Origin: a virus
Length of the DNA stretch: 64,000 bases
Reading direction: 5' to 3' (one strand)
Virus record (IMG/VR): IMGVR_UViG_3300035698_017111
Span: 82,773 to 146,772 of that record
Position numbers and translations under genes: made by a program
Notes under the pieces: model-generated
The model's input: the letters and a program-made list of their open reading frames with translations, nothing else
Database searches by the model: none
What the model was told of the DNA's origin: nothing
In this document: positions 1-64,000 of the stretch, in pieces
How positions within the stretch are numbered: position 1 is the first letter of the stretch
Layout of the letters: every line of letters begins with the position of its first letter

Positions 1-193
1 ATATAACCGAGACAATGGTTGTTCTAACAAAAGAAATAATATCTAGATTCTCATTGTCATAATCTGGAATCCAAACTTCATCACCTATATCGTAAATGGG
101 TTTTTCTCCAGATATCCGCATAATGCATTCCCTATTGATAAAAATTATAGGAGTGGTTGACTTCGGGTTTGTAACCTGACACCTAACGCTCAT
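1..193 (-). CDS. Hypothetical protein, 3' end runs off the window; start uncertain
   Basis: Open frame ...GYLEKKPIYDIGDEVWIPDYDNEN... to the window edge. The nearest in-frame ATG (191-193) has no clear SD and lies inside the structured element at 147-323. Confidence 0.4.
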   Translation of the reverse strand, partial: MSVRCQVTNPKSTTPIIFINRECIMRISGEKPIYDIGDEVWIPDYDNENLDIISFVRTTIVSVI

Positions 194-323
194 GGCGTGA
201 GGACGTTCTGGCCTTGGGTATGATCCTCACCAGATTTTTCAGCCCGTACTTCAGTTGTTACAATTTGAGGCTACCCTTTTCTCATACTCAGTACGATTAA
301 TTACGTACAGCAACCACTCCCAT
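147..323 (-). ncRNA. Putative structured RNA downstream of the release-factor gene
   Basis: 13-bp closing stem ATGGGAGTGGTTG/CAACCACTCCTAT (the G-U pair favours the minus strand). Inner stems TTGTAAC..CTGA/TCAG.GTTACAA and GTGAGGA/TCCTCAC. Confidence 0.45.
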
Positions 324-327
324 TTTC

Positions 328-1036
328 TTATACGACATTGTATATCTTGTCGAGATCTCCCCTAAGGAATTTCGCTAAAGAAAACTTACCTTCAGGACAC
401 TCAACACGATCTCTTCTATAGTTATAGTTTCTATTATAACCACCACGTTTTCCTTTATTTTGATTCTGAGAGTCATATTGTCCCTTGATGTCTGTGTGTT
501 TTTTCTTCTCACTAATCACAGACATTTTCTTGGATAGTCGTTCAAAAGCTATCTCTTTGTTTTTTCTCTGATCACGAGTATCACAACATTCAACGGTTAT
601 TCCGTCGTATTGCAAACGAACACCAGAGAGAGTTTTATTTCTTTTCTGTCCACCACAACCAGAATCCTTATAGTACGTAACCCTAACCTTTGATTTATCA
701 ATAGTGTTCTCTTCGACTCTATTCTTTTCGACAAGAACGACATTGATCAAAGAAGTTTGGACCCGGCCACGAGTCTCCGTTGGAGGGACTCTCTGGACAC
801 GGTGAACTCCAGGCTCTCTTCAGAACCAGTCTCTACATCCAGGTCCAGTTAATTCTAATTCTGTTTGTTTTGCGGTTTGAGACACAACACGGGCTTTAAT
901 GTTATGTTTTGCAGCATGCTTCAGGTAAGCCTTGAGTAGGTCCTGAGCAAATAGGCGGGAATCCTGACCTCCCTCACCAGGCAAGATTCGAAGATAGAGG
1001 GGGCTAAAGACAACTCCTTTTCGTTTGTGTTTTCAT
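328..1036 (-). CDS. prfA: Class I peptide chain release factor, RF1-type (PxT motif, GGQ), lacking domain 1; needs a +1 frameshift (1004-1009) and UGA readthrough (820-822); about 235 aa
   Basis: SD AGGAG + ATG at 1036 gives MKTQTKRSCL-TAG. The +1 frame continues SPLYLRILPGEGGQDSRLFAQDLLKAYLKHA...GCRDWF*REPGVHRVQRVPPTETRGRVQTS and runs into the tracked ORF 328-750 (SGCGGQKRNKT, RDQRKNK, RNYNY). These are all recognisable RF1 blocks. Confidence 0.88.
1003..1021 (-). promoter_or_regulatory. Programmed +1 ribosomal frameshift cassette (prfB-type, but with UAG)
   Basis: AAA AGG AGT TGT CTT TAG C versus E. coli prfB AGG GGG TAT CTT TGA C: internal SD, 3-nt spacer, CUU-U slippery site, stop codon followed by C. 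Confidence 0.85.
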
Positions 1037-1122
1037 AATTACTCTCCTTTTTAGTATTTCTCATATCAATACGATTTTCTTTATGCAAATACCTCGTTAC
1101 ATGATTTATCGTATACTACAGG

Positions 1123-1599
1123 ATGGAGAACGATATGACAAGTGAAAAATGGGAACCACTGAAAGATTTAGGACTCGATACTAATCCATGCCAAGAATGT
1201 GGTGGACGATGCTGTAAAGAAGGAGTCCATATAGAACAAGGGAAATTCGTTCCTGGTCTAACGGAGCAAAGCATTAGATGGGCAGAGTGTTGGGAAGGTG
1301 TTGAAACATATGTGTACTCTACTCAACTTGGAAAGCTTTGGGGAATCAAGATACCAAAACTACAATGTAAACATATTGGCCAAGACGGTGGTTGTTCAAT
1401 ACACGAGAACAAACCACCTGCCTGTAGGGAATACTTCGGCTTGAAGCCAACTGGACCAGATCCAGACTGTCTTTTGATTCGTGAACTATTACGACAAGAC
1501 AAAGTCCCATACGAAGATTGGGTAAAACAACTTTGGCCAAAAGGATTACCACTGACCAAATGGTTGAAAGAGTTAGGAATTGTTCTTATACCGAAATGA
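1123..1599 (+). CDS. YkgJ-like CxxCxxCC cysteine-cluster protein
   Basis: CQECGGRCC...CKHI...CSIHENKPPACREY; the ATG at 1135 after GGAG is the probable start. Confidence 0.75.
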   Translation: MENDMTSEKWEPLKDLGLDTNPCQECGGRCCKEGVHIEQGKFVPGLTEQSIRWAECWEGVETYVYSTQLGKLWGIKIPKLQCKHIGQDGGCSIHENKPPACREYFGLKPTGPDPDCLLIRELLRQDKVPYEDWVKQLWPKGLPLTKWLKELGIVLIPK

Positions 1600-1762
1600 T
1601 TTCAACTCTTTTGCCAATATCTACAAGAATAACCTCTCCACCCTTATAGACATCTTTCTGTAGACTCACAACTGGTGTTATTCCCCAGTCCTGATCAAAA
1701 CAGACGACTTCGGTTTCTTCATCTTCATTTTGAAGCAATTCAATAAGTTGTTTAACTTTCAT
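1586..1762 (-). CDS. Small hypothetical phage protein (MKVKQLIELLQ...)
   Basis: Typical phage MxVxxLIExL start inside the tracked ORF 1586-1963. Confidence 0.65.
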   Translation of the reverse strand: MKVKQLIELLQNEDEETEVVCFDQDWGITPVVSLQKDVYKGGEVILVDIGKRVEIISV

Positions 1763-1772
1763 TTGTCTATTC

Positions 1773-2117
1773 CTATTCCATGTATAGTAGAAGATATCCA
1801 GGATCTTCTGTTGTTTCTGATATTTCAGCTGCGTGAGAAAAAGCTGCGTAAAGCACATCGTGAAGTTGAACTGGAGAACCAGAGAGTCTCTCTTTGTAGT
1901 CTTCCAGTTTGTCTGGCATCCAAAACAGATACTCAGAAGTTTCTGAATGAACAAACGTGGCATTTTGTTTCAGCCAATTTTCTATCTTGGCTTTGTCATC
2001 GGGTCCAAGGACATTAAACAATTCGCCAAGACTAAACTCATATAGATTTCTTGATCGAAATGTCATGACTCTTTCGTTCTCATCACCAGAATCAAGCGTT
2101 ACAGATATTTCGTCCAT
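1773..2117 (-). CDS. Hypothetical protein
   Basis: Acidic 114-aa ORF in tandem with its neighbours, with an SD-like AAGGTGG upstream. Confidence 0.6.
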   Translation of the reverse strand: MDEISVTLDSGDENERVMTFRSRNLYEFSLGELFNVLGPDDKAKIENWLKQNATFVHSETSEYLFWMPDKLEDYKERLSGSPVQLHDVLYAAFSHAAEISETTEDPGYLLLYME

Positions 2118-2328
2118 CTTTATCCACCTTTCTATTCCATTCTAAGTATATACCAGTCTCATATCGAAGAAACTTGAAAGGGAAGAAGACATACGAACAT
2201 GGTGTGTATTGTTTCTTCTTTCTATCGCCACGACTAGTACCCACACACAGAACTGGAATCCAATAAATACACTTCTTGCATGTGCAATCACTTCTTTTCG
2301 GCCATATCATATCACCTGAAAATCTCAT
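2092..2328 (-). CDS. Small Cys-rich hypothetical protein
   Basis: CTCKKC..C..C pattern; a TCGTATA motif lies upstream. Confidence 0.4.
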   Translation of the reverse strand: MRFSGDMIWPKRSDCTCKKCIYWIPVLCVGTSRGDRKKKQYTPCSYVFFPFKFLRYETGIYLEWNRKVDKDGRNICNA

Positions 2329-2398
2329 TTGTCAACCCTCTTACTCCACTATACGACAAATCGTATAATGACAATAAATATACACGAAAGGAAGAAAA

Positions 2399-2818
2399 AT
2401 GGTATTTAACCTGAAAGCAGAAAAGGGTAAGAAAGTATTCCTTGGTGGAACATGTAATGAATCTACCTGGAGAGATGATCTGATTCCAGATCTGGAAATC
2501 GATTTCTTTGACCCAGTTGTTGACGATTGGGATGACGCAGCATATAAGATAGAGTTGAAGGAAAGAGAAACATGTAATTTCTGCCTCTATGTTATTACGC
2601 CAAAAATGACTGGAGTCTATTCTATTGCTGAAGTTGTTGATGATTCGAACAAAAGACCAAAGAAGACCGTATTCTGTTTTCTGAAAAAAGATGGTGATAA
2701 AACGTTTGACAAAGGACAGGTCAAGTCGTTAGAGTCAGTACAGAAGATGGTTGTCGATAACGGTGGACAGTCTTTTGAGTCGTTGGAAGAAGTGGCCAAG
2801 CATCTAAACTCTCAGTAA
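2399..2818 (+). CDS. Nucleoside 2-deoxyribosyltransferase-like protein
   Basis: KKVFLGGTCNESTWR...FFDPVVDDW...LYVITPKMTGVYSIAEVVD. Confidence 0.8.
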   Translation: MVFNLKAEKGKKVFLGGTCNESTWRDDLIPDLEIDFFDPVVDDWDDAAYKIELKERETCNFCLYVITPKMTGVYSIAEVVDDSNKRPKKTVFCFLKKDGDKTFDKGQVKSLESVQKMVVDNGGQSFESLEEVAKHLNSQ

Positions 2819-2921
2819 TTTTGGCCGAAAGATTTTTCTTGACTTGTAGTTCACTGTCGTATATAAAGAACTGTAGATTGAGTGAAGGAAAAAAAGTTAC
2901 GGCCAAAAGAGGAATTAGTAC

Positions 2922-2950
2922 TTGACTTGCCGTATAGAAAGTGTTACACT
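2922..2950 (+). promoter_or_regulatory. Sigma70-type promoter upstream of the ncRNA array
   Basis: TTGACT-N17-TACACT with an extended TG, 18 nt upstream of ncRNA 1. Confidence 0.7.
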
Positions 2951-2968
2951 CAATGAAGTAAAAGATTT

Positions 2969-3054
2969 AGCCAGAACTTGAAGCTGTTACAGCTTATGCA
3001 AAAAGCACTGCCCTCAATAAAGGGCGGTACACAACAACTTCTAAGAACCTGGCT
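2969..3054 (+). ncRNA. Closed-stem ncRNA 1 (Y-RNA-like scaffold with a two-hairpin cargo)
   Basis: Outer stem AGCCAG/CTGGCT, GAAC-N10-TACAG, inner stem GAAGCTGT/ACAACTTC, hairpins GCTT..AAGC and ACTGCCCT/AGGGCGGT. Confidence 0.7.
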
Positions 3055-3123
3055 TTAAAATTTATAGGAAGGGGCAGGAGATAGGGATGACAGGTAAAGG
3101 ATAGAGTCCTCGGACTAAATTTT

Positions 3124-3243
3124 GACTGGAACGGATAGTCATTACAGTGATAGCTCATTTTGGTAGAGCATCGGCCTTCAACGCCGGTTGTTATAGGTTC
3201 AATTCCTATTCACCCAAACAAACTGACTCTCAATAATCCAGTC
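3124..3243 (+). ncRNA. Closed-stem ncRNA 2 carrying a tRNA-like domain (3147-3213) with anticodon TCA
   Basis: Stems GACTGGA/TCCAGTC and AGTCA/TGACT; GAAC-N10-TACAG. D arm TAGCTCA..GGTAGAGC, anticodon arm TCGGC-CTTCAAC-GCCGG, T arm ATAGG-TTCAATT-CCTAT. The acceptor stem is only 4 bp (GTGA/TCAC). Confidence 0.8.
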
Positions 3244-3284
3244 TATTAATTTTAAATAAAATAAAGAAAGAGAGAAACAAGCAA

Positions 3285-3488
3285 ATGGCAGACAAAACAC
3301 CGAGTCAATTAGTTGTGTACGAGGGTGAAGACGAAGTACTTGTTACTACACTTGAAAATGAACACATTCTAATTCAAGAATTTTTCGAAGAAGGTGAAAG
3401 AGACAAAGAAGATTATGGACGAACTGTTACAAATTTCGAATCTGTTGTCCATATCGAAACTGGTCTGTTGCAAGTTAGCACATGTTAA
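3285..3488 (+). CDS. Small acidic hypothetical protein inside the ncRNA array
   Basis: 67-aa ORF between ncRNA 2 and ncRNA 3, with a purine-rich leader. Confidence 0.6.
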   Translation: MADKTPSQLVVYEGEDEVLVTTLENEHILIQEFFEEGERDKEDYGRTVTNFESVVHIETGLLQVSTC

Positions 3489-3493
3489 AGGTT

Positions 3494-3621
3494 TTGCTAG
3501 GAACGGCACGTTGATACAGACAAAATAGCTCAGCTGGTAGAGCTGTTGGTATTCTAACCAATAGGCGTAGGTTCAATTCCTACTCTTGTCACCTTTACTC
3601 AACTGGTAATCACCCTAGCAA
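3494..3621 (+). ncRNA. Closed-stem ncRNA 3 carrying a tRNA-like domain (3519-3591) with an 8-nt anticodon loop
   Basis: Stems TTGCTAGG/CCTAGCAA and GTTGA/TCAAC; GAAC-N10-TACAG. Acceptor GACAAAA/TCTTGTC, D arm TAGCTCAGCTGGTAGAGC, GTTGG-TATTCTAA-CCAAT, T arm GTAGG-TTCAATT-CCTAC. No encoded CCA. Confidence 0.8.
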
Positions 3622-3630
3622 TTAAAACAA

Positions 3631-3660
3631 GGCCCCTCAAACGAGGGGTCTTATTTTTTC
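3631..3660 (+). terminator. Intrinsic terminator closing the ncRNA array
   Basis: GGCCCCTC-AAAC-GAGGGGTC followed by TTATTTTTT. Confidence 0.8.
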
Positions 3661-3750
3661 TTTAAGTTTCTCAGCCAAAAGACTTGACATTGACCACACA
3701 ATATGTTTAGATGAAATCTGTGGCAAGACATAAAGGAAAGGAATACCACA

Positions 3751-5421
3751 ATGACTACAGCACTAGCACCAAAAACAAGTAAGATGGTTACTGATCTGAC
3801 CGAGAGAGCTTCGATTCAGGTTCCAGAAAGCGTGGACACATGGTTGAAAACCGTGGATGTTGACACTGTCGCATCTATTGTGGATCGTTTCCTCGACGTT
3901 TGTACCACAGTCACTGGACGAGCCACCCACTACAACTCCAAAGCCGATCAAGAAAGACTCATGGCAGGATTGCATACTGAGCTTTTCGACGTTGACCGTG
4001 GTATGTATGGTCTTCTAGTGTGCCTTGAGGGTGCAATGGATATCAGTAGACAAATGGCCATGTCCAGATTGCTTGATAATCCAAGAGAAGGTGAGGCTTT
4101 GCTTACAGTACATCAGGAAAATCAACTCATCAGTCACCTTGCACTGAGCATGCCTCCACAAAGAATGTTGAAACTCTACAAGAAATTCGTAGAGCAAAAG
4201 GTCAACAACTCTCGTGCTCGTAAACTGATCCTTCGAACGATTATTCAGCAACCAGTTGGAAGACTGGAGCATTGGGCGGTCATGTATCGTTCCAAGTTGG
4301 CTTCGGCAATCCGACATGCACTGGGACTCAAGTCCAGTTACGTTCTGGAGAAGACTCTTGAGAGGAAACTCTCCGGTAAGAGAATGTCTACAGACCAGAA
4401 TAAAACTATTCGTAAACTTGTTGGTAAGTTTATGAAAGAGATCTACGATAACAATGATACCAAGAACAAAAAGTTGGAAATCATTGGCTTTATTCTCGGC
4501 ATTGAAACCGGAATGGAATTGAAGAAAACCAAGGCATATGTTGCTGTGAAGGAAGGAAATTTCGCAGCTGGTAAAGTTCTTCCTCTCGAAACAATGGAAG
4601 GTCTCAGAAGCGTTTACCACCCAAAGAAAACGGCCAAAGACATCCTTGAACTAACCAAGGATACTATGACCAAGGGTCAGAAGATGGTTCGACAGAGACA
4701 GGCCAAAGAAGTTGGTGTTAAGATTGACCTAGATCCAAAGCAGTACGATCCTGTCAAACTTTACATCTACTGTTACGAGCAAGGTATCGATGGCCCAATC
4801 ATGAAGGCTCTTGAAGAGAAGGCACAAAGTGCCGTTAAGAACCTCCCCCTTCGTTTTGGGAAGATTGGCATCCTGCTTGACAACTCAGCTTCGATGTTTG
4901 GCCACAAGACACAAGGAAACCGTCCAATGGCAGTTGCCTTGTCGATTCGTGACTATCTGTCGGCAGCAGCCGATGAAGCAAATGTCGAACTCGTCAACAG
5001 ACCTGCGAGATTGACAAAGAAGAGAAAAGCTCTTCCTCTTCCAGAGGGTGACACTTCTCTCGCACAAGCTCTCGTTCAAATGCTTAAAGAAAAGAACGAA
5101 GCTATCTTTGTTATCAGTGATGGTTATGAGAACGCTCCGGCCGGACGTTTTGCCGAAGTTCTCAAGTTGGCCAGACAGGTCGGTGTGAAGACACCAGTGT
5201 ACCAGATCAGTCCTGTTGCAGCAGCAGAAGCATCAGGTATCAAACATCTGGCACCGGGGCTCGTTGAAGCTCTTCCAGTCTCGAACGCAAATAGCCTTGG
5301 AACAACATTGTTCAAGGCACTGTTGGTGGCACGTCCCAAAGAAGGACTTCGTGTTCTTATTGGAATGGGCATGAAACAGCTTGATAACATTAAGAAGATC
5401 GATTACGAAGGGAGAAAGTAA
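3751..5421 (+). CDS. Ro60/TROVE-like helical protein with a C-terminal vWA domain
   Basis: vWA MIDAS elements ILLDNSASM, GDTSL and VISDGYEN follow a long basic helical N-terminal region; 556 aa; next to tRNA-like ncRNAs. Confidence 0.7.
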   Translation: MTTALAPKTSKMVTDLTERASIQVPESVDTWLKTVDVDTVASIVDRFLDVCTTVTGRATHYNSKADQERLMAGLHTELFDVDRGMYGLLVCLEGAMDISRQMAMSRLLDNPREGEALLTVHQENQLISHLALSMPPQRMLKLYKKFVEQKVNNSRARKLILRTIIQQPVGRLEHWAVMYRSKLASAIRHALGLKSSYVLEKTLERKLSGKRMSTDQNKTIRKLVGKFMKEIYDNNDTKNKKLEIIGFILGIETGMELKKTKAYVAVKEGNFAAGKVLPLETMEGLRSVYHPKKTAKDILELTKDTMTKGQKMVRQRQAKEVGVKIDLDPKQYDPVKLYIYCYEQGIDGPIMKALEEKAQSAVKNLPLRFGKIGILLDNSASMFGHKTQGNRPMAVALSIRDYLSAAADEANVELVNRPARLTKKRKALPLPEGDTSLAQALVQMLKEKNEAIFVISDGYENAPAGRFAEVLKLARQVGVKTPVYQISPVAAAEASGIKHLAPGLVEALPVSNANSLGTTLFKALLVARPKEGLRVLIGMGMKQLDNIKKIDYEGRK

Positions 5422-5423
5422 AA

Positions 5424-6485
5424 ATGGCTAAGACGACTACCAGCATCAGAGAGGTCCTGAGAGGGACCAAAACGGGTCGTATGCAGTCTGTGGGTAGAAT
5501 GCAAGTCATTCCACTCATACTGGATATGCCCGAGGACAACAGGTTTACCTCACCAGAAATTCTCTGGATTAAGAACCGTGATTACGGTAGCATTAATCTA
5601 GACAACAGAGGTGATGTGACAACGATTGCACCAGTGGGTGCTACGTATCTCACCAAACAGTCAGCACAGGATCATGCCATCATGAATGCTGAGCTTGTTA
5701 AGGCAAAATCTGGAGTTGAAGTAGATACGGCAGCTTGTGTCCAGTCAAGCCAAGGTGGAACTATTCGTAACGAGCAAACCGAACTCTTGATTCTGCCATA
5801 TGCCCTTCGAGAAGCTTCGATTGGTATGAGAAAGACCAAGAGATACAATAAACTATGGGATGATATCGGCAAGTTCAACAAACTCGCTAAATGTGGATCT
5901 GGTAGCGAGCATCTCGAATACTTCGTAAAAACGCATGAGTCCACAATGGATGATTTCGTTGCACAGTTCGAGATCGTTCCTGGACAGGTCGGAGCAATTG
6001 TTCTGATTGATGGTGAAGTCTACGGAGTTGAAAGAGCACCTAACTGTCAGTACTGGGAAGGTGTCTGGTCTCCACTGATTCGTATGTGTTACGGATCGCA
6101 GGCTATCATCGCAGATCTTGAAGACAAGGCAAAGAAGGGTCCACGTACCAGTAACGCAATGCTAAATCCCCTTCCTTCTGATGTTGAGGATCTCGATGAT
6201 ATCGAGGAAGCCCTCAAGGAAGCAGACGAACAGTATTCTGAAGCTTCTATGGATGTTGTTCGCAACCTTCTGGACGATGAGTTCAAGAGAGAGGATGTCG
6301 CAAGACAATCTTTCCTCACTGACGAAAAGGAGACTGTGAATCTCGACAGAGTGACCGTAAGCAACGACCAGTTCGTTGGACAGGTCTTCCAAGACGGTCC
6401 TCAGGTTTGTTACGCATCAATGGTGACGAAGAAAGGCTGGAAGAAACATGCCAGCTGGAGAGCGGCACCGGCGTTTGATGCCTGA
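5424..6485 (+). CDS. ARPP-like (DUF6569-related) domain protein
   Basis: MQVIPL...QDHA...AACVQSSQGG...LWDDI...GQVGAIVLIDGEVYGVE pattern, recalled from ARPP-type proteins; starts 2 nt after the vWA stop. Confidence 0.55.
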   Translation: MAKTTTSIREVLRGTKTGRMQSVGRMQVIPLILDMPEDNRFTSPEILWIKNRDYGSINLDNRGDVTTIAPVGATYLTKQSAQDHAIMNAELVKAKSGVEVDTAACVQSSQGGTIRNEQTELLILPYALREASIGMRKTKRYNKLWDDIGKFNKLAKCGSGSEHLEYFVKTHESTMDDFVAQFEIVPGQVGAIVLIDGEVYGVERAPNCQYWEGVWSPLIRMCYGSQAIIADLEDKAKKGPRTSNAMLNPLPSDVEDLDDIEEALKEADEQYSEASMDVVRNLLDDEFKREDVARQSFLTDEKETVNLDRVTVSNDQFVGQVFQDGPQVCYASMVTKKGWKKHASWRAAPAFDA

Positions 6486-6502
6486 TAGACTTCCAAGCAC
6501 GT

Positions 6503-6538
6503 AAAAACCCCGGCCAGTAATGACCGGGGTTTTCTTTT
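6503..6538. terminator. Bidirectional intrinsic terminator
   Basis: AAAAACCCCGG..CCGGGGTTTT between convergent genes. Confidence 0.8.
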
Positions 6539-6557
6539 GCTTTATATAAATCTTCTA

Positions 6558-6923
6558 TTAATTACTACTTTTAGCTCTATCGTCTTTCATGATTTCAACT
6601 TCATCAAGTTTTCCATCACGAATTACTGCTTTTAACTCCACATAACCATCACCAAACCAAAGCTCACCAGACCAATTTGTGGTTTCTGTTCTTTCATTTG
6701 TTCGTTTAAATCGACCTGCTAAATCGGTTAAATCATTCACTCCACATAGGCTTTCATCCCACTCGTAATTACACGTATTGAAAACAAGATCACCATCTTG
6801 TGTGATCTCAACTTCGTGTAGAATGTTTTCCCACGGGCCATCTTTTGTTTGCCACTGCGAATCCGTAGGGACATCGTCTGGCAAATAGTCTTCATGAATA
6901 ACAAAATTATTGTACATTCCCAT
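6558..6923 (-). CDS. Hypothetical phage protein (MGMY...QWQTKD)
   Basis: Common phage MGMFD/QTKD-type ORF with an SD. Confidence 0.65.
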   Translation of the reverse strand: MGMYNNFVIHEDYLPDDVPTDSQWQTKDGPWENILHEVEITQDGDLVFNTCNYEWDESLCGVNDLTDLAGRFKRTNERTETTNWSGELWFGDGYVELKAVIRDGKLDEVEIMKDDRAKSSN

Positions 6924-6935
6924 TTTATTTCTTTC

Positions 6936-7118
6936 CTATTCTGTTTTTTCCATCAGAACATCACCATCAACAAAGAAGTCGAGAGTATCACCATCGACAC
7001 CCTCTGGCCTAATGTAGAAAGTGACATTCCCATCAGCATCAACATGATGTCGAACAACATGATCTATTGTCTTTTGTTTTTTAAAATACTCTTCAAGCGT
7101 CATTCTCATCTTTATCAT
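6936..7118 (-). CDS. Small hypothetical protein
   Basis: In an operon, with AGGAGG upstream. Confidence 0.6.
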   Translation of the reverse strand: MIKMRMTLEEYFKKQKTIDHVVRHHVDADGNVTFYIRPEGVDGDTLDFFVDGDVLMEKTE

Positions 7119-7656
7119 CCTCCTCTTTTATTGTTCCACAAACATGAATATCTTTACTCCAAATAGATCCACAAATAATTTCATTTTTTCGTAGAAACGA
7201 AACAGTATTCCTCATTATTTCTTTAAGCTCATCTCCATAACCAAATCTTCCTTGATTATGTTCAAGACTCTTCTGAATATCCCCATCAGCATGTCTTTCG
7301 GTAGCAGCCAACCAATCACAAATCATCTCAATTAAATCAACAAGATTCATTTCTTTAATACCATTTTTGAAATGTTCTGGATGATGTCTATTGTGGGCAT
7401 AGTGATGATCTAACGCCACTTGCATTTCTTTAAGATATTGCTTGTATTCGTCAGAACCATACGTTGTCTCCTTTAAAAGCGGAGTGTATTTGACAAATGT
7501 TGGGAATTCATCTTCCTTCAATTTTGTCTTGTCGTGTTCTATTGCCTTTAACCGCATCTCCATAAGAAGAATGTTGAGGAAATCCCTGACACGTTCTATA
7601 TGTTGTTCTGTTTGTTGTCTTATTTCTTGTTCGTTAACATTATCAGACATTATCAA
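7093..7656 (-). CDS. HD-like phosphohydrolase (DUF5662-type)
   Basis: HIERV...HDKTK...HHYAHNRHHPEH...EMICDW. Confidence 0.75.
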   Translation of the reverse strand: MIMSDNVNEQEIRQQTEQHIERVRDFLNILLMEMRLKAIEHDKTKLKEDEFPTFVKYTPLLKETTYGSDEYKQYLKEMQVALDHHYAHNRHHPEHFKNGIKEMNLVDLIEMICDWLAATERHADGDIQKSLEHNQGRFGYGDELKEIMRNTVSFLRKNEIICGSIWSKDIHVCGTIKEEDDKDENDA

Positions 7657-8417
7657 TCCTCTCTCAACTTTTCCATTGTAGCGAAATACTCACGAATACA
7701 ATTTCCACAATGACGACAAGCTGTTGTTCCCTTCTCGCCTTCTACCTTACCACAGGAGTAAACCCAACGATTGTACTTGAACTCAGACATAACTTCTTCC
7801 CATGCTTCTGTTGTTATGGCCCAGTAGCTATTTGTGGTTCTTTTTCTGAAAACATAGTTCTCGACATGGCTCGGAGAATCATCGCCATCACCCTGTGGTA
7901 TAGCATCATCACAATAATAAGCCATAAAGGTGAGAATGACGGGTACTTCTCTTTCTGAATAATGTGCTATTGCTGTTCTAACCAAATCAATATTCCATGT
8001 ATTTGTCCTTATTCGAACAAACATTAGATTATCAGGAATAATATCCAGAAGACAAACAGATTCATCGGTGTATTCGCCTGGGTTTATTGTAAGAACAACT
8101 GGACCATCAAACTCATCAAGCCCGGTTGGAATAGCAGTATTGTAAAACTTCATATCGTAGAACTGACACGAGTCCATAACAAGCTTCTTGTCCACGTTAG
8201 AATCATTACCATCGTTCACTCGAACAATGCGACCCTCTGCGTTATACTTGTCTGGCATATTTGGCAGATTGTCTTTCAATGGCTCAAGATATGAACGGCC
8301 AGATTGAAAAAAACAATCAGGACATTCGTTGGGACATGTACCAGTTTGCGGTATTGCGGCCAGTATTCCACTGTCTTTTGTTTTTGGGTTAATTTTGTAA
8401 CCCGCAGATGCTTCCAT
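7653..8417 (-). CDS. Radical-SAM-like Fe-S protein
   Basis: CxxxCxxC motif CPNECPDCFF, RVNDGND, C-terminal CRHCGNC. Confidence 0.6.
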   Translation of the reverse strand: MEASAGYKINPKTKDSGILAAIPQTGTCPNECPDCFFQSGRSYLEPLKDNLPNMPDKYNAEGRIVRVNDGNDSNVDKKLVMDSCQFYDMKFYNTAIPTGLDEFDGPVVLTINPGEYTDESVCLLDIIPDNLMFVRIRTNTWNIDLVRTAIAHYSEREVPVILTFMAYYCDDAIPQGDGDDSPSHVENYVFRKRTTNSYWAITTEAWEEVMSEFKYNRWVYSCGKVEGEKGTTACRHCGNCIREYFATMEKLRED

Positions 8418-8496
8418 AGTATTTCTCCTTTTATGTTACTATACGACATTATACCCAGTAACTTAAGAAAAAACCTTCATAATAGCATAAGAAAAG

Positions 8497-8523
8497 GGTG
8501 ATGATCCGAAGACCATCACCCCA
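8497..8523 (-). terminator. Terminator after the major capsid gene
   Basis: GGGTGATG..CATCACCC hairpin followed by TTTTCTT on the minus strand. Confidence 0.7.
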
Positions 8524-8550
8524 TAGATGACTATAAACACTGGGTTTAGA

Positions 8551-9423
8551 TTACGATGTTGCTGTAACGTTAACCTTAGCGATTGCATAATCATTAATAA
8601 CAATAATTCCTAATTCCTCATATATAACCCACCCTAATCTAAGCTCTCTTGGGTTATCTGCGGGAAGGACGGTGATGTCCTGACGGACTGGGATTGCACC
8701 GACATACTCGGCTGGTGCAAGGAGATACACGCTACCAGGTGTGACCCTGTGCGAAACGTGGATATCTGCAGTCCAGATGTGTCCGAATAGACCACTCATA
8801 AGAACGTCACGTCTTGTTGCTTCGTCGAACACATCACGTCCGAAAAGACGGACATCAGCATACTGCTGAGGATGCATAACGATTTTTGCAACGGTCAAGT
8901 CATGCGACTCGATTAGAGAGAAAGCATAATTCAGTGATGCGACCTGAAGGTCACCCGACTGGGTGATTGTCTGATTTGTTCTAACTGCGGCGTTAATATC
9001 AGTAAGAATTTCAGTATCTTCCAGTTTTTGAATAGCTTCCTTTGCCTTCATTTGTGCCCTATCAACGATATAAAAACGACGGGCCTTGATCTCACTCAAA
9101 CGGATCTGAGGATTGACAGCGATTTCAAACGTGGGAACCAAGACTTCCTCACCTTCGGTGATTCTATCTGGGACTGCACCACGACGAGAGATAACGTATG
9201 CAACACTTGCAACGTCTTTCTCGTAGCGGGCGAGTGCCCCTTGGGGCAACTCGTCAACCATCAAAAGCTTACGTCCAATTGCCTGGTATTCCAATGCACG
9301 TTTGATTGGTTCTACCATGGCTTGAGCGAGAGCAACACGACCTTCCGGCGTCTCCAACGCTTGGGCGATGACAGCCTCACGCTGTTCATCAGTATAGTTG
9401 GATTTTAACATAGCCATTGTCAT
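8551..9423 (-). CDS. Major capsid protein (HK97 fold)
   Basis: GRVALAQAMVEPI...RKLLMVDELPQGALARYEKD...LGWVIYEELGIIVIN. Last gene of the head operon; probable start ATG at 9423 after GGAG, shorter than the tracked ORF. Confidence 0.85.
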   Translation of the reverse strand: MTMAMLKSNYTDEQREAVIAQALETPEGRVALAQAMVEPIKRALEYQAIGRKLLMVDELPQGALARYEKDVASVAYVISRRGAVPDRITEGEEVLVPTFEIAVNPQIRLSEIKARRFYIVDRAQMKAKEAIQKLEDTEILTDINAAVRTNQTITQSGDLQVASLNYAFSLIESHDLTVAKIVMHPQQYADVRLFGRDVFDEATRRDVLMSGLFGHIWTADIHVSHRVTPGSVYLLAPAEYVGAIPVRQDITVLPADNPRELRLGWVIYEELGIIVINDYAIAKVNVTATS

Positions 9424-9494
9424 AAGCTCCTTTTGTGTAAAATGTGAAAGTTTTTTTATACAGACCTTTCTATGATCTGTTTCAATCAACAAAC

Positions 9495-10064
9495 TTAGAC
9501 CGTAAGTTTGATTTTAACCCACGTTCTCGGAGTATCATCCGATGCGAGGTTAGATGTAAGGGGTTCGTACTCTCCGGGGATTCCACCGTCGAGAGCAGCT
9601 GCAGCGGTAACACAAACAGCAACAGTAACTGTGCTTGTAGATGTGTGTGTCAACTTACCAGCGGTTGCACCAGAGCTATTCTCTGTGTAGAGAACGGTAC
9701 CTGGAGTTGTGGTAGCACCAGTCGAGATAACACCAGAAATGGTAGAACCAGCTGGTGTCTGAAGTGCACTATCATCAACGTCAACGAAAAATTCGCCGCC
9801 ACTGTGATAGATGGTCATCATGCCGCTTGCACGAGTATCGTTACCAGAGTCACTGACACGGTTCACCCACTCATATGCTTCACTTGCACGATTTCTATCG
9901 CCAGCAAGACCGATACATGCGATGTCGGATCCATATGCTCTAACAGCTTGACCATCAGAGTTAAGACCAACAGCCATACCCGACTCGAAGTCGTTAGTGT
10001 TTGTCGTAATCGTTGCACTAATGGGAACCATAGATGAAACGACGTGGTAGACAGGAATAATCAT
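9495..10064 (-). CDS. Capsid decoration/cement-like protein
   Basis: Ser/Thr/Gly-rich beta-type protein immediately upstream of the MCP; start after AGGAGG at 10064. Confidence 0.6.
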   Translation of the reverse strand: MIIPVYHVVSSMVPISATITTNTNDFESGMAVGLNSDGQAVRAYGSDIACIGLAGDRNRASEAYEWVNRVSDSGNDTRASGMMTIYHSGGEFFVDVDDSALQTPAGSTISGVISTGATTTPGTVLYTENSSGATAGKLTHTSTSTVTVAVCVTAAAALDGGIPGEYEPLTSNLASDDTPRTWVKIKLTV

Positions 10065-10094
10065 TTTCTTCTTCCTCCTTGGGAATTCCACACC

Positions 10095-11462
10095 TTAGTC
10101 TTTTTGATGTGGTACATAGTTTTCATATTCAGCCATCTTCTTACCTAGGGTTGTTGAACCCATAAGAATTGCTTTCATATCATCTTCGCCAGTTTGACCA
10201 ATTCCATCTTGCGGGATAACAATTGCTGTTGCGAGACCGGAGTCTCCCCTATTAACTTCAGCTGTAACCTGCTTTCTGGTTTCGGCCGCTTGTTGCTTAA
10301 TGACATCAAGTTCTTCAACGGCAGTTTCAATGGCGTCAATATTCATTTTTCTAACGGTATCTTCAACCTTCTGGTTGAATGTTTCCGCAGATGCGTATTT
10401 TGCGGGGTTGAGGTCTCTCAGGCTAAGTGCATAAGCATTTGCAGCCTTCTGACGCTCTGTGCGGATTTTGTAACGGCTATTTTCTACTTTAAGTTGCGAA
10501 ATTTCCTCTTTTGCTTCTTTCAACTGTCTGTCCAGTTGACTAATTCGTAGATTGCTGTCCTTGGCGGCTTCTTTGTCGTCGTCGTCTTTGTCGTCGTCTT
10601 TACCTTTTTCAAGCCATGGGGGAAGTTTCTTCTTCCCTTTGTCGTCGTCTTTGTCGTCGTCGTCTTTGTCTTTTTCAAGCCATGGGGGAAGTTTCTTCTT
10701 CCCTTTGTCGGACTTCTCGTCTTTTGCGTCTTTGGATTCGTCTTTTGAGTCTTCTTTATCTTCATCACCTTCGTCTTCTTCTTCTTTAGCTATCGTAAGT
10801 TTCTGATACATTTCGGCTTCGGGACGGACCTCAATATTGTGGTCGGCGTCTGCTGCATGATTTTCTTTTGTTCCAGCACCAGCTGGCTTCTCAGAAGGGG
10901 TGAATTCTTGTACATAGGTATCTGGTTTGTTAGAAGTAGCTTTATCACCTTCTTCAGCTTCAAACGAAGTCGAATCGGAGCCCTTCAATCCAGAATTACC
11001 TTTTGATCTTGGAACTACGTCAGTATGGGAGTCTTCTCCACCTTTACCTCTGTCATAAGTTCCATCACGAACCTCTTTTGGGTTTTTAACATCGTCTCTT
11101 CCAACATCGATTTCTGGTTTCGACTTTTTCTCATCTCTTGGAACTTTGAGATCAGGATCTGATCTGTCGCCAGAATCGGTGGGTTCGGTTTGTTTGCTGT
11201 CGGAGGTCTGAGCAGTTTTAACTTCAGCAACTGTTTTCCTATAAGTTTTAACATCATCACCCTCACCATAACGACCATAAACATGACCTGTTTTAGGATC
11301 GTACTTGACTGCAGTAAGAGTCAGTCCGTTTTTCTCTTCAGGAAGCATGGAAGTAAAATGATCCGATACTTCTGATGCAGTTGCTTTACGGACTTTGCCT
11401 TCGCCCAAGTGGACGATAACCGTACCATTAGTAAACATGGCAGTTTTAATCTTATCAGACAT
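10095..11462 (-). CDS. Head scaffolding-like protein
   Basis: Disordered D/K-rich middle, LPPWLEK repeats, C-terminal coiled coil; located between the protease and the MCP. Confidence 0.6.
   Translation of the reverse strand: MSDKIKTAMFTNGTVIVHLGEGKVRKATASEVSDHFTSMLPEEKNGLTLTAVKYDPKTGHVYGRYGEGDDVKTYRKTVAEVKTAQTSDSKQTEPTDSGDRSDPDLKVPRDEKKSKPEIDVGRDDVKNPKEVRDGTYDRGKGGEDSHTDVVPRSKGNSGLKGSDSTSFEAEEGDKATSNKPDTYVQEFTPSEKPAGAGTKENHAADADHNIEVRPEAEMYQKLTIAKEEEDEGDEDKEDSKDESKDAKDEKSDKGKKKLPPWLEKDKDDDDKDDDKGKKKLPPWLEKGKDDDKDDDDKEAAKDSNLRISQLDRQLKEAKEEISQLKVENSRYKIRTERQKAANAYALSLRDLNPAKYASAETFNQKVEDTVRKMNIDAIETAVEELDVIKQQAAETRKQVTAEVNRGDSGLATAIVIPQDGIGQTGEDDMKAILMGSTTLGKKMAEYENYVPHQKD
10604..10710. repeat. 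41-nt exact direct repeat, period 66 nt (DKGKKKLPPWLEK x2)
   Basis: CTTTTTCAAGCCATGGGGGAAGTTTCTTCTTCCCTTTGTCG at 10604 and 10670. Confidence 0.9.
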
Positions 11463-11509
11463 GTGCTTTTCTCCTCTTAATTTGAGTTACTCGAAGTCTG
11501 TATTGTAGT

Positions 11510-11541
11510 TATTCGTTAACTTCTTTTTAATTACCTTTATT
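11510..11541 (-). promoter_or_regulatory. Putative late promoter AATAAAGG-N19-GAATA
   Basis: The same spacing recurs at 17593-17623, 18094-18123 and 31865-31896, each upstream of structural genes. Confidence 0.55.
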
Positions 11542-11563
11542 TTTTTAACTTTATTTCACTTTT

Positions 11564-14500
11564 TTACTCTGCTTCAACTGTAGCCTCTGGTTGAGTTTCT
11601 GTTTCTGTCTTAACTTCTTCTTCCATAGAATTTTCTTCCATTGGAAGTCGATACATCTCACCAGATTCAAGGTCCATGACGAACACGAAATCGTCTTCAA
11701 TCATGCCTTCAAGATTTGATTCTTCAACACCCTTGGACTGTGCGACTTTCTTAATTGCGTTAGCTACAGCTGCTCCAAGGTGGTTGTCTTCTGACGAAAC
11801 TGGAGTTGGGGCAATCTGGTTGTCGTCCTGGAATTCTTGGACATAACTATCGGGGTTACCAGAAGTTTGTTTATCTCCAGATTCTTCATCAAACGATACA
11901 GACTCTCCACCAATGCCATCACCAGAACCATCACGAGGAACTACGTCAGTATGAAGATCTTTTCCACCTGGTCCAAGATCGTATGCTTCTTCTCTAACCT
12001 TGGTAGGACTATCTACATCAGGACGTTTAACATCTATTTCTGGTTTTGCTTTTTCTTCCTTGCGAGGAACGTCAAGTTTATCACCAGTAGGTTCTTCTTT
12101 TTCTGCCTGCTCACTATCAACTGGTTCTGTCTGACCAACCTCGGAAGTCTGAGCTTTTACAACCTTCTTGTCTTTGCTTGCCGTTTTGTCATCTTTGTCA
12201 TCTTTGTCGTCTTTTTTACACTTTGGATCACATTCACATGGACACTTTTTACAGGTCTTGCATGGTTTTCCACGACCTGTTCCAGGACCATCACCATCTG
12301 GTCCTGTGCCGTCTCTGTTTCGTGCGACCTTCATCCATTCGTTGGTAGAAGCTTCCTTGGGGGTTTCTTCCTGAGGGGTAGGTTCTTGAACCTCAACACC
12401 TCTTTCAGTTCCCTGAACGACATCTTCTTCGGCAAGAGTGCTTCCGGCTGCTGTGCCGTGCATTTCTTTTGCTTCATTTTCACTATCGTTCGTATCAAGA
12501 TCCACTTCGCCATCGTCTACAATGCCTTGATCCTCATCACGAGGAACATCTGCTTCTGTGTCGAGAGGCATACTAATTGCCTGTGCGACTGCAGAAAGAT
12601 CCAAGTTCATTCCGGCACTCTGTGTCTGCGAACCAACCTGACCACCTCTAAGGAGTTCGGTTGTATTCTTCGACACATTATGGATATCTTCTTCTGTCAT
12701 CGGTTCGGTATCTGTTTCTAATTCATCTTCTTCAACTTCCATCTCAAGACCATCACTAAAGAGGCTGTTCATGATTCCAACTTCTTCTGCCTCTGGTTCT
12801 GGTGCTTCGTCGATAATGACATCTTCTTCAACGTCTTCGCCTGGACCTTCGTCCTCTAACATTGGAGGCTCTTCGTCGGTTTCAAAAGTCTCAGTAATTT
12901 CAAGGATTTCTTCTGGGTCTCCATCTTCAGAACCTTCTCCACCAGCGACTGGCAGTTCTACTTCAACTTCGTTACCTTCAGTATCAGTAATTGAAAGTTC
13001 AATCTTCTCGATGCTATCGGAGTTAAACGAACCAGATCCCTCACCCAACTCTTCACCTAATTCATCAACAGGCTCATCGTCAAAGATCTCTTCAAGTCCG
13101 TCATCATCTCCGAAGTCAACTGCATCTTCTTCTGTCTCGTCAATATCTTCCTCAAAATCAACACTATCGACTTCTTCTTTGTCTGTATCTTCGAAGTTTT
13201 CTTCACCGAACTGTGCTGTTTTTCTCAAGTCTTTAATCGAGGCACAGATTTCAATTGCGTCTTCATCGGCATATCCAGTGGCAACCTGATCTGACATGCA
13301 GTCAAGCCAAGGATTGTCACCAAGAACAGCTGCGATCTTCTGAATTTGTTCTCTATGTGAAAGAATCTTATGAAGAGCGTCTTTCACTTCGTCACAGTTA
13401 TCACATCCTGCGTTCACTGCATAACCACCAACGGAATTTACTTTCTCTGAGATGCTAAGGTTAGGTTCAACGGTTAAAATAACTTTCATCTTATCTTCTT
13501 CACGAGAAGCACTCACGTGGGTTTGGCAACCACAACTCACACAGGCTCCGAAACTGTCCTTAAATGCGACCTTTTGACTACCACACTGTGGACAAATTGT
13601 TCCGATTGGCGAAAGAGCGATCTTAGAAATCTCATCACTATCGTTTTCTGGATCAAATATTGCTTTTGTATCGGTAACAAGTTCTGCACCGCGAATAAGT
13701 CTATCTGCTGGAAGTTCCATGGAGAACTGCAACGATGCTGTTTTAATCCAATCGTTTGCTCCACCAACTGCTCCAGGTGCACCCATCTGATCTGCACCAC
13801 CGGGAGCTGCCGGAGCGGGCATACCAGCTGGTTGTGCGTTAATCATTTCATTTGTTTCGTCTACTGCATCTGGCTCCATCTCTTCTTCTTCACCACCGGG
13901 CTCGCCACCTGCTATTCCTGCGTCACCGATAACTTCAGGATTCAGGATATCGAGATTAACTGCGACAGAGTATTCAAGACCACAAGAGTTACACTTATAA
14001 TCTCCACCCATTGCGTCAACATCATCTGATGCACAGAGAGGACAAATAGAACCAAATGGTTTTGCTGCATACTCATCCATATCTCCATCTTCTGGTCCAA
14101 GTTCATCAAGACCTTCTGGAGCTGGGGCACCAAGAGACTCGACACCAGCACCTGGAGCAGGCATTCCACCCATATCAGGTGCTCCCTGAGGAGCTGGCAT
14201 TGTAGTACCGGCTGGGCTTTGTGCCAAACGTTCTAATTTCTCTTTAGTACCTGCGGCGAGTTCTGTTCCAACTGGCTCTTCCATGGCAGGAGCTTGATCA
14301 ACCATCTTATTTCCTGGTTGTGGTGCTTCTTGCATGTTATTTCTTGAGTCGTATGACTGAGGTGTATGTTCTTTTTCAACAGTCGATGTAAACGTTGCTG
14401 TTGCTTTGACATTACCAACCTGATCAATTTCGATGTTATTTAACGAAACATCTTCTTTACCCTTAAGGATGCTTCCAGAAAGCCAATTTCTAATAGCTGC

Positions 14501-17161
14501 TCTTCCTTCAGGAGTATTTGCCTGATCGGAACTATTTAAACCGGCTTCGGATAACTGAAACATAATAGTTGTTTCGTTGCTCTGCACGTCTGAGATATTT
14601 GCTGCATGAATTTTTTTCCATGCATCTCTGATGGAAGCTTCTCTTGATTCCTCAACGGTTTCATCTTTAACCTGATTCTTGGCGATGTTTTTAAGTTCTT
14701 CAATCTTCTCATCGGCAAGCTTCGAAACTTCGTCGGACAATGCCTGTGGGTCTTCGTACATGACCTTGATTGTCTCTTCAAGAAGTGGGCTAATTGACTC
14801 TACATCATCAATTTGTTCCGAGATAGCCTTTTCGGCAATGTCGGAAACGTCATTAATAGTAAGTTGAGCTTTCTTAGAAATGCTCTCTTTCGGAGACTGT
14901 ATTCCGGCGACCTTGATCGGAGCAGCACTGAGAGTTTTCGGAGAAATTCTTTCACTAACGACAACATTGGAGAGACCAGTAAGTATTGCTTGTATGACAG
15001 TATCGGCAGCAGATGCGTTATGTGGGGAAGCGTCGGAAGCGATTGGACTGTCTGTACCTTGACGATGTCCTTCGAGCTGTCCTTCGCCAACTTCATCTGC
15101 GGCTTTGCCGAGACGATCTTTGCCTTCAAACTGTTCTTCAGTAATAGGCAATTTATCACCGTCACGAGCTTCTTCATCCCATCTATCTGCAGTTCCACCG
15201 TTTTCAGCAAGCTGACGTTCACCGACTTCTTTTGGTGTAGCTTGATCTGATTCGTCACGGTCTGAACCGAAGTTTGTTGGGCGAGAAGTGTCGAGCTGGG
15301 TTTCTGTGACTTCAAGGTTTTCTTTAATACCGTCAGGTCTTACCCTGCTGAAATCACCCTTACCAGTTTCTGGAGTCTGTTTGATGTCTTCCAACTGTTT
15401 TTCAGTTGTGACACCAACTTGGCCAGTGGCCAAAGACTCATCATTCTTTCTTTCGAAGTTCCCACTCAGTCCCTCAAGTTGACTCTCTCCGACTTCGTCA
15501 ACAGGAGGTGCATTGGTTAGGAGGGCTTCTTGTGTAATTTTTTGGTCTTTTGCACTCATTTTAATCTCTCCATTTTCAAAATATTTGTTTGACAACTGTT
15601 CGATTAATCTTCCAGCCATAACTTGCGGATTTACTTTCATCAAAGAAACAAGCTCATCTCCCAGTTGTTCTGCAGTAAGAATTGCAACTTCTTTTCCACT
15701 AACAGATCCCTTAATCCCCTTGTTGGGGTCAAGAGTCACAGAGTAAGGGCCATCCACGATAATCATTGGTTCTTCCTCTGAAGCTTGCTTCTCCAAAATG
15801 TCAGCAAATTTTCCACTAATCTGGTTGCTTGCAACCATTCTTGCTTTTTCTTTGGAAGTAGGCATATTATCGGTTCTCCTTGAACACTCTGTTTTAAGGG
15901 CAGTAATCCCTCTAACTAAGTTATTTAATTCTGACTTCAATGTACTTAATCCCTCTATGTAATTAGCTGTTTTGATATTTCTTTCACTCGACATAGTCGG
16001 TGTAAGAGGGGGTGCTGCACCTGGGGCAGCGGGAGCGGGTGCTGCGGGAGCTTGTGCTGCGGGAGCTGCAGGAGCCGCCGGAGCTGAATCTTCTGGAGTT
16101 GCTTCTGGCATTCCTAATCCTCCACCAGCATCTCCACCACCTTGCTCTGGAGTGGCATTTTCTTCTCCACCTTGATTGGCAAATCCTGCTTCCACCAGGT
16201 CGAGGATCAGGTTCTGTAGATCCGAAAGCAGGCCACCAATCTCTTCTAAGAACTCAAAGTCAACATCTTTTGAGCCCAATATTTGTTCAGCAACTTCTCT
16301 AAGTAGATCAAGGGACCTGTTGAGTTTGTCAACATCTTCTCCTCTTGCGGTTCTACTAATAGAAGCAACTTTCTTCAATCCGACTAAACTATCATTACCT
16401 TCCCTCAGAACACTGGTAAGTTTATCAAGTAGTTCAGGTCCAGTAAATACATTTTGAACGGTACAGTTTTCACATGCACCGTCTGTTACAGCACTGAGTT
16501 CAATAAACTTAATGCCATAATTTGATTCATAGACCTTCTTACCCTTAATTGTTTTACCTTTATGACTTCGAACGTGTGAGCAGTAGTCAGCTTCAGTGGA
16601 TGCTCTATTCTTACAAACAGAACAAACACTTTCTTTTACCGCACAACCCATGGAAACGTCATTAATGTATCCTTGACGTATACCTCTTGCTAATTCTGGA
16701 TACGCTTTAGCGTCAACCATTGTGTCGGTATAGATACAATGGTTATCTAAATCGTAGAATGCAGAAACGATTTTTCCCTTGGCTTGTTCAATGTCATCAT
16801 TTTTATGGTTGGTAAAGAAGGCACAATTGACAAAAGTCTCAAAAGCCTTCAGACCAGTCTCTTCACAAACTGATAAAAGTTCTTCTTCTGAGAAATAATC
16901 ACCATTATCATTCGCACCATGAAACATTTCACCAGTGGCATCTGATCCACCAGCATCAATGGCACGGGCACGAAAAATAATCCATTCTTCTGGATTCCTG
17001 TCCTCTAGTTCGGAAACTAGATTAAGTGAATTAGAAGCATGGAGAAGGTTTTCACTGATATCATGCTTAATGAATGCCATTCTCTTAGGCCCATGAAGCA
17101 ATATGTCCCGATCAATTGTAGATGAGGCAATAATTCTAAGATTGGCTGTCTTATAAATCAT
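11564..17161 (-). CDS. Giant capsid maturation protease / scaffold fusion (1865 aa)
   Basis: N-terminal ANDNGDYF...FTNHKN...KGKI...DVSMGC..CSVC..YCSH...FIELSAV prohead-protease-type block, followed by Zn ribbons (CPLC, CPQC) and long acidic low-complexity regions. Confidence 0.7.
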   Translation of the reverse strand: MIYKTANLRIIASSTIDRDILLHGPKRMAFIKHDISENLLHASNSLNLVSELEDRNPEEWIIFRARAIDAGGSDATGEMFHGANDNGDYFSEEELLSVCEETGLKAFETFVNCAFFTNHKNDDIEQAKGKIVSAFYDLDNHCIYTDTMVDAKAYPELARGIRQGYINDVSMGCAVKESVCSVCKNRASTEADYCSHVRSHKGKTIKGKKVYESNYGIKFIELSAVTDGACENCTVQNVFTGPELLDKLTSVLREGNDSLVGLKKVASISRTARGEDVDKLNRSLDLLREVAEQILGSKDVDFEFLEEIGGLLSDLQNLILDLVEAGFANQGGEENATPEQGGGDAGGGLGMPEATPEDSAPAAPAAPAAQAPAAPAPAAPGAAPPLTPTMSSERNIKTANYIEGLSTLKSELNNLVRGITALKTECSRRTDNMPTSKEKARMVASNQISGKFADILEKQASEEEPMIIVDGPYSVTLDPNKGIKGSVSGKEVAILTAEQLGDELVSLMKVNPQVMAGRLIEQLSNKYFENGEIKMSAKDQKITQEALLTNAPPVDEVGESQLEGLSGNFERKNDESLATGQVGVTTEKQLEDIKQTPETGKGDFSRVRPDGIKENLEVTETQLDTSRPTNFGSDRDESDQATPKEVGERQLAENGGTADRWDEEARDGDKLPITEEQFEGKDRLGKAADEVGEGQLEGHRQGTDSPIASDASPHNASAADTVIQAILTGLSNVVVSERISPKTLSAAPIKVAGIQSPKESISKKAQLTINDVSDIAEKAISEQIDDVESISPLLEETIKVMYEDPQALSDEVSKLADEKIEELKNIAKNQVKDETVEESREASIRDAWKKIHAANISDVQSNETTIMFQLSEAGLNSSDQANTPEGRAAIRNWLSGSILKGKEDVSLNNIEIDQVGNVKATATFTSTVEKEHTPQSYDSRNNMQEAPQPGNKMVDQAPAMEEPVGTELAAGTKEKLERLAQSPAGTTMPAPQGAPDMGGMPAPGAGVESLGAPAPEGLDELGPEDGDMDEYAAKPFGSICPLCASDDVDAMGGDYKCNSCGLEYSVAVNLDILNPEVIGDAGIAGGEPGGEEEEMEPDAVDETNEMINAQPAGMPAPAAPGGADQMGAPGAVGGANDWIKTASLQFSMELPADRLIRGAELVTDTKAIFDPENDSDEISKIALSPIGTICPQCGSQKVAFKDSFGACVSCGCQTHVSASREEDKMKVILTVEPNLSISEKVNSVGGYAVNAGCDNCDEVKDALHKILSHREQIQKIAAVLGDNPWLDCMSDQVATGYADEDAIEICASIKDLRKTAQFGEENFEDTDKEEVDSVDFEEDIDETEEDAVDFGDDDGLEEIFDDEPVDELGEELGEGSGSFNSDSIEKIELSITDTEGNEVEVELPVAGGEGSEDGDPEEILEITETFETDEEPPMLEDEGPGEDVEEDVIIDEAPEPEAEEVGIMNSLFSDGLEMEVEEDELETDTEPMTEEDIHNVSKNTTELLRGGQVGSQTQSAGMNLDLSAVAQAISMPLDTEADVPRDEDQGIVDDGEVDLDTNDSENEAKEMHGTAAGSTLAEEDVVQGTERGVEVQEPTPQEETPKEASTNEWMKVARNRDGTGPDGDGPGTGRGKPCKTCKKCPCECDPKCKKDDKDDKDDKTASKDKKVVKAQTSEVGQTEPVDSEQAEKEEPTGDKLDVPRKEEKAKPEIDVKRPDVDSPTKVREEAYDLGPGGKDLHTDVVPRDGSGDGIGGESVSFDEESGDKQTSGNPDSYVQEFQDDNQIAPTPVSSEDNHLGAAVANAIKKVAQSKGVEESNLEGMIEDDFVFVMDLESGEMYRLPMEENSMEEEVKTETETQPEATVEAE

Positions 17162-17173
17162 ATGTGATTCTCG

Positions 17174-17311
17174 CTATTGTATTTCAGCAGCAGTCGTAAA
17201 GTCAGTTACGAGGGCAGAGGCATGCTCTGTTCCTAATAACTGCTTTAGATACTGATGAAGCTTCACCCTATCCCCATCAGATAATTCTGAAATTTTGACG
17301 AATCCACCCAT
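17174..17311 (-). CDS. 45-aa structural-module protein not in the ORF track (MGGFVKISELSDGDRVKLHQYL...)
   Basis: AGGAG SD; paralogous to the adjacent 56-aa ORF. Confidence 0.75.
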   Translation of the reverse strand: MGGFVKISELSDGDRVKLHQYLKQLLGTEHASALVTDFTTAAEIQ

Positions 17312-17326
17312 TGATGGGTTCTCCTA

Positions 17327-17497
17327 TTAAGCCTTTGTTTCTTTCGAGGAGGCCTCAACATCGATAGCTTTTCCATCTGGTTTGAAGTCAGTCGTAAGGG
17401 CACCTGCGAATTCACTGCCCCACAATTCACCCCAATACTTACGGAGTTTTGTTCTGTCTTTTCCAGAAAGCTCAGATACTTTAACAAACTGTTCCAT
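17327..17497 (-). CDS. 56-aa structural-module protein not in the ORF track (MEQFVKVSELSGKDRTKLRKYWGELWG...)
   Basis: AGGAG SD; paralogous to 17174-17311 and to the second half of 28462-28944. Confidence 0.78.
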   Translation of the reverse strand: MEQFVKVSELSGKDRTKLRKYWGELWGSEFAGALTTDFKPDGKAIDVEASSKETKA

Positions 17498-17661
17498 TGT
17501 GATTCTCCTTAATCGGATTATTGAAGATAGAAAACCAATGTTCCTGATACTTCTTTGTCAAGAACACTGAGATAACCCTTTCTCTATTCAATTTACGGAA
17601 AACTAAATCGTTTTCCCTTTATTATTTTTGATTATCTGCATTTTTTTTAGTATTAATTTTA

Positions 17662-18051
17662 TTAGAACGATTCAAACTTCCTATACAACCAAACATTCAC
17701 ACTCGTTGCACCAGATGCTAATTTAATTCTAATCCATGGATATGGTAAATTGGTTGCATACGAATCTGTAGAACCACTAAGGGTCATTGAATCTATTTCA
17801 TGCCACAAGCCAGATTGCGGAGAGGCACTTGCTTCAACAGTTACGTCTCCTGTTCCATCTGCCATTACAACAAATCCACTAGATCTCATTGTTCTAAAAG
17901 GTCCACCATATGTGTCAACAGAAGCATTGGCATCTGCGAATACTTGCAGTTCAGGTGCATCTTTTTTAGCATGGACATCTGTCCAATTGCCAAATCTGGG
18001 ATCTGTAGTGGGATTTATATCTCCCCTGGGTCCTGGTTGTCCACTAGCCAT
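17662..18051 (-). CDS. Putative virion structural protein
   Basis: GAGGAG SD, late-promoter motif, beta-sandwich-like sequence ending PYPWIRIKL. Confidence 0.6.
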   Translation of the reverse strand: MASGQPGPRGDINPTTDPRFGNWTDVHAKKDAPELQVFADANASVDTYGGPFRTMRSSGFVVMADGTGDVTVEASASPQSGLWHEIDSMTLSGSTDSYATNLPYPWIRIKLASGATSVNVWLYRKFESF

Positions 18052-18138
18052 TCTAATATCTCCTCAGTAAGATCCGTTCTTATGCGTATAAGGTTCACTA
18101 ATAACTTCGTGTTTCCCTTTATTTATTGCAATATATTT

Positions 18139-21100
18139 TTACATTGTTTGATCTGTAGATTTTGCTTTGACGACTTGTATTATTTTTGCAACTACATCAT
18201 TGATATTGAAATTAATTTCATCTTCAGTGAACCTTAATACTTCCCAACCGAATCCTGCTAATCTAGAGTCTCTATCGGTATCTTTTTCTATGTCCTCTGG
18301 CATTGAATGAAATCTTTTACCATCGGATTCAACAATAACCTTTTGTATAGGAAAAAAACCATCAACTGTTACCTTTGCCATATGTACTGGTTCTGGTTTT
18401 TGTTGTGCTTGAAAGTCTATAGGTAAGTTGCCAGTTTTCTGTGCTTCTTCAATACCGGAATATAGTTTTTGCTCAATAGACGTGAGACGAAACATTCCAG
18501 TACGAGGACCAACTACCCATTCATTGTCAAGGTTTTCACCTGCTTGTTGCGGCGGCTGCTTAGGTTCCATAGGTGGTTTCATTTTGCGTTTATTCGGACG
18601 CCTAACAGAAGGCTCCATCTCTACAGCCTGTTCGTAACTTTTCATTTGAGTGTCGTGTGCCATAGAAGCACCTGATGGAGCTCCACCGCCTGCGGCACCA
18701 CCACCACCCGACATAGATGGTGCAAGAGAATCACCTGGTAAACCAGGACCAGATTGTCCACCTGGCAAATTACCACTATTTTCATCCTGAGGCATACCAC
18801 CACTGCCAAGACCGCTACTACCGCCACCACCAAAACCTGATCCCATACCGCCTGGACCATCCTGACCACCTTGCATTTGTGGGGCAATGCCGAGTTGTTG
18901 TTGATAAGCTTGTTCGAGACGAACTCTTTCAGTTTCTATATCGTAATCAATATTCATTTTTTCACAGAGGAACTGTGTTGAGACAACACCCTTGTCCCAA
19001 AGTTGAATGTAGGTATTGTTCTTTTGTGTCTCATCTCTAAGGTTAAGGTCATTCCACTTAATCTCTGGATAATCAAGTATTTTCTTGCCACTTTTTGATT
19101 CGGTATAAAAACCACGCATCCTTGCTTCTGTTTTGTATACTTTGTCTGTGATCCAAAATGCCAATAGACCCTGAATCATAACCAATCGTTTAATTGTTGC
19201 CTCAATACCAATAGCAGCTTGAGAATAACTAGGTCCAGTACCACTTAAGAGAGCTTCATTCACACCAAGACCCTTAATGAGTGCTTTATCAATTAATTCA
19301 TATTCTTTAGTTAACTGAAGAACCTTACCAGCGGCTCCAACCCATTGAAAATCAAAAGCATGGTGTGTCACAAGTGTAAGGTTTGGATCATTAGCAGTAA
19401 CTGCTAATTGTCTCTGGGTATCACCAATATCATTCGGTCCAGCAGGACGTTGATCGTTACCAATCTTACAAACCTTAACTGGTAGAATATGTCTCTCTGC
19501 CACAATCCACTGTGCCTGTCTTAATTTATCTTGATATGCGAGGACTGGGAACAGAGGAGCAATTAAACTACGACCATAAGCCTGATATGGGATTTCATCA
19601 TGCTTTAAGTGAGTAATGGCATTTGAACTAAGTGGAATTGGTTGTTGTGCTAGAATTAATCTTCTAAGATTCTCTGGAATCTGTGCATAGATTTCTGCTG
19701 GCTGTTTGTTCCAAACGATCTGCTTCAGTGTATCGTCTGGAATAAGAGATATAATGGGTTCGGTAGGAATGAGTGGATTCATTTTAACATCAATCCAATC
19801 AGGATTCATAACAGAGACACTGGCTATTTGTGAATCTTCGTGATTACATGGTTCTCCATTCTTTTTCTTTCCAAAACCACCACATTCTTCACAGGAAATA
19901 GACACGAACGGAAATGCGTCTCCCATGCAGAAATACTCAAATGCAATAAGGGGCAACCATTTCTCTAATCTAAGTCTTTTCTTTAAGTTGTCAAAATGTT
20001 CTTTCCTAATAGGATCACCAATTACATTTTCAAAACCTGCAAATGGGAATTGTGAATAAAATCTAAGAGATGAGGCAATGGTTGGATCGTTTTGTGCGAA
20101 AAACCTACAATTAGAAACCTTAAATCCAGAACATAAATAACTTCTTTCTGGATCAATCTGTAGATCATACCCAACACCAGTATAAAGATATTTCTCAATC
20201 TTTTCTATTGGTTGTGCGAAATATTCATTCCCGTCTTCGTCTTTGGTAAAAAATCTGAGAACACGATCATGACCGTCATATTCGAAATCTTCAGGTATCT
20301 TGTTAGACTTCATGTACGGTCTGATCTTATGAACCTCTGAGGCGGGAACAAAAATACGATAGACCCAAGTTCCGATCCTACCCATAGAATCTTCAAATCG
20401 CTCATATCTATTCAGAGTGCAAGAGATGCCACACATCAATAACATGAAATATAACTGATCCGCCATATCTTTACTGGAGTTATTAGCAACAAGTTTGTTC
20501 TGTGTCTTTGTGAAACTACCATCACCATCAAAGTATCCACCAAGTACGTGAAGCATTTGTTCACGGTTAAGATGCGTGATTTCCTCGGTAAATTTCTTGT
20601 TAGAAAGTTTACCTACAATAAATCGTTTATAATCAGAAAAATATCCCTTAATAAATTTTGCTATTCTAGTGCATGATTTTCCATGTTTATATTTATTGTA
20701 ATTGGGTATTAGATTTTCAACAACTGGCAAAAATAAATTTAATTCATCATTGTTGATGTTTAGATATATGGCGTCGTCATAAACAGTTCCATCGGCTATG
20801 CAAAGCCCAACAGACCATAAAAAATCATCTGTCGCAGTCAAAAACACAGAGTTGTATCCGTATTTTTCTTCTTTAAATTTTGGGATAGGAGTTAATAGAA
20901 AATCTTTAAGTACGGCTTCATCGGCACGGATTCTTTTTATTGGCCAGTTTTCAGATTGAATAAAATCTTTTTTAGGATACGGACCTTTCTTGCCTTCTCG
21001 ATATAATTTATCACCATATCTTTTTACTGCATTTTTAAGAGGCTTAGATTCAATGCAAAAAAGATTATGTTCTTCGGATATTTCTAGTTCATGATAATAC

Positions 21101-21636
21101 CCAGAACATTTAATCTTAACAAACGTTTTGTCTTCACATTTTCTTTCGGATATATGTACTGGATTCCTCCAGTTACCTTCACCAGAAACGATAGAACAAG
21201 ATTTAATGTTTTCATACAAAAAACCACCAGTTACCGTGTCTTCTACTGTGGATTCTGGAACGAACTCGAAGTCTTTAACTTCAACGTAAGACATGTCAGA
21301 ACATAATAACCCAGATGTGGACATCAAGACCCATTGATAAACTTCCCTTCGCTTGGTAGGTATTTGCCAGTTAACAGGAGTATGGATTGGTGAATAAAAC
21401 GATGGGGATGTGTACATAACCCTTGATGCGGCTAAACCTGCACCTGCTGCAGATGCAGTTTCATACGATTGGGCTTCTCTAATAACTGAAGGTTGATCTC
21501 CAGTTAGTATTCTTGAAGAAGATGCACTCTCGACAGTACCAGTTTTCATCAAATCACCAGATTCACTGATGATCTGTTCAGCTGTTCTTCCCGTCTTGGA
21601 GAACACTTTATCGACATTGCTAAATATGTATGTCAT
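18139..21636 (-). CDS. Portal protein with an intein, a Gly-rich linker and a C-terminal DUF559/Vsr-like endonuclease domain
   Basis: Exteins QW|CRFFAQNDPTI...EYFCMGDAFPF...LAYQDKLRQAQ..AERH; C-terminus DGFFP..KVIVESDGKRFH..D..RDSRL..FGWEVLRFTE. Confidence 0.8.
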   Translation of the reverse strand: MTYIFSNVDKVFSKTGRTAEQIISESGDLMKTGTVESASSSRILTGDQPSVIREAQSYETASAAGAGLAASRVMYTSPSFYSPIHTPVNWQIPTKRREVYQWVLMSTSGLLCSDMSYVEVKDFEFVPESTVEDTVTGGFLYENIKSCSIVSGEGNWRNPVHISERKCEDKTFVKIKCSGYYHELEISEEHNLFCIESKPLKNAVKRYGDKLYREGKKGPYPKKDFIQSENWPIKRIRADEAVLKDFLLTPIPKFKEEKYGYNSVFLTATDDFLWSVGLCIADGTVYDDAIYLNINNDELNLFLPVVENLIPNYNKYKHGKSCTRIAKFIKGYFSDYKRFIVGKLSNKKFTEEITHLNREQMLHVLGGYFDGDGSFTKTQNKLVANNSSKDMADQLYFMLLMCGISCTLNRYERFEDSMGRIGTWVYRIFVPASEVHKIRPYMKSNKIPEDFEYDGHDRVLRFFTKDEDGNEYFAQPIEKIEKYLYTGVGYDLQIDPERSYLCSGFKVSNCRFFAQNDPTIASSLRFYSQFPFAGFENVIGDPIRKEHFDNLKKRLRLEKWLPLIAFEYFCMGDAFPFVSISCEECGGFGKKKNGEPCNHEDSQIASVSVMNPDWIDVKMNPLIPTEPIISLIPDDTLKQIVWNKQPAEIYAQIPENLRRLILAQQPIPLSSNAITHLKHDEIPYQAYGRSLIAPLFPVLAYQDKLRQAQWIVAERHILPVKVCKIGNDQRPAGPNDIGDTQRQLAVTANDPNLTLVTHHAFDFQWVGAAGKVLQLTKEYELIDKALIKGLGVNEALLSGTGPSYSQAAIGIEATIKRLVMIQGLLAFWITDKVYKTEARMRGFYTESKSGKKILDYPEIKWNDLNLRDETQKNNTYIQLWDKGVVSTQFLCEKMNIDYDIETERVRLEQAYQQQLGIAPQMQGGQDGPGGMGSGFGGGGSSGLGSGGMPQDENSGNLPGGQSGPGLPGDSLAPSMSGGGGAAGGGAPSGASMAHDTQMKSYEQAVEMEPSVRRPNKRKMKPPMEPKQPPQQAGENLDNEWVVGPRTGMFRLTSIEQKLYSGIEEAQKTGNLPIDFQAQQKPEPVHMAKVTVDGFFPIQKVIVESDGKRFHSMPEDIEKDTDRDSRLAGFGWEVLRFTEDEINFNINDVVAKIIQVVKAKSTDQTM
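20110..21330 (-). mobile_element. 407-aa intein with a LAGLIDADG homing endonuclease; atypical N-terminal Val
   Basis: Block A VLMSTSGLLCSDMSYVEVKDF, block B ISEEH, LAGLIDADG motifs VGLCIADG and LGGYFDGDGS, block F/G GYDLQID..SYLCSGFKVSN/C. Confidence 0.88.
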
Positions 21637-21800
21637 ATTAAACTTTCCTCTTTGTATTTTCTAAACATACTTATACGATTATACTTTTTCTTTTTTCCAA
21701 AGAGGTTCCTCTGCATTAAAATTATTGCCCTCAATATGGTAAACGTTACCACACTTAGGGCAATAAAGAAGTCGATTTTCCTTACCACTATTTCGAAGTT

Positions 21801-23456
21801 TTATCTCGCTTCCTTTATGCTTTGGGTTGGGACAGAGTGGAGTAGCGGTTTTCCCTGCACTAACGCTTTTTTTTTACCCAAAGCTGCTTCTAGGATACCC
21901 TTTGAAACATAAGTGTTGTCTTCGAGTTCTGCTGCCCTAGACATACTATCCATAGCTGCCCGTGTAACAAACGTATTGTTTTCAGAAGCTGTTGGTAAAG
22001 GACTTTGAACCTGATCTGGACTAACTGGATTAACCGCAGGTGCCACATTGTAATCACTTGGATTTCCCAAAACTTCCTCTAGTTGTCCTGTGTTTGTTCT
22101 CAGATATGTGGTTAAAGCAGCGAGAACAATACTTTTTGCGTGTTCTGTGGCAGTACCAGCCTGCAAGCCTTCAAGTATAGATGTAACACCCTCTTGTAGT
22201 TTAAGGGTGTTGTCCATTTGTTCATCGTTTAATTGAGCTTTTTGAAGAATAGTTTTGGCCATTGCAACTGTAATATTAAATTCCTTATTATCAGCGACAA
22301 TAGTTTCGTATCCATCTTGAAACATATGTCTTGACTCTAATTGTTTCTCGTAATTAGCTTCATCTGGGAATTTTGGAGCATGTTCTCTTTCACTCTCATT
22401 GAGATTCATTGTTTTTTCAGTGTTGCTACCAACCATTTTCCCACCAGAGTTCTCAATATGATCCGTTTCCCAACCGTCGTAATATTTGTCAACCTGCTCT
22501 TCTTTCCATTCCTTCATTTCAGGCATGACATCTTCGGGCTTTGGCGAACTTCTATATTCTTTCCTCTCGACGCTATCAAAAGAACGGTCCTTATTTTCGA
22601 CCTGTGAGTTACCACCACCTTCGCCGCCTTCGTCACCCTCGATATTCTGTTTACCTTCGTCAAAAATCATATTCTTCTCAGAGTCTTCTTTTCTTTTCTG
22701 ACCCCAAGGTGATTTCTTGAACTCTCTGGCTTCCTTTACGAAAGGATTGGACGACGCTTCGGTTACCTTTTTTGTTTTGGTAAATGGATTTTCCATAGTT
22801 TTCATTCCCTTTTTGTTGAGCTCAATCTTCATTTGAATCATTGATTGTATTATTTTTGTCGTTTTTTTTGCAATGTCTGTAATAGACGTATCCACCATGT
22901 CTTCTTTCATGATAGAATGGAACACTGCATTTATTAATTTTAAGGACATCTCTACTGGTATTTCAAACAAATTACGATCAGGATAACCAGTTTTGAGCCT
23001 TGATTGCTCAAGCATTTTAACGACATTTGAGAGGTAGTTTACGGCATCATCAAGATAATTTAAATGTTCACTATTGTCTAGTGCAAGACGTATTCTTCTC
23101 TCTAATTCACCACGAACATGTTCCGAATCAACACTATCTCTCGGATTGGTCGTAGTTATTCTCTCTTCAGGCTTCATTCTCCGTTGCTTATGCTTATTCC
23201 TTGTTTGTGGAATCTTTGGGTCGTTCTTAAACTCTGGTTTATCTGATGCAGAGGGATCTCCAACAGATCGACGTGCTACAGTAGACAGGTCTACCTGTTG
23301 GGCATTCCAAGCTTCTGGTGTTGACTGTCTGCCACAACTTGAGCATTGATAAAACGTAGTTGTAGAACCACCACTATGCTGTTGTGTGTAGTCCGTAGAA
23401 CCACAATTAGGACATTTTACAGATTCTGGTTTCTTTTTTTTGTTCATGTTTGGCAT
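21801..23456 (-). CDS. Putative internal head protein with an N-terminal Zn ribbon
   Basis: CPNCGS..YQCSSCG; several xxEA-type motifs; lies in the structural operon. Confidence 0.55.
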   Translation of the reverse strand: MPNMNKKKKPESVKCPNCGSTDYTQQHSGGSTTTFYQCSSCGRQSTPEAWNAQQVDLSTVARRSVGDPSASDKPEFKNDPKIPQTRNKHKQRRMKPEERITTTNPRDSVDSEHVRGELERRIRLALDNSEHLNYLDDAVNYLSNVVKMLEQSRLKTGYPDRNLFEIPVEMSLKLINAVFHSIMKEDMVDTSITDIAKKTTKIIQSMIQMKIELNKKGMKTMENPFTKTKKVTEASSNPFVKEAREFKKSPWGQKRKEDSEKNMIFDEGKQNIEGDEGGEGGGNSQVENKDRSFDSVERKEYRSSPKPEDVMPEMKEWKEEQVDKYYDGWETDHIENSGGKMVGSNTEKTMNLNESEREHAPKFPDEANYEKQLESRHMFQDGYETIVADNKEFNITVAMAKTILQKAQLNDEQMDNTLKLQEGVTSILEGLQAGTATEHAKSIVLAALTTYLRTNTGQLEEVLGNPSDYNVAPAVNPVSPDQVQSPLPTASENNTFVTRAAMDSMSRAAELEDNTYVSKGILEAALGKKKALVQGKPLLHSVPTQSIKEAR

Positions 23457-23470
23457 ATATATTTTAACCC

Positions 23471-26400
23471 CTACGGCCTTAGATTCATTTTATCTAACAG
23501 TTTTTCCTCTTTACCCGTAATTAATATAACATCAAATGGACTATTTTTAACAAAATCATAAACACCAGAAATGGATCCAAACTTCGAAAACGGCAACATC
23601 ATTACAGATGGCAAGGTCGTTTCTTGTAATCTATTTCTCGTGTTTGTTTTGGCAATGGCATTGTGTTCACAGGCAGCGATGTCTTGTGCCGTATATATCA
23701 TAACAGCGGTGTATTGATCGTCCATTTTGTCGGGCTGAGTCTCCTGAGCCTGTCTGTACCAGTTCTCTGTATCTGCTTTCTTCTTTTTAGGTTGTATATT
23801 CTTCCTAAGTTCCTCTTCTGTTCTCTTTTGCTTACCTTGTGCAGACCTGAGAGTTGTGCCCATATCTATATCAGACCAAACAATCCCTAATGGTGCCCAT
23901 GCATGAGAAGCCAAACTTTCTTCCTTAATTGAAAATGACCAAATGTTTGTTGCATCATTACCAGCTGGCAATCTTCCCTGCATGGCAAGGATTCTATTAT
24001 ATGCCAAAGACGTTAGAGCAACTTGATCTTTACGTTCTTTGGCAGCAGATGCGTATAGGGATGCGGCTCCAAGTATGTGACGACCCTTCTGTGTGTGAAA
24101 ACTTCTATCATTTTCAGATTGTAATTCCAACATAACTTCAGCAGCTGAATCAGATACATTGAGAAATGTTACAAAATCCTCAACTGCAACTGGATAGTAC
24201 GATGTTGCCTGTGTGGGATCTCTAAAGTTCTCTGCCACCATGTCATCTGGTATTGTCGGCATTGAGAACCCTTTTTCTGGTGCAAATGTATCAAGATCCT
24301 CATCGTCATAGACATAATCAAAGAAACCAGGTGATATATTTGTTCCCTTTGAAAGAGTCATGTATAAAGATGTTTTCATATCTTCTTCGCTTCTTTTACG
24401 AGAAGATGTATTGGCTTTCATACGCATTAGCAGATCTTGTTTGATCCCCAATAGTACTGGAACAGGATCTGTCAAACCAAGAGATCCACCAGTTTGTTCA
24501 AGGATTAGATCAACAGTAGCTAATTCTCTTTGAAATGCTCCTTCGTGATTTGGTAAATACGGAGCAATCCTTTCGTCAAGTTGTTTGTCTTTAGAAACAG
24601 AAACAAATGTATCAAGGAAGCTAGTGAATGCACCAGCTTTAGCTTCTGACAATGCAGCACCTGGCGGTCTTGGTTGTTTGTAGAGTTGCAGCATTACTTT
24701 TCTTAATTGTTCTTTCATCTCTGGTTCTGATGCTTCGTAGAAGATAAACTCTTCTTCTTCTGTTGAGTCTATGGTAAATTTCAACGACTCTTCATGCCAC
24801 TTAGCTTTCTCTTTATCTGTGGCTTTCTGCTTAGGTGGTTTGGTGATACCTGGAGTTCTAACTGCTTTTGATCTAAGAATTTCATAGGCTTTTTGTTTTG
24901 CCTCTTCAAATCCTTCTTGTGTCTTTAGGACATCAAATGGGACATCACCCATTGCTTCTACGGCAATATCTCTCAACATCTCACCAGCAGATTGTCTCTT
25001 GTTTTTTGCATGGAATCTACAATACATACTTGGATTGTTGATATGTGTAAATCCATTGTTAATCATTTCTTCATCAAAAGCTAAACCAGTAAATGGTGCC
25101 ACTGTTTCTTTAGAGAGATAAGGTCCTATGTTCCAGTTGGTATCGTCATTGAAGAACTTGGCATTAAATGCTTTGTTTGGAAGATCCATTATCAATTTAT
25201 TATATTCTCTGGCTGCGACCAATGCAACAGATCTTTCATCTGTCATATCTGGTCTTTCTATTTGTGCTAGTTTTTTTAAGTGCGAAAACAATCTAACTGA
25301 CATTGCTTCTAATTGAACCATGTCTTCTTTGAATACAGTACCTCTTTTCTTTTTAGGTGGGAAAAGATCTGTTTCGGCAAAAGAATAAGTTGTATACGGA
25401 AACAATGCACTCATCCATTCATGGATATCTCCCTGTACAATCACAGGGTCTTCTCCCATCGAAGCTGCATTTATTACAATTCTTTCAATTAAGTTTTCAA
25501 GATTTTGTGCATAAGTTTCATGACAAGAAACTTGTATTTCCTGGCCATCCATACCTTCCACAACAACAGGCTTGCCACCAACCTCAAGGGGAATTTCAAG
25601 ACTGTAGTATTCTGCTATTGGATTCTGTGTAACATCTTCTCCCAACAACAAATTCTCTACAAAATTACAAGATCGTCCATCGCATGCCACATCACGCATT
25701 CTCTGTGCTTTAGGAGAAAGAAATCTTTTTTCGTTTTCTGGAATTGGATCATTTTTATCTCTTTCATGATGCTTAAAGATCCAGTTGTTAACGTCTGGAC
25801 TCCACTGTATCCAATCTCCCTCACTGGCCCTACTTGAAGGCTTAGCACCTCTAAACCTCCCACACGTTAAACAGAACTGTTTGACACCACCCTGATGTGG
25901 ATCTCCCTTTTCCTTCCTAAGTTTATCAAATGCCATCAATTCAGTTTGAAGTTGATAAACAGATGCTCTTTCACTAACCTGTGTCAAGTATCTAAGTTTT
26001 TCTGGAGGGAAATATGTTTCTAAAATACCTTTCAACGAATCTTCATCACCTTGGAATGCAGATCGAAGGTTATTTACAGCCGATTGGATAGCAGATGTTT
26101 GCTCTCCCTTTTCTATAGAGGTTGTCTCTTCTGCCACAAACAAAGATGGATCATTTAATGCAGATGAAATTGGGAGATCACCAGATAGTCTATCGTAATG
26201 CTGACCATAACAAAGAGATGCAAGATTCATTACAGCATTGTAAACTTCTGTTGTAATTGGATTGTCACTAGATTCTATTTGATTTGCGATATTCCAACGA
26301 TAATAGTATCCGACGATATCACCACCGATATCATAGTAGAACTCAATGGTTTTCATATCTTCTTTAAGTGCTGGATCTACAGCAAGAATCTCGGCAACAG

Positions 26401-27388
26401 TCTCACTCGTTGCAGACTGTAATGCCATTAACCTAATGTCTGGAGAATCTCCATGTTCTTGACGATATTTTGTAATAATTGAGTTCTCTAATTTTCTTTT
26501 AGTTCTCTCAACAAGAGGGACACCACCTTCGCCTTCTTTGAAATGAGAATCCATTTCCTTATGGTATCTGTCCATCATCTCAAAGGCTTGATCTTTAGCT
26601 GCAGTAGGATCACCTCCCTTTGCGATTTGTTCTTGTGTCCATTGATCGAATTCGCCACCAAACAACTCGACAACATTATCCAAGAAGTCTGTTCGTACAA
26701 GTGGAACTACCGTGTCGTTTCCTGTTTCGTCTTTACCAACAGTAAGTGGAACGGTAAAAACACCATGTCTTTGTCCGTATTCTTCATTTCCGGCCTGAAG
26801 GGATTCAAGAGATGATGTTTCTTCTGGAAGATCATAAACCTGTGGTTCATATCCTATTTCAACATTAAGGATTCCAATAGCAAGTTGACTAAGAATATCT
26901 CGATACACACCATCGTCTTGCAATTTAAGTTGAAAAGATTTTAATGCTTCTGAATATTGTTCACCTATAGTTGCCACGAAGTTTGGGTGTGTTATCAATC
27001 CGTTAATAGTGCTCTTAAGTTCCTGAGCAATCTTGATGAACGTAGGTGTGCCATCTGGATCAATCCTTCTATCCTCAACGGCAACCTGATATTGTTTGAT
27101 CTTTTCTTTATATGCAGCAAGACCTTCACTTTTAGTCAAAGCATTAACCAACCTCTGGATGATCTCTTGATCACCCAAAGGTAGTTGTTCTATTTGTTGT
27201 GGTTCTTGAAGTGGGGCTTCAGGCGGTAAAGCTGGTGGAGCTTCTGTGGGAGGTTGCTCCACGACAGGTTCACCAACATCCTGAGCTTCTCTCAAGATGT
27301 TCTGTATTAGATCGAATTGATTAAAGAGATATTCTTTGTCTCTTCGACTAAGAGAACATACTTTCTCTAAAACATTTGTTCTATCCAT
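23471..27388 (-). CDS. Large acidic putative virion (internal/ejection) protein
   Basis: About 1300-aa ORF in the structural operon with LREAQ and NWYRQAQ motifs. Confidence 0.55.
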   Translation of the reverse strand: MDRTNVLEKVCSLSRRDKEYLFNQFDLIQNILREAQDVGEPVVEQPPTEAPPALPPEAPLQEPQQIEQLPLGDQEIIQRLVNALTKSEGLAAYKEKIKQYQVAVEDRRIDPDGTPTFIKIAQELKSTINGLITHPNFVATIGEQYSEALKSFQLKLQDDGVYRDILSQLAIGILNVEIGYEPQVYDLPEETSSLESLQAGNEEYGQRHGVFTVPLTVGKDETGNDTVVPLVRTDFLDNVVELFGGEFDQWTQEQIAKGGDPTAAKDQAFEMMDRYHKEMDSHFKEGEGGVPLVERTKRKLENSIITKYRQEHGDSPDIRLMALQSATSETVAEILAVDPALKEDMKTIEFYYDIGGDIVGYYYRWNIANQIESSDNPITTEVYNAVMNLASLCYGQHYDRLSGDLPISSALNDPSLFVAEETTSIEKGEQTSAIQSAVNNLRSAFQGDEDSLKGILETYFPPEKLRYLTQVSERASVYQLQTELMAFDKLRKEKGDPHQGGVKQFCLTCGRFRGAKPSSRASEGDWIQWSPDVNNWIFKHHERDKNDPIPENEKRFLSPKAQRMRDVACDGRSCNFVENLLLGEDVTQNPIAEYYSLEIPLEVGGKPVVVEGMDGQEIQVSCHETYAQNLENLIERIVINAASMGEDPVIVQGDIHEWMSALFPYTTYSFAETDLFPPKKKRGTVFKEDMVQLEAMSVRLFSHLKKLAQIERPDMTDERSVALVAAREYNKLIMDLPNKAFNAKFFNDDTNWNIGPYLSKETVAPFTGLAFDEEMINNGFTHINNPSMYCRFHAKNKRQSAGEMLRDIAVEAMGDVPFDVLKTQEGFEEAKQKAYEILRSKAVRTPGITKPPKQKATDKEKAKWHEESLKFTIDSTEEEEFIFYEASEPEMKEQLRKVMLQLYKQPRPPGAALSEAKAGAFTSFLDTFVSVSKDKQLDERIAPYLPNHEGAFQRELATVDLILEQTGGSLGLTDPVPVLLGIKQDLLMRMKANTSSRKRSEEDMKTSLYMTLSKGTNISPGFFDYVYDDEDLDTFAPEKGFSMPTIPDDMVAENFRDPTQATSYYPVAVEDFVTFLNVSDSAAEVMLELQSENDRSFHTQKGRHILGAASLYASAAKERKDQVALTSLAYNRILAMQGRLPAGNDATNIWSFSIKEESLASHAWAPLGIVWSDIDMGTTLRSAQGKQKRTEEELRKNIQPKKKKADTENWYRQAQETQPDKMDDQYTAVMIYTAQDIAACEHNAIAKTNTRNRLQETTLPSVMMLPFSKFGSISGVYDFVKNSPFDVILITGKEEKLLDKMNLRP

Positions 27389-27400
27389 CAACTTTCTCCG

Positions 27401-28486
27401 CTAGTATTTTCGGCTTTTCGCATTCCCTGCCGTTTCCCACGATCTGTCGTCTTCTCTTTTCTTACGAGGAGCATTTAGTTTAGAAGTGTCTCTCTGAATA
27501 CTCTCTTCCTTACCAGCTTCCTTAGGATCTACTGGAACAGCAAAGATTCCATTAAGATCTAATTTAGAATCCTTAGGATCTACTTCTGTGAAATCAGCAG
27601 CCATTTTAGGAATGTCTTTTTCAGCCTCATGTTTCTTATCAAGAGTTTCTGCAATGGAATCACCAGCCTTGTCTTCCCATTTTCTTTCGTCTTGAAAATC
27701 CTTATCCCACTTATCCGAAAGAACCTTATCGAGATTTTGTTTAATATCAGCAGCTTCTTTACCAGCTTGAGCACTTGCCTTGGCTTTTGCTTGTTGTGCT
27801 TCGACTTCTGGAATCTTAACCTTTGGAAGTTCTGGAGCTTTAAATGAACTTCTATTGGGGGTGAAACCCATCTCACTAGGCGAAACGTCTTCTGTTGTTT
27901 TAGCCTTACTCTCCGTTTCCCAATCTCTGTCTTTCTCTGTCTTCTGTTCTTGTGCCTTTCTACGATCTCGTCCAGCCTGAATGGCATGATCTGTAAATTC
28001 AGAGTTCTCTGCTTCTTCAACTCTTGTTGGATCAAAAATACTGTTCAATGCCGACATCATTGGATCACTACCACCATAGGCATTTTCTCCATCAGATCTA
28101 GATGGTCTGATTGATTTCGAATCCATAGGTTTGGCTTCTGCTTTAGTTGGGGCTTTGACTTGTTCCCAATCTTCTTTAATATCAGCAGAACTCAAACTAT
28201 TTAGATTCTGTGGCGTTACTTCCTTGACTCTATTTCTAACGGGCTCATCACTCTTAACTGGATCACCACCATCTTTATCTGGAACATTTGGAATGCTCTT
28301 GGCAAAGATGTCACTAATGTCACCAAGACTTTTAATATTCTTGGTTCCTTCGGCAGCTTTGAGATTTTCAGTTATAATATCTCCTGCCATGATGTGGGTC
28401 TGTCTTTTTTCATCCATGATTCTATTCCTTTCTTTTAGAATTTGCAAGAGGACATCATGTCCTATTTGCTTGTGTATGGTAAACAA
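27401..28486 (-). CDS. Charged disordered putative virion protein
   Basis: Repeated (D/E)RxWE motifs; lies in the structural operon. Confidence 0.55.
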   Translation of the reverse strand: MFTIHKQIGHDVLLQILKERNRIMDEKRQTHIMAGDIITENLKAAEGTKNIKSLGDISDIFAKSIPNVPDKDGGDPVKSDEPVRNRVKEVTPQNLNSLSSADIKEDWEQVKAPTKAEAKPMDSKSIRPSRSDGENAYGGSDPMMSALNSIFDPTRVEEAENSEFTDHAIQAGRDRRKAQEQKTEKDRDWETESKAKTTEDVSPSEMGFTPNRSSFKAPELPKVKIPEVEAQQAKAKASAQAGKEAADIKQNLDKVLSDKWDKDFQDERKWEDKAGDSIAETLDKKHEAEKDIPKMAADFTEVDPKDSKLDLNGIFAVPVDPKEAGKEESIQRDTSKLNAPRKKREDDRSWETAGNAKSRKY

Positions 28487-28944
28487 CGCTTAAAGGGGCT
28501 TGCCTTTGCGTTGAATGCATCCGGGAACTTTGTGTTCTTCTTGGGCTTAGTCTCTTCCTTGCTTGGTTTCTTCTTCATGCTATTTTGTTGTTCGCTTTCA
28601 TTATCATCAGTAACCATGTCCTTGGCATATGGTTGTGGAAAAACATTCTTCCAATAATTCATAAGTTTGTTTCTATCGCTATTGTCCAATGCCATGATTT
28701 TTCTATAAATCTCAACATTCAATTCCGATTCTTTCATTGTCGATGCAGTTTTTCGAAGAGACTGTGCCTCTCCTTCAAGAACAATCGTTTGATAAAAACC
28801 ACATTTACCCCTAATATCCCCTTGAAACTCAAGAGTACTCTTCCTAAGATGATTGTTGTATGGGCATTCTGCAACAGCAAATAGTCCACAACTCATACAT
28901 ATCGAACCTACTGTCACTGTGTTCGGGTTTTCTATTAAAGGCAT
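28462..28944 (-). CDS. Putative virion protein with a Cys cluster and a KxxxL..R..L..YW module
   Basis: CMSC..C..C, LRKTAS, YRKIMALDNSDRNKLMNYW. Confidence 0.55.
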   Translation of the reverse strand: MPLIENPNTVTVGSICMSCGLFAVAECPYNNHLRKSTLEFQGDIRGKCGFYQTIVLEGEAQSLRKTASTMKESELNVEIYRKIMALDNSDRNKLMNYWKNVFPQPYAKDMVTDDNESEQQNSMKKKPSKEETKPKKNTKFPDAFNAKASPFKRCLPYTSK

Positions 28945-31817
28945 TTTGCTTTCCTCAAGTTAAATGATTTACTTTCAGATTCTTTTCTATACCAATTAGA
29001 ATTGGCTACCTGATTTTGTTCACCCTGCACGTAAACTTTTTTAGTAATGGTCTCAACATCTGTTTTCACACCAGTGGCAGGAATGTGTCTACTTCTGATA
29101 CCAGAACCTTTCTTGGCCATAACCTTAATATCTAAATACGGGTTACGGTAAATGCTAATAAAAACATCCTGACCATCTTCCACTGTTCTGTCACTAGACA
29201 TTTTCTTGATGTCTTTATCGAAAAACCAAGATCTGTTTTTTTGATATGAATTAACTACTGTTGTTCTATTTCTATCTCTTGGGTCTTGTCTCAATACCTG
29301 CCATGTCTCTGAAAAATTAGCAGAGTTTACTGTTTGTCCAGAATATACAGCAGATGTTAGGATCTTTTTATCACCAACAGGAAGACCGTCAACTCCAAGT
29401 TTATTTCCCTCTTCATCTTCATTAACCTCTACTATTTCTTCTCCTGATTTGAGAAGTTTACTAACCTCAACAGACGACAATGGATCTCTCTTGTTTATCA
29501 TGCTACCGGCTTTATCGTTCACCGTAAGACCAATACGACCATGAAGGATAGAAAGACCTTCAATAACGTCTTCCATACCTTCGGATGTAAGGGTTGGTTT
29601 AATAATACTTATAAAAGAATCCAACTCCTTAAGGAGAGAACTGAGAAGTTCCGATCTACTTTCTACTTGAGGTTCCACTACAGGTTCTATGGTCTCTTCT
29701 TGTGCTGTTTTAATATTGTTTTCTGAAACTTCAGCAAAACTCACATCCATGTCATGAACATCTTCAGGTGCTTCTGGTTGTGGTGCTTGTGGAGCTTCTT
29801 GCTCTTCTGGGAAAAGCCTCTGTACGATACTCTTCACTCTTGTTTCAATCTCTCGTAAAGATTGAGACTCTTCTATACTTGGATTCATGCCATACTTCTT
29901 ATATGGTTTTGCTTGACTAAGACCGAACCCCTCCTTGAATAATCCCTGCAGTATGCCAACCAGCTCGTCTGCCATTTGGATTTGTTCTTCTGGAGAATCT
30001 GGTATCATTGCGATATAAGAATCTATTGCATCTGATTTTTCTTGATCTACACCAAGATTTGCTTTGATTTGCTGCACATATGCCGGGTTCTTAAGGTTTT
30101 GTACATATTGTCCAACACCCTGCATATAATTGTCTATTGTCAACAAGTCTCTTTCATTCAGATCACCCAATTCACTTTCGAACTTAGACCAATCTGTCCA
30201 GAAACCATTTTTATTTTGTCCGGTTGGAAAACCTTGTTCGTCTACATTGAGTAGAATCTTATCTGGATCATTCCACATTGCTTCATTTAATCTATCTTGT
30301 TTTGTTTTAAGTAGATATTGAAGTTGATTAACTGATCTGTCATGTTCAAGTCTAATGTTTTCAACTTCTGGGCTAACATCAGGATATCCTGTGTCTTTTG
30401 CGGCCGACATCGATCTTTGTGACAGAGTATTCATTGTCTCAAGGATACTTGGAACATATCTAGAAACAACCCACCACGGGTCTTTGTCCAATCTAGCTTC
30501 TGCTTCGGCCAATTCATTACCGACATAACTACCAAATCTTTTCTTATCCAAACCAACAAGATCGTGAATCCTATTTAAAAATTCTGCAACGACTCTTGGG
30601 TCTGAATTTCCCTGAAGGAGAGAAACCCTTGACAGTCTTTGTAGATCCTGAACAGTTTCTTGTTCTTCTGGAGTCCTAACTTTAAGTTGTTGTGCTATAT
30701 CGTTTTGTTGAAACCTATGTAAGAGTTTAGTAACTGCTGGTTCTTCATTTGGGTTAGATGTATTAACGGTAGAGACACCCTCTTCGTTTGTTTTAGAAAT
30801 ACTTCTTCTCAAAGACATGAAAAGATCAAATGCATTTGATCCAAGTCTCTGTGCAAGCGAAGTTGGATCAAACTTTTCATCAAAAAGAGAACCATGTGCT
30901 GCCTCTACAAAGTCTTTTATTAACTGATCTGGATCTTGTTTCTGTTTTTCTGGATTCCCACCAACAATAGAAGCGAGAAGCGTTTCTTTAGTTAGTCCAT
31001 ATCTCTCTAAAAATTCTTGTTGTAATCCTTCTTCTTCACCAATAAGATTTGACCAGTCTGGATCCCACTTTGCTTCATTCCAATCTGGTAATTCTTTACC
31101 AATTTCTGGAAACTCACCCAAATCTGGAACCACAGGTGCTGGCGGGGTACTGAGAATTGATTGCAGATTATCCTGAAGGGAAACAAAGTCTTGTTCATCC
31201 AAGAATCCTGTTGGGAGAAGTCCAAGATTAATAGTTTGTGCCGTTTGTGTGATCGTATCCCAATCAACACCAATCAAGCTACCAAACGCAACATCTAACT
31301 GTTCACCAAATCTGTCTGCTTCTGACTTATCAAGTTCTCCATCTTTTATTTTTCTTTGTGTTATAGATCTTGCTATTCCCTCAACAGAAGAACTAATGTC
31401 AACCAATCCCATTGCTTTTGGTGTTCCATTAGCTAGGACTCTAAATGTGAGTAGTTCATCTTGTGTAAATGGAATAGCCATACCGGACGTATTTTGTGGT
31501 TGCTCTATTGGCATTTCTGCTGGAATAGTTTCATTCATATCGACATTTTCTTGTCCAGTTTCGCTTACTTCTGGTTGAACACCAAGATATTGTGTCGATT
31601 TAATATTCATAATGCTCAAACATGCTTCTGTTGCTGTTTTTAACTGATCCAGCGAGAAATACATGTTTTTAATAAAAGCAGAATAGTCTTTTGCCCTTTC
31701 GGGTGACGTGAATGGACTATCGCCAGTAAGGTTTTGTTCAAAAGTTTTTTGATCATAGATCGATAGTTTTTCTATCCCGATTTCAGGAGAGGACACTTTT
31801 CGAATTGGAATTGCCAT
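28935..31817 (-). CDS. Large acidic putative virion protein
   Basis: Probable start ATG at 31817 after GGAGG with a late-promoter motif; IKTAQ, NWYRKES and FNLRKAK motifs. Confidence 0.6.
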   Translation of the reverse strand: MAIPIRKVSSPEIGIEKLSIYDQKTFEQNLTGDSPFTSPERAKDYSAFIKNMYFSLDQLKTATEACLSIMNIKSTQYLGVQPEVSETGQENVDMNETIPAEMPIEQPQNTSGMAIPFTQDELLTFRVLANGTPKAMGLVDISSSVEGIARSITQRKIKDGELDKSEADRFGEQLDVAFGSLIGVDWDTITQTAQTINLGLLPTGFLDEQDFVSLQDNLQSILSTPPAPVVPDLGEFPEIGKELPDWNEAKWDPDWSNLIGEEEGLQQEFLERYGLTKETLLASIVGGNPEKQKQDPDQLIKDFVEAAHGSLFDEKFDPTSLAQRLGSNAFDLFMSLRRSISKTNEEGVSTVNTSNPNEEPAVTKLLHRFQQNDIAQQLKVRTPEEQETVQDLQRLSRVSLLQGNSDPRVVAEFLNRIHDLVGLDKKRFGSYVGNELAEAEARLDKDPWWVVSRYVPSILETMNTLSQRSMSAAKDTGYPDVSPEVENIRLEHDRSVNQLQYLLKTKQDRLNEAMWNDPDKILLNVDEQGFPTGQNKNGFWTDWSKFESELGDLNERDLLTIDNYMQGVGQYVQNLKNPAYVQQIKANLGVDQEKSDAIDSYIAMIPDSPEEQIQMADELVGILQGLFKEGFGLSQAKPYKKYGMNPSIEESQSLREIETRVKSIVQRLFPEEQEAPQAPQPEAPEDVHDMDVSFAEVSENNIKTAQEETIEPVVEPQVESRSELLSSLLKELDSFISIIKPTLTSEGMEDVIEGLSILHGRIGLTVNDKAGSMINKRDPLSSVEVSKLLKSGEEIVEVNEDEEGNKLGVDGLPVGDKKILTSAVYSGQTVNSANFSETWQVLRQDPRDRNRTTVVNSYQKNRSWFFDKDIKKMSSDRTVEDGQDVFISIYRNPYLDIKVMAKKGSGIRSRHIPATGVKTDVETITKKVYVQGEQNQVANSNWYRKESESKSFNLRKAKCL

Positions 31818-31917
31818 TAGAGAACCTCCAGGATGCGTGGAAATACAGCCCACCTTCTTAAAAATATTCCATATCAGACACACGAATCCCTCTATTATTT
31901 TATCCAAAATAAGGACG

Positions 31918-32487
31918 TTAGTGTATGTCATAAAAAAAATCACGTAAATACTCAATTGCTCTTTTATGTCTTTTTCTGACACCTTCATGAGAAATATTAA
32001 CGACCTTACCAATTTCTCGCCAAGTTTTCTCCTCAGAATACCTTAAATCAAAGATAATCCTATCTTTATCTTCAAGAGAATCCAACATAGAAGAACAATC
32101 CACTCTATCTTCCATAACATTGCTTTCTACTGGAAGTCTCATCTCAGACAAACAAATCTTTGGCATATTCTTCTTTATTGCGGATATTATTTTAAATTTA
32201 ATGTACTTTCGACAATACGAATTGAACCTATTCCCATAGTTTATGTCGAATTTATCAATACACTCAAGGAGTCCAATGACTCCATCGTGTACTAAATCGT
32301 CAACAATATTCTGCTGTAGGGATAGGTAGGGTTTTGTTATGGCTAAAACAAGTTTCAGGTGTGATTTTATTATTTTATCTCTAGCATGGAGATCGTTATT
32401 CTTTATGCCAATAAAGAGAATTTTTTCTTCTTCTTCCTCAAGATTAGGATATGAGTAGAAGTATTGAAAGGACTGGAAATCACTCAT
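31918..32487 (-). CDS. Phage sigma-70 family RNA polymerase sigma factor
   Basis: Region 2 HLKLVLAI..DDLVHDGVIGLLECIDKFD...RFNSY; region 4 TWREIGKVVNISHEGVRK. Confidence 0.88.
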   Translation of the reverse strand: MSDFQSFQYFYSYPNLEEEEEKILFIGIKNNDLHARDKIIKSHLKLVLAITKPYLSLQQNIVDDLVHDGVIGLLECIDKFDINYGNRFNSYCRKYIKFKIISAIKKNMPKICLSEMRLPVESNVMEDRVDCSSMLDSLEDKDRIIFDLRYSEEKTWREIGKVVNISHEGVRKRHKRAIEYLRDFFYDIH

Positions 32488-32982
32488 CTAGTGCGTCTTG
32501 GGACATATTGTGAATGAAAGAAGCATACTTCCCACATCCGGTTGACCCACTCCTTGAAATGGAGTTTGAATCGTCCCGAGAATTTCTTCCAATTTATTAT
32601 TCAACAATATAGTTGCTGTGTTTCGTTTCTTTCTAATCGATATCTTAACCTTATGGTCTGTACTGAGGAATTTATCGATTTGTTTTACTTTGGTCTCAAG
32701 ATCGTGTACACTTGTTTGTACAGTGAACCGTGATTCTTTCAATTTAACGACTTTGTGATTGCTCTTCTTTGCGTTCTTCTTTTTTTGATATGCTTGCTTT
32801 GAATAGTCCATTAAACGACAAACAGGTACATCATCTTCTGTCATTTGTACTAAATCAAGATTTTTCTCGGAACTTATCGACCTAGCTTGTTCTGTTGGGA
32901 TTTTACCTAGATTAACACCCTCAGAATCAATGAGGAGTACTTTGTCGGCATTAATTTCACCGTTAATACGTTTCTTAGTCAT
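32488..32982 (-). CDS. infC: Translation initiation factor IF-3
   Basis: RINGEI..VLLIDSEG.NLG...LDLVQM...PVCRLMDYSK...KE.RF...HDLETK. Confidence 0.92.
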   Translation of the reverse strand: MTKKRINGEINADKVLLIDSEGVNLGKIPTEQARSISSEKNLDLVQMTEDDVPVCRLMDYSKQAYQKKKNAKKSNHKVVKLKESRFTVQTSVHDLETKVKQIDKFLSTDHKVKISIRKKRNTATILLNNKLEEILGTIQTPFQGVGQPDVGSMLLSFTICPKTH

Positions 32983-33023
32983 ATCTGTTCTGAAACAACC
33001 TCCGTTAAAAAATTGAACTCAAG

Positions 33024-33497
33024 TTACTTTACTTTTTTAGGGCGGCCAGGACCTCTTTTAGCCACTGGTTTATTTTGAGATACAATAGAGGATACTCGTT
33101 TCTCTTCGGCCACCCTCGTCTGTTCTTCATCAAAATCATGATCTGCATCTAATTCAAGATTGTTGAATGGTTGATTCCTGAAGCCATCTTCAGTCCTTAA
33201 CCTTACTTCCATAAAAGAAATAAAATGATCAATGCTACAGAAATCCAACTGTTTCTTCTCGGAAATAAAACCCTTTTGTTCTTTTAAAAAGGCTTCTTTC
33301 TTTCTAATTCCACGGATTTCATCAAGCTGTGTTTGCATTTCGAGATCGTTTAACGTTTCGCACACAAGACCATTGGGTAACCGAACGGTCTTTCCACGAC
33401 TATCGTCATCTTCGTTGAAAAATGAATTGCAATGATCACATTTATAACCCTTTACGACACTCATCTGCTCTCTCTCCTTGGGGTTCATCCTAGACAT
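33024..33497 (-). CDS. Hypothetical protein with Zn-binding residues and a C-terminal AT-hook
   Basis: YKCDHC, DFCS..H, KRGPGRPKK. Confidence 0.6.
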   Translation of the reverse strand: MSRMNPKEREQMSVVKGYKCDHCNSFFNEDDDSRGKTVRLPNGLVCETLNDLEMQTQLDEIRGIRKKEAFLKEQKGFISEKKQLDFCSIDHFISFMEVRLRTEDGFRNQPFNNLELDADHDFDEEQTRVAEEKRVSSIVSQNKPVAKRGPGRPKKVK

Positions 33498-33563
33498 ATG
33501 TAAAATCCTTTAACCAACCATACGATAAAAACAAAGTCCACACAAGCGATAAATGTATAAAAT

Positions 33564-33950
33564 TTAGAAATCGTCAATAATTACGATTGAACGGCCATTT
33601 ACAAGCAATGCAGTGTCTTCTACATGTCGGCCAGCTTTACTGAACCAATATCCCTTTGGTCTGTAACATTCAGAACAGAATGAATTTTGGTTGTAATCTA
33701 GAATTCGTTCCTGTAATGATGTGGCAATATTTTTGGCCAAAACGCTTATGTCGAATTCATCGACAATCTCTTCTGCAAGTGCTGATGAATCAAGGTCCTT
33801 TTTCTTGGGAGCGGCTTCTATTATCCTCTCTATATCCATGTCATTTGAGATATGACTTTCTATCTCCGACTCAATGAACTTACTCAAAGCAACGATATCT
33901 GACATATTCACACTCCCCTTATTCTTTTGGCTATCATACGATATTTCCAT
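33564..33950 (-). CDS. Hypothetical protein
   Basis: Acidic ORF; probable start at MSDIV after AAGGGGAG. Confidence 0.5.
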   Translation of the reverse strand: MEISYDSQKNKGSVNMSDIVALSKFIESEIESHISNDMDIERIIEAAPKKKDLDSSALAEEIVDEFDISVLAKNIATSLQERILDYNQNSFCSECYRPKGYWFSKAGRHVEDTALLVNGRSIVIIDDF

Positions 33951-34010
33951 TTTGGCCTTGACGCTGGTTGTTTTGTCGTATAATCTACCATTAGAAAAGG
34001 GAGATTGTCT

Positions 34011-34325
34011 ATGTCAATTGAAATTGATTCTGATGAGTTTTACGAGAAGACAGAAGAAGATGGACTTGTGATGGTTGACTGTTATACTGAATACTGTGGA
34101 CCATGTAAGCAAGTCAAAAAGATTCTGCCAGAGATTGAAGAAGCCGTCGATGGATTAACAATATTGACTATTGATATTCAAGAAAACGTAAGTGTTGCAC
34201 AGGAACATAATGTAATGTCTGTCCCGACGTTTTTGATCTTCCAAGATGGTGATCTGGTTGATCGTTTTTCGACACCTCAAGACAAAGAAGGCATTGTAGA
34301 GAGACTTAATTCTTTAGTGGAGTGA
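34011..34325 (+). CDS. trxA: Thioredoxin
   Basis: YCGPCK active site and SVPTF motif. Confidence 0.9.
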   Translation: MSIEIDSDEFYEKTEEDGLVMVDCYTEYCGPCKQVKKILPEIEEAVDGLTILTIDIQENVSVAQEHNVMSVPTFLIFQDGDLVDRFSTPQDKEGIVERLNSLVE

Positions 34326-35479
34326 TTGAAATGTCATACAAAATACTGCAGAACATACCTGTCTGGGGCGTTGGCTTAGACGAAAACGCAATGGTACAGA
34401 TACAGAGATGCCTTATCAATGGTAAGCATGCTGCTCTAATGGCTGACCATCACCAAGGATATAGCATGCCAATCGGTGGTGTCGTTGCTTACGAGGGACT
34501 TGTATCTCCAAGCGGTGTGGGTTACGACATTGCTTGCGGCAACAAGGCCGTTAAGCTAGAGATGAATGCCAAGTATGCAAGAGAAAACATAAAGGCACTC
34601 ACTGATTCTATTTTCAATGGCATCCCAATGGGCAAGGGTATCTGTAACTCAAAGGTTATCGACCATGAAGTCTTCGATAATGATTTGTGGAACGAAAAAC
34701 CATGCTCAGACTCACTAAAAGTAGCAAGAGAACAACTCGGCTCTCTTGGTGCTGGAAATCACTATATCGATATCTTTGTCGATGAGGAAGAATCCGTGTG
34801 GGTTGGAGTCCATTGTGGATCAAGAAAGTTTGGACACAATATTGCGACTTTCTTTTTGAGAGCTACCGGAGCAAAAGATGGTATCCATGCTTCTCCATGT
34901 CTCTTGAAAGAAGATTCCTATTTTGGGAAGATGTATATTGACTGCATGAACCTTGCGGGTGAATATGCATATGCTTCTCGTAATTGGATGTGCGATGAGA
35001 TATCGAAAATTCTTGGTTCGAAAATCACAGAAGAGGTTCACAATCACCATAACTTTGCTTGGAAGGAAAAGTTATCGGAAAAAGAATACTGGGTTGTCCG
35101 TAAGGGATCTACTCCAGCACGTCCTGGACAGAAGTGTTTTATCGGTGGTTCTATGGGCGATATATCCGTAATTGTTGAAGGAACGGAATGCGAAGAAGCA
35201 AGACTATCAATGTATTCTGCTCCACACGGTGCTGGACGTGTCATGGGGAGAATGGAAGCACTCGGTAAGATCGCCAAGGATGGCACTGTAAAAAGAGAGC
35301 CAAAGGTCACTCAGGAAATGATGGATTCTTGGCTTAAAGATAAAAACGTATATCTACGTGGTGGGGGACGAGACGAATCGCCACATGCATACCGTCGTCT
35401 TCCAGAGGTTATCGAACAACATGATTACCTTAAAACTCTACACACGCTAACCCCAATTGGGGTTTGTATGGCCCCTTAA
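34322..35479 (+). CDS. rtcB: RtcB RNA ligase
   Basis: MADHHQGY..PIGGV, VGYDIACG, LGAGNHYI, HCGSR, HNHHN, RKGST, HGAGR, DESPHAYR. Confidence 0.95.
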   Translation: MIEMSYKILQNIPVWGVGLDENAMVQIQRCLINGKHAALMADHHQGYSMPIGGVVAYEGLVSPSGVGYDIACGNKAVKLEMNAKYARENIKALTDSIFNGIPMGKGICNSKVIDHEVFDNDLWNEKPCSDSLKVAREQLGSLGAGNHYIDIFVDEEESVWVGVHCGSRKFGHNIATFFLRATGAKDGIHASPCLLKEDSYFGKMYIDCMNLAGEYAYASRNWMCDEISKILGSKITEEVHNHHNFAWKEKLSEKEYWVVRKGSTPARPGQKCFIGGSMGDISVIVEGTECEEARLSMYSAPHGAGRVMGRMEALGKIAKDGTVKREPKVTQEMMDSWLKDKNVYLRGGGRDESPHAYRRLPEVIEQHDYLKTLHTLTPIGVCMAP

Positions 35480-35510
35480 GGAGGGTGAAGAGATGATGAT
35501 TGAGCTTGAC

Positions 35511-35710
35511 TTTATGGTGGCCAATATGGCATCATAAACATGGTCGGTGTTGATCGTTTCCTGAGAAATTATATCGCATCGGCAAATGGCCTGAGGATTA
35601 ACTATCCCCATTCTCAGTGGTATCGGGACGGGAATCGGACGGCACGACCCCGAAGGACAATGCTAAGGACTGCAGAAACCTAGCATTAGTCCAGAGGGGG
35701 GTATTTTTTT
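35511..35710 (+). ncRNA. Putative structured RNA downstream of rtcB
   Basis: Three consecutive helical domains with several G-U pairs valid only on the + strand, ending in a T-run; no ORF. Confidence 0.5.
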
Positions 35711-35826
35711 ATTAAAAGTATACACAAGTGTCATTTAGATACATATTGATCATATAAAATGCTTTGGCCAAAGATTAGATTGACACACACTCTCAACAAT
35801 GATATACGTATCTAAAGGAGATAGGC

Positions 35827-36021
35827 ATGTTGTATTTTCTTTGTGTATATTTGATAGGAATATCTGCTATAATATTCATATTGTCCATGGGCATATGGAG
35901 CTTCAAATGTTCTAGAAAAAGAGAAAATAGATCCAAACAATTAATGGTTATGGGATTGAGAAAATTAAACAAAAAAACTAGACATAGGTTGCCAAAAAAT
36001 CTCCACAAGAAAGATAAGTAA
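35827..36021 (+). CDS. Small membrane protein
   Basis: AAGGAG SD, N-terminal hydrophobic helix, TTGACA promoter upstream. Confidence 0.55.
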   Translation: MLYFLCVYLIGISAIIFILSMGIWSFKCSRKRENRSKQLMVMGLRKLNKKTRHRLPKNLHKKDK

Positions 36022-36022
36022 C

Positions 36023-36379
36023 ATGACAATCTGTACGATAGATTATGGTCTCCCGTATCTGAGTTATTTCCCGACCTACGATTCTTTAATTGTTGGATTG
36101 AGGGCAATGGAAGCTTGGATCATTTCACAAAACAAATCAAATCTGAAGAGAGTTTTGCCAAGTGGTAAGTCTGTCAAGACACGGATCTGCTACAAAAAGA
36201 TAGTGACTGTTGGTGATTGTTCTATGCATTCGGCAGGTTGGTATCTGTTGTGGCTAAAGGGTGAAAAACCAAAAAAATCAAAAGTCATGGATATGTTTCA
36301 TGATGTTGTGGAAGAAAACAAAGATGAGAACGTTAGGAAAGCTGCAAATAGTGTCAAGAAAAAGGAGATTGAATTATAA
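36023..36379 (+). CDS. Hypothetical protein
   Basis: Tightly packed operon ORF. Confidence 0.55.
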   Translation: MTICTIDYGLPYLSYFPTYDSLIVGLRAMEAWIISQNKSNLKRVLPSGKSVKTRICYKKIVTVGDCSMHSAGWYLLWLKGEKPKKSKVMDMFHDVVEENKDENVRKAANSVKKKEIEL

Positions 36380-36624
36380 TGGATACCAAACATAAAAAAG
36401 TATTCTGTCGTTATTGTAAGTTCTGTTCTTGTCTGACAGTACGTGGTATCCCAATGGGTACTCCAAAATGCAAAGAAAATGGTGAGAAATGGGTTGTGGA
36501 AAAAGAAACCTATTACAGTCCTGAATCAGTTGAACAAGAAAATTATCGTAAATGTAGTGAGGTTAACAAAAACAATGATTGTGTATTGTTCAAAAGATCG
36601 TTAATAAAAATGTTTTTTGATTGA
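36379..36624 (+). CDS. Cys-rich hypothetical protein
   Basis: FCRYCKF..C..C...N.NNDC; TAATG overlap. Confidence 0.6.
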   Translation: MDTKHKKVFCRYCKFCSCLTVRGIPMGTPKCKENGEKWVVEKETYYSPESVEQENYRKCSEVNKNNDCVLFKRSLIKMFFD

Positions 36625-36640
36625 TCAGAGAGAATAAACA

Positions 36641-37363
36641 ATGGATGAGAAACGAGTATACGTTGATAACATTAGCTCATTTATAGAACTTGACGAAACA
36701 GAACAACCTGAAGGAACATCTGTATTGTCATTTTCTGGTGCTGAAGAATTAATAAAAGAGCTAGTGGGTAAGGTAAAAAAAGCAGAGGATGATATTTCTT
36801 TCAATAGAGATGAAATCCTTGACCTCTGTAAAGAAAACGATGGGCTGAAGGAAGACATTAACGACAGGGACGAGAAGAATACACATTTGTTGGAAGAAAA
36901 TAGAAAACTGAGATCAAACACAAACTTGAAGGAAGAAATAAAAGTCTTGACAGCTGAGAGAGATAGGTATTTAATGTTGTGTGGCAGTACCGAGACACCT
37001 GCGGATGGATTTTTCAAGGCTCTTGATTTAATAAGAGAACTCTCTGTATTTCTGGAAAAAGCAACAGACAATAAAGTAGTCCGAAGCAATGTTCGTTTCG
37101 GCCGAATGGAACCAAGAGATTATTTTTACATTGCAGACACACTTGAAAAACAACACAAATGTGATTTGGTGGATATTGACTTCTTGGAAGCAGAGAAAGC
37201 CGGTCTGGAAGACGAACTTGAGGATTTGTATTGCAAGTCGAGTGATCGTAAGTTTAAAATAAAATCACAGGGAAATGAAATAGAAGATTTAGTGGATGAT
37301 TTGGCTGAACGTAACTTGAGGATAGTGCATTTAGAAAAAAAAATTAGGAAAAAGAAAGAGTAA
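36641..37363 (+). CDS. Coiled-coil hypothetical protein
   Basis: E/K/L heptad-rich ORF. Confidence 0.6.
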   Translation: MDEKRVYVDNISSFIELDETEQPEGTSVLSFSGAEELIKELVGKVKKAEDDISFNRDEILDLCKENDGLKEDINDRDEKNTHLLEENRKLRSNTNLKEEIKVLTAERDRYLMLCGSTETPADGFFKALDLIRELSVFLEKATDNKVVRSNVRFGRMEPRDYFYIADTLEKQHKCDLVDIDFLEAEKAGLEDELEDLYCKSSDRKFKIKSQGNEIEDLVDDLAERNLRIVHLEKKIRKKKE

Positions 37364-37367
37364 GACC

Positions 37368-38390
37368 ATGGGTGGTAGAGCGTTCATAAACAAAGACACG
37401 GGAGAGAATCCTGCTGTAAGAATACCGACGAAAGATATTAGCAATCTATCTTGTCAGGTAAATTCTCTGTTTGCTCCTCAATTAGACAGTATTGAATTGG
37501 TTACAGCAAAAGAACTTTTGCCTAAAGAAGATCATGGCGATCTGGATTTCATATGCTTGGATCTCGGTAACCGAAGAGAAAAGGTTCGGGATTTTTGCGA
37601 AAGAGCAGGATTCCCATCAACAGCTAATGGACCTATGGAGCATATTCTTTTTCCATTCAACGGCACGAATCACCAAGTGGACCTTATCTTTTGTGGTGAT
37701 GTACGCAAATACGAAGCCATGAGATACTTCTACTCACGGCCAGTGGTTTTCAATGCTGTGGTAGGACATCTTGCAAGATCCATCGGTTACAAATTCTCTA
37801 CCGAAGGTCTGCTGCTACACGTTACAGACAAGAGAAAACAAAACTACTTTCATCTTCTCACCAGAAACTTCGATGAGGCAACGATCTTGCTTGGGTTGAA
37901 AAATATCTCTGACGAGGAATTGTTTTCTTCGCCAGAAACATTTGCATCTTGGATTATATCTTCTCCAAGATTCGATACTGATCTATTTGTATCTCGACAC
38001 AATAGACATTCTCATAGAGATGCTCAGTCAACAGATTTCTGCCAAAGAGTTTATGAAATCATAGAGAACTCTCATGTGGAATCAGAGCTTCCACCATCTA
38101 CAATTGATTTCACACAGCCAGAATTCAATCTTGGCGAGTCTCTTGAGTTTGAAAGACGAGTTCTTGGTGAGCAAATATATCAAGACACCTTGTCCGAATG
38201 TGAGAGAAGATCAAAAGTGGCCGAACCAATCGTCAGTGGAGACATGCTGATTGAAATGGGTTTGAAACCAGGCCCAATATTCAAAGAAATCATTCAAGAT
38301 GTTTCAACAAAGTTTGACAAAGAAACACCTGTGGATGAAATAGTAGAACATATCAGAAAAACTTATTTCGAGGAGGAAGAAAATGTTTAA
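37368..38390 (+). CDS. Pol-beta superfamily nucleotidyltransferase with a CCA-adding-enzyme-like C-terminal tail
   Basis: MGGRAF, HGDLDF, QVDLI; C-terminal PIVSGDMLIEMGLKPGPIFKEII. Confidence 0.65.
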   Translation: MGGRAFINKDTGENPAVRIPTKDISNLSCQVNSLFAPQLDSIELVTAKELLPKEDHGDLDFICLDLGNRREKVRDFCERAGFPSTANGPMEHILFPFNGTNHQVDLIFCGDVRKYEAMRYFYSRPVVFNAVVGHLARSIGYKFSTEGLLLHVTDKRKQNYFHLLTRNFDEATILLGLKNISDEELFSSPETFASWIISSPRFDTDLFVSRHNRHSHRDAQSTDFCQRVYEIIENSHVESELPPSTIDFTQPEFNLGESLEFERRVLGEQIYQDTLSECERRSKVAEPIVSGDMLIEMGLKPGPIFKEIIQDVSTKFDKETPVDEIVEHIRKTYFEEEENV

Positions 38391-38739
38391 ATCTAAACTT
38401 CAAAAGAAAATTGACGGACACGGCACAAATCATCGACTATTGACACATAAAGCGATGTTGAATCTCGTCAATCAAATTATGTCGAAAATAACAGCAAAGG
38501 GAATTGCTATTGACAAAGTCCAGAAGCTTTCTGGTTTGTCTAAGAAAAAAGTGGCTGATATTCTTGATTGCAAAGAAACAACGACTATTGCTGATATCGG
38601 CAAAGTTGCTGCTTCTATTGGACAAACTATTGAAATCAATATATCGGACGTTGTGGACGACGACGACCTCGGACTGTTGAAAGATGTTGAAAAGATAGAA
38701 GCGGACGGTTGCGAAGAAGAGTCTGTAGACTCTGTCTAG
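38383..38739 (+). CDS. XRE/Cro-like HTH protein
   Basis: KGIAIDKVQKLSGLSKKKVADIL...TTIADIGKVAASIG. Confidence 0.65.
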   Translation: MFKSKLQKKIDGHGTNHRLLTHKAMLNLVNQIMSKITAKGIAIDKVQKLSGLSKKKVADILDCKETTTIADIGKVAASIGQTIEINISDVVDDDDLGLLKDVEKIEADGCEEESVDSV

Positions 38740-39131
38740 CGTTCTTCAACGTCCTCCGGTTCTCGTGGGATGTGGGTTGGAATTTCATACGAATCGCTTC
38801 GAATTCCATATGTAGCAATAACTCCTTTTCCATTCCATTCTGTAACATCTTGAAAGGAGAAAACCAGTTCAATTGGCTCATACACACCACCAATGCCATA
38901 ATTGAACTCAGCAATACCCACTGGGTCTTCTGGAAAAAACTCAGATGAAACTTTTGCTGGAACGAATACATCGATTAATTGTGCATCTATATTAATCCAA
39001 CCTGAATGATCTGATGGAGAAAACTCCACTTTATTGGCCAATGCATCCCCAATACCATTTATTTCATCAGGATCAAGTGCTGCCATGGGTCTTGTGGGTT
39101 CGTTAGATGTCCTGTACCAATTTTCCATTGC
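38736..39131 (-). CDS. Acidic putative virion protein starting MENWYRTS
   Basis: GGAGG SD; NWYR motif shared with structural-operon proteins; opposite strand to its neighbours. Confidence 0.55.
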   Translation of the reverse strand, partial: AMENWYRTSNEPTRPMAALDPDEINGIGDALANKVEFSPSDHSGWINIDAQLIDVFVPAKVSSEFFPEDPVGIAEFNYGIGGVYEPIELVFSFQDVTEWNGKGVIATYGIRSDSYEIPTHIPREPEDVEER

Positions 39132-39391
39132 ATTGTCCTCCAGATTGGTATAACAATGTATTCCAGACATACCCGATAAAGACCTCGAAAAAAAAGATAC
39201 TCATTCTTCTGGCCAGAGCTTGACAAATAAGAAATACTAATGTATGGTGTAACAGTAATTTGGAAGAACACCACAATAAAAGGAGACATACAGTGTTTGC
39301 ACAATGGATGATTACGTTATTTATTATCACAGTACTCTTGGTACTGTTCTGGAAATTTGCGGCCAAGAGACTCCTCACATGGGGAGGTATT

Positions 39392-39571
39392 ATGTCTAAT
39401 CCTAAAGAGCAAAAGAATGCTTTAGAAAGGAAAATACAGGGTCTCAAAGCCAATCAAGATCGATTGAAGGAAGTTCACAAAGAAGTTGATGTAACTGTAG
39501 AACTTCAAAGTGTACAGAAAGAACTGAAAAAAGAAGAACTCAAATTGGCTAAAATCGATGCAAAGAGCTAA
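39392..39571 (+). CDS. Small coiled-coil protein (MSNPKEQK...)
   Basis: GGAGGT SD inside the tracked ORF 39260-39571, directly upstream of the SPFH gene. Confidence 0.55.
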   Translation: MSNPKEQKNALERKIQGLKANQDRLKEVHKEVDVTVELQSVQKELKKEELKLAKIDAKS

Positions 39572-39604
39572 TTTGTCGCAGTAAAAACAAAAGGAGAAGT
39601 AATT

Positions 39605-40918
39605 ATGAGTAAGAGAGATATCTCGATAGTCGTTATTCTAGCAACACTGATCATTGGTGGAATTATCGTCGTTTTGTGTGGTAGTAACATCGTAGAAACA
39701 GTGTCTGCTGGTACGTACAAGATCAAGCAGGCTGCAGTTTCTGGAACAATGACGGCTCACATGCAGCCCGGTATGTTCAAGCAGATGTTCGGTGACATCA
39801 CCGAATGGCCCAATCAGGAAACCTTCTACTTTACGTCCACGGCGGACGAAGGTGACAACTACGACCAGAGCATGGAAGTTCGTTTTGCCGATGGTTCGAA
39901 ATGTCAGGTTTCTGGTTCTCTCCGTATTATCTTTCCGCAAAGTGAAGACGCTGCCATCGCCTTGGTGAAACAGCACGGTTTTCAAACCCCCAAAGCTGTT
40001 ATGTTCGAAGCCGTTAAGAAACACGTTCGTGCCTCTCTCAGGCTTACCGCTAACCTTATGTCCGCTCGTGAGTCCTACAGTGAGAAACGTCCGAACTACC
40101 TTGAATGGGCAGAGGACATGATCTGTGGTGGTCTGTACAAAACCAGCGAAAGAACAATTGAAATTATCGATCCAATTACCGATAAGAAAATCGAGAAGGT
40201 TATTAAGGAAGTCAAGGAAGATGAAAACGGCAATCCTATCCGTATCGCAGAGAGCCCCTTTACTGCATTGGGTATTGATATCTCGAACTTTGAGATCAAC
40301 GTCTTCAAGTATGATCCAAAGGTTGAAGCTCAGATCCAGCAGCAGCAAGAGGCTTTGATGGCGGTTGCGACCGCTAAGGCAAATGCCCAACGTGCCCAAC
40401 AGGAAGAGAAGACGAAAGAGGCTGAGGGTAAGGCACTGGTCATGACTGCTCAGTACGAAAAAGAGCAGGAGAAGGTGAGGGCGACGGTTGAAGCAGAAAT
40501 GTTGGCTGAAGTTGCCGTTATCGAGGCACAGAAGCTTGTTGATGTTGCCAATAAATCTAAGGAACAGGCAACCATTGAGGGTGAGAAACGTCTCGTCGTT
40601 GCCGATCTCGATAGACAGTCTGCCGAGCAGGTTAAGCTTGAACAGATCGCTCTTGGTGAGGGTGAAGCAGAACGCAAGAAACTCGTCATGGCTGCCGATG
40701 GTGCCCTTGAGAAGAAACTTAATGCATTGGTTACAATTGCTGGACTTAACGCAGATGCCTATGCAAAACGTCAAGTTCCCGCTATTGTTATTGGTGGAGC
40801 TGATGGCACTGATACCGATCAGCAAACCAATGGTTTCCAAACGGCATTGATGGTTAAGATGCTTGGAGATCTTGATCTCGAACTGATCAAGAAAGCTCAA
40901 GCACCTGCAACGAAGTAA
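39605..40918 (+). CDS. SPFH/band 7 (flotillin/prohibitin-like) membrane protein
   Basis: N-terminal TM helix, VRFADG, long AE/AQ-rich coiled coil, EGEAE..K.VMAADGALE.KL. Confidence 0.85.
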   Translation: MSKRDISIVVILATLIIGGIIVVLCGSNIVETVSAGTYKIKQAAVSGTMTAHMQPGMFKQMFGDITEWPNQETFYFTSTADEGDNYDQSMEVRFADGSKCQVSGSLRIIFPQSEDAAIALVKQHGFQTPKAVMFEAVKKHVRASLRLTANLMSARESYSEKRPNYLEWAEDMICGGLYKTSERTIEIIDPITDKKIEKVIKEVKEDENGNPIRIAESPFTALGIDISNFEINVFKYDPKVEAQIQQQQEALMAVATAKANAQRAQQEEKTKEAEGKALVMTAQYEKEQEKVRATVEAEMLAEVAVIEAQKLVDVANKSKEQATIEGEKRLVVADLDRQSAEQVKLEQIALGEGEAERKKLVMAADGALEKKLNALVTIAGLNADAYAKRQVPAIVIGGADGTDTDQQTNGFQTALMVKMLGDLDLELIKKAQAPATK

Positions 40919-40944
40919 TCTTCATCGCAGATCAATTGCTTATA

Positions 40945-40980
40945 GTGGCTGTGTCCTTCGGGACACGGCCACTTTTCTTT
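40945..40980 (+). terminator. Intrinsic terminator
   Basis: GTGGCTGTGTCC-TTCG-GGACACGGCCAC-TTTTCTTT. Confidence 0.9.
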
Positions 40981-41091
40981 ATCGTATCATAGATCGGAGA
41001 CATTGATGGCTGTGAAAAAAGTTTGGGATAGAAGCTTCACAGAGGATTCCGCTTGACAACATCAGAAACATAGAGTTATGATAGACAATAT

Positions 41092-41490
41092 GGGCTCGTA
41101 CTGGTTTCGACGGGAAGCAGAACGGGAAAAGCTGCAAGCCGAGCATGTCAGATCCATCTCGATAAACTGGTCTGTCAACAATAGCTGACGAAGCTATGCC
41201 AATCGCTGCCTAAGAGAACCTTAAGCAGTCGCCCTCTCTAAGTTCCGTCTGTAACGAAGAAAAGGGCGTCATCAAACAGACTCGTTCAGAGGTCTACTCC
41301 TGGGGTATCTGAACTAAAAAGCACAGGACCGCAATAACCGAATGGTAACGACAAAACGTCAGACGGCTGACGGTCGAATGAGTTGTTACAGCCATGGGGA
41401 GCGGTTACTGAAAGTGTAGCAGCCTAAGCTTGTAGACGCTTTTTCTAGACTCTTTTCGGACGGGGGTTTCGATACCCCCCGAGTCCACCA
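41092..41490 (+). ncRNA. ssrA: tmRNA; predicted tag (A)DEAMPIAA
   Basis: 5' GGGCTCG..TGGTTTCGAC and 3' GGGGGTTTCGATACCCCC-CGAGTCC-ACCA with a G3-U pair. Resume context ATAGCT-GAC; tag ORF at 41187-41213; TTGACA..TATGAT promoter upstream. Confidence 0.95.
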
Positions 41491-41557
41491 AAAACAAAGA
41501 GACAAAAATTCTTGGCCACACCTTGACAGAGCGTATCTAACATGATATTATGTTAGA

Positions 41558-41980
41558 ATGATGACAGACGACACTATCTCACAATCACATATATCTAAAA
41601 AACATCTAAGATTCTCTTTGACTTGGAATGATTACCTCAAGATGATCGATCAACTCGTGGAGAAGATTCCTGCAGGAAGATACTCTGCGATTTGTAACGT
41701 GCCTCGTGGTGGAAATATTCCAGCCACAATTATTTCCTATAAGCTCAACATCTCTCTTATTCAAGCTGGGAAACATCTTCCAGATAAAGAAAAGAAATAT
41801 CTGATCGTTGACGACCTTACAGACACGGGTAAGACGTTAGATGAATTTCCTAAATCAGACTGCATAGAAACAGCAGTTGTTTTCTGGAAAGAAGAGTCAA
41901 CTCATAGTCCAAATTTCTTTGTGAGACGAATACCACAAAAGGTTTGGGTCGTCTTTCCGTATGAAAAGTCTGGCCAATAA
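41558..41980 (+). CDS. Type I phosphoribosyltransferase (XPRT/HPRT-like)
   Basis: VPRGG, LIVDDLTDTGKT, WVVFPYE. Confidence 0.9.
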   Translation: MMTDDTISQSHISKKHLRFSLTWNDYLKMIDQLVEKIPAGRYSAICNVPRGGNIPATIISYKLNISLIQAGKHLPDKEKKYLIVDDLTDTGKTLDEFPKSDCIETAVVFWKEESTHSPNFFVRRIPQKVWVVFPYEKSGQ

Positions 41981-42084
41981 TCTTTGGCTGAAGAAGCTAA
42001 AGAATTAGCAGAAGAAATCAAGGGAGAAGCAAAAAAGATTAGTGTTGAGTTTGGAATCAAAACAACCAAGAAGGAGAGTGAATA

Positions 42085-42534
42085 ATGAAATACGTAGCCA
42101 TGTTATTGATCAGCATGCTCTTGGTCGCATGTGCTGGAACTGGAGCCGGTCTTAAGGTCTATGAGGTAATACAACAGGATGGAAACCCAACACCTGTTTT
42201 GATTAAGAGTGGATTTTACAAATCTAGAAACGATGTCTCTCTTACCCTTATGTTTGATCCAAGATCAAATTTTGCAATGGTAGACTTTAGAAGCTTGTCT
42301 TCACCAGTCATAAGAGCTAAAGGTGATGCGTACTCTGATGTATTGGGTGCAAGTGGAAATGCTCTTTCCGTATTCCTCAAGGGATATCTTGCATTCCAAA
42401 GTGGTGGAATGGCGGCACTTGAAGCAGAGGAAGCAAAGCTTATTGATCTGGAAGACAACGATAAAGACACTACACATACTCTAAGATTACAGTCCATGCA
42501 GGGGATGTCTCTACCAGACATCAAGAAAGACTAG
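42085..42534 (+). CDS. Putative lipoprotein
   Basis: Signal peptide with an LVAC lipobox. Confidence 0.65.
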   Translation: MKYVAMLLISMLLVACAGTGAGLKVYEVIQQDGNPTPVLIKSGFYKSRNDVSLTLMFDPRSNFAMVDFRSLSSPVIRAKGDAYSDVLGASGNALSVFLKGYLAFQSGGMAALEAEEAKLIDLEDNDKDTTHTLRLQSMQGMSLPDIKKD

Positions 42535-42537
42535 AAG

Positions 42538-42891
42538 ATGTCGATACTGTCAACAATATTATGGATCGTGGGAATGCTTCTCATAGTAGCATCTCTTGTA
42601 ATAAATGCTCTTGATCTTAAAAAAAGAAACCTACAGCAGCCATTCAACGATCCATATTTTCCAAAAAAGAACATGCCACCCAATGTCAATGGTTGGAGAT
42701 GTCTTTATGTGTCATGTATGTTCTTGTCTTCTCATTCTCTTATGAAAATTTTGATTAACGATAATGTTGTCTTATCCTGGATAATGTTGTGTGCATATAG
42801 TTCTGGATTTGTAGTATTTTTTCTTATTGCTTCGTTTCTAAATAAAGAAAATAAAACCATAGTCAAGAAAGATGAAGGTGAAGAGTCATGA
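42538..42891 (+). CDS. Membrane protein
   Basis: Three hydrophobic segments. Confidence 0.55.
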   Translation: MSILSTILWIVGMLLIVASLVINALDLKKRNLQQPFNDPYFPKKNMPPNVNGWRCLYVSCMFLSSHSLMKILINDNVVLSWIMLCAYSSGFVVFFLIASFLNKENKTIVKKDEGEES

Positions 42892-43127
42892 TAATATTAC
42901 TCACATTAACAGCAATATGTTTCATTTGTACTATATTTTCATTGCTTAACGCACGTCTTGTCAATACACTGATATTCGGATTTCTAACAGTTGCAGGAAT
43001 AGCCACAACATTTCTTTGTGCCATTGGGAAGATTGTATTTATGATCTTCAGCCTAAAAGCATTTGTCGGAATCATCTTGTTGGTAGCTGTTGTTGTAGTT
43101 GTGCGAAAGACAGTATTCAATAGATGA
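42888..43127 (+). CDS. Small membrane protein
   Basis: Highly hydrophobic; ATGA overlap. Confidence 0.55.
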   Translation: MIILLTLTAICFICTIFSLLNARLVNTLIFGFLTVAGIATTFLCAIGKIVFMIFSLKAFVGIILLVAVVVVVRKTVFNR

Positions 43128-43128
43128 T

Positions 43129-43854
43129 TTAGTCTTTTGTTTCTTCGTCTTCATCAGAATCCAATTCTTTCTTTACGTCTTCCAATGGAATGAGATCCGC
43201 ATCGCCATTCTCAACATCTTCTACCATTTTGTCCAGATCATCAAATAATTCTTTTGATTCCTCTGGTCCACCATAGAAACTAATATCAAAATAAATTGCG
43301 TCAAGAACGTCGAGAAAAGAGAAGGTACTCTCACTTTTAATAAGAACAGGAGTCGGTTTTTTATAATCAGGATTATCTTTGCTATGATAGATAATAACTT
43401 CTTTGTTTAGACGAACCTCATGATTTAGAACATCACGGATACTTCCGCTTATAGACCACGGACAATCATCTTTATTGATATTGATTCCGTGAAATCCAGT
43501 ATAGAGGTCAAATGATTTATAATCATCAAGATCCCAAGCTTCCCCACCCCAATATACTTCTAAGTGATCGATGTTTTTAAACTTATCTTCTTCCTTGTCT
43601 ATCTCTTCGTGCCAATCGTCAATATGACACCAACAATATTGGCCGAGGAAAGTAGTAAGCATTTCATCTTCATCTACAGATATCATGATGTCTCGAAGAG
43701 TGACTCCTTCTTCGATCTCACAAGTCTCTCTCAGATAATGAAATGGCAAATCCATTTTTTCTAGAATAAAATCTGCATATTCATCATCATTTCTTTTTAC
43801 AATATAGAAGCCATCTTTTTTGATAACGACACTGTCTGTTACGTAGTTAGCCAT
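43129..43854 (-). CDS. Acidic hypothetical protein
   Basis: 241-aa ORF ending LDAIYFDISFYGGPE, coupled to the upstream gene. Confidence 0.65.
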   Translation of the reverse strand: MANYVTDSVVIKKDGFYIVKRNDDEYADFILEKMDLPFHYLRETCEIEEGVTLRDIMISVDEDEMLTTFLGQYCWCHIDDWHEEIDKEEDKFKNIDHLEVYWGGEAWDLDDYKSFDLYTGFHGININKDDCPWSISGSIRDVLNHEVRLNKEVIIYHSKDNPDYKKPTPVLIKSESTFSFLDVLDAIYFDISFYGGPEESKELFDDLDKMVEDVENGDADLIPLEDVKKELDSDEDEETKD

Positions 43855-44347
43855 TTTTCTCTTCCCTTTTTATAGCTTGAGAAAGTCTAAACCATCCAAG
43901 ATCACGACCATCCTTCTTCACTTCACAAGTAACACATCTGAGGGCATGAAACAACAACAAAATTTCTGCTCTAAGAGTGGCTTTTCCACTATCAAATTCT
44001 TTTGCCTTCTTTTTAACAATTATTCTCTTGTCACGAACCTCAAGAAGTCCCCATTTGGGAGGGAGTTCATCCAATGGAATGACTCCAGGTGGAGCCATGT
44101 AATATCTCTCCATACCAAGACCACGGCCGGGTATCTTTCTGAAGTATTTCTTCCCATCGGCTTGGAAATCGCTATATGATGTTTTACATTCAACAAGAAT
44201 GCTTCGTCGCCCGCCACGTCGCCATCCAATGGCATCTGGTGTTTCACGAGAACCACCATTCCATTCGACCATGACTACGCCACAGTTTTTAGTTTTCTCC
44301 AGCCATTTTTTGGCTCTAAGTATTAAGTCTGAGTGTTTGTACATCAT
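43847..44347 (-). CDS. PD-(D/E)XK nuclease-fold protein (MmcB-like)
   Basis: ETPDAIGW..SILVECKTSYSDFQAD..G.G.ERYY..ELP..WGLL. Confidence 0.75.
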   Translation of the reverse strand: MMYKHSDLILRAKKWLEKTKNCGVVMVEWNGGSRETPDAIGWRRGGRRSILVECKTSYSDFQADGKKYFRKIPGRGLGMERYYMAPPGVIPLDELPPKWGLLEVRDKRIIVKKKAKEFDSGKATLRAEILLLFHALRCVTCEVKKDGRDLGWFRLSQAIKREEKNG

Positions 44348-44466
44348 AACTTATACGAGAAATTGGCTGTGAAAAAATCAAACTTGGACCTTGACTTCGA
44401 CAAGATCCTAGTATAGTATGTATTAATGATGTGAAGACATCAAATACACATAAGGGAAATTTGAAA

Positions 44467-47226
44467 ATGACAGCATTAGTAGCAGAACCAGCAGAACCAA
44501 GTGTATTTTTGGAAGAATATCTCGAAGAACTGAGTATCAGAGACCCAGAAATGTATAAAATGGCGATTACTGACCAGAGTTTGGAACAAGAACATGTCTT
44601 GAAGAAGTTGCAGGAAGGTGGATTGATAATAGGCGAGATATATACCCGTGCAGGACGTATGGAATTTCGGTCTGCTCTTCACACAAGAGAGCTGTATGTG
44701 AATTTCCAAGACTACAGAGACGGAAACCTTGTTGTTGGTTGTACTGTTGTTCTCCGTGGTGGAGAACGAGCTCTTCTCATCGCATCACAGGCAATCCAGG
44801 CAAAGAATTTGGGCGAAATGCTTTATGAGTGGTCAATTATCGGAGAGTCTGGGAGACACGGTAATGCCACACATGGTGGTGGTGGAATGATTACTGCTCT
44901 CAATATGGTGAGAACAGAGAAACACGATGCACATATTGCTTTCGGATGTAAAAACCAAGGTGCATCTCTTAGGAATTTCAACTTAATTACAAGTTTGAGT
45001 GTAGACTCTAAGAATACAAGCAAATTTAACATTGATATCGGTTCTGAGATGTTTCGTGAAGTTATGGAAGTTCTCGAAAAACCAATGTACATAAAGAAGG
45101 GGAAAAAAGTTTCAGCAGCTAATGTCCTGAAACTAAGACAATGTTCTGTTTTCAGAATGCTCAAATTGCCCAATAAAACAGATGATGCACAGTTTGTAAC
45201 TTCTGAGAATTTTGTCAACTCTCTATCTTTTGTTTTAGATCCAAAAGATGGTGACAAAATTCAATTTGCAACATCACCGATAAATTGGGATGATGATAAA
45301 CGTAAACGTAAAACCAATGGGAAACCAAGGGAAATCCCAGTTTTAAAGAGCGTAGAACACCTGAGTCTACCTAATGAAATGATTGGTGGACGCCATCCAG
45401 GCGATGAAATCTTGCGAGATGTATCAGCCGATTTAAACGGTTCAGAACAATTCTTCCGATTTATTGGCAAAGCCAAAACAAAACCAACTGCCAAGAAAAT
45501 CAACAAGAAATCAATCGAAAGATATAAGGTATTCGAATATGATGTTCGAATTGGCTTTAAGCTTCCTGACCGTGGAGTCAATACAAGGCATAATGATTTT
45601 ACGGAATATAAACCATGTAATGTAACTGTACATGGAAATAAATTCCTTTGCAACGAGTTCGACACAAACATTAAGCCAAACGGGAAAGGCACCAATAAGA
45701 GAATCTCTCCATATGGGAATTGTGTTTCGGCCAAACGAAGAATTTATACTGGATTTAATTCTGGAAGAATTTTAGCACCATATAAATCGAAAGAAATCGA
45801 TTTCAAAAATTATAGATTTAAAGACGAACCATCTGGTGAAGTCCTGACCGATGAAGCAACAGACTTCATTATGAGCGTAATCAAGAGACATATGTCTGTG
45901 GATGATGGTTATAGGATTGACCTTCAGCACTTTCCTTATCTTGAAATTGTCTTAACAGACGCATACGAAATGATTGACGGGAAGAAAACATACAATGATT
46001 CCCTATATCCAACTGGGTCTGATTTCCAATTGCTAAAAGATGGTGGAATGGCCAAATCAACAATATTCAACACTATTGCCGAACACATTGTCAATAGTGC
46101 AAGAAATAAAGATTGTATTGACAATATGGCCATGTTCATCACTGAACAATTTAGCAGGAAAACATCTACTGTTTTTCGCAAACTCAACATTACCAATGTT
46201 CCAGGTGTCGATCCGAAATCTAATCACAAAATGTTCGAAGTCTCTTCTAATATCCAAATCAATAGAAGAGATGAGGATGTATTGACTCCCTATAAGATTA
46301 ACAATGATTCCGAGGTCAATGTTGTGGTACTAAACCCACGAACTGGTGATTATGAAGAGGATCTGACCACTGGACATGTCTTACCAGATTCTTGGACACG
46401 GGATTGTACTTTGGAACGAATCCCAATGAAAATGCGAAAAGACATTGACATTCATGAAGATCTTAAGGGACAGAAAGGTATATATATCTTGACAGTCCCA
46501 CCAAGATTCATTGTTTCGAATCATGCAGAAGTGAAAGCAGTAAAAGCGAAACCAATTATCAAGTATACCGTTAGCGATGAAGAATGGCTTGACACTCCAA
46601 AGAAATATCGTGGGCCAAATCAAAAAATACTTGCCTATGATAATGTATCAAAGCAAAATATCACAATAGGTGAGCTGAATCTTCCAACTGCAGACAATAA
46701 ATCTGGTGATGGCAAAGGTAATAAAAAGAAACCAAATGGCTTTGATAAAACTAAACAAGACAGTAGACCTATCCCAGAAAAAAAATACTCCATTAACCAA
46801 ACACATCCCATTTATAAATATTTTCCATTAGATGTTGTGGGTTGTGATGGTAACGAAGAAGTTTTGTTGAACGAAAATTCTGAAGCAAACAAACAGCTTT
46901 ATTCTGCAAAGTTTGATCTGAAGCAAATGTCTCAAAATATCGCAGACCAACTTCTCTATAGTTTGCAATCTCAAATAAAATCTTTTCCATCTTTCAGTAT
47001 TAGTTCAAAATTTACATTTAAGATTTTGGAAGACAATGGTATTGTGAGAGACGTGTTGGATACTCCAAGGGGACAAAAAGTCCTTTTCTTATCGCATTGG
47101 TATTCTCTTCATATCAGAGATACGTTTGAACTTATCTCCCAATATGAAGGATCTGATTTTCTAAAGGAAAACGAAGCAATTCTCAAGGCAATCGAAAAGG
47201 ACTATCAGCACGTGAGGGGTTGCTGA
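44467..47226 (+). CDS. Large protein with a possible divergent GHKL (HATPase/MORC-like) N-terminal domain
   Basis: RELYVNFQDY (ExxxNxxD) and GxxGGGG lid-like motifs; the DxGxG motif is not evident; adjacent to a methylase. Confidence 0.45.
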   Translation: MTALVAEPAEPSVFLEEYLEELSIRDPEMYKMAITDQSLEQEHVLKKLQEGGLIIGEIYTRAGRMEFRSALHTRELYVNFQDYRDGNLVVGCTVVLRGGERALLIASQAIQAKNLGEMLYEWSIIGESGRHGNATHGGGGMITALNMVRTEKHDAHIAFGCKNQGASLRNFNLITSLSVDSKNTSKFNIDIGSEMFREVMEVLEKPMYIKKGKKVSAANVLKLRQCSVFRMLKLPNKTDDAQFVTSENFVNSLSFVLDPKDGDKIQFATSPINWDDDKRKRKTNGKPREIPVLKSVEHLSLPNEMIGGRHPGDEILRDVSADLNGSEQFFRFIGKAKTKPTAKKINKKSIERYKVFEYDVRIGFKLPDRGVNTRHNDFTEYKPCNVTVHGNKFLCNEFDTNIKPNGKGTNKRISPYGNCVSAKRRIYTGFNSGRILAPYKSKEIDFKNYRFKDEPSGEVLTDEATDFIMSVIKRHMSVDDGYRIDLQHFPYLEIVLTDAYEMIDGKKTYNDSLYPTGSDFQLLKDGGMAKSTIFNTIAEHIVNSARNKDCIDNMAMFITEQFSRKTSTVFRKLNITNVPGVDPKSNHKMFEVSSNIQINRRDEDVLTPYKINNDSEVNVVVLNPRTGDYEEDLTTGHVLPDSWTRDCTLERIPMKMRKDIDIHEDLKGQKGIYILTVPPRFIVSNHAEVKAVKAKPIIKYTVSDEEWLDTPKKYRGPNQKILAYDNVSKQNITIGELNLPTADNKSGDGKGNKKKPNGFDKTKQDSRPIPEKKYSINQTHPIYKYFPLDVVGCDGNEEVLLNENSEANKQLYSAKFDLKQMSQNIADQLLYSLQSQIKSFPSFSISSKFTFKILEDNGIVRDVLDTPRGQKVLFLSHWYSLHIRDTFELISQYEGSDFLKENEAILKAIEKDYQHVRGC

Positions 47227-47242
47227 TATCGTATAATGAAAA

Positions 47243-48139
47243 ATGACGAATCGGCAAAACAATATGAATAAAGACCCATTCAAATTCTTCAAAAGAATCG
47301 AAACTGACAAAAGCTGGAGGCCTTTCCATCACAGGAAGGGCCTCCCTCCTTTTCTGCGTTGGCCAGGTGGAAAGAAATGGATAGCAAAGGTCATTGGTCC
47401 GTATTGGTGCAGACATAATGGACTGCGATATGTTGACATGTTTTCTGGTAGCCTCAAACTACCATTGAACCTCAAACCTCAAAGACCATCTAATGTGTTG
47501 GCAAATGACATAAATCCGTATTTGATAAATCTCTATACCAGAATCAAGAAAGGTCTTAAAATAGACATAGAGTTCTTGAACACAGAAGAATACTATCTTT
47601 CAAGAAGAGATGAGTTCAACAATCTCATCACTGGAGATAACCCACTAACGAACAGAACGGCTCTTCTGTTCTACTATCTCAATAGAACATGCTTTAATGG
47701 TATTTGTAGGTTTAACAAAAGTGGTAAATTCAATGTACCTTTTGGTGACAATCCACCAGGATATCTTTCTACATTTGAGACGTATGAAAAGATTTTCAAA
47801 TCGTGGGAATTCACCTGTATGGATTTCAAAGACTTCTTTAAGATTTATGTCGAAGAGGGTGACTTCCTATTCGTAGATCCACCATACTACACTGAAGACT
47901 CTTCTGGATTTACAGATTATTTTTCAGAGTCATTCGAGATGGAACAGCAAATACAATTGGTAGAATTAATAGAACAACATAATGGCCCTGTTATAGCAAC
48001 CAATAACGTAGTGCCACAGATAATAGAACTTTATAAAGATCATGGTTTCCGTATCATGGAACATGACGTTCAAAGAAGAGTAGACCCAAGAGGAAAAATA
48101 AAGTCTGTAAAAGAAGCAATAATGACAAAAAACATTTAA
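47243..48139 (+). CDS. dam: DNA adenine methyltransferase (Dam/D12 family)
   Basis: PFLRWPGGK, DMFSGS, ANDIN, LNRTCFNG..RFN..G.FNVPFG, DPPY. Confidence 0.9.
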   Translation: MTNRQNNMNKDPFKFFKRIETDKSWRPFHHRKGLPPFLRWPGGKKWIAKVIGPYWCRHNGLRYVDMFSGSLKLPLNLKPQRPSNVLANDINPYLINLYTRIKKGLKIDIEFLNTEEYYLSRRDEFNNLITGDNPLTNRTALLFYYLNRTCFNGICRFNKSGKFNVPFGDNPPGYLSTFETYEKIFKSWEFTCMDFKDFFKIYVEEGDFLFVDPPYYTEDSSGFTDYFSESFEMEQQIQLVELIEQHNGPVIATNNVVPQIIELYKDHGFRIMEHDVQRRVDPRGKIKSVKEAIMTKNI

Positions 48140-48159
48140 CATAAATCGTATACCTTTAT

Positions 48160-48597
48160 ATGAGTGAAAGATTTAATAAAGACGACCTTAATCCATTTCT
48201 GGAACTTGATGAGAATGATTCGTCACACCAACGTCCTCCAGGTGAGATAGAGATGTGCGAGACATGTGCTTGGTTTCATACACCAGAAGATGATAGAAAC
48301 CCCAGTGCAGAAGATATCTGTTATGATGGTAGAGAACCAGGTGAGGAGAATCTTGTTACCATTACCAAGGCAGGACAAGAGTTCCAAGTACCTAAGAAAT
48401 ATTGTGGGTATTGGGAATCGAGAAACAATCCAAACATACAACATTACAACTGTAGAACATGTAGGCATAGTCGGATTAGAGCTATACCAATAGACGGTAG
48501 AAGACACGCTGTTCCTTCCGGTATGTGGTGCGAAAGAAGAACAGAAAGTAATTCAAGCGTATCCCCAAATGGTAGATGTCCTAATTTCGAAGAATAA
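48160..48597 (+). CDS. Cys-rich hypothetical protein
   Basis: Two CxxCxxF...C...CxxF/W units. Confidence 0.6.
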   Translation: MSERFNKDDLNPFLELDENDSSHQRPPGEIEMCETCAWFHTPEDDRNPSAEDICYDGREPGEENLVTITKAGQEFQVPKKYCGYWESRNNPNIQHYNCRTCRHSRIRAIPIDGRRHAVPSGMWCERRTESNSSVSPNGRCPNFEE

Positions 48598-48655
48598 AGG
48601 GTTTTTGTCTCAAAATATTGTATTTGATTAAAGATACCCACACGAGGAGATTTAA

Positions 48656-49048
48656 ATGAAAATCATAAAATTTGAGACAACTGAAACTGGTGATATGGCC
48701 AGGTTTTATGTCGGTGCTAAGAACCTAAACGGAGCAATAGATTTCGTTGGAGACAACTATCCAGCAATGCTAGTAAATACAATCGAAATAGAAAATCTCC
48801 AAATAGAACTGTCTAAAACAAAACAATTACTAATAAGCGGTGGTCTTCCTCTCCATCTGTATGCCTGTAACGCTAGAAAGATAGAGAATTGTCATGTGGT
48901 ATCTGATACTCTTAAGGGAATATTGCCAGCAGTAAGACGAATTCTTCCAACACCCGCAAAAGATAATAATACAATGCCTTATAGCGGAAAGGGACATGCT
49001 GTTATAAGAAGACAAGGTTTATTCTTTTTCGCACCAGTTACTGACTAA
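48656..49048 (+). CDS. Hypothetical protein
   Basis: GAGGAG SD; 130-aa ORF. Confidence 0.55.
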   Translation: MKIIKFETTETGDMARFYVGAKNLNGAIDFVGDNYPAMLVNTIEIENLQIELSKTKQLLISGGLPLHLYACNARKIENCHVVSDTLKGILPAVRRILPTPAKDNNTMPYSGKGHAVIRRQGLFFFAPVTD

Positions 49049-50060
49049 TACTTACATAATGATCCATAATTTTATTTGCCATACAAAGACTTTCATTGTC
49101 ATCGGTAAGCTTCCAATGATACAGAAACGATGCTATGACTGTGGGATAGTCAATTAATTCTGATCTACGATTATTCTCAGATACAACCTCGCCAGAAAAT
49201 AGAACCTTACTCTTTTCCCATTCTATGCCACGATCAATTGATTCCCTAAGTTCAATGTTTAATTTGGAATCTCTTGACAATTGTGAATAATGACTATATA
49301 TAAAAATCTCTTGAGCTTTAAGTAAATTAACAGCCTGATAACTACTGTCGAATCCACCCAACGTAATCCACGATCCATCATCCCTTTGTCGTTTCATGTT
49401 TTCTTTAGAAAATCGTAAACTAAAACACAAAGAACGAGTTCTCATCAAAGAAGATCTTGTCCCCTTTGTCAACGAGAGAGCACCATCTTCTTTCCTTGTA
49501 ACAAAACCTATATCAAGATCATCCATAAAAATAAAACCAGATGCAAATGCCAATGCATCGTATAATAATCTTTCTGGAAAATCGTTTGCCTGAGAAACCA
49601 ATGCCTTCTCTTTGGGTGCTATATAGTACATGGCTCTACCAATACCATTTTTAAATTCTTCCATAGAAGAACAGTAATCTGAAAAATGGCTATTTTTAAG
49701 CATTAAATATGAATGAGAAGCTGCCTGTATGAACTCAATGTTGTCTTCCATGGCATTGACATCATACATATCAATTCCCCAGATATTATTATTGAACGTG
49801 CCATCTGAATTACATTGTCGAAACCCATACTCAATTGCCTTGACACCCTTTTCAATAAACCTTTCATCATCAAGAGAAATCCCTCTCTTTATGAAATCAG
49901 AGCATATCTTTTGTGGAGATACATGTAGAAATTCGCCAAATTGATTGGTTAACTCAGCACCATCGTCGTCAATATGATCCAGATGCACTGTGTATCTGAA
50001 TAGTCTTTGAAAATGTGGGTCACTGAGGATAGAAACTTCTGTGTCTTGTTTTATTTCCAT
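49038..50060 (-). CDS. Hypothetical helical-repeat protein
   Basis: 340-aa ORF with QxxDG motifs and GGFDSSYQ; TCGTATA motif upstream. Confidence 0.6.
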   Translation of the reverse strand: MEIKQDTEVSILSDPHFQRLFRYTVHLDHIDDDGAELTNQFGEFLHVSPQKICSDFIKRGISLDDERFIEKGVKAIEYGFRQCNSDGTFNNNIWGIDMYDVNAMEDNIEFIQAASHSYLMLKNSHFSDYCSSMEEFKNGIGRAMYYIAPKEKALVSQANDFPERLLYDALAFASGFIFMDDLDIGFVTRKEDGALSLTKGTRSSLMRTRSLCFSLRFSKENMKRQRDDGSWITLGGFDSSYQAVNLLKAQEIFIYSHYSQLSRDSKLNIELRESIDRGIEWEKSKVLFSGEVVSENNRRSELIDYPTVIASFLYHWKLTDDNESLCMANKIMDHYVSISQ

Positions 50061-50164
50061 TTATTGTACCTCTGTGTGGATATACGAGAAATAATGGCCA
50101 TTTTAATACACTTGACATCCTTCTACTGAATTGATACAGTAAACCATGTTAGGAGATACGACCA

Positions 50165-50299
50165 ATGTTCAATCACTGCGGCAAATGTAGTCCAAAAAAA
50201 GATCCTGAAAAAGATCCAACAAAAGGTTATGTCTCTGGTTTCTTGATTGTACTTGTCGTCTTCGTCATATTGTCCATCATTAGTTACTTCGCACATTGA
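50165..50299 (+). CDS. 44-aa membrane peptide not in the ORF track
   Basis: AGGAG SD; MFNHCGKC...GFLIVLVVFVILSIISYFAH. Confidence 0.55.
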   Translation: MFNHCGKCSPKKDPEKDPTKGYVSGFLIVLVVFVILSIISYFAH

Positions 50300-50311
50300 A
50301 AAGGAACAGAT

Positions 50312-50608
50312 ATGCGTAAACACGAAATGATAAAAATTGGTTTTAAACAATCAAAATCAGAAGAAACAACTCACGATAACACAGGCAAAAAGATTGGGCA
50401 TAAATGTGTTAGGTATGTGAATTTCCCAAAACACCAATGCATTCATTGTGGAAAGAGTTTTCTTCTGGATGCGAAAGAAGTTGCAACAATGCCAATGGTT
50501 ATGGCACAATGTTATGATGATGAAGCTGAACGTGTTCCCTTCAGAGAATGGATCGTAGCAAAGATATTTACCAACACCATAGATTGTCTTAAGGGAGAAA
50601 CAGAATGA
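50312..50608 (+). CDS. Hypothetical Zn-binding protein
   Basis: HKC..HQCIHCG. Confidence 0.55.
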   Translation: MRKHEMIKIGFKQSKSEETTHDNTGKKIGHKCVRYVNFPKHQCIHCGKSFLLDAKEVATMPMVMAQCYDDEAERVPFREWIVAKIFTNTIDCLKGETE

Positions 50609-51381
50609 ATATCACAGTACTTGGTTCAGGATCAGCATTTACTCTCAACAATTACCACACATCATACCTTCTCGATCTTACCAGTGACAATGGTATTAAG
50701 CCCAAAAGGCTTTTGATTGATTGTGGTAGTGATGCCCGTCATTCTCTCAACAAAATAGGGCTCTCACAAAAAGACATCCAAGCAGTTTACATCTCACATC
50801 TCCATGGAGATCATTGTGGTGGATTGGAATGGCTAGGGTTCTCAACCTACTTCGATCCAGAATGTGATAGACCAGAACTGTTTATTCCAGAATCGTTGAT
50901 AGATCCTCTTTGGAATTCTGTCCTTAGAGGTGGTATGGAATCGGCCGAAGGAGATATTCTCCAACTTAAAGATTATTTCGGGGTATTCCCATTGGAAACA
51001 AACAGAGAAATGAATTGGTGGGGATCTGCAATCAACATCATCCAGACCCCACACATCGTTAGTGCATTCCGAACTGTATATAGCTATAGTCTTATGATCA
51101 GTATAGCGGGCAAGAAAATACTCCTTGCCATAGATACACAATTCTGTCCAGAACTAATGGAAGACTTTTACAATAAAGCAGACTTGATTTTCCATGATTG
51201 TGAAACACTGGCATTCAAATCAGATGCCCATTCTCATTATGAAGATTTGAAGACTCTGCCAGACGAAATACGAGCCAAAATGATACTCACTCATTTTCAA
51301 GACAATGGGCCAATGGACTACGACGCATGTGCGGACGGTTTTAAATGTTTCGCTGAACCGGGCATGGTTGTTGATCTGTAA
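50605..51381 (+). CDS. Metallo-beta-lactamase fold hydrolase (RNase Z / cAMP phosphodiesterase-like)
   Basis: LGSGSA, LIDCG, SHLHGDH, HDC, HSHY, LTH. Confidence 0.88.
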   Translation: MNITVLGSGSAFTLNNYHTSYLLDLTSDNGIKPKRLLIDCGSDARHSLNKIGLSQKDIQAVYISHLHGDHCGGLEWLGFSTYFDPECDRPELFIPESLIDPLWNSVLRGGMESAEGDILQLKDYFGVFPLETNREMNWWGSAINIIQTPHIVSAFRTVYSYSLMISIAGKKILLAIDTQFCPELMEDFYNKADLIFHDCETLAFKSDAHSHYEDLKTLPDEIRAKMILTHFQDNGPMDYDACADGFKCFAEPGMVVDL

Positions 51382-51440
51382 GTGGCCATATTGACAAGCC
51401 AAGAGTAATCTGATAGAGTAGAAGTAGATCGGAGATACGT

Positions 51441-51752
51441 ATGACGTGTTTGCAGATTTTGCTTTGGTTTTTATCAATCTTTTCATTAGTATCATTTGTG
51501 AGATATAGGATACATCAAAGTGGATTAATGATATTGAACCTTTACGAGTTGCTTTACTATCCACTCGTTATGGTCGGTCCTCAGTTTTGTCTGTATCTGT
51601 ACAGTTCGACAATGGCACAATCAAGACCAGTGGCATATTTAGCACTTTCAGGCATACTGTTCTTAATCTGTACTTGGTTTTACTGCGACATGGGCAAAAG
51701 ACATTATGAAAGCAAACCACCTGAATACTGGGAGAAAAAGGCAAAATCATGA
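51441..51752 (+). CDS. Membrane protein
   Basis: Hydrophobic segments; promoter and GGAG SD. Confidence 0.55.
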   Translation: MTCLQILLWFLSIFSLVSFVRYRIHQSGLMILNLYELLYYPLVMVGPQFCLYLYSSTMAQSRPVAYLALSGILFLICTWFYCDMGKRHYESKPPEYWEKKAKS

Positions 51753-51946
51753 ACTGGACAAAATTCCGTAAATCATTATTCATAGCAACACTGGGTATTC
51801 CCATTAGTTTTGGTGGAGCATTCTGTGGATTAGAACTTCTTGAGTGGATGGTAAGACACATGTCATATTTGATGTGTAATTTGATTATTGTATGTATATT
51901 GATCCCTGTATTTACTTTCGTCATATATAGTATCCCCCCACGATAG
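51749..51946 (+). CDS. Small membrane protein
   Basis: Two hydrophobic segments; ATGA overlap. Confidence 0.55.
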   Translation: MNWTKFRKSLFIATLGIPISFGGAFCGLELLEWMVRHMSYLMCNLIIVCILIPVFTFVIYSIPPR

Positions 51947-51956
51947 GAGATTCGAA

Positions 51957-52213
51957 ATGCCAGAAGAGAAAAAAGATCTATTTGAAAGAATTATCAAACG
52001 GATTCGTATTCTTCTGCATGGTTGCGAATGGGTAGAGGTAAAAGAGGCACATTAGAAAGAGTAATTTCGAAACGAAATAGCATTCTTATTCTTGAGAAAT
52101 GTTCAATTTGCGACAAGAAGAGAGCTGTAGAACATATGCAAGATGGACAAGTGAAAATGGAATACGAATACGCATTAGAACTACTAAACGGAAGTTTTGG
52201 TACAAAAGAATAA
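51957..52213 (+). pseudogene. Small Zn-finger-like gene split by an apparent frameshift near 52040
   Basis: GGAG + ATG 51957 gives MPEEK...HGCEWVEVK then TAG at 52053; the -1 frame continues RGTLER...EKCSICDKKRA. Confidence 0.45.
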
Positions 52214-52343
52214 ATGAGGATAGATTTGGCCGAATGTTTTTTTACAAGAAATGGCTAAGAAAATTCTCTTGACAAAAATCGTATCGTTGAGTATGATTAA
52301 CATATGTAACGATACTAAGACGAACAAGACAAAGGAAACCAAG

Positions 52344-54764
52344 ATGACATCGAAAGATTTTTTATCATTTGAAAAATCAAGAGAGTTTGTTCGATCTCTT
52401 AATCTGAAAACTCAAAAAGATTGGTTTGAGTATTGTAGGTCTAGTGAAAAGCCTACCGACATTCCAGTACAACCATCCCAAATGTACCAAGACAGAGGAT
52501 GGCTTGGTTTTGGAGATTGGTTAGGTACTGCAAGTATAGCAAACCAACAAAAACAGTTCTTACCATTTGGTGAGGCAAAAGAATTTGTTCACTCTATAGG
52601 TATAGATACTGTTGTGCAGTGGAGGGAATACTGTCAATCTGGTAAAAGACCATGTAATATTCCTTCGGAACCAAGTAGAACATATTCGAATGATGGTTGG
52701 ATCTCCTGGAAAGATTGGTTAAGCAAAAGAATAGATTGTATAAATAAAAGGAGCAAACGAATGTCTGTTAAGACAAAAAAGATGAAGATTGTTAATAGTT
52801 ACGGAAACAAATTCAAGCACACCAAGAGAAAACTCAAGAAGACATACAAAAAAGGAGTCAGGGTTCCAAGAAAGTGGCAAGAGGAACTCTATCTTCAATT
52901 CAAGGAATCAGATTGGTTAAATATTATTGTCCCAACTGGCGGTGGTAAAACATTTGCTATGCAAATGCTTGCAATGGATTTTGCCGACAAGGGGTTTAAG
53001 GTTCTTTTTGCGGTTCCTCAGAATTGCATTAAAGATGAATTTATAGAGCCATTTAGCATGCAACGACCTGGTGACTCGCAGATTATCGACTGGACAGCCA
53101 AGAAAATGCCAGAAACAGCAAGAATAAAGTCTCTTAGGGAGTTTCTGAATGGCAAATACCCATTAAACAGAACGTATGACAAGATAAGGGTTATCAGTCA
53201 CAGTGCATTGTCTCGTCTTATGGGTGAGGTTACAGAAGAAGAAAAAAAAGATCTTTTCAAGAATGTTATTCTGTTTGTAGATGAAATGCATCATATTCTA
53301 AATTGTGGAAATGGTGTTGCGAATGGAATGGGACAGGTGTGTTCTTTCTTTCTTGAAAACAATCTTCCTATTTGTACTGCTACTGCCACTCCTTTTCGTG
53401 GAGATAAGGGTGAAATCATTCCAAACAAATACAGGGTAAAATTCAACGAGTATAAACTTTCTTACGTGAGACATTTCGAAGAAAATTGCAAAGGGTTGGA
53501 GTTTAAGAATTCATTTCTATTTCACGAGGGAGACTATCTCGCATGCTTGAGGGAATTTTACGATCAATTTGATATCAGAAAAGATATCATATTTATTCCA
53601 CATCCAAACCATCTAGCATCTACTGATTACAAGAAAGATGAAGAAGTAAACAAGGTGCTGCAAATACTATCCAATGGTAAACCAATCTTAGAGGTAAAAA
53701 CAGGAATCAATGCATACCAATTTACACGTAATGGTAGAAAAATTACTGTAGTCGATCTTGTGAACGAAACAAGAAGAAGAGAAACTCTATCGTACTTCAA
53801 CAGAAACAGAGAAAAAGTAGTGGATGTTGTAATTGGAATAAAAATTCCAATAGAAGGTTTTAACTGGCCGATAGCCAATAGAATCATGGCTGTTGGCCTG
53901 AGGGGAAGTCTGAATGAATTAATTCAGATGATGGGAAGATCTTTTCGACCACACAAGACCAAGGAGGATGCTAAAGAAGCCATTGAGATTTTTAACCTTC
54001 TTCCAAATATTGATGACGAAAGCCTTGGAGAGAAAAAAGAAACAGAAATGTTGACGAGTTTTAACGACATTATGAAAGGCGTTTTTACCTCTATGCTAGG
54101 TCAACTTGTTATAGATCCTGTTCTTGTGAAGATTCCAACAAGAAGTGGAGGTAAAGAAAAAGATTCAGTTGATGTTGTTAACTTAATCACGTCTCAAATT
54201 GGGGAAAATGGTCTTTTTGAATTATTTCCAGAAATCATAGGTTCTATGGTTGAGTTCAGAATGCTAAATCCAGAAGTTATTGAATCAGATCTTGAGAAAG
54301 AAGACCGTAGAATTATTGCCAAAAAAGCATACGAATTCGGAATCGATGATGAACATATCAATATTGTATGTGAAATGTTTGTGCAAATGATGATAGAGAG
54401 GGGCAAAAGTATGGTTAACGGAAAAACATCTGTTGATCGTCTTATCAAAAAAGCAAACAAAATAACCAATGGTCTCAATTCAAACGATACCGATATCGAG
54501 TTAATTACTCGTGACAAATGCCTTGGTTTCTTCCTTGCTTATGTAATAAGATGTGGAGTTAAAGACTTAAATAGGTTACACAGAATTCTCAATGGTCCAA
54601 ATCCAACCTACGAAGAGATGTTTCAAAAGAGTGTGCGTTTTTGTCACAAGTACGGCAGATATCCAAGTCCGACTGCAGATGATCCTGAAGAAAGAAGAAT
54701 TGGTCGTTGGTTGGCAGCAAGAAGAAAAGAAGGAAGAGAACTTGAGGAGAGTATTGCAAAATGA
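52344..54764 (+). CDS. SF2 (type III restriction Res-like) helicase with two N-terminal tandem repeats and a partial C-terminal HA domain
   Basis: PTGGGKT, DEMHH, TATP, EGFNWP, QMMGRSFR; N-terminal F.EA..FV.SL...W..Y..SG..P..IP..P...Y...GW..W.DWL repeats. Confidence 0.85.
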   Translation: MTSKDFLSFEKSREFVRSLNLKTQKDWFEYCRSSEKPTDIPVQPSQMYQDRGWLGFGDWLGTASIANQQKQFLPFGEAKEFVHSIGIDTVVQWREYCQSGKRPCNIPSEPSRTYSNDGWISWKDWLSKRIDCINKRSKRMSVKTKKMKIVNSYGNKFKHTKRKLKKTYKKGVRVPRKWQEELYLQFKESDWLNIIVPTGGGKTFAMQMLAMDFADKGFKVLFAVPQNCIKDEFIEPFSMQRPGDSQIIDWTAKKMPETARIKSLREFLNGKYPLNRTYDKIRVISHSALSRLMGEVTEEEKKDLFKNVILFVDEMHHILNCGNGVANGMGQVCSFFLENNLPICTATATPFRGDKGEIIPNKYRVKFNEYKLSYVRHFEENCKGLEFKNSFLFHEGDYLACLREFYDQFDIRKDIIFIPHPNHLASTDYKKDEEVNKVLQILSNGKPILEVKTGINAYQFTRNGRKITVVDLVNETRRRETLSYFNRNREKVVDVVIGIKIPIEGFNWPIANRIMAVGLRGSLNELIQMMGRSFRPHKTKEDAKEAIEIFNLLPNIDDESLGEKKETEMLTSFNDIMKGVFTSMLGQLVIDPVLVKIPTRSGGKEKDSVDVVNLITSQIGENGLFELFPEIIGSMVEFRMLNPEVIESDLEKEDRRIIAKKAYEFGIDDEHINIVCEMFVQMMIERGKSMVNGKTSVDRLIKKANKITNGLNSNDTDIELITRDKCLGFFLAYVIRCGVKDLNRLHRILNGPNPTYEEMFQKSVRFCHKYGRYPSPTADDPEERRIGRWLAARRKEGRELEESIAK

Positions 54765-55789
54765 ACAAACACCTAATAGATAAACAACGAAAAGATCTAA
54801 TGAATGAGAAGATGCCAGAGTGGTTCGACTGGGGCGTTGGCCAGGTTCTCAATGAGGAATTTTTACCATTTAATAAAGCAAAAAAGTTTGCTCGTTCCTT
54901 GAAGATTAGAGGATGTAGAGGATGGAGACAATATTGCCTTTCTGGAAATAGGTTAATTGGTATTCCACCTAGTCCAGAATGGGTTTATAAAAACAATGGA
55001 TGGTCTGGATGGAACGACTGGTTAGGTAATGAATGGAGAGAATTCGAAAGTGCAAGAGATTTTGTGCGTTCTCAAGGACTGAAGACAACGGGAGAATGGA
55101 ACAAATACAGTAAGTCTGGGGAAAAACCTAATAATATTCCTGCCGCACCAGATAAAACCTATCAAAACAAAGGATGGGTGTCTTGGGGGGATTGGATAGG
55201 TAGTGGATATGTGTCTCCTAAAAATAGGCAATATTTGTCATTCGTGGAAGCAAGGAAGATTGCACGTTCTTTGGGTTTTGGGTGCCAGGAAGATTGGATT
55301 GAGTACACAAAATCAGGAAGAAAACCAAACAATATACCAAGTAATCCATGTTCTAAATACAATGGCAATGGATGGGATGGGTATGGTGACTGGCTAGGTA
55401 CTGGAAACATCAGACCAAAAGATAGAAAATTTAGATCATTCGAAGAAGCAAGAGACTTTGTTCGATCTTTAGGTTTGGCTGGACTAAACGTTGTTGAAGA
55501 ATGGAGGAAATACTGCAAATCTGGGAATAGACCGAAAGACATACCATCCAATCCTCAAAGAACATATAAAAACAAAGGCTGGTCTGGTTTGAGCAATTGG
55601 CTTGGTAAAGAATATTTACCATTTGACGAAGCAAGAGAATTTTCACGTTCTTTGTGCCTAGGGGGGCAAAGAGAATGGACTGACTATTCTGCATCTGGTA
55701 AAAGGCCATTCAATGTTCCATCTAATCCACAGAAAATGTACAAAAATAGTGGTTGGATTAATATTGGAGATTGGTTGGGAACGAAATGA
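54761..55789 (+). CDS. Tandem-repeat protein (5 integrase-repeat-like units) with a ...PEWFDWG leader
   Basis: Five units of about 60-72 aa ending in DWLG/NWLG; ATGA-coupled to the helicase. Confidence 0.8.
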   Translation: MNKHLIDKQRKDLMNEKMPEWFDWGVGQVLNEEFLPFNKAKKFARSLKIRGCRGWRQYCLSGNRLIGIPPSPEWVYKNNGWSGWNDWLGNEWREFESARDFVRSQGLKTTGEWNKYSKSGEKPNNIPAAPDKTYQNKGWVSWGDWIGSGYVSPKNRQYLSFVEARKIARSLGFGCQEDWIEYTKSGRKPNNIPSNPCSKYNGNGWDGYGDWLGTGNIRPKDRKFRSFEEARDFVRSLGLAGLNVVEEWRKYCKSGNRPKDIPSNPQRTYKNKGWSGLSNWLGKEYLPFDEAREFSRSLCLGGQREWTDYSASGKRPFNVPSNPQKMYKNSGWINIGDWLGTK

Positions 55790-56482
55790 ACCTTAAAGAT
55801 AAAAAACGCTTCGAGAAAGAGTTCCCTGATTTCTTTGACTGGGGGCAAAGTAGATCAGAATCATTGCCGTTTGCAAAAGCAAGAGATTTTGTCCGTTCTC
55901 TTGTATTTAAAAACGCAAGAGAATGGGAAAAATATTGTAAGTCTGGAAACAAACCAAATGATATTCCGTCTTGTCCGAATGTAACATACAAGGACAAAGG
56001 ATGGACTTCGTGGGGAGATTGGTTAAATACAGGAACAATTGCTACAAATCTCAGAAAATATCTATCATTCGAAGATGCTAGAGATTTCGTTCACGATCTT
56101 AAATTGAAAAGCCAAAAAGAATGGAATAAATATACCACATCTGGAAACAAACCAGATAATATTCCATCTTGTCCGAATTTAACATACAAAGACAAAGGTT
56201 GGATAAATCATGGAGATTGGTTAGGTACTGGATTTGTTTCTACCAAACAAAGACAGTACATCTCGTTTGAGGAAGCAAAAAAACACATACATAAATTACA
56301 TATTGGAAAACAAAAAGAATGGTTTCTATATTCTAAATCAGGGAAAAGACCAAAAGACATACCAGCATCACCACATATTGTATATGAAAAATGGGTCTCC
56401 TGGTACGATTGGTTAGGCACAAAATGAACCTTAAAGAAAAACAACGCTTCGAGAAAGAGTTCCCTGATTTCTTTGACTGGGG
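55784..56482 (+). repeat. 61-nt direct repeat (55784-55844 and 56422-56482; 2 mismatches) encoding the leaders
   Basis: AAATGAACCTTAAAGA(T/A)AAA(A/C)AACGCTTCGAGAAAGAGTTCCCTGATTTCTTTGACTGGGG. Confidence 0.9.
55786..56427 (+). CDS. Tandem-repeat protein (3 units) with leader MNLKDKKRFEKEFPDFFDWG
   Basis: The ATGA overlap defines the start at 55786. Confidence 0.8.
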   Translation: MNLKDKKRFEKEFPDFFDWGQSRSESLPFAKARDFVRSLVFKNAREWEKYCKSGNKPNDIPSCPNVTYKDKGWTSWGDWLNTGTIATNLRKYLSFEDARDFVHDLKLKSQKEWNKYTTSGNKPDNIPSCPNLTYKDKGWINHGDWLGTGFVSTKQRQYISFEEAKKHIHKLHIGKQKEWFLYSKSGKRPKDIPASPHIVYEKWVSWYDWLGTK

Positions 56483-57602
56483 CGGTCAACATCAATTCTT
56501 GCCGTTCATGGAGGCGAGAGAGTTTGTTCATTCTCTTGGATTGAAATCAGTAGACGAATGGAGAAAATACTGTAAATCAGGAGATAAACCAGAAGACATT
56601 CCTGCAAATCCATGGAAGGTATATAGGGAATGGATTGGATGCGGAGATTGGTTGGGAAATGAAAAACTACCATTTGAAGAGGCAAGGGGAATCGTCCAGT
56701 CTTTAGGGTTGAAATGTCAAAGAGAATGGATAGAATTTTGTGCTTCTGGAGAAAGGCCACATAATATTCCAGCAAGCCCAGAAAACAAATACAAAGAATG
56801 GACTGGATACGGAGATTGGTTGGGAACTGGTACTATTTCTCCTCAGAACATGGTATATAGACCATTTGAGAAAGCAAGAGAATTTTCCAGAAAACTTAAG
56901 CTCAAAAAAAAAGATGATTGGATATGTTATGCTAAATCAAATCATAAGCCCAGTGATATTCCAGCATCTCCATCAAAAACCTATAGGGGGAAGGGGTGGG
57001 TGTCTTGGAAAGATTGGCTTGGTACAAACTATAGACTATTTGAAGAAGCAAGAAAATTTATTCGTTCACTCAAATTGGAAAGTTGGAAACGATATGTGAA
57101 ATCTGGTCAGTTGCCAGAAGATATTCCCAAAACCCCATGGTCGGTTTATTCTGATTGGAGAAACATGGCCGATTGGCTTGGTAGAGGAAAAATAAGCGGA
57201 AAACTTAAAGAATGGTTAGATTTTGAATCTGCAAGAAAAATTGCTCGATCTTTAGGATTAGAAAATCAAGCCGCATGGGCTTCTTATTGTAAATCTGTAA
57301 ATTTCCCACCTGATCTACCCACAAATCCACAGAGAACCTATGTTAATTGTGGATGGATTGGATATGGAGACTGGCTGGGAAACGGAAATATTGCCCCAAG
57401 ATATATGAAATACAGACCATTTACAGATGCAAGAGAATTTGTTCATTCTCTTCAGATACCGGCATTTAGGGGCACTGGAGGATGGATGGAATATTGTGCA
57501 TCTGGAAATAAACCACCAAACATTCCATCAAATCCAAATCATGTATACAGAAACAAAGGCTGGATATCTTGGCCAAATTGGCTTGGCCAAAATAAGACTT
57601 GA
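56424..57602 (+). CDS. Tandem-repeat protein (6 units) with leader MNLKEKQRFEKEFPDFFDWG
   Basis: The ATGA overlap defines the start at 56424. Confidence 0.8.
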   Translation: MNLKEKQRFEKEFPDFFDWGGQHQFLPFMEAREFVHSLGLKSVDEWRKYCKSGDKPEDIPANPWKVYREWIGCGDWLGNEKLPFEEARGIVQSLGLKCQREWIEFCASGERPHNIPASPENKYKEWTGYGDWLGTGTISPQNMVYRPFEKAREFSRKLKLKKKDDWICYAKSNHKPSDIPASPSKTYRGKGWVSWKDWLGTNYRLFEEARKFIRSLKLESWKRYVKSGQLPEDIPKTPWSVYSDWRNMADWLGRGKISGKLKEWLDFESARKIARSLGLENQAAWASYCKSVNFPPDLPTNPQRTYVNCGWIGYGDWLGNGNIAPRYMKYRPFTDAREFVHSLQIPAFRGTGGWMEYCASGNKPPNIPSNPNHVYRNKGWISWPNWLGQNKT

Positions 57603-57633
57603 CATACTTGGCCAACTGTGGTACAAATAGACT

Positions 57634-58326
57634 ATGGATACACTGCCAAAATTCTACTCCTGCCCAAAGAAATTCCGTGCCCGACAAGACACTATCATTT
57701 GGGTATACAGAAAACTGTTCTCATATAGAATTCCACTAGGAGAGCAGTACTGGACCATGTGCGGTCCCCATTCAGACAATGGCGTACTTCCTGAAGGGTC
57801 TGAGCTCATACAACTCGTCAAAGCAGGGCTAATAACCTTAGATCAATTCCATGGAGTGGACATCAATTCCGAAACAATACGAGCAAATCAAGAGGCAGAA
57901 CCCAGAGCAACATGGATCAACGCAGATATTTACGATGCAATGAATGGACACTTCGGCCGCAATGAACTTAACCCTGCAATCGTCTACGCAGATTTCATTA
58001 GCATGAAACGTTATGGATGTCAGAAAACAACAGAACTCTTACATTTGTTAAATGACTTGGATAAAGAAAACATTTTACTTGTATGCAACATTATGATGAA
58101 CAATCCTCATGAAAGGGGAATGAATTTTCATGAAACATTAAAGAAAGCAGATGATGAATTTGTTCTAATGGAATTCGAGGAAAATAATTTGTTTCAATTC
58201 ATATGGTCTGGAGGAAATTGGAAAAACTATGACGCCTGGTATGTCTACGAGGGAACGGGTGAAAAATCCAGAACTGTAATGGGAACGTTTTTCTTTTATA
58301 GAAAATCTAAGAAAGGAGAAATCTAA
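57634..58326 (+). CDS. Hypothetical protein, possibly SAM-dependent methyltransferase fold
   Basis: FHGVDINSETI, WINADI and IVYADF resemble Rossmann MTase strands. Confidence 0.45.
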   Translation: MDTLPKFYSCPKKFRARQDTIIWVYRKLFSYRIPLGEQYWTMCGPHSDNGVLPEGSELIQLVKAGLITLDQFHGVDINSETIRANQEAEPRATWINADIYDAMNGHFGRNELNPAIVYADFISMKRYGCQKTTELLHLLNDLDKENILLVCNIMMNNPHERGMNFHETLKKADDEFVLMEFEENNLFQFIWSGGNWKNYDAWYVYEGTGEKSRTVMGTFFFYRKSKKGEI

Positions 58327-58475
58327 TGGCTACTAAAACAGCAGGACAGAAAGCCGCTGAAACTCGTCGAAATAGAATCGCTGCAATGTCCCCGCAACAA
58401 CGGGCGTGGGTCACACGAAAACGACGTGAAGCAGCACGAAAAGCCGTAGCAACACGTCGAGCCAATAACCGATAA
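58326..58475 (+). CDS. 49-aa highly basic peptide not in the ORF track
   Basis: AAGGAG SD, TAATG overlap; MATKTAGQKAAETRRNR...RAWVTRKRREAARKAVATRRANNR. Confidence 0.7.
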   Translation: MATKTAGQKAAETRRNRIAAMSPQQRAWVTRKRREAARKAVATRRANNR

Positions 58476-58503
58476 TCTCACAATAAACTATTGGAAAAGG
58501 AGA

Positions 58504-58932
58504 ATGAAGATGGAAACAAAAGAAGTGGTAACAATGAGTAGAACTGAAATTCGGTTACTGATGCGGGAAATGATTCATAATGAATTTCAAAACAGAATGG
58601 TATCTCTCGTGGAAATTATTGACTTCCTCGAACGGAATTTCCCAAAACATTTTCAAGACCTTACACCAGATGCGAAATACGGAACTACGTTTAAGCATGA
58701 TATTCACTGGTGTTTGCATGAAAGTAGCCCGGCAACACGAGATGATATTATCAGAGCCGCTATGCTCTGCATGGAAGAGGTCACTGGAACTCCATTGACA
58801 AAAGAAGATAAGAAGAACATCAAGAACAAGGCCAAAACTCGACTTGATGAAAAGGGTCCACATAAAAAACCAACTCTTATTCCAGCTGAACGATATGACA
58901 AGAGTAAAAAGAGATCGTATTTTGTCTGGTAA
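58504..58932 (+). CDS. Hypothetical protein (possible winged helix)
   Basis: AAGGAG SD; FKHDIHWCL is reminiscent of Mrr-N/HTH domains. Confidence 0.55.
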   Translation: MKMETKEVVTMSRTEIRLLMREMIHNEFQNRMVSLVEIIDFLERNFPKHFQDLTPDAKYGTTFKHDIHWCLHESSPATRDDIIRAAMLCMEEVTGTPLTKEDKKNIKNKAKTRLDEKGPHKKPTLIPAERYDKSKKRSYFVW

Positions 58933-59077
58933 AACCGTACAATAAACGGAGACGAAAATTCTCACCTTTATTTAGGAGAAATGGTCAACCTATCCCTTTG
59001 GTTGGCCATTTTCTTTGCTCAATAAGATTTGACTTCCACTCAGCCAAACCATATACTGGAATAGACAGGAGACAAAC

Positions 59078-59368
59078 ATGCAAGATCAACTGTATTCAAT
59101 GTTTTGGTGGATAGGTGAAGTAATCATCATTATCGCAGGCGTGTGGTGGGTCTATTCTGTATCAAAACAGTTAGTGGTAAATACAAATGCAATTCGTTTA
59201 ACGATTATTGGTCTCTTTACTGTGTTTGTGTCATTCGCTATCAAGGGAAGTCTTATCGGATTATCTATTATGGGTATTACGATAATCGGATATTCCTTAT
59301 ACTGGCGTTTTGCCATCAACAAAGAAAAGAAATTGAAAGAATTACACAAGGAGAATGTAAATGAATAA
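59078..59368 (+). CDS. Membrane protein
   Basis: Three TM helices; promoter and AGGAG SD. Confidence 0.6.
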   Translation: MQDQLYSMFWWIGEVIIIIAGVWWVYSVSKQLVVNTNAIRLTIIGLFTVFVSFAIKGSLIGLSIMGITIIGYSLYWRFAINKEKKLKELHKENVNE

Positions 59369-59750
59369 TTTATCATTATCCATGGGAATCATATTGCTTG
59401 GACTGAGTATTGTCCTTGACATGTGTTCAAAGAGAGATCTGATTTTATCAAGGGTAATGTCCTCTCTGGGTCTGTTAATCCTGTCCGCAAATGCATTGTA
59501 CTATTCCGATAATAAAATCGTCATGTGGGCGATTCCGATATTGTTCTTAGTTAGTATTGTAATGCTCATTTTTTCAATCCAGAAGAATAAAGAGATTCGA
59601 GAACTGCTTAATGAAACAAAAGAGTTAGAGAATGAAATAAAACAACATAAAGAGATTGCTGCAAAAGGGAAGATTTTAGAAAAGAAACACGAAGAAAGAA
59701 TGCTGGAAATAAGAAGAGAAAGAGAAAAAGAAATGGGTGAGAAATTATAA
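59361..59750 (+). CDS. Membrane protein with a C-terminal coiled coil
   Basis: Three TM helices followed by a charged tail. Confidence 0.6.
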   Translation: MNNLSLSMGIILLGLSIVLDMCSKRDLILSRVMSSLGLLILSANALYYSDNKIVMWAIPILFLVSIVMLIFSIQKNKEIRELLNETKELENEIKQHKEIAAKGKILEKKHEERMLEIRREREKEMGEKL

Positions 59751-59766
59751 AGAAAAGAGATAAAAA

Positions 59767-60222
59767 ATGACAGTGCCAGCAAAATTCGGAGCAGATCCTC
59801 CTCATTATTCAATCCCTGTGTATAAAATGTATGAGTACAGAATCAGGTATTCTAAAGACTCTCGTTTTGTTCTTGCCAAAACCATAAGGCAAGCTTTAGG
59901 AGTCTTATCCAAAGCAAGTCATACTTTTATGGACACCTTAAACCTTTCGAATCTGAACGCAGTTGGGGACCAGAAAGATCCTATGGGTGATACCAAACTG
60001 TATATGTCGAAGGAAATCAAAAAGGGAATTCGACAAGAACTGTATCTGGTGGGTAAAAACACCTTGATGATTGTTCCAAATTTACACTTTTTGAAACCAT
60101 GTGGAGAACCGGATGAGATCATGTTTTTGGGGAATATCTTAATACCCAGAGAAGTGTTCTTGAAGGAATATGTCGGACAAGAAATCAAGGTAAGTAATCT
60201 TTTATCTATATTGGAGGGATAA
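59767..60222 (+). CDS. Hypothetical protein
   Basis: Operon ORF. Confidence 0.55.
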   Translation: MTVPAKFGADPPHYSIPVYKMYEYRIRYSKDSRFVLAKTIRQALGVLSKASHTFMDTLNLSNLNAVGDQKDPMGDTKLYMSKEIKKGIRQELYLVGKNTLMIVPNLHFLKPCGEPDEIMFLGNILIPREVFLKEYVGQEIKVSNLLSILEG

Positions 60223-60223
60223 A

Positions 60224-60661
60224 ATGGAAAAACAAAAACTACTAATTGCAACAGTTGGACTCCCTAAGAGTGGGAAGTCTACTTGGGCTCTTACTCAAAA
60301 CCTACCCATAGTGAGTCCAAGTAGCATCCGTCGTGCAATGTACGGAGAGAGATTCCTACTACAAGCAGAACCATGGGTGTGGACAATGGCCAAAACAATG
60401 GTCGAAGCACTGTTTCTGGCCGGACACAAATCTGTTATCCTAGACTGTTCGAATGTAAGACGAAGAAATCGTGATCAATGGAAATCTGAAAAATGGAAGA
60501 CTGTATTCGTCAACATTAAAACACCTAAAGAAGTATGCCTCGCCAGAGCAACAGAGAATGGTGATGAGTCAATAAAAATGATGATCGAAGCCATGGACGA
60601 GGACTTTGAACCCTTGGACGACGATGAGAAATGTCAACTGTCAACAAAATACTACCCGTAG
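60224..60661 (+). CDS. Polynucleotide-kinase-like P-loop kinase (AAA_33)
   Basis: VGLPKSGKSTWA, SPSSIR, VILDCSN..R..R, EVCLARA. Confidence 0.85.
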   Translation: MEKQKLLIATVGLPKSGKSTWALTQNLPIVSPSSIRRAMYGERFLLQAEPWVWTMAKTMVEALFLAGHKSVILDCSNVRRRNRDQWKSEKWKTVFVNIKTPKEVCLARATENGDESIKMMIEAMDEDFEPLDDDEKCQLSTKYYP

Positions 60662-60670
60662 GAGAATATA

Positions 60671-61291
60671 ATGAACAGAGAAGAAATTGGTTGGCACGTC
60701 ACATACGGAACTCAATTAAATTTTGCGGACAAAAGAGAAATCGTTGTCGGTGAGAAAATTCGTTTTCAAAAAAACCCTAAACCAGACAAATTTTACACAC
60801 AAGGACTTAAGGGCAGATTCAATCTCTTTGTGGGAAGGCCATCAATGTGCATTCAAGGAATGCACTCTTCACCAGATGTCAGGTCAGCACTTTGGTATTT
60901 TTATTCTATATGTTCAAATGATCACGAGCCATCTGGTGTGGATTTACTCTGGAGAGTTAAAACATACGGAATAACCCAGAGAGGTACACATCAAACATCC
61001 GAATCGGCTTATGTTGATGAATATAGAACAGAATATCTTAAGGTAAAGAAAGTTGTTGGAGCGGAAAGAAAAGCCTTGTGGTGTGTTCCAGTTTCTGTTC
61101 TGTTCTTGGCATTGTATCCACAATATAAAGATTCTAGTATAGCAAGAGGTGGTGTGGATTGTGAAACGAATTCAGAAAGATATGATTGGAAAGAAATGTA
61201 TAAGAAACCTGAGGAAAAAATACTCGAAGTAACTATGAAGCACTATGTTGATAAAGTAAAAGAAGATTTGTTGAAGGATGATATTGTGTAG
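60671..61291 (+). CDS. Hypothetical phage protein
   Basis: GWH...CIQGMHSS...AL.Y...LWRV pattern; AGGAG SD. Confidence 0.6.
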   Translation: MNREEIGWHVTYGTQLNFADKREIVVGEKIRFQKNPKPDKFYTQGLKGRFNLFVGRPSMCIQGMHSSPDVRSALWYFYSICSNDHEPSGVDLLWRVKTYGITQRGTHQTSESAYVDEYRTEYLKVKKVVGAERKALWCVPVSVLFLALYPQYKDSSIARGGVDCETNSERYDWKEMYKKPEEKILEVTMKHYVDKVKEDLLKDDIV

Positions 61292-61433
61292 TTGGGTTGG
61301 GGTCGGGCAACGTTGTTATCGTTGTTAGTGTGGTAATGCCACGGAGTGGCACACCGCATTTTTTGGGCGTTTGGAGCCTTTTCAACGGTGTAGAAAAAAC
61401 AATTATGACATCAAAGGACGTAGGTCAACGATT

Positions 61434-64000
61434 TCACGAGTTTCTTAAATAATTGAAAACAACTGGCTGACCGTGAGAAAACTCCCGACTATCCTCCTCA
61501 GGGGATGGTGGCGATGCCTGGGCTATACGCAGATTAAAAATAGAACTCGCAACGGGTTTCGAGACGGGTAGACGATACATCGTCTCAGAAAGACGATAAT
61601 CTTTATTCCTACCACGATTCTCCACAAAACCAAATCTTTTGTAGAAACGAACCAGACGTGAATGAGATGTCGTGCCCTGATAATCATCTTTCTGGCCGGG
61701 AGAAAGTAAGATTCTTTTGCCGACTGAGTCGGCATAATCACATAATTCCTGCATAAACGCAGAACCAATACCTTGTTTTCGATTTTCTTTCTGTATGATT
61801 AAAGAACTGAGTACGATATCGTCGTCACCTTTCTCGTACATATAAACATCTGCACCGTTTTCTTCATACTTCTCTTTTATTGTATCCAACGATACCAGAC
61901 CGTCACCAAATTCTTGACTCATTTCATATGTTATTGCTAAATCAGGATAATTGTCTAAAATTTCCTGTGGTACTTCTTGACCTTGAGACAACGCCCTTTC
62001 AACAGCTGCCCGTTCCAACTCCTCTTCAGGTGTCGTTGGTGTCGAATTCAACGGAAATTCTTTTTGGGCCAAAAGAATCCTATGGTGGTTGTACGCCATG
62101 ACATATACATTCTTACCAATATCTGTGTAAAGATTGTGCTCTTCACCAAATTCTTGTTTCTTTTTGTATTTCTTACGCTCTTCTAATCCAGGGAAGTTAA
62201 TGTCAGAATATCCCTTACCGGAAACCACGTTCTCATACTGTCTTTCTTTTTTGATCAACTCGGCCCACTTCAGATAAGAATCATGAAGTTTCTTAGAGTT
62301 TTGACTATTTGCACTCAGGTTGTCATCGTACATACCAGCAGTTTCAATATTGTCCAAGTAAAGAGTACTGGACTGTCCCAACCTTATCCACGATTGACCC
62401 ACCAATTGACCCTTTCTATCAAATACGGTTAAGAAACCAGAACGAGGATTGTTGTACCCATCATAAACACATTCACTACCAATACCCTTGATGGTCTGAC
62501 AACAACCTGTCATATCACCAAGAACCGCACCGAGTGGATCTGACTTCTCTAAAATCTTGAAGGTAAAGCCATCTACGTCCCATTGTTGTGCGGGGATCAT
62601 CTGTTGTTCTGGTATCTTTAACTTATTAAAGAATTTACCTATGCTTTTGTCATCATAACCATGTTGGTCCAATGTGGTAACAAACGGTGTTTGCTCTGGA
62701 GTCGCATTTGGGTATATGTTGTTTGCCCTGTACAGAAAAATGCCTTCTTTGGTATCTGGATACTTCATATTAGACTGAGCTGGATCAACGATATCAACGC
62801 CAGCGTTTATTTGTCCCTTCTCAATTGCCGAAGCTCGACTTCTAAGTAAGGTGGCCACTTCTGAACGAGGAGTATTGGTTATGGACTCTAAAAATCTACG
62901 TAAACCCGGTTGATCAAGAATGTCTGTTTCGAAAAACAAATAAAGACTATCGTGTAAGTTCTCTTCCTGAGAACCAAAAACACGAGAACTGACCCAGGAC
63001 ATCAATGTCTTTCCAAGAACTTGCTTTAATCTATCCATGTCTACTTGTGATTTAAGAGATGATTCATCTAATTCTGTGTCCGAATACATGTTTTCATGTC
63101 TCACAGATTGATTCTCTTTCTCTATTTGTTGATTATACCCATCTACAAATGCAGACGTATTCGTATTAAGCCATTTCCTCTTTACGTTCTTCTTAATACG
63201 GACACCGTTTTGAACCATACTGGGAAGGGTCTCGGTGGGATCATACCCACCATTTAATGTATGGTACTCAACTATGGATTCGATACTGGATCTAACCGAT
63301 TCTAATTTTGCAACACTGGCCTCATCCTGCTCTACACCTTCCCCGTCCTCATCCACACCCTCACTAATAACATCTTTTAATACGTTGTTAGAAAACGACA
63401 TTACATTTTGAGGATCGTAACCAAAATTGACCATTATTTGACCCATGTTGACAGGATCATCACTCATGGACTGCAATACCGATTGCTCAGTGTTGGAAAG
63501 AATGGGAAGAAATTCTTCTTTAAACTCGGCCCTTGTTTCTAACTCTAAATTCTTGTCCTTACAGGTGTTGACAAAATCTTTGAGACCAGATAGACTCATA
63601 CCAAGGAGTTCTTTTATTGTTAAATCGTCATGTGCATCTAATCCTAAAATATCTTTTGCTTCCTCAATATTTTCTCGGTAGTAGGTTGTGTATGAATCTA
63701 TCTGATGATCTATCTCCGAATCACCATATATCTCCCATACGTGATTATATATTATATCTTCGTCCATATTTGCAATAATATCTTCATAATCAAATGAAAA
63801 ACCTTCATCTACTAGATTGGTAATGAATCGTTCAGTTAAATCTCTAGCCTCCCAATCACCATCTTCTATTACTTGCAATCGACCGTTAATATCTTCTTCA
63901 GGAAAGTGTTGTGCAACAAACTCGTCAAATCTGGTTATGTCTTCATTTTCTTCATTTAATTGAGACCGAAGATCGTCCAATTTTTCGTTTATCTTAGGAA
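61434..64000 (-). CDS. Large putative virion protein with a C-terminal GNAT acetyltransferase domain; 5' end beyond the window
   Basis: Frame is open to the window edge. LGDMTGCCQ block; RKQGIGSAFMQELCDYAD...RLVRFYKRFGF GNAT motifs; FNLRIAQ motif. Confidence 0.7.
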   Translation of the reverse strand, partial: PKINEKLDDLRSQLNEENEDITRFDEFVAQHFPEEDINGRLQVIEDGDWEARDLTERFITNLVDEGFSFDYEDIIANMDEDIIYNHVWEIYGDSEIDHQIDSYTTYYRENIEEAKDILGLDAHDDLTIKELLGMSLSGLKDFVNTCKDKNLELETRAEFKEEFLPILSNTEQSVLQSMSDDPVNMGQIMVNFGYDPQNVMSFSNNVLKDVISEGVDEDGEGVEQDEASVAKLESVRSSIESIVEYHTLNGGYDPTETLPSMVQNGVRIKKNVKRKWLNTNTSAFVDGYNQQIEKENQSVRHENMYSDTELDESSLKSQVDMDRLKQVLGKTLMSWVSSRVFGSQEENLHDSLYLFFETDILDQPGLRRFLESITNTPRSEVATLLRSRASAIEKGQINAGVDIVDPAQSNMKYPDTKEGIFLYRANNIYPNATPEQTPFVTTLDQHGYDDKSIGKFFNKLKIPEQQMIPAQQWDVDGFTFKILEKSDPLGAVLGDMTGCCQTIKGIGSECVYDGYNNPRSGFLTVFDRKGQLVGQSWIRLGQSSTLYLDNIETAGMYDDNLSANSQNSKKLHDSYLKWAELIKKERQYENVVSGKGYSDINFPGLEERKKYKKKQEFGEEHNLYTDIGKNVYVMAYNHHRILLAQKEFPLNSTPTTPEEELERAAVERALSQGQEVPQEILDNYPDLAITYEMSQEFGDGLVSLDTIKEKYEENGADVYMYEKGDDDIVLSSLIIQKENRKQGIGSAFMQELCDYADSVGKRILLSPGQKDDYQGTTSHSRLVRFYKRFGFVENRGRNKDYRLSETMYRLPVSKPVASSIFNLRIAQASPPSPEEDSREFSHGQPVVFNYLRNS

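What the first reader, a model, noticed from the sequence alone, without database searches (positions are those of the whole stretch)
328..1036. Phage RF1-type release factor with a prfB-style +1 frameshift cassette re-tuned to UAG
Seen: the ORF track finds only the GGQ half (328-750), but the gene starts at ATG 1036 behind AGGAG and stops after 10 codons at AGG AGT TGT CTT TAG C. Shifting +1 yields RF domain 2 (ILPGEGGQDSRLFAQDLLKAY) and the RF1-specific PxT region (HRVQRVPPTETRGRVQTS). Established: bacterial prfB (RF2) autoregulates with AGG GGG TAT CTT TGA C, which has the same SD-3nt-CUU-stop-C geometry but uses the RF2-specific UGA; RF1 reads UAG. Inference: this is the mirror-image circuit, in which the phage makes its own RF1 only when UAG termination is inefficient. 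The protein also lacks RF domain 1, like PrfH, yet has a PxT motif. I do not know of a described RF1 autoregulatory frameshift.
Basis: partly seen in the sequence, partly recalled or inferred. Interest (0 to 1): 0.93.

Follow-up and report, generated by a model that had tools for sequence, protein, structure and literature searches.

The report
Doubly stop-gated phage RF1-type gene
A 147-kb phage carries a shortened RF1-type translation-termination factor that can be made in full only if the ribosome slips one base forward at CUU-UAG-C and then reads through an internal UGA; relatives keep both devices, and I found no paper describing them for an RF1-type gene.

Summary
On the minus strand, ATG 1036 opens a 10-codon leader that ends in AGGAG-TTGT-CTT-TAG-C. 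This has the same register as the E. coli prfB cassette. The +1 frame encodes RF domains 2-4 with PPT and GGQ motifs. That frame also carries an in-frame TGA (822-820), so a 235-aa protein needs a +1 slip and a UGA readthrough.

Evidence that both devices are real:
- 14 of 17 clade loci (47-57% identity, independent assemblies) keep ATG + 6-13 codons + GGAG(G)-N3-CTT-TAG (9) or CTT-TGA (5).
- Nine of these have no in-frame start codon.
- 15 of 17 carry one in-frame TGA, at six different positions. At three of these, the nearest homologues have Trp.
- The genome is otherwise standard-code: TGA ends 38 of 164 genes.

The protein is RF1-like by HMM, PDB sequence search and fold, and it lacks domain 1. 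It is not PrfH.

More distant IMG/VR phage relatives hold CTT-TGA/TAG/TAA slips inside domain 2, or TGA gates. The general theme is therefore expression gated by failed termination. Strict RF1 autoregulation is plausible for this UAG version but is not shown.

This scan has already reported the same device on at least eight other genomes. The papers I could search deny any prfA frameshift. The nearest analogue is the Mimivirus eRF1-like gene.

The parts
1113..1141 (-). Sigma-70-like promoter candidate (TTGTCA-17-TAGTAT), about 77 nt upstream of the ATG
   Evidence: This is a consensus match only: 4 sites were found in the region against 3.1 expected, so the evidence is weak.
1044..1049 (-). 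Shine-Dalgarno AAGGAG for the leader ORF, 7 nt before ATG 1036
   Evidence: Read directly from the sequence. Relatives also have GGAG-type SDs before their leader ATG.
1004..1036 (-). Zero-frame leader ORF: ATG, 9 further codons (MKTQTKRSCL), then TAG
   Evidence: Relatives have leaders of 7-14 codons ending in R-R-[S/C/Y]-L.
1003..1018 (-). Programmed +1 frameshift cassette: internal SD-like AGGAG (1018-1014), spacer TTGT, slippery CTT (1009-1007), TAG (1006-1004) and 3' C (1003)
   Evidence: GGAG lies at -8..-5 relative to CTT, the same register as in E. coli prfB (AGGGGG TAT CTT TGA C). The cassette is conserved in 14 of 17 clade loci. It occurs once in the window against 0.10 expected.
823..1005 (-). 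+1 frame, first part (61 codons): the first strand of domain 2, the GEGGQDS helix-alpha5 tip and the following strands
   Evidence: P0081 residues 1-61. Pfam PCRF covers profile positions 102-194 of 194. AF2 pLDDT is 92-97 over this part.
820..822 (-). In-frame TGA (context UGA-A), probably read as Trp
   Evidence: Five other unique relatives have TGA in the same alignment column (six loci). P0003, P0005, P0008 and P0014 have Trp there. It is the only in-frame TGA in a gene of this genome.
331..819 (-). +1 frame, second part (163 codons): decoding loop with PPT (786-778), GGQ (654-646), the long helix and domain 4
   Evidence: Pfam RF-1 E = 4e-17. RF1-type RNYNY / RTYNF-like C-terminal motif.
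328..330 (-). Terminal stop TAA

Best explanation
The gene encodes a 235-residue class-I release factor of RF1 type. It has domains 2, 3 and 4 only. It keeps the PPT tripeptide, the Gln before it, and the GGQ motif.

Proposed decoding path:
1. Ribosomes start at ATG 1036 and translate ten codons.
2. With CUU in the P site and the poor-context stop UAG-C in the A site, they pause. The nascent-mRNA SD-like AGGAG pairs with the 16S rRNA tail.
3. Either RF1 terminates, releasing a 10-residue peptide, or peptidyl-tRNA-Leu re-pairs from CUU to UUU. That slip puts the ribosome in the +1 frame, as in prfB.
4. Sixty-one codons later it meets UGA-A. RF2 terminates there unless the codon is read through, most likely as Trp by tRNA-Trp.

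Only ribosomes that pass both gates make the factor. Output therefore rises when termination at UAG (RF1, including the phage factor itself) and at UGA (RF2) is slow.

Shown: the gene anatomy, its conservation, the RF1-type sequence and fold, and the standard code of the genome.

Inferred: the slip itself, the Trp insertion, the dependence on RF1 and RF2, and the release activity at UAA/UAG.
For: - Anatomy.
- Cassette conservation: it keeps its register in 14 of 17 clade loci from independent assemblies at 47-57% protein identity. The leaders differ in length and sequence.
- No alternative start: nine relatives have no ATG/GTG/TTG in the RF frame upstream of the GEGG motif.
- Internal TGA: one is present in 15 of 17 loci, at six different positions. 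At three of these (the OWN column, DS*LF, NP*RAF), the closest homologues have Trp.
- Stop context: across the wider family, 39 of 41 internal stops are TGA, always followed by A or C. Terminal TGAs of the same genes are followed by T in 15 of 21 cases (Fisher p = 1.4e-10).
- Genetic code: code-11 ORFs cover 94.6% of the genome, and TGA ends 38 of 164 genes. TAG-C ends only 2 of 137 genes. No gene ends in CTT-TAG or CTT-TGA.
- RF1 type: NCBIfam RF1 152 bits, RF2 108, PrfH 48. PDB sequence search RF1 94.8 bits against RF2 72.8.
- Fold: the AF2 model has pLDDT 90.2. It matches ribosome-bound RF1 at TM 0.88-0.89, against 0.68 for PrfH.
- Tree: the short phage factors group with RF1 against an RF2 outgroup, SH-aLRT 99.
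Against: - There is no experimental evidence for the slip, the readthrough or the release activity.
- In 5 of 14 clade cassettes, and in most cassettes of the wider family, the stop is UGA, although the proteins keep RF1-type motifs. Autoregulation by the factor's own specificity therefore cannot be the general rule.
- In this genome, UGA-A is also a common genuine stop context (12 of 28 TGA stops). The context alone does not mark a leaky site.
- The His of the conserved RxHTS stretch is Gln here (RVQTS), as in some relatives. Exact codon specificity is therefore uncertain.
- Two gates in series predict a very low yield.
Confidence: 0.7

Rival explanations
1. The gates are sensors of the host's release factors, not an autoregulatory loop. 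The phage factor would be a back-up terminator, made only when host RF1 (UAG gate) and RF2 (UGA gate) both fail. Such failure could come from overload late in infection, from a host defence, or from a phage-imposed block of RF2. Its main job would be to keep UAA and UAG termination going.
For: - UGA, which an RF1-type factor should not read, is the commonest gate in the family: 39 of 41 internal stops, and most slip sites.
- Gate type changes between close relatives: L002/L004, L048/L018 and L027/L036.
- 77% of this phage's genes end in TAA or TAG.
- The genome also carries a tmRNA and RtcB, so translation rescue is a theme.
Against: - For this gene the slip site is UAG-C, which the factor itself should read. 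Negative feedback therefore follows automatically if the factor is active.
- Nothing shows that RF2 falls during infection.
- The phage's own 38 TGA stops would suffer if it did.
Confidence: 0.3
2. The two gates are fixed attenuators. They hold expression of a potentially toxic factor at a very low constitutive level and have no sensing role.
For: - RF overexpression reduces fitness (PMC12421855).
- Gates are interchangeable in kind and position, as expected if only the leak rate matters.
Against: - A weak promoter or SD would give the same result without costly recoding.
- The full prfB-type stimulatory set is kept: SD at fixed spacing, CUU, and a poor-context stop. In prfB this set gives RF-dependent frameshifting.
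Confidence: 0.12
3. The factor is a rescue or repair factor of PrfH/ArfB kind, not a stop-codon terminator. It would act with the phage's RtcB, tmRNA and Ro60-like/Y-RNA-like locus on damaged or stalled ribosomes.
For: - It lacks domain 1, like PrfH.
- RtcB is present in the genome.
- The Ro60-like locus lies 2-5 kb away (note e1-5785146).
- A tmRNA is present.
Against: - The PrfH model scores 47.6 bits against a cut-off of 166.65.
- Fold match to PrfH is TM 0.68, against 0.88 for RF1.
- The PxT loop and the helix-alpha5 tip are retained.
- RtcB lies 34 kb away, not in an operon with this gene.
Confidence: 0.08
4. The gene is an artefact or is dead: a single-base assembly error plus a nonsense mutation. 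Alternatively, the protein starts at TTG 984 after termination-reinitiation.
For: The standard ORF list shows only fragments. TTG 984 lies in frame.
Against: - Both features recur in independent assemblies.
- No other disruption is present, and conservation along the whole frame is strong.
- Nine relatives have no in-frame start at all.
- TTG 984 has no SD, and starting there would delete the conserved first strand.
Confidence: 0.03
5. Dedicated phage RNAs decode the gates. The tRNA-like element with anticodon UCA (3145-3216) would read the UGA. The tRNA with an 8-nt anticodon loop (3519-3593) would cause the +1 shift, for example at the leader's AGG or at UAG-C.
For: - These are the only two tRNA-like genes in the 147-kb genome, and they lie 2.1-2.6 kb from the gene.
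- Any +1 event between 1032 and 1004 enters the RF frame.
Against: - The UCA element has only a 4-bp acceptor stem and sits inside a Y-RNA-like scaffold (note e1-5785146).
- No such tRNAs lie within 3 kb of the gene in 15 relatives.
- The prfB-type cassette needs no special tRNA.
Confidence: 0.05

Closest known systems
Bacterial prfB (RF2) autoregulatory +1 programmed frameshift (SD-N3-CUU-UGA-C; Craigen and Caskey 1986; Baranov et al. 2002; Prince, Lin and Feaga 2025, PMC12421855)
   Same: It lies in a class-I release-factor gene. It has a short upstream ORF, an SD-like element in the same register, a CUU slippery codon, a stop followed by C, and a +1 shift into the main frame.
   Different: - The gene is RF1-type, not RF2.
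- The stop is UAG. None of 8,164 prfB motifs has TAG.
- The site precedes domain 2 directly, because domain 1 is absent.
- A second gate (in-frame UGA) follows.
- Relatives use UGA, UAG or UAA, and place the slip at other positions.
Mimivirus R726 / Megavirus mg280 eRF1-like gene, needing UGA readthrough plus a +1 frameshift (Jeudy et al. 2012, PMC3521657)
   Same: It is a virus-encoded class-I release-factor gene with two internal stops. One is a UGA readthrough, predicted to insert Trp. The other is a slip at UAG (UAA in Megavirus)..
   Different: - That factor is of eukaryotic/archaeal type, in a giant virus of amoebae.
- The order there is readthrough first, then frameshift.
- Here the factor is bacterial RF1 type, in a phage, and the frameshift comes first.
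RF1 genes of TGA-recoded phages ('code change module', Borges et al. 2021 preprint, 10.1101/2021.08.26.457843)
   Same: A phage-encoded RF1 in a setting where UGA decoding matters.
   Different: - Those genomes carry in-frame TGA throughout their late genes, and their module genes are written in standard code.
- Here the genome is standard-code and the RF gene alone holds a TGA.
- That paper reports no frameshift.
PrfH (RF-H), the domain-1-less release-factor homologue paired with RtcB2 (Baranov et al. 2006, PMC1586002; PNAS 2022, PMC9304027)
   Same: It lacks domain 1 and keeps GGQ.
   Different: This factor keeps the PxT decoding loop. It scores far below the PrfH model cut-off, its fold is closer to RF1, and it is not adjacent to rtcB.

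Membership tests
Bacterial RF1 (PrfA; NCBIfam NF001859 / TIGR00019) | Four-domain architecture of about 360 aa that passes the equivalog cut-off | tested here: not met
   The match covers profile positions 107-336 of 347 only. It scores 152.5 bits against a cut-off of 400. No domain 1 is found elsewhere in the genome.
Bacterial RF1 (PrfA; NCBIfam NF001859 / TIGR00019) | PxT tripeptide with the preceding Gln, and the GGQ motif | tested here: met
   VQRVPPTE and SGCGGQ are present. G118, G119 and Q120 are invariant in A3.
Bacterial RF1 (PrfA; NCBIfam NF001859 / TIGR00019) | Closer to RF1 than to RF2 in sequence, fold and phylogeny | tested here: met
   152 against 108 bits; 94.8 against 72.8 bits; the top 16 hits are RF1; it groups with RF1 against an RF2 outgroup, support 99.
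Bacterial RF1 (PrfA; NCBIfam NF001859 / TIGR00019) | Peptide release at UAA and UAG | not testable with these tools
   Needs an in vitro release assay.
prfB-type programmed +1 frameshift | An early in-frame stop with the main ORF in the +1 frame and no alternative start | tested here: met
   Nine relatives have no in-frame start.
prfB-type programmed +1 frameshift | CUU before the stop, an SD-like element about 3 nt upstream, and C after the stop | tested here: met
   AGGAG TTGT CTT TAG C, with GGAG at -8..-5 as in the relatives' GGAGG-N3-CTT.
prfB-type programmed +1 frameshift | The stop is UGA, the codon specific to the encoded factor (RF2) | tested here: not met
   The stop is UAG here and in 9 of 14 clade cassettes, and UGA in the other 5. 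UAG is the codon specific to RF1-type factors, so the logic may be preserved while the codon differs.
prfB-type programmed +1 frameshift | Frameshift efficiency falls as the factor's activity rises (autoregulation) | not testable with these tools
   Needs reporter assays with RF1 and RF2 titration.
PrfH (TIGR03072) | Passes the PrfH model, has an altered decoding loop, and lies next to rtcB2 | tested here: not met
   It scores 47.6 bits against a cut-off of 166.65. The PxT loop is kept. RtcB is 34 kb away. Fold match is TM 0.68.
Stop-codon-recoded (TGA to Trp) phage genome | In-frame TGA in many genes, and TGA not used as a stop | tested here: not met
   TGA ends 38 of 164 genes, and code-11 ORFs cover 94.6% of the genome. 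Other candidate TGA read-throughs proved to be separate genes or non-coding sequence.
Stop-codon-recoded (TGA to Trp) phage genome | A functional opal suppressor tRNA | tested here: inconclusive
   A tRNA-like element with a CUUCAAC anticodon loop lies at 3145-3216. It has only a 4-bp acceptor stem and no CCA end.
Mimivirus-type doubly recoded release-factor gene | A viral class-I RF gene that needs one UGA readthrough and one +1 slip at a stop | tested here: met
   compared with PMC3521657. The order of events is reversed, and the protein is of bacterial type, so this is an analogy and not homology.

The most novel reading that the evidence does not exclude
The gene is a two-input sensor of termination failure. 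Its UAG slip site reports RF1 activity and its UGA gate reports RF2 activity. The phage would therefore make its own RF3-independent, domain-1-less terminator only when both host factors are failing. Across large phages, the kind, number and position of the gates (UGA, UAG or UAA; slip or readthrough) would be retuned repeatedly to the host factor that limits that phage. A bolder extension is that the only two tRNA-like RNAs of this genome (anticodon UCA, and an 8-nt anticodon loop) help open the two gates.
Probability: 0.3. Interest if true: 0.88.

Novelty: new variant of a known kind. Interest (0 to 1): 0.8.

Why it matters
- **A stated negative would fall.** Programmed +1 frameshifting at a stop codon is the textbook control of RF2. 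A 2025 survey of over 12,000 bacterial genomes says it is absent from RF1 genes and never uses UAG (PMC12421855). A conserved UAG version in an RF1-type phage gene, chained to a UGA readthrough, would be the first RF1-side counterpart.
- **A second viral example.** After Mimivirus, it would be a second, independent case of a virus gating its own release factor with two recoding events.
- **Phages and termination.** It suggests that large phages monitor and top up the host's termination capacity. This bears on how stop-codon reassignment starts in phages.
- **Annotation.** Gene callers split these genes into fragments, so phage release factors are under-counted.
- **A ready reagent.** The cassette is a natural UAG-responsive +1 switch that can be tested directly in reporters.

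Tried and rejected
The DNA of the closest database proteins (P0002-P0033) could therefore not be fetched. I used the single metagenome scan and the single genome scan instead.
- **IMG/VR with the single protein** found no relative. tblastn against GenBank phages found nothing above 39% identity.
- **Genome-wide TGA recoding** is rejected. The 343+607-codon TGA-joined frame at genome positions 14600-17455 is two genes, the second an AAA+ ATPase. The frame at 42406-43356 looks non-coding after its TGA.
- **Code test on the flanks of relatives.** My coverage-based test did not discriminate between codes.
- **A separate domain 1 or a second RF gene** in the genome was not found.
- **PrfH membership** is rejected.
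- **Start at TTG 984 or termination-reinitiation** is rejected.
- **Motif against stop identity.** There is no correlation between the cassette stop (TAG or TGA) and the tripeptide motif. Nearly all proteins are PPT. L091 alone has SPT with a TGA cassette.
- **Host inference.** One relative (L102) lies on a 120.7-kb contig binned as Candidatus Saccharibacteria. One phage protein of this window found no match in that genome, so this gives no usable host evidence.
- **RNA structure.** I did not test for a structure downstream of the UGA, because the UGA position differs among relatives.

Full report
**1. What is in the sequence**

All features below lie on the minus strand.
- ATG 1036 follows AAGGAG (1049-1044) by 7 nt. 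It opens a ten-codon ORF, MKTQTKRSCL, closed by TAG 1006-1004.
- The last 16 bases read AGGAG TTGT CTT TAG C.
- Relative to CTT, GGAG occupies -8 to -5. This is the register of AGGGGG TAT CTT TGA C in E. coli prfB (from my own knowledge; the consensus CTT_TGA_C with an upstream SD is given in PMC3711429).
- The +1 frame is open from 1032, because TGA 1035-1033 closes it upstream. It runs to TAA 330-328.
- Its only canonical start is TTG 984. That codon has no SD and lies two codons before the GEGG motif.

The TGA explains why the ORF list shows two pieces, 820-984 and 328-750. Read with one +1 slip and TGA as Trp, the product is 10 + 225 = 235 residues.

**2. What the protein is**

- Pfam finds the C-terminal half of PCRF (profile positions 102-194 of 194) and the RF-1 domain.
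- NCBIfam ranks RF1 (152.5 bits, profile 107-336 of 347) above RF2 (107.6) and PrfH (47.6). All are below their equivalog cut-offs.
- The PDB sequence search gives RF1 94.8 bits and RF2 72.8 bits.
- An AlphaFold2 model built on 46 sequences has mean pLDDT 90.2.
  - It superposes on ribosome-bound RF1 at TM 0.88-0.89, rmsd 2.2-2.7 Å.
  - RF2 gives TM 0.86-0.87. PrfH gives 0.68, at rank 50.
- RF1-type motifs are VQRVPPTE, SGCGGQ and a C-terminal RNYNY stretch matching RTYNFPQ. The His of the RxHTS stretch is Gln here.
- No domain 1 and no second RF gene exist in the 146,772-bp genome.

It is therefore an RF1-type factor with domains 2-4 only. It is not PrfH.

**3. Are the two interruptions real?**

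The metagenome scan returned 15 close loci at 47-57% identity. The genome scan returned one more, L102. With the window's own gene the clade has 17 loci, 15 of them unique.

The cassette:
- Fourteen loci have ATG, then 6-13 codons, then GGAG(G), three bases, CTT and a stop, placed directly before domain 2.
- The stop is TAG-C in nine: this window, L082-L086, L089, L090 and L092.
- It is TGA in five: L088, L091, L093, L094 and L102.
- Leader peptides differ in length and sequence apart from the R-R-[S/C/Y]-L imposed by the cassette.
- Nine relatives have no ATG, GTG or TTG in the RF frame upstream of the GEGG motif. This excludes an in-frame start or reinitiation.
- L081, L087 and L095 start in frame without a cassette.

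The internal TGA:
- Fifteen of the 17 loci carry exactly one in-frame TGA in domain 2.
- It occurs at six different positions: DS\*LF, GYD\*IV, GSA\*IQ, NP\*RAF, NAL\*SF and F\*[RK]E.
- At three of these (F\*[RK]E, DS\*LF, NP\*RAF), the closest database homologues have Trp. Examples are FFWKE, DSWLFAN and NPWRVF.
- No locus has any other disruption.

Sequencing error and pseudogene decay are therefore excluded.

**4. Genetic code of the phage**

- A greedy code-11 ORF map covers 94.6% of the genome with 164 genes. Their stops are TAA 90, TAG 36 and TGA 38, including ATGA overlaps.
- The other long TGA-joined frames are shadows, two adjacent genes, or non-coding sequence.
- The RF gene is therefore the only gene with an in-frame TGA. 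The 'TGA-recoded phage' reading (Borges et al. preprint) does not apply.
- Among 137 genes of 100 aa or more, TAG-C is the rarest stop tetranucleotide (2 genes).
- No gene ends in CTT-TAG or CTT-TGA.

**5. The wider family**

IMG/VR yielded 80 more distant loci at 28-43% identity. After excluding five full-length RF1/RF2 genes, these are again short factors, nearly all with the PPT motif.

Three configurations occur:
- The zero frame encodes M..IEIRAAEGGxDAKLLV...RRxL. Then comes CTT-TGA (about 20 loci), CTT-TAG (about 11) or CTT-TAA (1). Domain 2 continues in the +1 frame, so the slip lies inside domain 2.
- **In-frame start with internal stops.** These genes have one or two in-frame TGAs (about 30 loci) or, rarely, a TAG.
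- **Leader cassette or no device at all.**

On a tree rooted on RF2:
- The short factors group with RF1 (SH-aLRT 99).
- The window's clade is distinct (16 rows, support 96).
- Its TGA-leader lineages branch below a crown group of TAG-leader genes (quick search).
- Sister pairs differ in device: L002/L004, L048/L018, and L027 (TAG) against L036 (TGA) in the same column.

Stop contexts:
- Of 41 internal stops in unique sequences, 39 are TGA. All 41 are followed by A or C.
- Terminal TGAs of the same genes are followed by T in 15 of 21 cases (Fisher p = 1.4e-10).
- Two caveats apply. The rows are related, and in this phage UGA-A is also a frequent genuine stop (12 of 28 TGA stops).

**6. Mechanism**

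The cassette has every element that drives RF-dependent +1 slippage in prfB. These are a weak stop in the A site, CUU-to-UUU re-pairing, and an SD-like element at the critical spacing.

For this gene the stop is UAG-C, which an RF1-type factor should read. If the factor is active, negative feedback on its own synthesis follows. This is inference.

The UGA gate cannot be read by an RF1-type factor. It therefore makes output also depend on weak RF2 action or on efficient tRNA-Trp misreading. It may simply attenuate expression.

UGA is the commonest gate family-wide, although the proteins are RF1-type. The general principle is therefore 'made when termination fails', not strict autoregulation.

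A domain-1-less RF should still release peptide codon-specifically but escape RF3 recycling. This rests on my recollection of truncation studies by Mora et al. 2003, which I did not check here.

**7. Comparison with what is known**

[quoted passage not shown] It reports that 34 prfA pseudogenes show no conserved elements, and that none of 8,164 prfB motifs has TAG.
- GeneTack clusters list RF2 only.
- My searches for phage release-factor frameshifting found no paper.
- The nearest analogue for the double gate is the Mimivirus/Megavirus eRF1-like gene. It uses a UGA readthrough, predicted to insert Trp, followed by a slip at UAG or UAA (PMC3521657). Its authors called that combination unique.
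- This scan has itself already reported the short RF1-type factor with CTT-stop slips on at least eight other genomes. I re-derived the family-level result independently on IMG/VR DNA.

New for this window are three points: the leader-position cassette, the near-universal second UGA gate in its clade, and the demonstration that the genome is standard-code.

**8. Verdict**

This is a real, conserved, doubly recoded gene. It is a new variant of a known kind of device. Specialist interest is high. The regulatory logic is inferred and can be tested directly.

Noticed in passing
window 3145-3216 (+): A tRNA-like element with a canonical opal-suppressor anticodon loop (CUUCAAC, anticodon UCA). It has only a 4-bp acceptor stem and no CCA end. 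It is one of only two tRNA-like genes in the whole 147-kb genome and lies 2.1 kb from the only gene with an in-frame TGA. An earlier agent read it as cargo of a Y-RNA-like scaffold.
   Followed up: partly
window 3519-3593 (+): A full cloverleaf tRNA (Rfam 59.7 bits) with a 7-bp acceptor stem and an 8-nt anticodon loop, UAUUCUAA. This is an Arg(UCU)-like loop with one extra base, the architecture of classical +1 frameshift-suppressor tRNAs. The RF leader contains an AGG codon inside the window where any +1 event enters the RF frame. No such tRNA lies near the relatives' genes.
   Followed up: partly
window 41092-41490 (+): A phage-encoded tmRNA (Rfam RF00023, 141 bits, full length). ARAGORN gives the tag peptide DEAMPIAA.
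   Followed up: no
window 34322-35479 (+): An RtcB RNA ligase gene (PF01139, 220 bits). With the tmRNA, the Ro60-like/ARPP locus (3751-6485) and the release factor, the phage carries a sizeable set of RNA-repair and translation-rescue genes.
   Followed up: partly
L083 1871-1946: In one relative, a tRNA-Trp(CCA) gene lies 85 nt after the UGA-gated RF gene. Its D-stem has a U11-A24 pair. This is the configuration created by the Hirsh UGA-suppressor mutation, cited in PMC3521657 for the Mimivirus case.
   Followed up: partly
L081, L084, L088, L095 (flanks): In several relatives the RF gene sits inside or beside tRNA gene arrays (Val, Phe, Asn, Ile, His, Met; Gln x2, Asn, Lys; His; Gly). None of these is a suppressor.
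   Followed up: no
L102 (CAYYLG010000001.1, 120,681 bp): A contig binned as a Candidatus Saccharibacteria MAG carries the same gene at 54% identity, with GGAGG-TGT-CTT-TGA-C and an internal TGA. It may be a mis-binned phage genome, or it may hint at the host.
   Followed up: partly
L010-L080 (IMG/VR relatives): The Leu codon (CTT) of the mid-gene slip site aligns with the column where other relatives have an in-frame TGA or Trp/Phe/Ile (the conserved 'G-W' site of RF domain 2). The slip sites may therefore have evolved from simple TGA gates, or the reverse.
   Followed up: partly
L091: This relative has an SPT tripeptide (a hybrid of PxT and SPF) together with a CTT-TGA cassette. By the tripeptide-anticodon rule, such a motif might read both UAG and UGA.
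   Followed up: no
window 1123-1599 (+) and 2399-2818 (+): The divergent neighbour of the RF gene is a CxxCxxCC zinc/iron-chelating domain protein (PF03692). A nucleoside 2-deoxyribosyltransferase-like gene (PF15891) follows.
   Followed up: no

Follow-up and report, generated by a model that had tools for sequence, protein, structure and literature searches.

An in-frame UGA as a candidate translational gate in short RF1-type release factor genes of a phage lineage

The release factor (RF) gene of a salt-lake phage, known from a 146,772-bp IMG/VR virus record estimated to be about 77% complete, is interrupted by an in-frame TGA. A full-text literature search found no publication that describes an in-frame UGA within the release factor gene of a phage. 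Among related phages the interruption is both conserved and mobile, the two halves of the gene are under purifying selection, no other gene is affected, and the product has an RF1-type fold and RF1-type motifs. The TGA is interpreted here as a selected translational gate of a short, domain-1-less RF1-type gene, the output of which would be set by competition between tryptophan insertion and RF2; the probability of this reading is put at roughly 0.6. The window, meaning the whole stretch of DNA that was analysed, is the final 64 kb of this single record, and all coordinates refer to it.

Organization of the release factor gene

The RF gene is encoded on the minus strand, with the following features.

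1113-1141, minus strand: promoter-like site TTGTCA-17-TAGTAT upstream of the RF gene, from a consensus scan only, with no function implied
1004-1036, minus strand: leader ORF MKTQTKRSCL in frame 0, 10 codons, with ATG at 1036-1034 and TAG at 1006-1004
1003-1019, minus strand: prfB-type +1 shift cassette, with AAGGAG at 1019-1014, spacer TTGT, CTT at 1009-1007, TAG at 1006-1004 and C at 1003
823-1005, minus strand: coding segment 1 in the +1 frame, 61 codons, comprising the GEGG tip of helix alpha-5 and the first part of RF domain 2
820-822, minus strand: the in-frame TGA (candidate gate), with A as its 3' base
812-827, minus strand: local 6-bp hairpin GGUUCU-GAAG-AGAGCC around the UGA, present in the minimum-energy fold and weakly recurrent in homologues
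328-819, minus strand: coding segment 2, 163 codons plus TAA, with PPT at 786-778, GGQ at 654-646, domains 3 and 4, and the TAA at 330-328

The leader ATG (1036-1034) is preceded by a ribosome binding site (RBS), AAGGAG, located 7 nt 5' of it. An earlier note on this DNA, made from the sequence alone, had claimed that a TGA at 820-822 interrupts the RF gene while leaving its flanks intact, and both parts of that claim are confirmed. The codon (822-820) lies in the RF frame between ...GCRDWF and REPGVHRVQRVPPTE, and the frame is kept on both sides. The Pfam families PF03462 (PCRF) and PF00472 (RF-1) match on both sides of the TGA: coding segment 1 covers PCRF positions 102-146, and coding segment 2 covers PCRF positions 169-194 together with the RF-1 domain. 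The proposed alignment with a lysine of RF1 also holds, as the codon corresponds to the Lys of F-K-Y-E-S-G in Thermus thermophilus RF1. The gene layout bears out the further proposal that no full-length product arises unless the ribosome shifts +1 at CUU-UAG-C and then also passes the UGA. Contigs from two salt-lake runs belonging to separate studies were found to cover positions 820-822 and the shift site with zero differences, the depth of these two runs being low (about 3-4x).

A split protein made by internal restart was considered and rejected. No in-frame start follows the TGA until 23 codons downstream, beyond the PPT loop; in addition, the break point differs between relatives, and some relatives are uninterrupted.

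A short RF1-type protein

Sequence comparison and modelling identify the predicted product as a short class-I release factor of the RF1 type without domain 1. That domain (about 100 residues) is absent, with the alignment beginning at about residue 110 of T. thermophilus RF1 and the ORF start located only 10 codons ahead of the GEGG segment. The clade of short factors to which the protein belongs spans 200-235 amino acids, the full-length factor of this phage having 235 residues. Its codon-reading loop, VQRVPPTETRGRVQTS, contains PPT, i.e. the PxT type of RF1, as opposed to the SPF of RF2. Around this loop the phage factor reads VQRVPPTE...GRVQTS, and the flanking context of the RF1 type is HRVQRVP...GRxHTS. 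The GGQ motif of the RF-1 domain (654-646) is invariant in a 28-sequence alignment. The best PDB sequence matches are to RF1 (6e-26), RF2 (4e-19) and PrfH (6e-5), and an AF2 model of the factor (pLDDT 87.9) has ribosome-bound RF1 as its top Foldseek matches (TM 0.89-0.90, E = 4e-19).

Distribution of the TGA among relatives

A protein search produced about 100 homologues, and many of the close ones are oddly short calls that start inside domain 2. The DNA of a close clade was compared across 23 loci with 47-58% identity (L004, L006, L007, L026-L042, L106 and L185-L187; L004 is the same contig as L029). Exactly one in-frame stop is present in the RF frame in 19 of the 23, and it is invariably TGA, never TAA or TAG; no additional frameshifts were found in any of the 23. 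Alignment of the homologues thus shows that a TGA is kept, at the same codon or at nearby or other codons. The main codon (F/V-stop-K/R-E) is TGA in nine distinct loci including this phage, and the remaining close-clade TGAs are 3, 4, 6, 24 or 45 codons upstream of it. Six alignment columns hold a TGA, all of them within the first ~60 codons and ahead of the HRxQR-PPT loop. The four relatives that have no in-frame TGA carry a genuine TGG (L027, L185 and L187) or CAA (L026) at the main codon. The W of one database protein, P0005, was discarded as independent evidence for Trp, since its source had translated the TGA with code 4.

A maximum-likelihood tree contains well-supported sister pairs whose members have the TGA at different codons, or in which only one member has it. 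This phage (TGA at -56) pairs with L029 (-62, with GGA at the main codon), and L033 (-80) groups with L039 and L106 (-60). In two further pairs one member has a TGA and the other does not: L036 (TGA) is sister to L027 (TGG), and L006 (TGA) is sister to L026 (CAA, no TGA). These pairs indicate that the TGA has been lost and re-created repeatedly.

For close pairs, dN/dS (Nei-Gojobori) is 0.00-0.12 upstream of the TGA and 0.08-0.15 downstream. Values of about 0.1 on either side imply that both halves are translated in this frame and are under purifying selection; the relaxed dN/dS that would mark pseudogenization was not found. The earlier note had left room for a plain nonsense mutation. That explanation is not upheld, as the stop is common to relatives, dN/dS is about 0.1 and the two sequencing runs agree. 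The TGA pattern and the dN/dS values together rule out a pseudogene and support a selected readthrough gate. The gated gene structure also explains why gene callers reduce these genes to ORFs with an "RF-1 domain only" (P0013-P0027).

The arrangement extends beyond the close clade. In a sister clade (~33% identity), which includes a complete 363-kb phage, all 19 of 19 loci have a TGA at the conserved Trp of RF1, found as G-W-K in Streptococcus mutans RF1 and R-W-R in Escherichia coli RF1. The distant locus L069 also has a single TGA, at a different codon, and a third clade has a +1 shift site, GGAG-TGT-CTT-TGA/TAG, in the same N-terminal segment. A search of viral contigs gave no match with a single RF protein as the query and distant clades only with an alignment as the query. 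Judging by these sequences, early recoding gates on short phage RF1-type genes appear to be a general theme. In the clade of this phage, a shift site in the leader is joined to a TGA that has changed position.

Codon use in this genome and in a relative

Tryptophan is encoded by TGG 570 times across about 165 ORFs, and an in-frame TGA occurs once, in the RF gene. The statement that UGA is a normal stop elsewhere in this genome proved correct: TGA closes 37 of the 165 ORFs, in 33 cases overlapping the following start. The 570 TGG codons and the 37 terminal TGAs, mostly overlapping the next start, indicate that the genome uses the standard code. The median distance from a terminal TGA to the next stop in its frame is 8 codons.

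All same-frame ORF pairs split by one stop were inspected in the 146.8-kb genome, and no other interrupted gene was found; the pairs other than the RF gene are neighboring genes, with a start codon and RBS right after the stop. In a related 120-kb contig, TGA ends 67 of 205 ORFs, and no further gene is interrupted. Global recoding was rejected after ORF coverage had been compared under code 11, a TGA-sense code and a TAG-sense code, and after one-stop ORF pairs had been checked, both in the genome and in the 120-kb relative. The hallmark of a code change, many genes with in-frame TGAs, is not seen here, where the RF gene stands alone.

RNA structure and codon context around the UGA

The earlier note had placed the UGA in a foldable multi-stem region. 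The hairpins that it named can be drawn, and the 6-bp UGA hairpin, the GAGUC/GACUC hairpin and the outer 9-bp stem are present in the minimum-energy fold; a functional multi-stem region is not supported. The 90-nt fold has a z-score of -1.44, with 19 of 200 shuffles equally stable, and the 201-nt context has a z-score of -1.18. RNAalifold detected no covariation in nine homologues that share the position of the TGA. Among them only the 6-bp UGA hairpin recurs, with a consensus of -1.5 kcal/mol and largely because of the codons Phe-stop-Lys/Arg-Glu; conservation is lacking for the outer stem and for both other hairpins, CUGGA/UCCAG and GAGUC/GACUC. Synonymous-site constraint is likewise not evident near the TGA (entropy 0.79 vs 0.77 in the rest of the gene), so that the 758-847 region yields neither signal. 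A hairpin enclosing the stop codon would in any case melt once the codon occupies the A site. No RNA element beyond codon context is supported.

The codon context itself is uniform. At 8 independent positions every gate TGA is followed by A or C and none by U or G; of the 37 terminal TGAs in this genome, 16 have U or G as the next base. A and C are weak fourth bases for termination in E. coli. With no stimulatory structure or constraint, the efficiency of readthrough would rest on codon context alone and would possibly be very low.

The +1 shift cassette and its combination with the gate

The Shine-Dalgarno (SD)-like sequence AAGGAG-TTGT-CTT-TAG-C at 1019-1003 has the geometry of a prfB shift site, with a spacer of 4 nt (canonically 3) and TAG, not TGA, as the stop. 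A cassette of the form GGAGG-N3-CTT/GTT-TAG/TGA, with a 3' C, occupies the corresponding position in 16 of the 21 distinct relatives, and is absent from L026, L032, L036/L041, L042 and L186. A C after the prfB UGA makes for a weak stop (PMC12421855). The two elements occur in several combinations: a TAG shift site with a TGA gate in seven distinct family members, TGA at both gates in six relatives, the TGA gate alone in four (L032, L036, L042 and L186), the shift alone in three (L027, L185 and L187), and neither in L026. In this distribution, the UGA gate is the more widespread of the two elements. Because the combinations vary among relatives, the AND logic of RF1 and RF2 seen by the earlier note would be one variant of a broader theme.

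The UCA tRNA-like element

In this genome ARAGORN and Rfam identified a total of two tRNA-like genes, each of which lies 2-2.5 kb away from the RF gene. One of these has a UCA anticodon.

3147-3216, plus strand: tRNA-like body with loop CU-UCA-AC, candidate UGA decoder (ARAGORN; Rfam tRNA, 51.9 bits)

The presence of a UCA loop near the sole UGA-containing gene is notable. The anticodon loop is a canonical 7 nt, with U33, UCA and A37. The Rfam match spans model positions 4-67 only, and the acceptor stem is 4 bp, with CCA directly after it. The element is embedded in a Y-RNA-like GAAC-N10-TACAG scaffold, the motifs of which were confirmed. Its E. coli matches consist of tRNA-Trp only, weakly (E = 8), and its phage matches are of mixed isotypes. 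No isotype could be assigned to the element, and Trp is outside the ten closest isotypes among 152 tRNAs. No PF00579 match to a tryptophanyl-tRNA synthetase (TrpRS) was found in the 77%-complete record. The Ro60-like gene has no homologue in any RF relative's locus, and a linkage of the RF gene with the Ro60-like module was rejected on these grounds.

The tRNA complements of relatives were also compared. The 120-kb relative has 7 tRNAs, none of them UCA or Trp, and the complete 363-kb phage of the sister clade has 44, including Trp(CCA) and two CUA but no UCA. Since relatives with the gate have no UCA tRNA, the family does not require a dedicated suppressor. A tRNA-Trp(CCA) with a 4-bp anticodon stem, a type of UGA reader (PMC13092985), was rejected as well, because in the phage tRNA-Trp genes found alongside gated RF genes (L028, G002 and G003) the predicted anticodon stem is 5 bp or longer.

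Proposed mechanism

In the proposed model, the ribosome would first slip +1 at SD-CUU-UAG-C, against RF1-type termination, and some 61 codons later an amino acid would be inserted at the UGA, against host RF2. The inserted residue would most likely be Trp, delivered by near-cognate tRNA-Trp(CCA). The small fraction of ribosomes passing both gates would yield the 235-residue factor, and translation that stops at one of the gates would leave a harmless peptide, 10 or about 71 residues long, that has neither the PPT loop nor GGQ. Output would be the product of two leak rates, rising when the termination capacity of the cell drops, and a potentially toxic extra release factor would thereby be held scarce until required. 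The early placement of the gate fits a failure product that is a short peptide and not a ribosome-binding fragment.

The two gates would differ in their logic. At the UAG, host RF1 and the phage factor itself would compete with the shift, which would make this step a true feedback loop. Self-feedback of the prfB kind would not apply at the UGA, because a factor of the RF1 type would be expected to release peptides at UAA and UAG and not at UGA. Control by RF2 competition is a tentative part of the model, as is its physiological purpose, and the model does not account for a benefit of linking an RF1-type factor to UGA decoding or RF2 activity. The gate is also dispensable, given the four relatives without any in-frame TGA.

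Insertion of Trp is suggested by the alternation of TGG with TGA, by the location of the sister-clade TGA at the conserved Trp of RF1 and by the near absence of TGG elsewhere in these RF genes. The residue is not fixed by the alignment, because the codons opposite two of the gate positions are for Cys (TGY) or Ser (TCA), one mutation away from TGA, and not for Trp.

Alternative explanations

Much of the evidence above would be shared by a fixed attenuator, in which the UGA divides expression by a large constant factor, with no meaningful response to RF2. The conservation would be the same, no stimulatory structure would be needed, the ungated relative L026 could be accommodated, and there is a reason to keep output low, as unregulated overexpression is reported to do strong harm in the case of RF2 and modest harm in that of RF1 (PMC12421855). 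This explanation is regarded as rather unlikely: a weak RBS or promoter is a simpler route to constant low output, the re-creation of the TGA at new codons, always in an A/C context, points to a UGA-specific property, and the companion shift cassette is a classic responsive device. The gate might instead be opened by a dedicated phage suppressor, if the UCA RNA at 3147-3216 were processed, charged and able to decode UGA, in which case it would act as a timer or code switch, as has been proposed for TGA-recoded phages. The canonical U33-UCA-A37 loop, the 51.9-bit tRNA score, the CCA after the stem, the distance of 2.3 kb to the sole UGA-containing gene and the weak tRNA-Trp match as the only one in E. 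coli are all compatible with this idea, which is nonetheless clearly unlikely in view of the 4-bp acceptor stem and the limited span of the Rfam match. The Y-RNA-like scaffold lies by a Ro60-like gene, a setting in which charging of tRNA mimics would be unexpected; the RNA is not closest to Trp tRNAs in the comparison with 152, no TrpRS was found, the Ro60-like module is missing from relatives' loci, gated relatives do without a UCA tRNA, and the phage's own 37 TGA stops would be suppressed too. A more elaborate and quite improbable version makes the two tRNA-like cargos of the Ro60-like/Y-RNA array the phage's keys to both gates. The UCA cargo would be released, CCA-matured and charged and would decode the UGA, and the cargo with an 8-nt loop, UAUUCUAA, would act at the UAG; if this were true, a viral RNP array would time phage release-factor production.

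The remaining explanations dispense with a gate or assign the UGA another meaning. A host that reads UGA as sense (code 4 or 25, without RF2) would make the TGA an ordinary codon, and related contigs do come from habitats rich in candidate phyla, the 120-kb relative being binned with a Saccharibacteria MAG; the median of 8 codons to the next stop would also make readthrough of terminal TGAs tolerable. This is very doubtful, as that same MAG encodes an SPF-type RF2 along with a PAT-type RF1, and the 570 TGG codons against one in-frame TGA, the 37 TGA-ended genes and the same pattern in the 120-kb relative speak for the standard code. It would, moreover, leave unexplained why the TGA is confined to the RF gene and reappears there. 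A plain nonsense mutation, pseudogene or assembly error could be suspected from the need for two non-standard events and the depth of about 3-4x, and is highly improbable given the agreement of two runs from separate studies, the TGA in 19 of 23 relatives, a dN/dS of about 0.1 and the lack of other lesions. Finally, selenocysteine insertion is brought to mind by the ARAGORN label "tRNA-SeC" on the UCA element and by a hairpin that can be drawn 7 nt past the UGA. It is scarcely credible: the label reflects the anticodon only, the element has neither the long variable arm nor the 8-bp acceptor stem, the downstream hairpin is not conserved and no conserved SECIS-like element was found, and the gate moves, the residues found opposite its main codon being Trp, Lys, Ser, Gln or Gly but never Cys. 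A selected gate, passed by Trp insertion in competition with RF2, is therefore preferred.

Comparison with known systems

Feedback by recoding in prfB is a textbook case. In a survey of 12,753 genomes, no TAG was found in bacterial prfB shift motifs and no programmed shift or other recoding was found in bacterial prfA (PMC12421855), so that neither an RF1 device of this kind nor a TAG shift site is known from that survey. The phage lineage described here would place an RF1-type factor under two serial recoding events, a UAG-based prfB-like switch and a UGA. In this phage both gates are present, the shift site with UAG and the TGA in a relocated position, and a UCA tRNA mimic is located nearby. 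With this lineage, release factors join the translation spare parts known from the tRNA arrays of large phages. If the gate responds to RF2 activity, it would be a natural sensor of the termination capacity of the cell, and, being compact and portable, could be built into expression switches whose output reports or requires stop-codon decoding.

A close parallel is prfB itself, where translation of an RF gene also depends on non-termination at an early stop, within a conserved cassette 10 codons in. The phage system differs in that its product is of the RF1 type and lacks domain 1, the shift stop is UAG and the spacer is 4 nt instead of 3; it also has a second, separate gate, a plain in-frame UGA needing readthrough, which prfB does not have. 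For that second gate, a likeness exists to the coat/A1 system of phage Q-beta, in which tRNA-Trp, a normal near-cognate tRNA, decodes a leaky UGA a few percent of the time, against RF2 and without genome-wide recoding. Readthrough in Q-beta, in contrast, adds a C-terminal extension and so makes a second protein, whereas the UGA of the phage RF gene lies inside one conserved domain, the termination product would be useless, and the gated gene encodes a termination factor.

In architecture the phage factor resembles PrfH (RF-H), which is also about 200-230 residues long and without domain 1. It is, however, a far weaker match to PrfH (6e-5, TM 0.70) than to RF1 (6e-26, TM 0.90), and keeps a canonical PxT-type loop along with GGQ. 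Finally, the TGA-recoded Jade phages possess a code-change module consisting of a suppressor tRNA(UCA), TrpRS and RF1; the module is itself written in the standard code, and late genes carry in-frame TGAs (Borges et al., 10.1101/2021.08.26.457843). An RF1-type factor and a UCA-anticodon RNA are likewise found together in the phage described here. The arrangement is nevertheless the reverse of that in the Jade phages: no TrpRS was found in the record, the UCA RNA has a truncated acceptor stem, and it is the RF gene, and only the RF gene, that carries the TGA.

Sister and third clades of short RF1-type genes

The short RF1-type release factor genes fall into further clades beyond that of the window. 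The sister clade includes L009/L054, from the complete 363-kb phage G002, as well as L008, L010 and L043-L060. In these genes, the TGA is located exactly at the conserved Trp of RF1, and the leader shift site is absent. Besides its sister-clade RF gene, G002 encodes two tRNA(CUA) genes, and the presence of amber suppressors and an RF1-type factor in one phage looks like a contradiction. The third clade (L046, L066, L071 and L073) features a +1 shift site, GGAG-TGT-CTT-TGA (or TAG), in mid-gene, within the interval between the GEGG and HRxQR segments, and the PPT loop and GGQ are encoded in the +1 frame past this site.

TGA as a stop codon

Across the whole genome record, 37 ORFs end in TGA, and in 33 of these the end of the ORF runs into the following gene's start codon (ATGA type). 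Judging from this sequence arrangement, TGA stops in the window's phage serve almost only translational coupling.

RNA genes and genomic neighborhood

Three further RNA features were detected in the window:
145-325, minus strand, 181-nt folding stretch with a 13-bp closing stem
3519-3593, plus strand, second tRNA-like gene, scoring 59.7 bits against the tRNA family of Rfam
41092-41490, plus strand, phage-encoded tmRNA (Rfam, 141 bits)

The 181-nt stretch adjoins the RF stop codon on its 3' side with no intervening terminator, and its fold has a z-score of -3.0, with 2 of 200 shuffles equally stable. An Rfam search with this stretch returned no match; it may represent an ncRNA carried on the same transcript as the release factor.

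The second tRNA-like gene has a near-complete acceptor stem and an anticodon loop, UAUUCUAA, of 8 nt (or 6 nt), for which ARAGORN could not assign an anticodon. Both CUA and UCUA are present in this loop, and neither matches the UAG-C of the leader shift site.

In relatives (L028, L026, L029, L006, L007, L036 and L042), phage tRNA arrays contain or adjoin the RF genes. Two neighboring genes were located:
L028 1871-1946, tRNA-Trp(CCA), approximately 90 nt downstream of the gated (TGA-interrupted) RF gene
L007 1919-3094, Cas12f1-like/TnpB gene (Pfam PF07282, precomputed table)
The latter, found in this one relative, follows the gated RF gene at a distance of approximately 1.2 kb.

The tmRNA has an unusual predicted tag peptide, DEAMPIAA, and, alongside the RF, it is a further phage-borne part for translation rescue or termination.

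What the first reader, a model, noticed from the sequence alone, without database searches (positions are those of the whole stretch)
52344..57602. Helicase plus three translationally coupled repeat proteins whose leaders look like the missing half of its HA domain
Seen: the helicase ends YEEMFQKSVRFCHKYGRYPS..DDPEERRIGRWLAARRK.. and stops. Three ATGA-coupled genes follow, each made only of 5, 3 or 6 tandem repeats behind a leader (IDKQRKDLMNEKMPEWFDWG; LKDKKRFEKEFPDFFDWG; LKEKQRFEKEFPDFFDWG). Two leaders are 59/61 nt identical while the repeats are diverged. Established: helicase-associated HA repeats run W..Y..L..F...G..P.....LG.W...QR....L..ER...L...GF.W. Inference: the last helix (L..xR..L/F....F.W) is supplied in trans by the leaders, making a split-domain dock through which one motor uses interchangeable DNA-recognition subunits. 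A second SD+ATG at 52761 could also produce a helicase without its own two repeats. The 61-nt repeat could allow cassette shuffling.
Basis: partly seen in the sequence, partly recalled or inferred. Interest (0 to 1): 0.8.

Follow-up and report, generated by a model that had tools for sequence, protein, structure and literature searches.

The report
Split helicase-associated domain docking module
A phage helicase stops two-thirds of the way through a small three-helix domain, and each of the three repeat proteins encoded right after it begins with what looks like the missing helix; the same split recurs in about fifteen related viral loci and probably clips alternative repeat-array subunits onto one motor.

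Summary
An SF2 helicase (52344-54764) ends inside a helicase-associated (HA) domain: Pfam and my own HA profile cover only helices 1-2, and AlphaFold2 gives two helices with no fold-back. Three ATGA-overlapping genes follow, with 5, 3 and 6 INT_rpt repeats. Each starts with a 20-25 aa leader.

The leader-as-missing-helix idea is supported by comparison, not by the window's own leaders. Alone they are not significantly HA-like (P 0.07, though at the right place). In related loci the same helicase family is split inside HA again and again. The break falls after helix 1 or after helix 2, in all three reading frames, and the next gene always starts with the complementary piece. A pooled leader profile aligns to HA helix 3 (P 3e-4; 0 of 200 shuffles reach it).

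Other relatives carry complete HA arrays, or INT_rpt arrays fused covalently at the same point. Leaders are homogenised within a genome and diverge fast between genomes.

Binding itself could not be tested because the complex predictor was unavailable. DNA recognition by the repeats and cassette shuffling remain unsupported. The most likely reading is a naturally split domain that acts as a dock. This looks like a new variant built from known parts.

The parts
52344..54764 (+). SF2 helicase, 806 aa from the ATG at 52344 (an alternative ATG lies at 52251)
   Evidence: ResIII 36.8 bits, Helicase_C 25.2 bits, both above cut-off; PHROG 16 DNA helicase, E 1.7e-14; four homologues at 31-41% identity
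52359..52727 (+). two INT_rpt repeats fused to the helicase N-terminus; relatives P0001 and the L009 helicase lack them
52750..52763 (+). in-frame GGAG plus ATG; a possible internal start giving a helicase without the two repeats (unproven)
   Evidence: P0001 begins at the equivalent position
54609..54761 (+). half HA domain: helices 1 and 2 plus a 10-12 aa tail, with helix 3 missing
   Evidence: Pfam HA profile positions 5-48 of 64; own HA profile positions 3-43 of 68, 26 bits; AF2 gives two helices at pLDDT 84-89, falling to 59 in the tail
54761..55789 (+). rptA: 25-aa leader (54761-54835) plus 5 INT_rpt repeats; ATGA overlap with the helicase stop
55786..56427 (+). rptB: 20-aa leader (55786-55845) plus 3 INT_rpt repeats; ATGA overlap
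   Evidence: AF2: repeats pLDDT 96-98, leader helix aa 3-12 pLDDT 82, aa 11-20 pLDDT 65
56424..57602 (+). rptC: 20-aa leader (56424-56483) plus 6 INT_rpt repeats; ATGA overlap
55769..55844 (+). 76-nt direct repeat, copy 1 (end of rptA plus the rptB leader)
   Evidence: family D13, 93% identity
56407..56482 (+). 76-nt direct repeat, copy 2 (end of rptB plus the rptC leader)
   Evidence: family D13
57634..58326 (+). conserved 230-aa gene that follows the helicase module in relatives (L002, L019, L024); class I SAM methyltransferase-like fold (a lead only)
   Evidence: Atlas structure matches at TM 0.58-0.64 to methyltransferase clusters; no Pfam hit

Best explanation
The helicase and the three INT_rpt proteins are parts of one machine, joined through a naturally split HA domain. 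The helicase carries HA helices 1-2 at its C-terminus. Each repeat protein carries, as its first 20-25 residues, the equivalent of HA helix 3: an amphipathic helix followed by a Pro-x-aromatic ... Trp motif. Insertion of a leader into the two-helix hairpin would rebuild the three-helix bundle and tether a repeat array to the motor without a covalent bond. In other members of the family that link is a peptide bond. Overlapping stop/start codons (ATGA) couple synthesis of the partners. Because three paralogues carry near-identical leaders and the genome has only one half-HA, they most likely compete for, or alternate at, one site. Shown here: the truncated HA, the recurrent complementary split, the covalent fusions in relatives, and the within-genome homogenisation of leaders. 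Inferred: physical binding, alternation of the three subunits, and any nucleic-acid-binding role of the arrays.
For: 1. The helicase HA is truncated: Pfam positions 5-48 of 64, own profile 3-43 of 68, AF2 two helices only, and it is the only HA match in the 146.8-kb genome.

2. The closest relative, P0001/L001 (41% identity), stops at the same HA position (profile 1-44, 42 bits). Its ATGA-coupled next gene starts with profile positions 47-66 (12.5 bits), followed by INT_rpt repeats.

3. Among 45 further loci of the family, the split recurs after helix 2 in L009=L026, L041, L014, L015, L040 and L044. It recurs after helix 1 in L029, L046, L052 and L042, where the partner N-termini cover profile positions 17-31 to 65-67 at 33-50 bits, and more weakly in L048 and L049-51. 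Start-to-stop offsets of -23 to +67 nt use all three frames.

4. Complete HA arrays are fused to the helicase in P0002, P0003 and L016.

5. Rosetta stones: P0142, P0161, P0199, P0208, P0004 and L024 fuse INT_rpt arrays covalently, directly after the conserved helicase motif where the window has its half-HA. P0200 is HA helices 2-3 (33 bits) followed by 11 INT_rpt repeats.

6. The pooled 10-leader profile aligns to HA columns 45/47-69 only, with P 3.2e-4 and score 19.2, against 200 column shuffles with mean 7.4 and maximum 14.2. Against the INT_rpt unit the same profile gives P 0.07.

7. Within genomes, leaders are 71-96% identical between paralogues (52-54% for rptA against rptB/rptC) and first repeats 46-82%. 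Between genomes, leaders are 11-33% identical and repeats 43-62%. This fits co-evolution with one genome-specific partner.

8. AF2 does not pack the rptB leader confidently on its own repeats: pLDDT 65-82 against 96-98.
Against: The window's own leaders are not significantly HA-like. Virtual helicase-tail-plus-leader fusions score no better against the HA profile than fusions with 88 unrelated N-termini or with shuffled leaders. A window-only leader profile gives P 0.066, and rptB+rptC alone align elsewhere with P 0.39. No binding test was possible. Synonymous sites in the leaders are almost all identical between paralogues (17/18, 18/18, 20/22), which points to gene conversion or nucleotide-level constraint rather than protein-level selection alone. 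One half-HA for three leaders implies competition, for which there is no evidence. Some family members have neither HA nor a leader-bearing neighbour (L012, L013, L022, L039).
Confidence: 0.62

Rival explanations
1. Neutral gene fission with no dock. The leaders are leftovers of an ancestral fused HA. They are kept because the first ~60 nt of each gene, plus the end of the preceding gene, are needed for termination-reinitiation, and they are homogenised by gene conversion. The repeat proteins act independently of the helicase.
For: Synonymous sites in leaders are nearly invariant between paralogues. The 76-nt repeat spans the stop/start junction. The window's leaders have drifted out of significant HA similarity.
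Against: Leaders keep a protein-level pattern (amphipathic helix plus Pro-x-aromatic-x-x-aromatic) across genomes whose DNA is unrelated. Complementary fragments remain strongly HA-like on both sides in other loci, at 33-50 bits. An isolated one- or two-helix fragment of a three-helix bundle has no obvious reason to be conserved. Covalent fusions show that the helicase and the arrays work together.
Confidence: 0.15
2. The leader is an N-terminal cap or partial repeat of the INT_rpt array itself. Its final FDWG would mimic the DWLG tail that precedes every repeat, and it would have nothing to do with the helicase.
For: The spacing from the leader's FDWG to the first repeat resembles the short inter-repeat linker. 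hhalign places leader residues 9-21 on the unit tail. INT_rpt and HA show a weak collinear similarity with P 0.04.
Against: That alignment is weak (P 0.07, probability 0.8%), against P 3e-4 for HA helix 3. About 110 of 120 INT_rpt homologues start directly with a repeat and have no leader. AF2 does not pack the leader confidently. Leader-bearing genes sit next to truncated-HA helicases.
Confidence: 0.1
3. Programmed -1 frameshifting or read-through at the junctions makes covalent helicase-rptA (and longer) fusion proteins, so the HA domain is really continuous.
For: rptA lies in the -1 frame. A one-tRNA slip is conceivable at the A_AAA_TGA junction (54758-54764), and the same junction is present in L001.
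Against: There is no X_XXY_YYZ heptamer. The rptA frame is closed by TGA at 54743-54745, which leaves an 18-nt window. There is no structure downstream of any junction (z 0.45, 0.42, -0.05). Related split loci use all three frames and offsets from -23 to +67 nt. The rptA/rptB junction is G_AAA_TGA. Fusing rptA to rptB or rptB to rptC would not rebuild an HA domain.
Confidence: 0.06
4. Head-to-tail chain: each leader binds the C-terminal end of the protein encoded before it, assembling one long non-covalent 16-repeat array.
For: Gene order; each leader follows a protein end.
Against: rptA and rptB end in complete repeat units with nothing missing. In L009, leader-bearing genes lie upstream of the helicase and are not all adjacent.
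Confidence: 0.04

Closest known systems
HA, helicase-associated domain (Pfam PF03457; NMR structure 2KTA of Bacteroides vulgatus BVU_0683, Mills et al. 2013, cited in PMC12191111 ref. 64, whose title reports DNA binding)
   Same: It lies at the C-terminus of an SF2 helicase. Helices 1-2 match the profile. HA repeats of relative P0003 hit 2kta_A at E 7e-5.
   Different: Here the domain is cut by a gene boundary, and helix 3 is encoded at the start of the next genes. The match is below Pfam's gathering score. I found no description of a split HA in the paper library.
INT_rpt, integrase repeat unit (Pfam PF14882)
   Same: All three downstream proteins and the helicase N-terminus consist of 58-66 aa units of this family. 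There are 8111 cluster representatives at E<=1e-3.
   Different: About 110 of 120 homologues examined have no leader. Function and fold are unknown: the best PDB match is Z 2.8.
Covalently fused members of the same helicase family (P0002/P0003 with 6-10 HA repeats; P0142, P0161, P0199, P0208, P0004 and L024 with INT_rpt arrays)
   Same: Same helicase core (24-42% identity), with the array attached at the same point. The same methyltransferase-like gene follows in L002, L019 and L024.
   Different: They are one polypeptide; the window has four polypeptides and a split junction domain.
Docking domains of modular polyketide synthases / NRPS COM domains (own knowledge, analogy only)
   Same: C-terminal helices of one polypeptide and an N-terminal helix of the next, encoded in order, form a small helical bundle that joins the subunits.
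   Different: No sequence relation. Here the bundle is a recognisable, otherwise autonomous domain, and several alternative partners share one dock.
Type I restriction-modification specificity (HsdS) subunits (own knowledge, analogy only)
   Same: One motor with exchangeable target-recognition subunits, and repeat-flanked cassettes.
   Different: There is no HsdS/HsdM/HsdR homology. PADLOC gives only generic helicase similarity, with PbeA best at E 7e-9. Target recognition by INT_rpt is unproven.

Membership tests
SF2 helicase (ResIII + Helicase_C) | Both RecA-like domains match above the Pfam gathering scores | tested here: met
   ResIII 36.8 against 22.5; Helicase_C 25.2 against 23.5
HA domain PF03457 | Match to the whole profile above the gathering score (28.4 bits) | tested here: not met
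   17.8 bits over positions 5-48 of 64; 22.8 bits over positions 5-50
HA domain PF03457 | Complete three-helix unit in one polypeptide | tested here: not met
   Own HA profile covers 3-43 of 68. AF2 gives two helices only. Relatives P0002/P0003 have the full unit.
HA domain PF03457 (leaders as helix 3) | Leaders align significantly to the third-helix columns of HA | tested here: inconclusive
   Pooled profile of 10 leaders: P 3.2e-4, 0 of 200 shuffles reach it. Window leaders alone: P 0.066. HMM fusion test no better than controls.
INT_rpt PF14882 | Match above the gathering score (26.5 bits); tandem units of about 55-65 aa | tested here: met
   29.3, 28.5 and 33.5 bits; 16 units of 58-66 aa; 262 homologues
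Split-domain dock (fragment complementation between helicase and partners) | The two fragments bind and rebuild the fold | not testable with these tools
Split-domain dock | Complementary fragments co-occur across relatives, and fused forms exist | tested here: met
   About 15 distinct split loci with two break points; fused forms also found
Programmed -1 ribosomal frameshift | Slippery heptamer and a downstream stimulatory structure | tested here: not met
   No heptamer; fold z-scores about 0; frames vary among relatives
Type I R-M-like motor with specificity subunits | Homology to HsdR/HsdS/HsdM | tested here: not met
   No such hits in Pfam, NCBIfam or PADLOC

The most novel reading that the evidence does not exclude
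A whole family of phage SF2 helicases uses a naturally split three-helix HA domain as a plug-and-socket joint. One motor can then be loaded with any of several paralogous repeat arrays (INT_rpt, HA or related units) that act as exchangeable target-recognition subunits. Leaders and socket co-evolve within each genome, and repeat-flanked cassettes are gained and lost.
Probability: 0.3. Interest if true: 0.8.

Novelty: new variant of a known kind. Interest (0 to 1): 0.62.

Why it matters
If the dock is real, it is a natural, recurrent case of protein-fragment complementation used to assemble a modular enzyme. A small autonomous domain would be cut at either of two loops and rebuilt from neighbouring gene products. 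That would give a first functional handle on two widespread but uncharacterised repeat families: HA, and INT_rpt with more than 8000 cluster representatives. It would also tie them to a phage helicase/methyltransferase-like module next to an anti-defence gene. A compact three-helix split tag of this kind could be useful as a tool. It also shows that gene-by-gene domain annotation misses such architecture: the helicase HA hit falls below threshold, and the leaders are invisible to Pfam.

Tried and rejected
- Pfam on the 40-aa leaders gave nothing.
- A first related-locus scan with the single helicase sequence found nothing. blastn against phage records found no match.
- Back-translated leader patterns in IMG/VR gave 0 hits, then 10 chance hits with no relation to the locus. 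No close relative was therefore available to test cassette-number variation.
- Foldseek and VIA searches of the rptB model (best Z 2.8) and of the helicase C-terminal model (best Z 7.3, generic helical matches on residues 1-133) gave no informative fold.
- A sequence search of solved structures with rptB found nothing.
- HMM scoring of virtual helicase-tail-plus-leader fusions was no better than controls.
- Literature searches for a split HA domain or for INT_rpt function found nothing relevant. PMC3637686 is not held.
- NCBIfam and PADLOC gave only generic helicase similarity.
Full report
**What is there.** The window is the last 64 kb of a 146.8-kb IMG/VR virus record, estimated 77% complete. 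The region holds four co-directional genes:
- an 806-aa protein at 52344-54764;
- rptA at 54761-55789;
- rptB at 55786-56427;
- rptC at 56424-57602.

Each junction is an ATGA stop/start overlap. The first protein is an SF2 helicase: ResIII and Helicase_C are both above their Pfam cut-offs, and PHROG 16 matches. It carries two INT_rpt repeats at its N-terminus. The three downstream proteins are INT_rpt arrays of 5, 3 and 6 units of 58-66 aa, so there are 16 units in all. They are basic, with pI 9.4-9.6. Each array is preceded by a 20-25 aa leader.

**Sequence details.** The leaders of rptB and rptC share 57 of the first 59 nt. They belong to a 76-nt direct repeat, 71/76 identical, that also covers the last 17 nt of the preceding gene. 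The adjoining repeats are about 65% identical. The in-frame GGAG plus ATG at 52761 exists, and the nearest relative starts at about that point.

**The helicase ends inside an HA domain.** Pfam places HA on aa 756-799, covering profile positions 5-48 of 64, below the gathering score. A six-frame search of the whole genome finds this as the only HA match, over positions 5-50. I built an HA profile from 42 complete repeats in related loci; it covers positions 3-43 of 68 at 26 bits. AlphaFold2 on the last 246 aa gives helix 756-770 and one long helix 781-805, at pLDDT 84-89 falling to 59 in the tail. There is no third helix folding back. In relatives P0002 and P0003 the same position holds 6-10 complete HA units whose third helix ends in a Gly-Trp-x-Trp motif.

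**The split is a family trait.** The helicase family is rare, with only four hits in the 5.8-billion-protein search.
- The closest relative, P0001 (41% identity, locus L001), stops at the same HA position (profile 1-44, 42 bits). Its ATGA-coupled next gene opens with HA positions 47-66 (12.5 bits) and then INT_rpt repeats.
- Profile-guided scans gave 45 more loci.
- In L009=L026, L041, L014, L015, L040 and L044 the helicase ends shortly after helix 2, and the next gene starts with a helix-3-like leader.
- In L029, L046, L052 and L042 the helicase ends after helix 1, and the next gene starts with helices 2-3. These partner N-termini cover profile positions 17-31 to 65-67 at 33-50 bits. L048 and L049-51 do the same more weakly.
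- Start-to-stop offsets run from -23 to +67 nt and use all three frames, so no single recoding mechanism explains the pattern.
- In every case the two pieces add up to one HA unit.
- Partner proteins are arrays of INT_rpt, HA or other small helical units.
- Several loci carry two or three paralogues with the same leader: L004, L009 and L041.

**Rosetta-stone fusions.** A profile search of 1.84 billion cluster representatives found INT_rpt in 8111 of them. Among the top 150, P0142, P0161, P0199 and P0208 are helicases of this family with the INT_rpt array fused directly after the conserved helicase motif that precedes the half-HA in the window. P0004 and L024 are built the same way. P0200 is HA helices 2-3 (33 bits) followed by 11 INT_rpt units. 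So helicase and array work as one unit, joined covalently in some lineages and, I infer, through the split HA in others. A methyltransferase-like gene follows the module in the window, L002, L019 and L024.

**Are the leaders HA helix 3?**
- Pooled over ten leaders from four lineages, hhalign places them on HA columns 45/47-69 only. The P-value is 3.2e-4 and the score 19.2, against 200 column-shuffled profiles with mean 7.4, sd 1.9 and maximum 14.2.
- The rival placement on the tail of an INT_rpt unit gives P 0.07.
- The signal comes mostly from the relatives: the L009 family alone gives P 1.2e-4, while the window's three leaders give P 0.066 at the right columns, and rptB+rptC alone fail.
- Virtual tail-plus-leader fusions from the window score no better against the HA profile than controls.

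For this window the assignment therefore rests on positional homology with L001 and the family pattern, not on the window's own sequences.

**Evolutionary pattern.** In most paralogue pairs within a genome the leaders are more alike than the adjoining repeats: 71-96% against 55-82% at the protein level; the window's rptA leader is only 52-54% identical to rptB/rptC. Almost all synonymous sites in the leaders are identical. Between genomes, leaders are 11-33% identical and repeats 43-62%. This fits co-evolution of all leaders in a genome with one genome-specific socket. It also fits gene conversion or constraint on the reinitiation region, so it does not separate those readings. AlphaFold2 models the rptB repeats at pLDDT 96-98 but the leader at only 65-82, with a helix at aa 3-12. 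That gives no support to a tightly packed N-cap.

**Rivals.**
- Frameshift fusion is unlikely. There is no slippery heptamer, the rptA frame is closed 18 nt upstream of its ATG, no structure follows any junction (z about 0), and the frames vary among relatives.
- Neutral fission with vestigial leaders is the main rival. It is hard to square with strong conservation of both HA fragments in other loci.
- The N-cap and head-to-tail chain models have little support.

**What remains open.** Binding was not tested, because the complex predictor was unavailable. The INT_rpt fold matched nothing solved, so 'DNA recognition' is an assumption. It rests only on basic charge and on the reported DNA binding of HA, which I know from the title of Mills et al. 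2013 as cited in PMC12191111. No close relative was found to test cassette gain or loss.

**Verdict.** This is a real and recurrent architecture. It is most likely a split HA domain acting as a dock between one helicase and several repeat-array subunits (confidence 0.62). It is built from known families, but I could not find this arrangement described.

Noticed in passing
window 50605-51381 (+): A metallo-beta-lactamase-fold protein matches Anti-Pycsar Apyc1 (PF23023, E 7e-28, 98 bits against a cut-off of 50). This is an anti-defence nuclease candidate about 1 kb upstream of the helicase module.
   Followed up: no
window 57634-58326 (+): A 230-aa protein with no Pfam hit. It belongs to a phage-specific cluster of 483 members, and its Atlas model resembles class I SAM methyltransferases (TM 0.58-0.64). 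It is syntenic with the helicase in L002, L019 and L024.
   Followed up: partly
window 60224-60661 (+): A small AAA_33 P-loop kinase-like protein (E 4.6e-9) lies downstream of the module.
   Followed up: no
window 3145-3216, 3519-3593, 41092-41490 (+): ARAGORN calls a tRNA-SeC-like gene, an odd tRNA with a two-base anticodon, and a tmRNA-like gene with a tag peptide. None was verified with Rfam.
   Followed up: no
INT_rpt units against HA units (window 52359-57590; L002 9864-11111): Profile-profile comparison gives a weak collinear similarity between a whole INT_rpt unit and a whole HA unit (P 0.04, probability 1%): helix 1 to helix 1, the Trp helix to the LG-W helix, and the GW-x-W tails to each other. 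This may be a distant common origin; it is not established.
   Followed up: partly
L014 6724-8085; L040 2756-3328; L030 6705-8408; L037 7154-8443: Partners of related helicases are arrays of other small helical repeats: a K-x-GE-x-KP ... PDWF type, a PEEW ... LP ... PDLF type, and an INT_rpt-like LEEH type. L037 mixes two types in one protein.
   Followed up: no
L011 8183-9409 and L055 2319-3545: In these loci the helicase's HA-like end is followed, 119 nt later, by a 408-aa ORF whose N-terminus looks like a TnpB/OrfB-type transposon protein (from memory, not tested).
   Followed up: no
L017 2397-3443: The gene after a helicase with a complete C-terminal HA starts at HA profile position 15, so it lacks helix 1 and has no obvious donor. 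This could be a different split or an assembly frameshift in a long HA array.
   Followed up: no
one search hit list: Many INT_rpt homologues carry source names from ammonia-oxidising archaea (Nitrosopumilus, Nitrososphaeraceae) and from marine metagenomes. This may hint at the ecological setting of the family.
   Followed up: no
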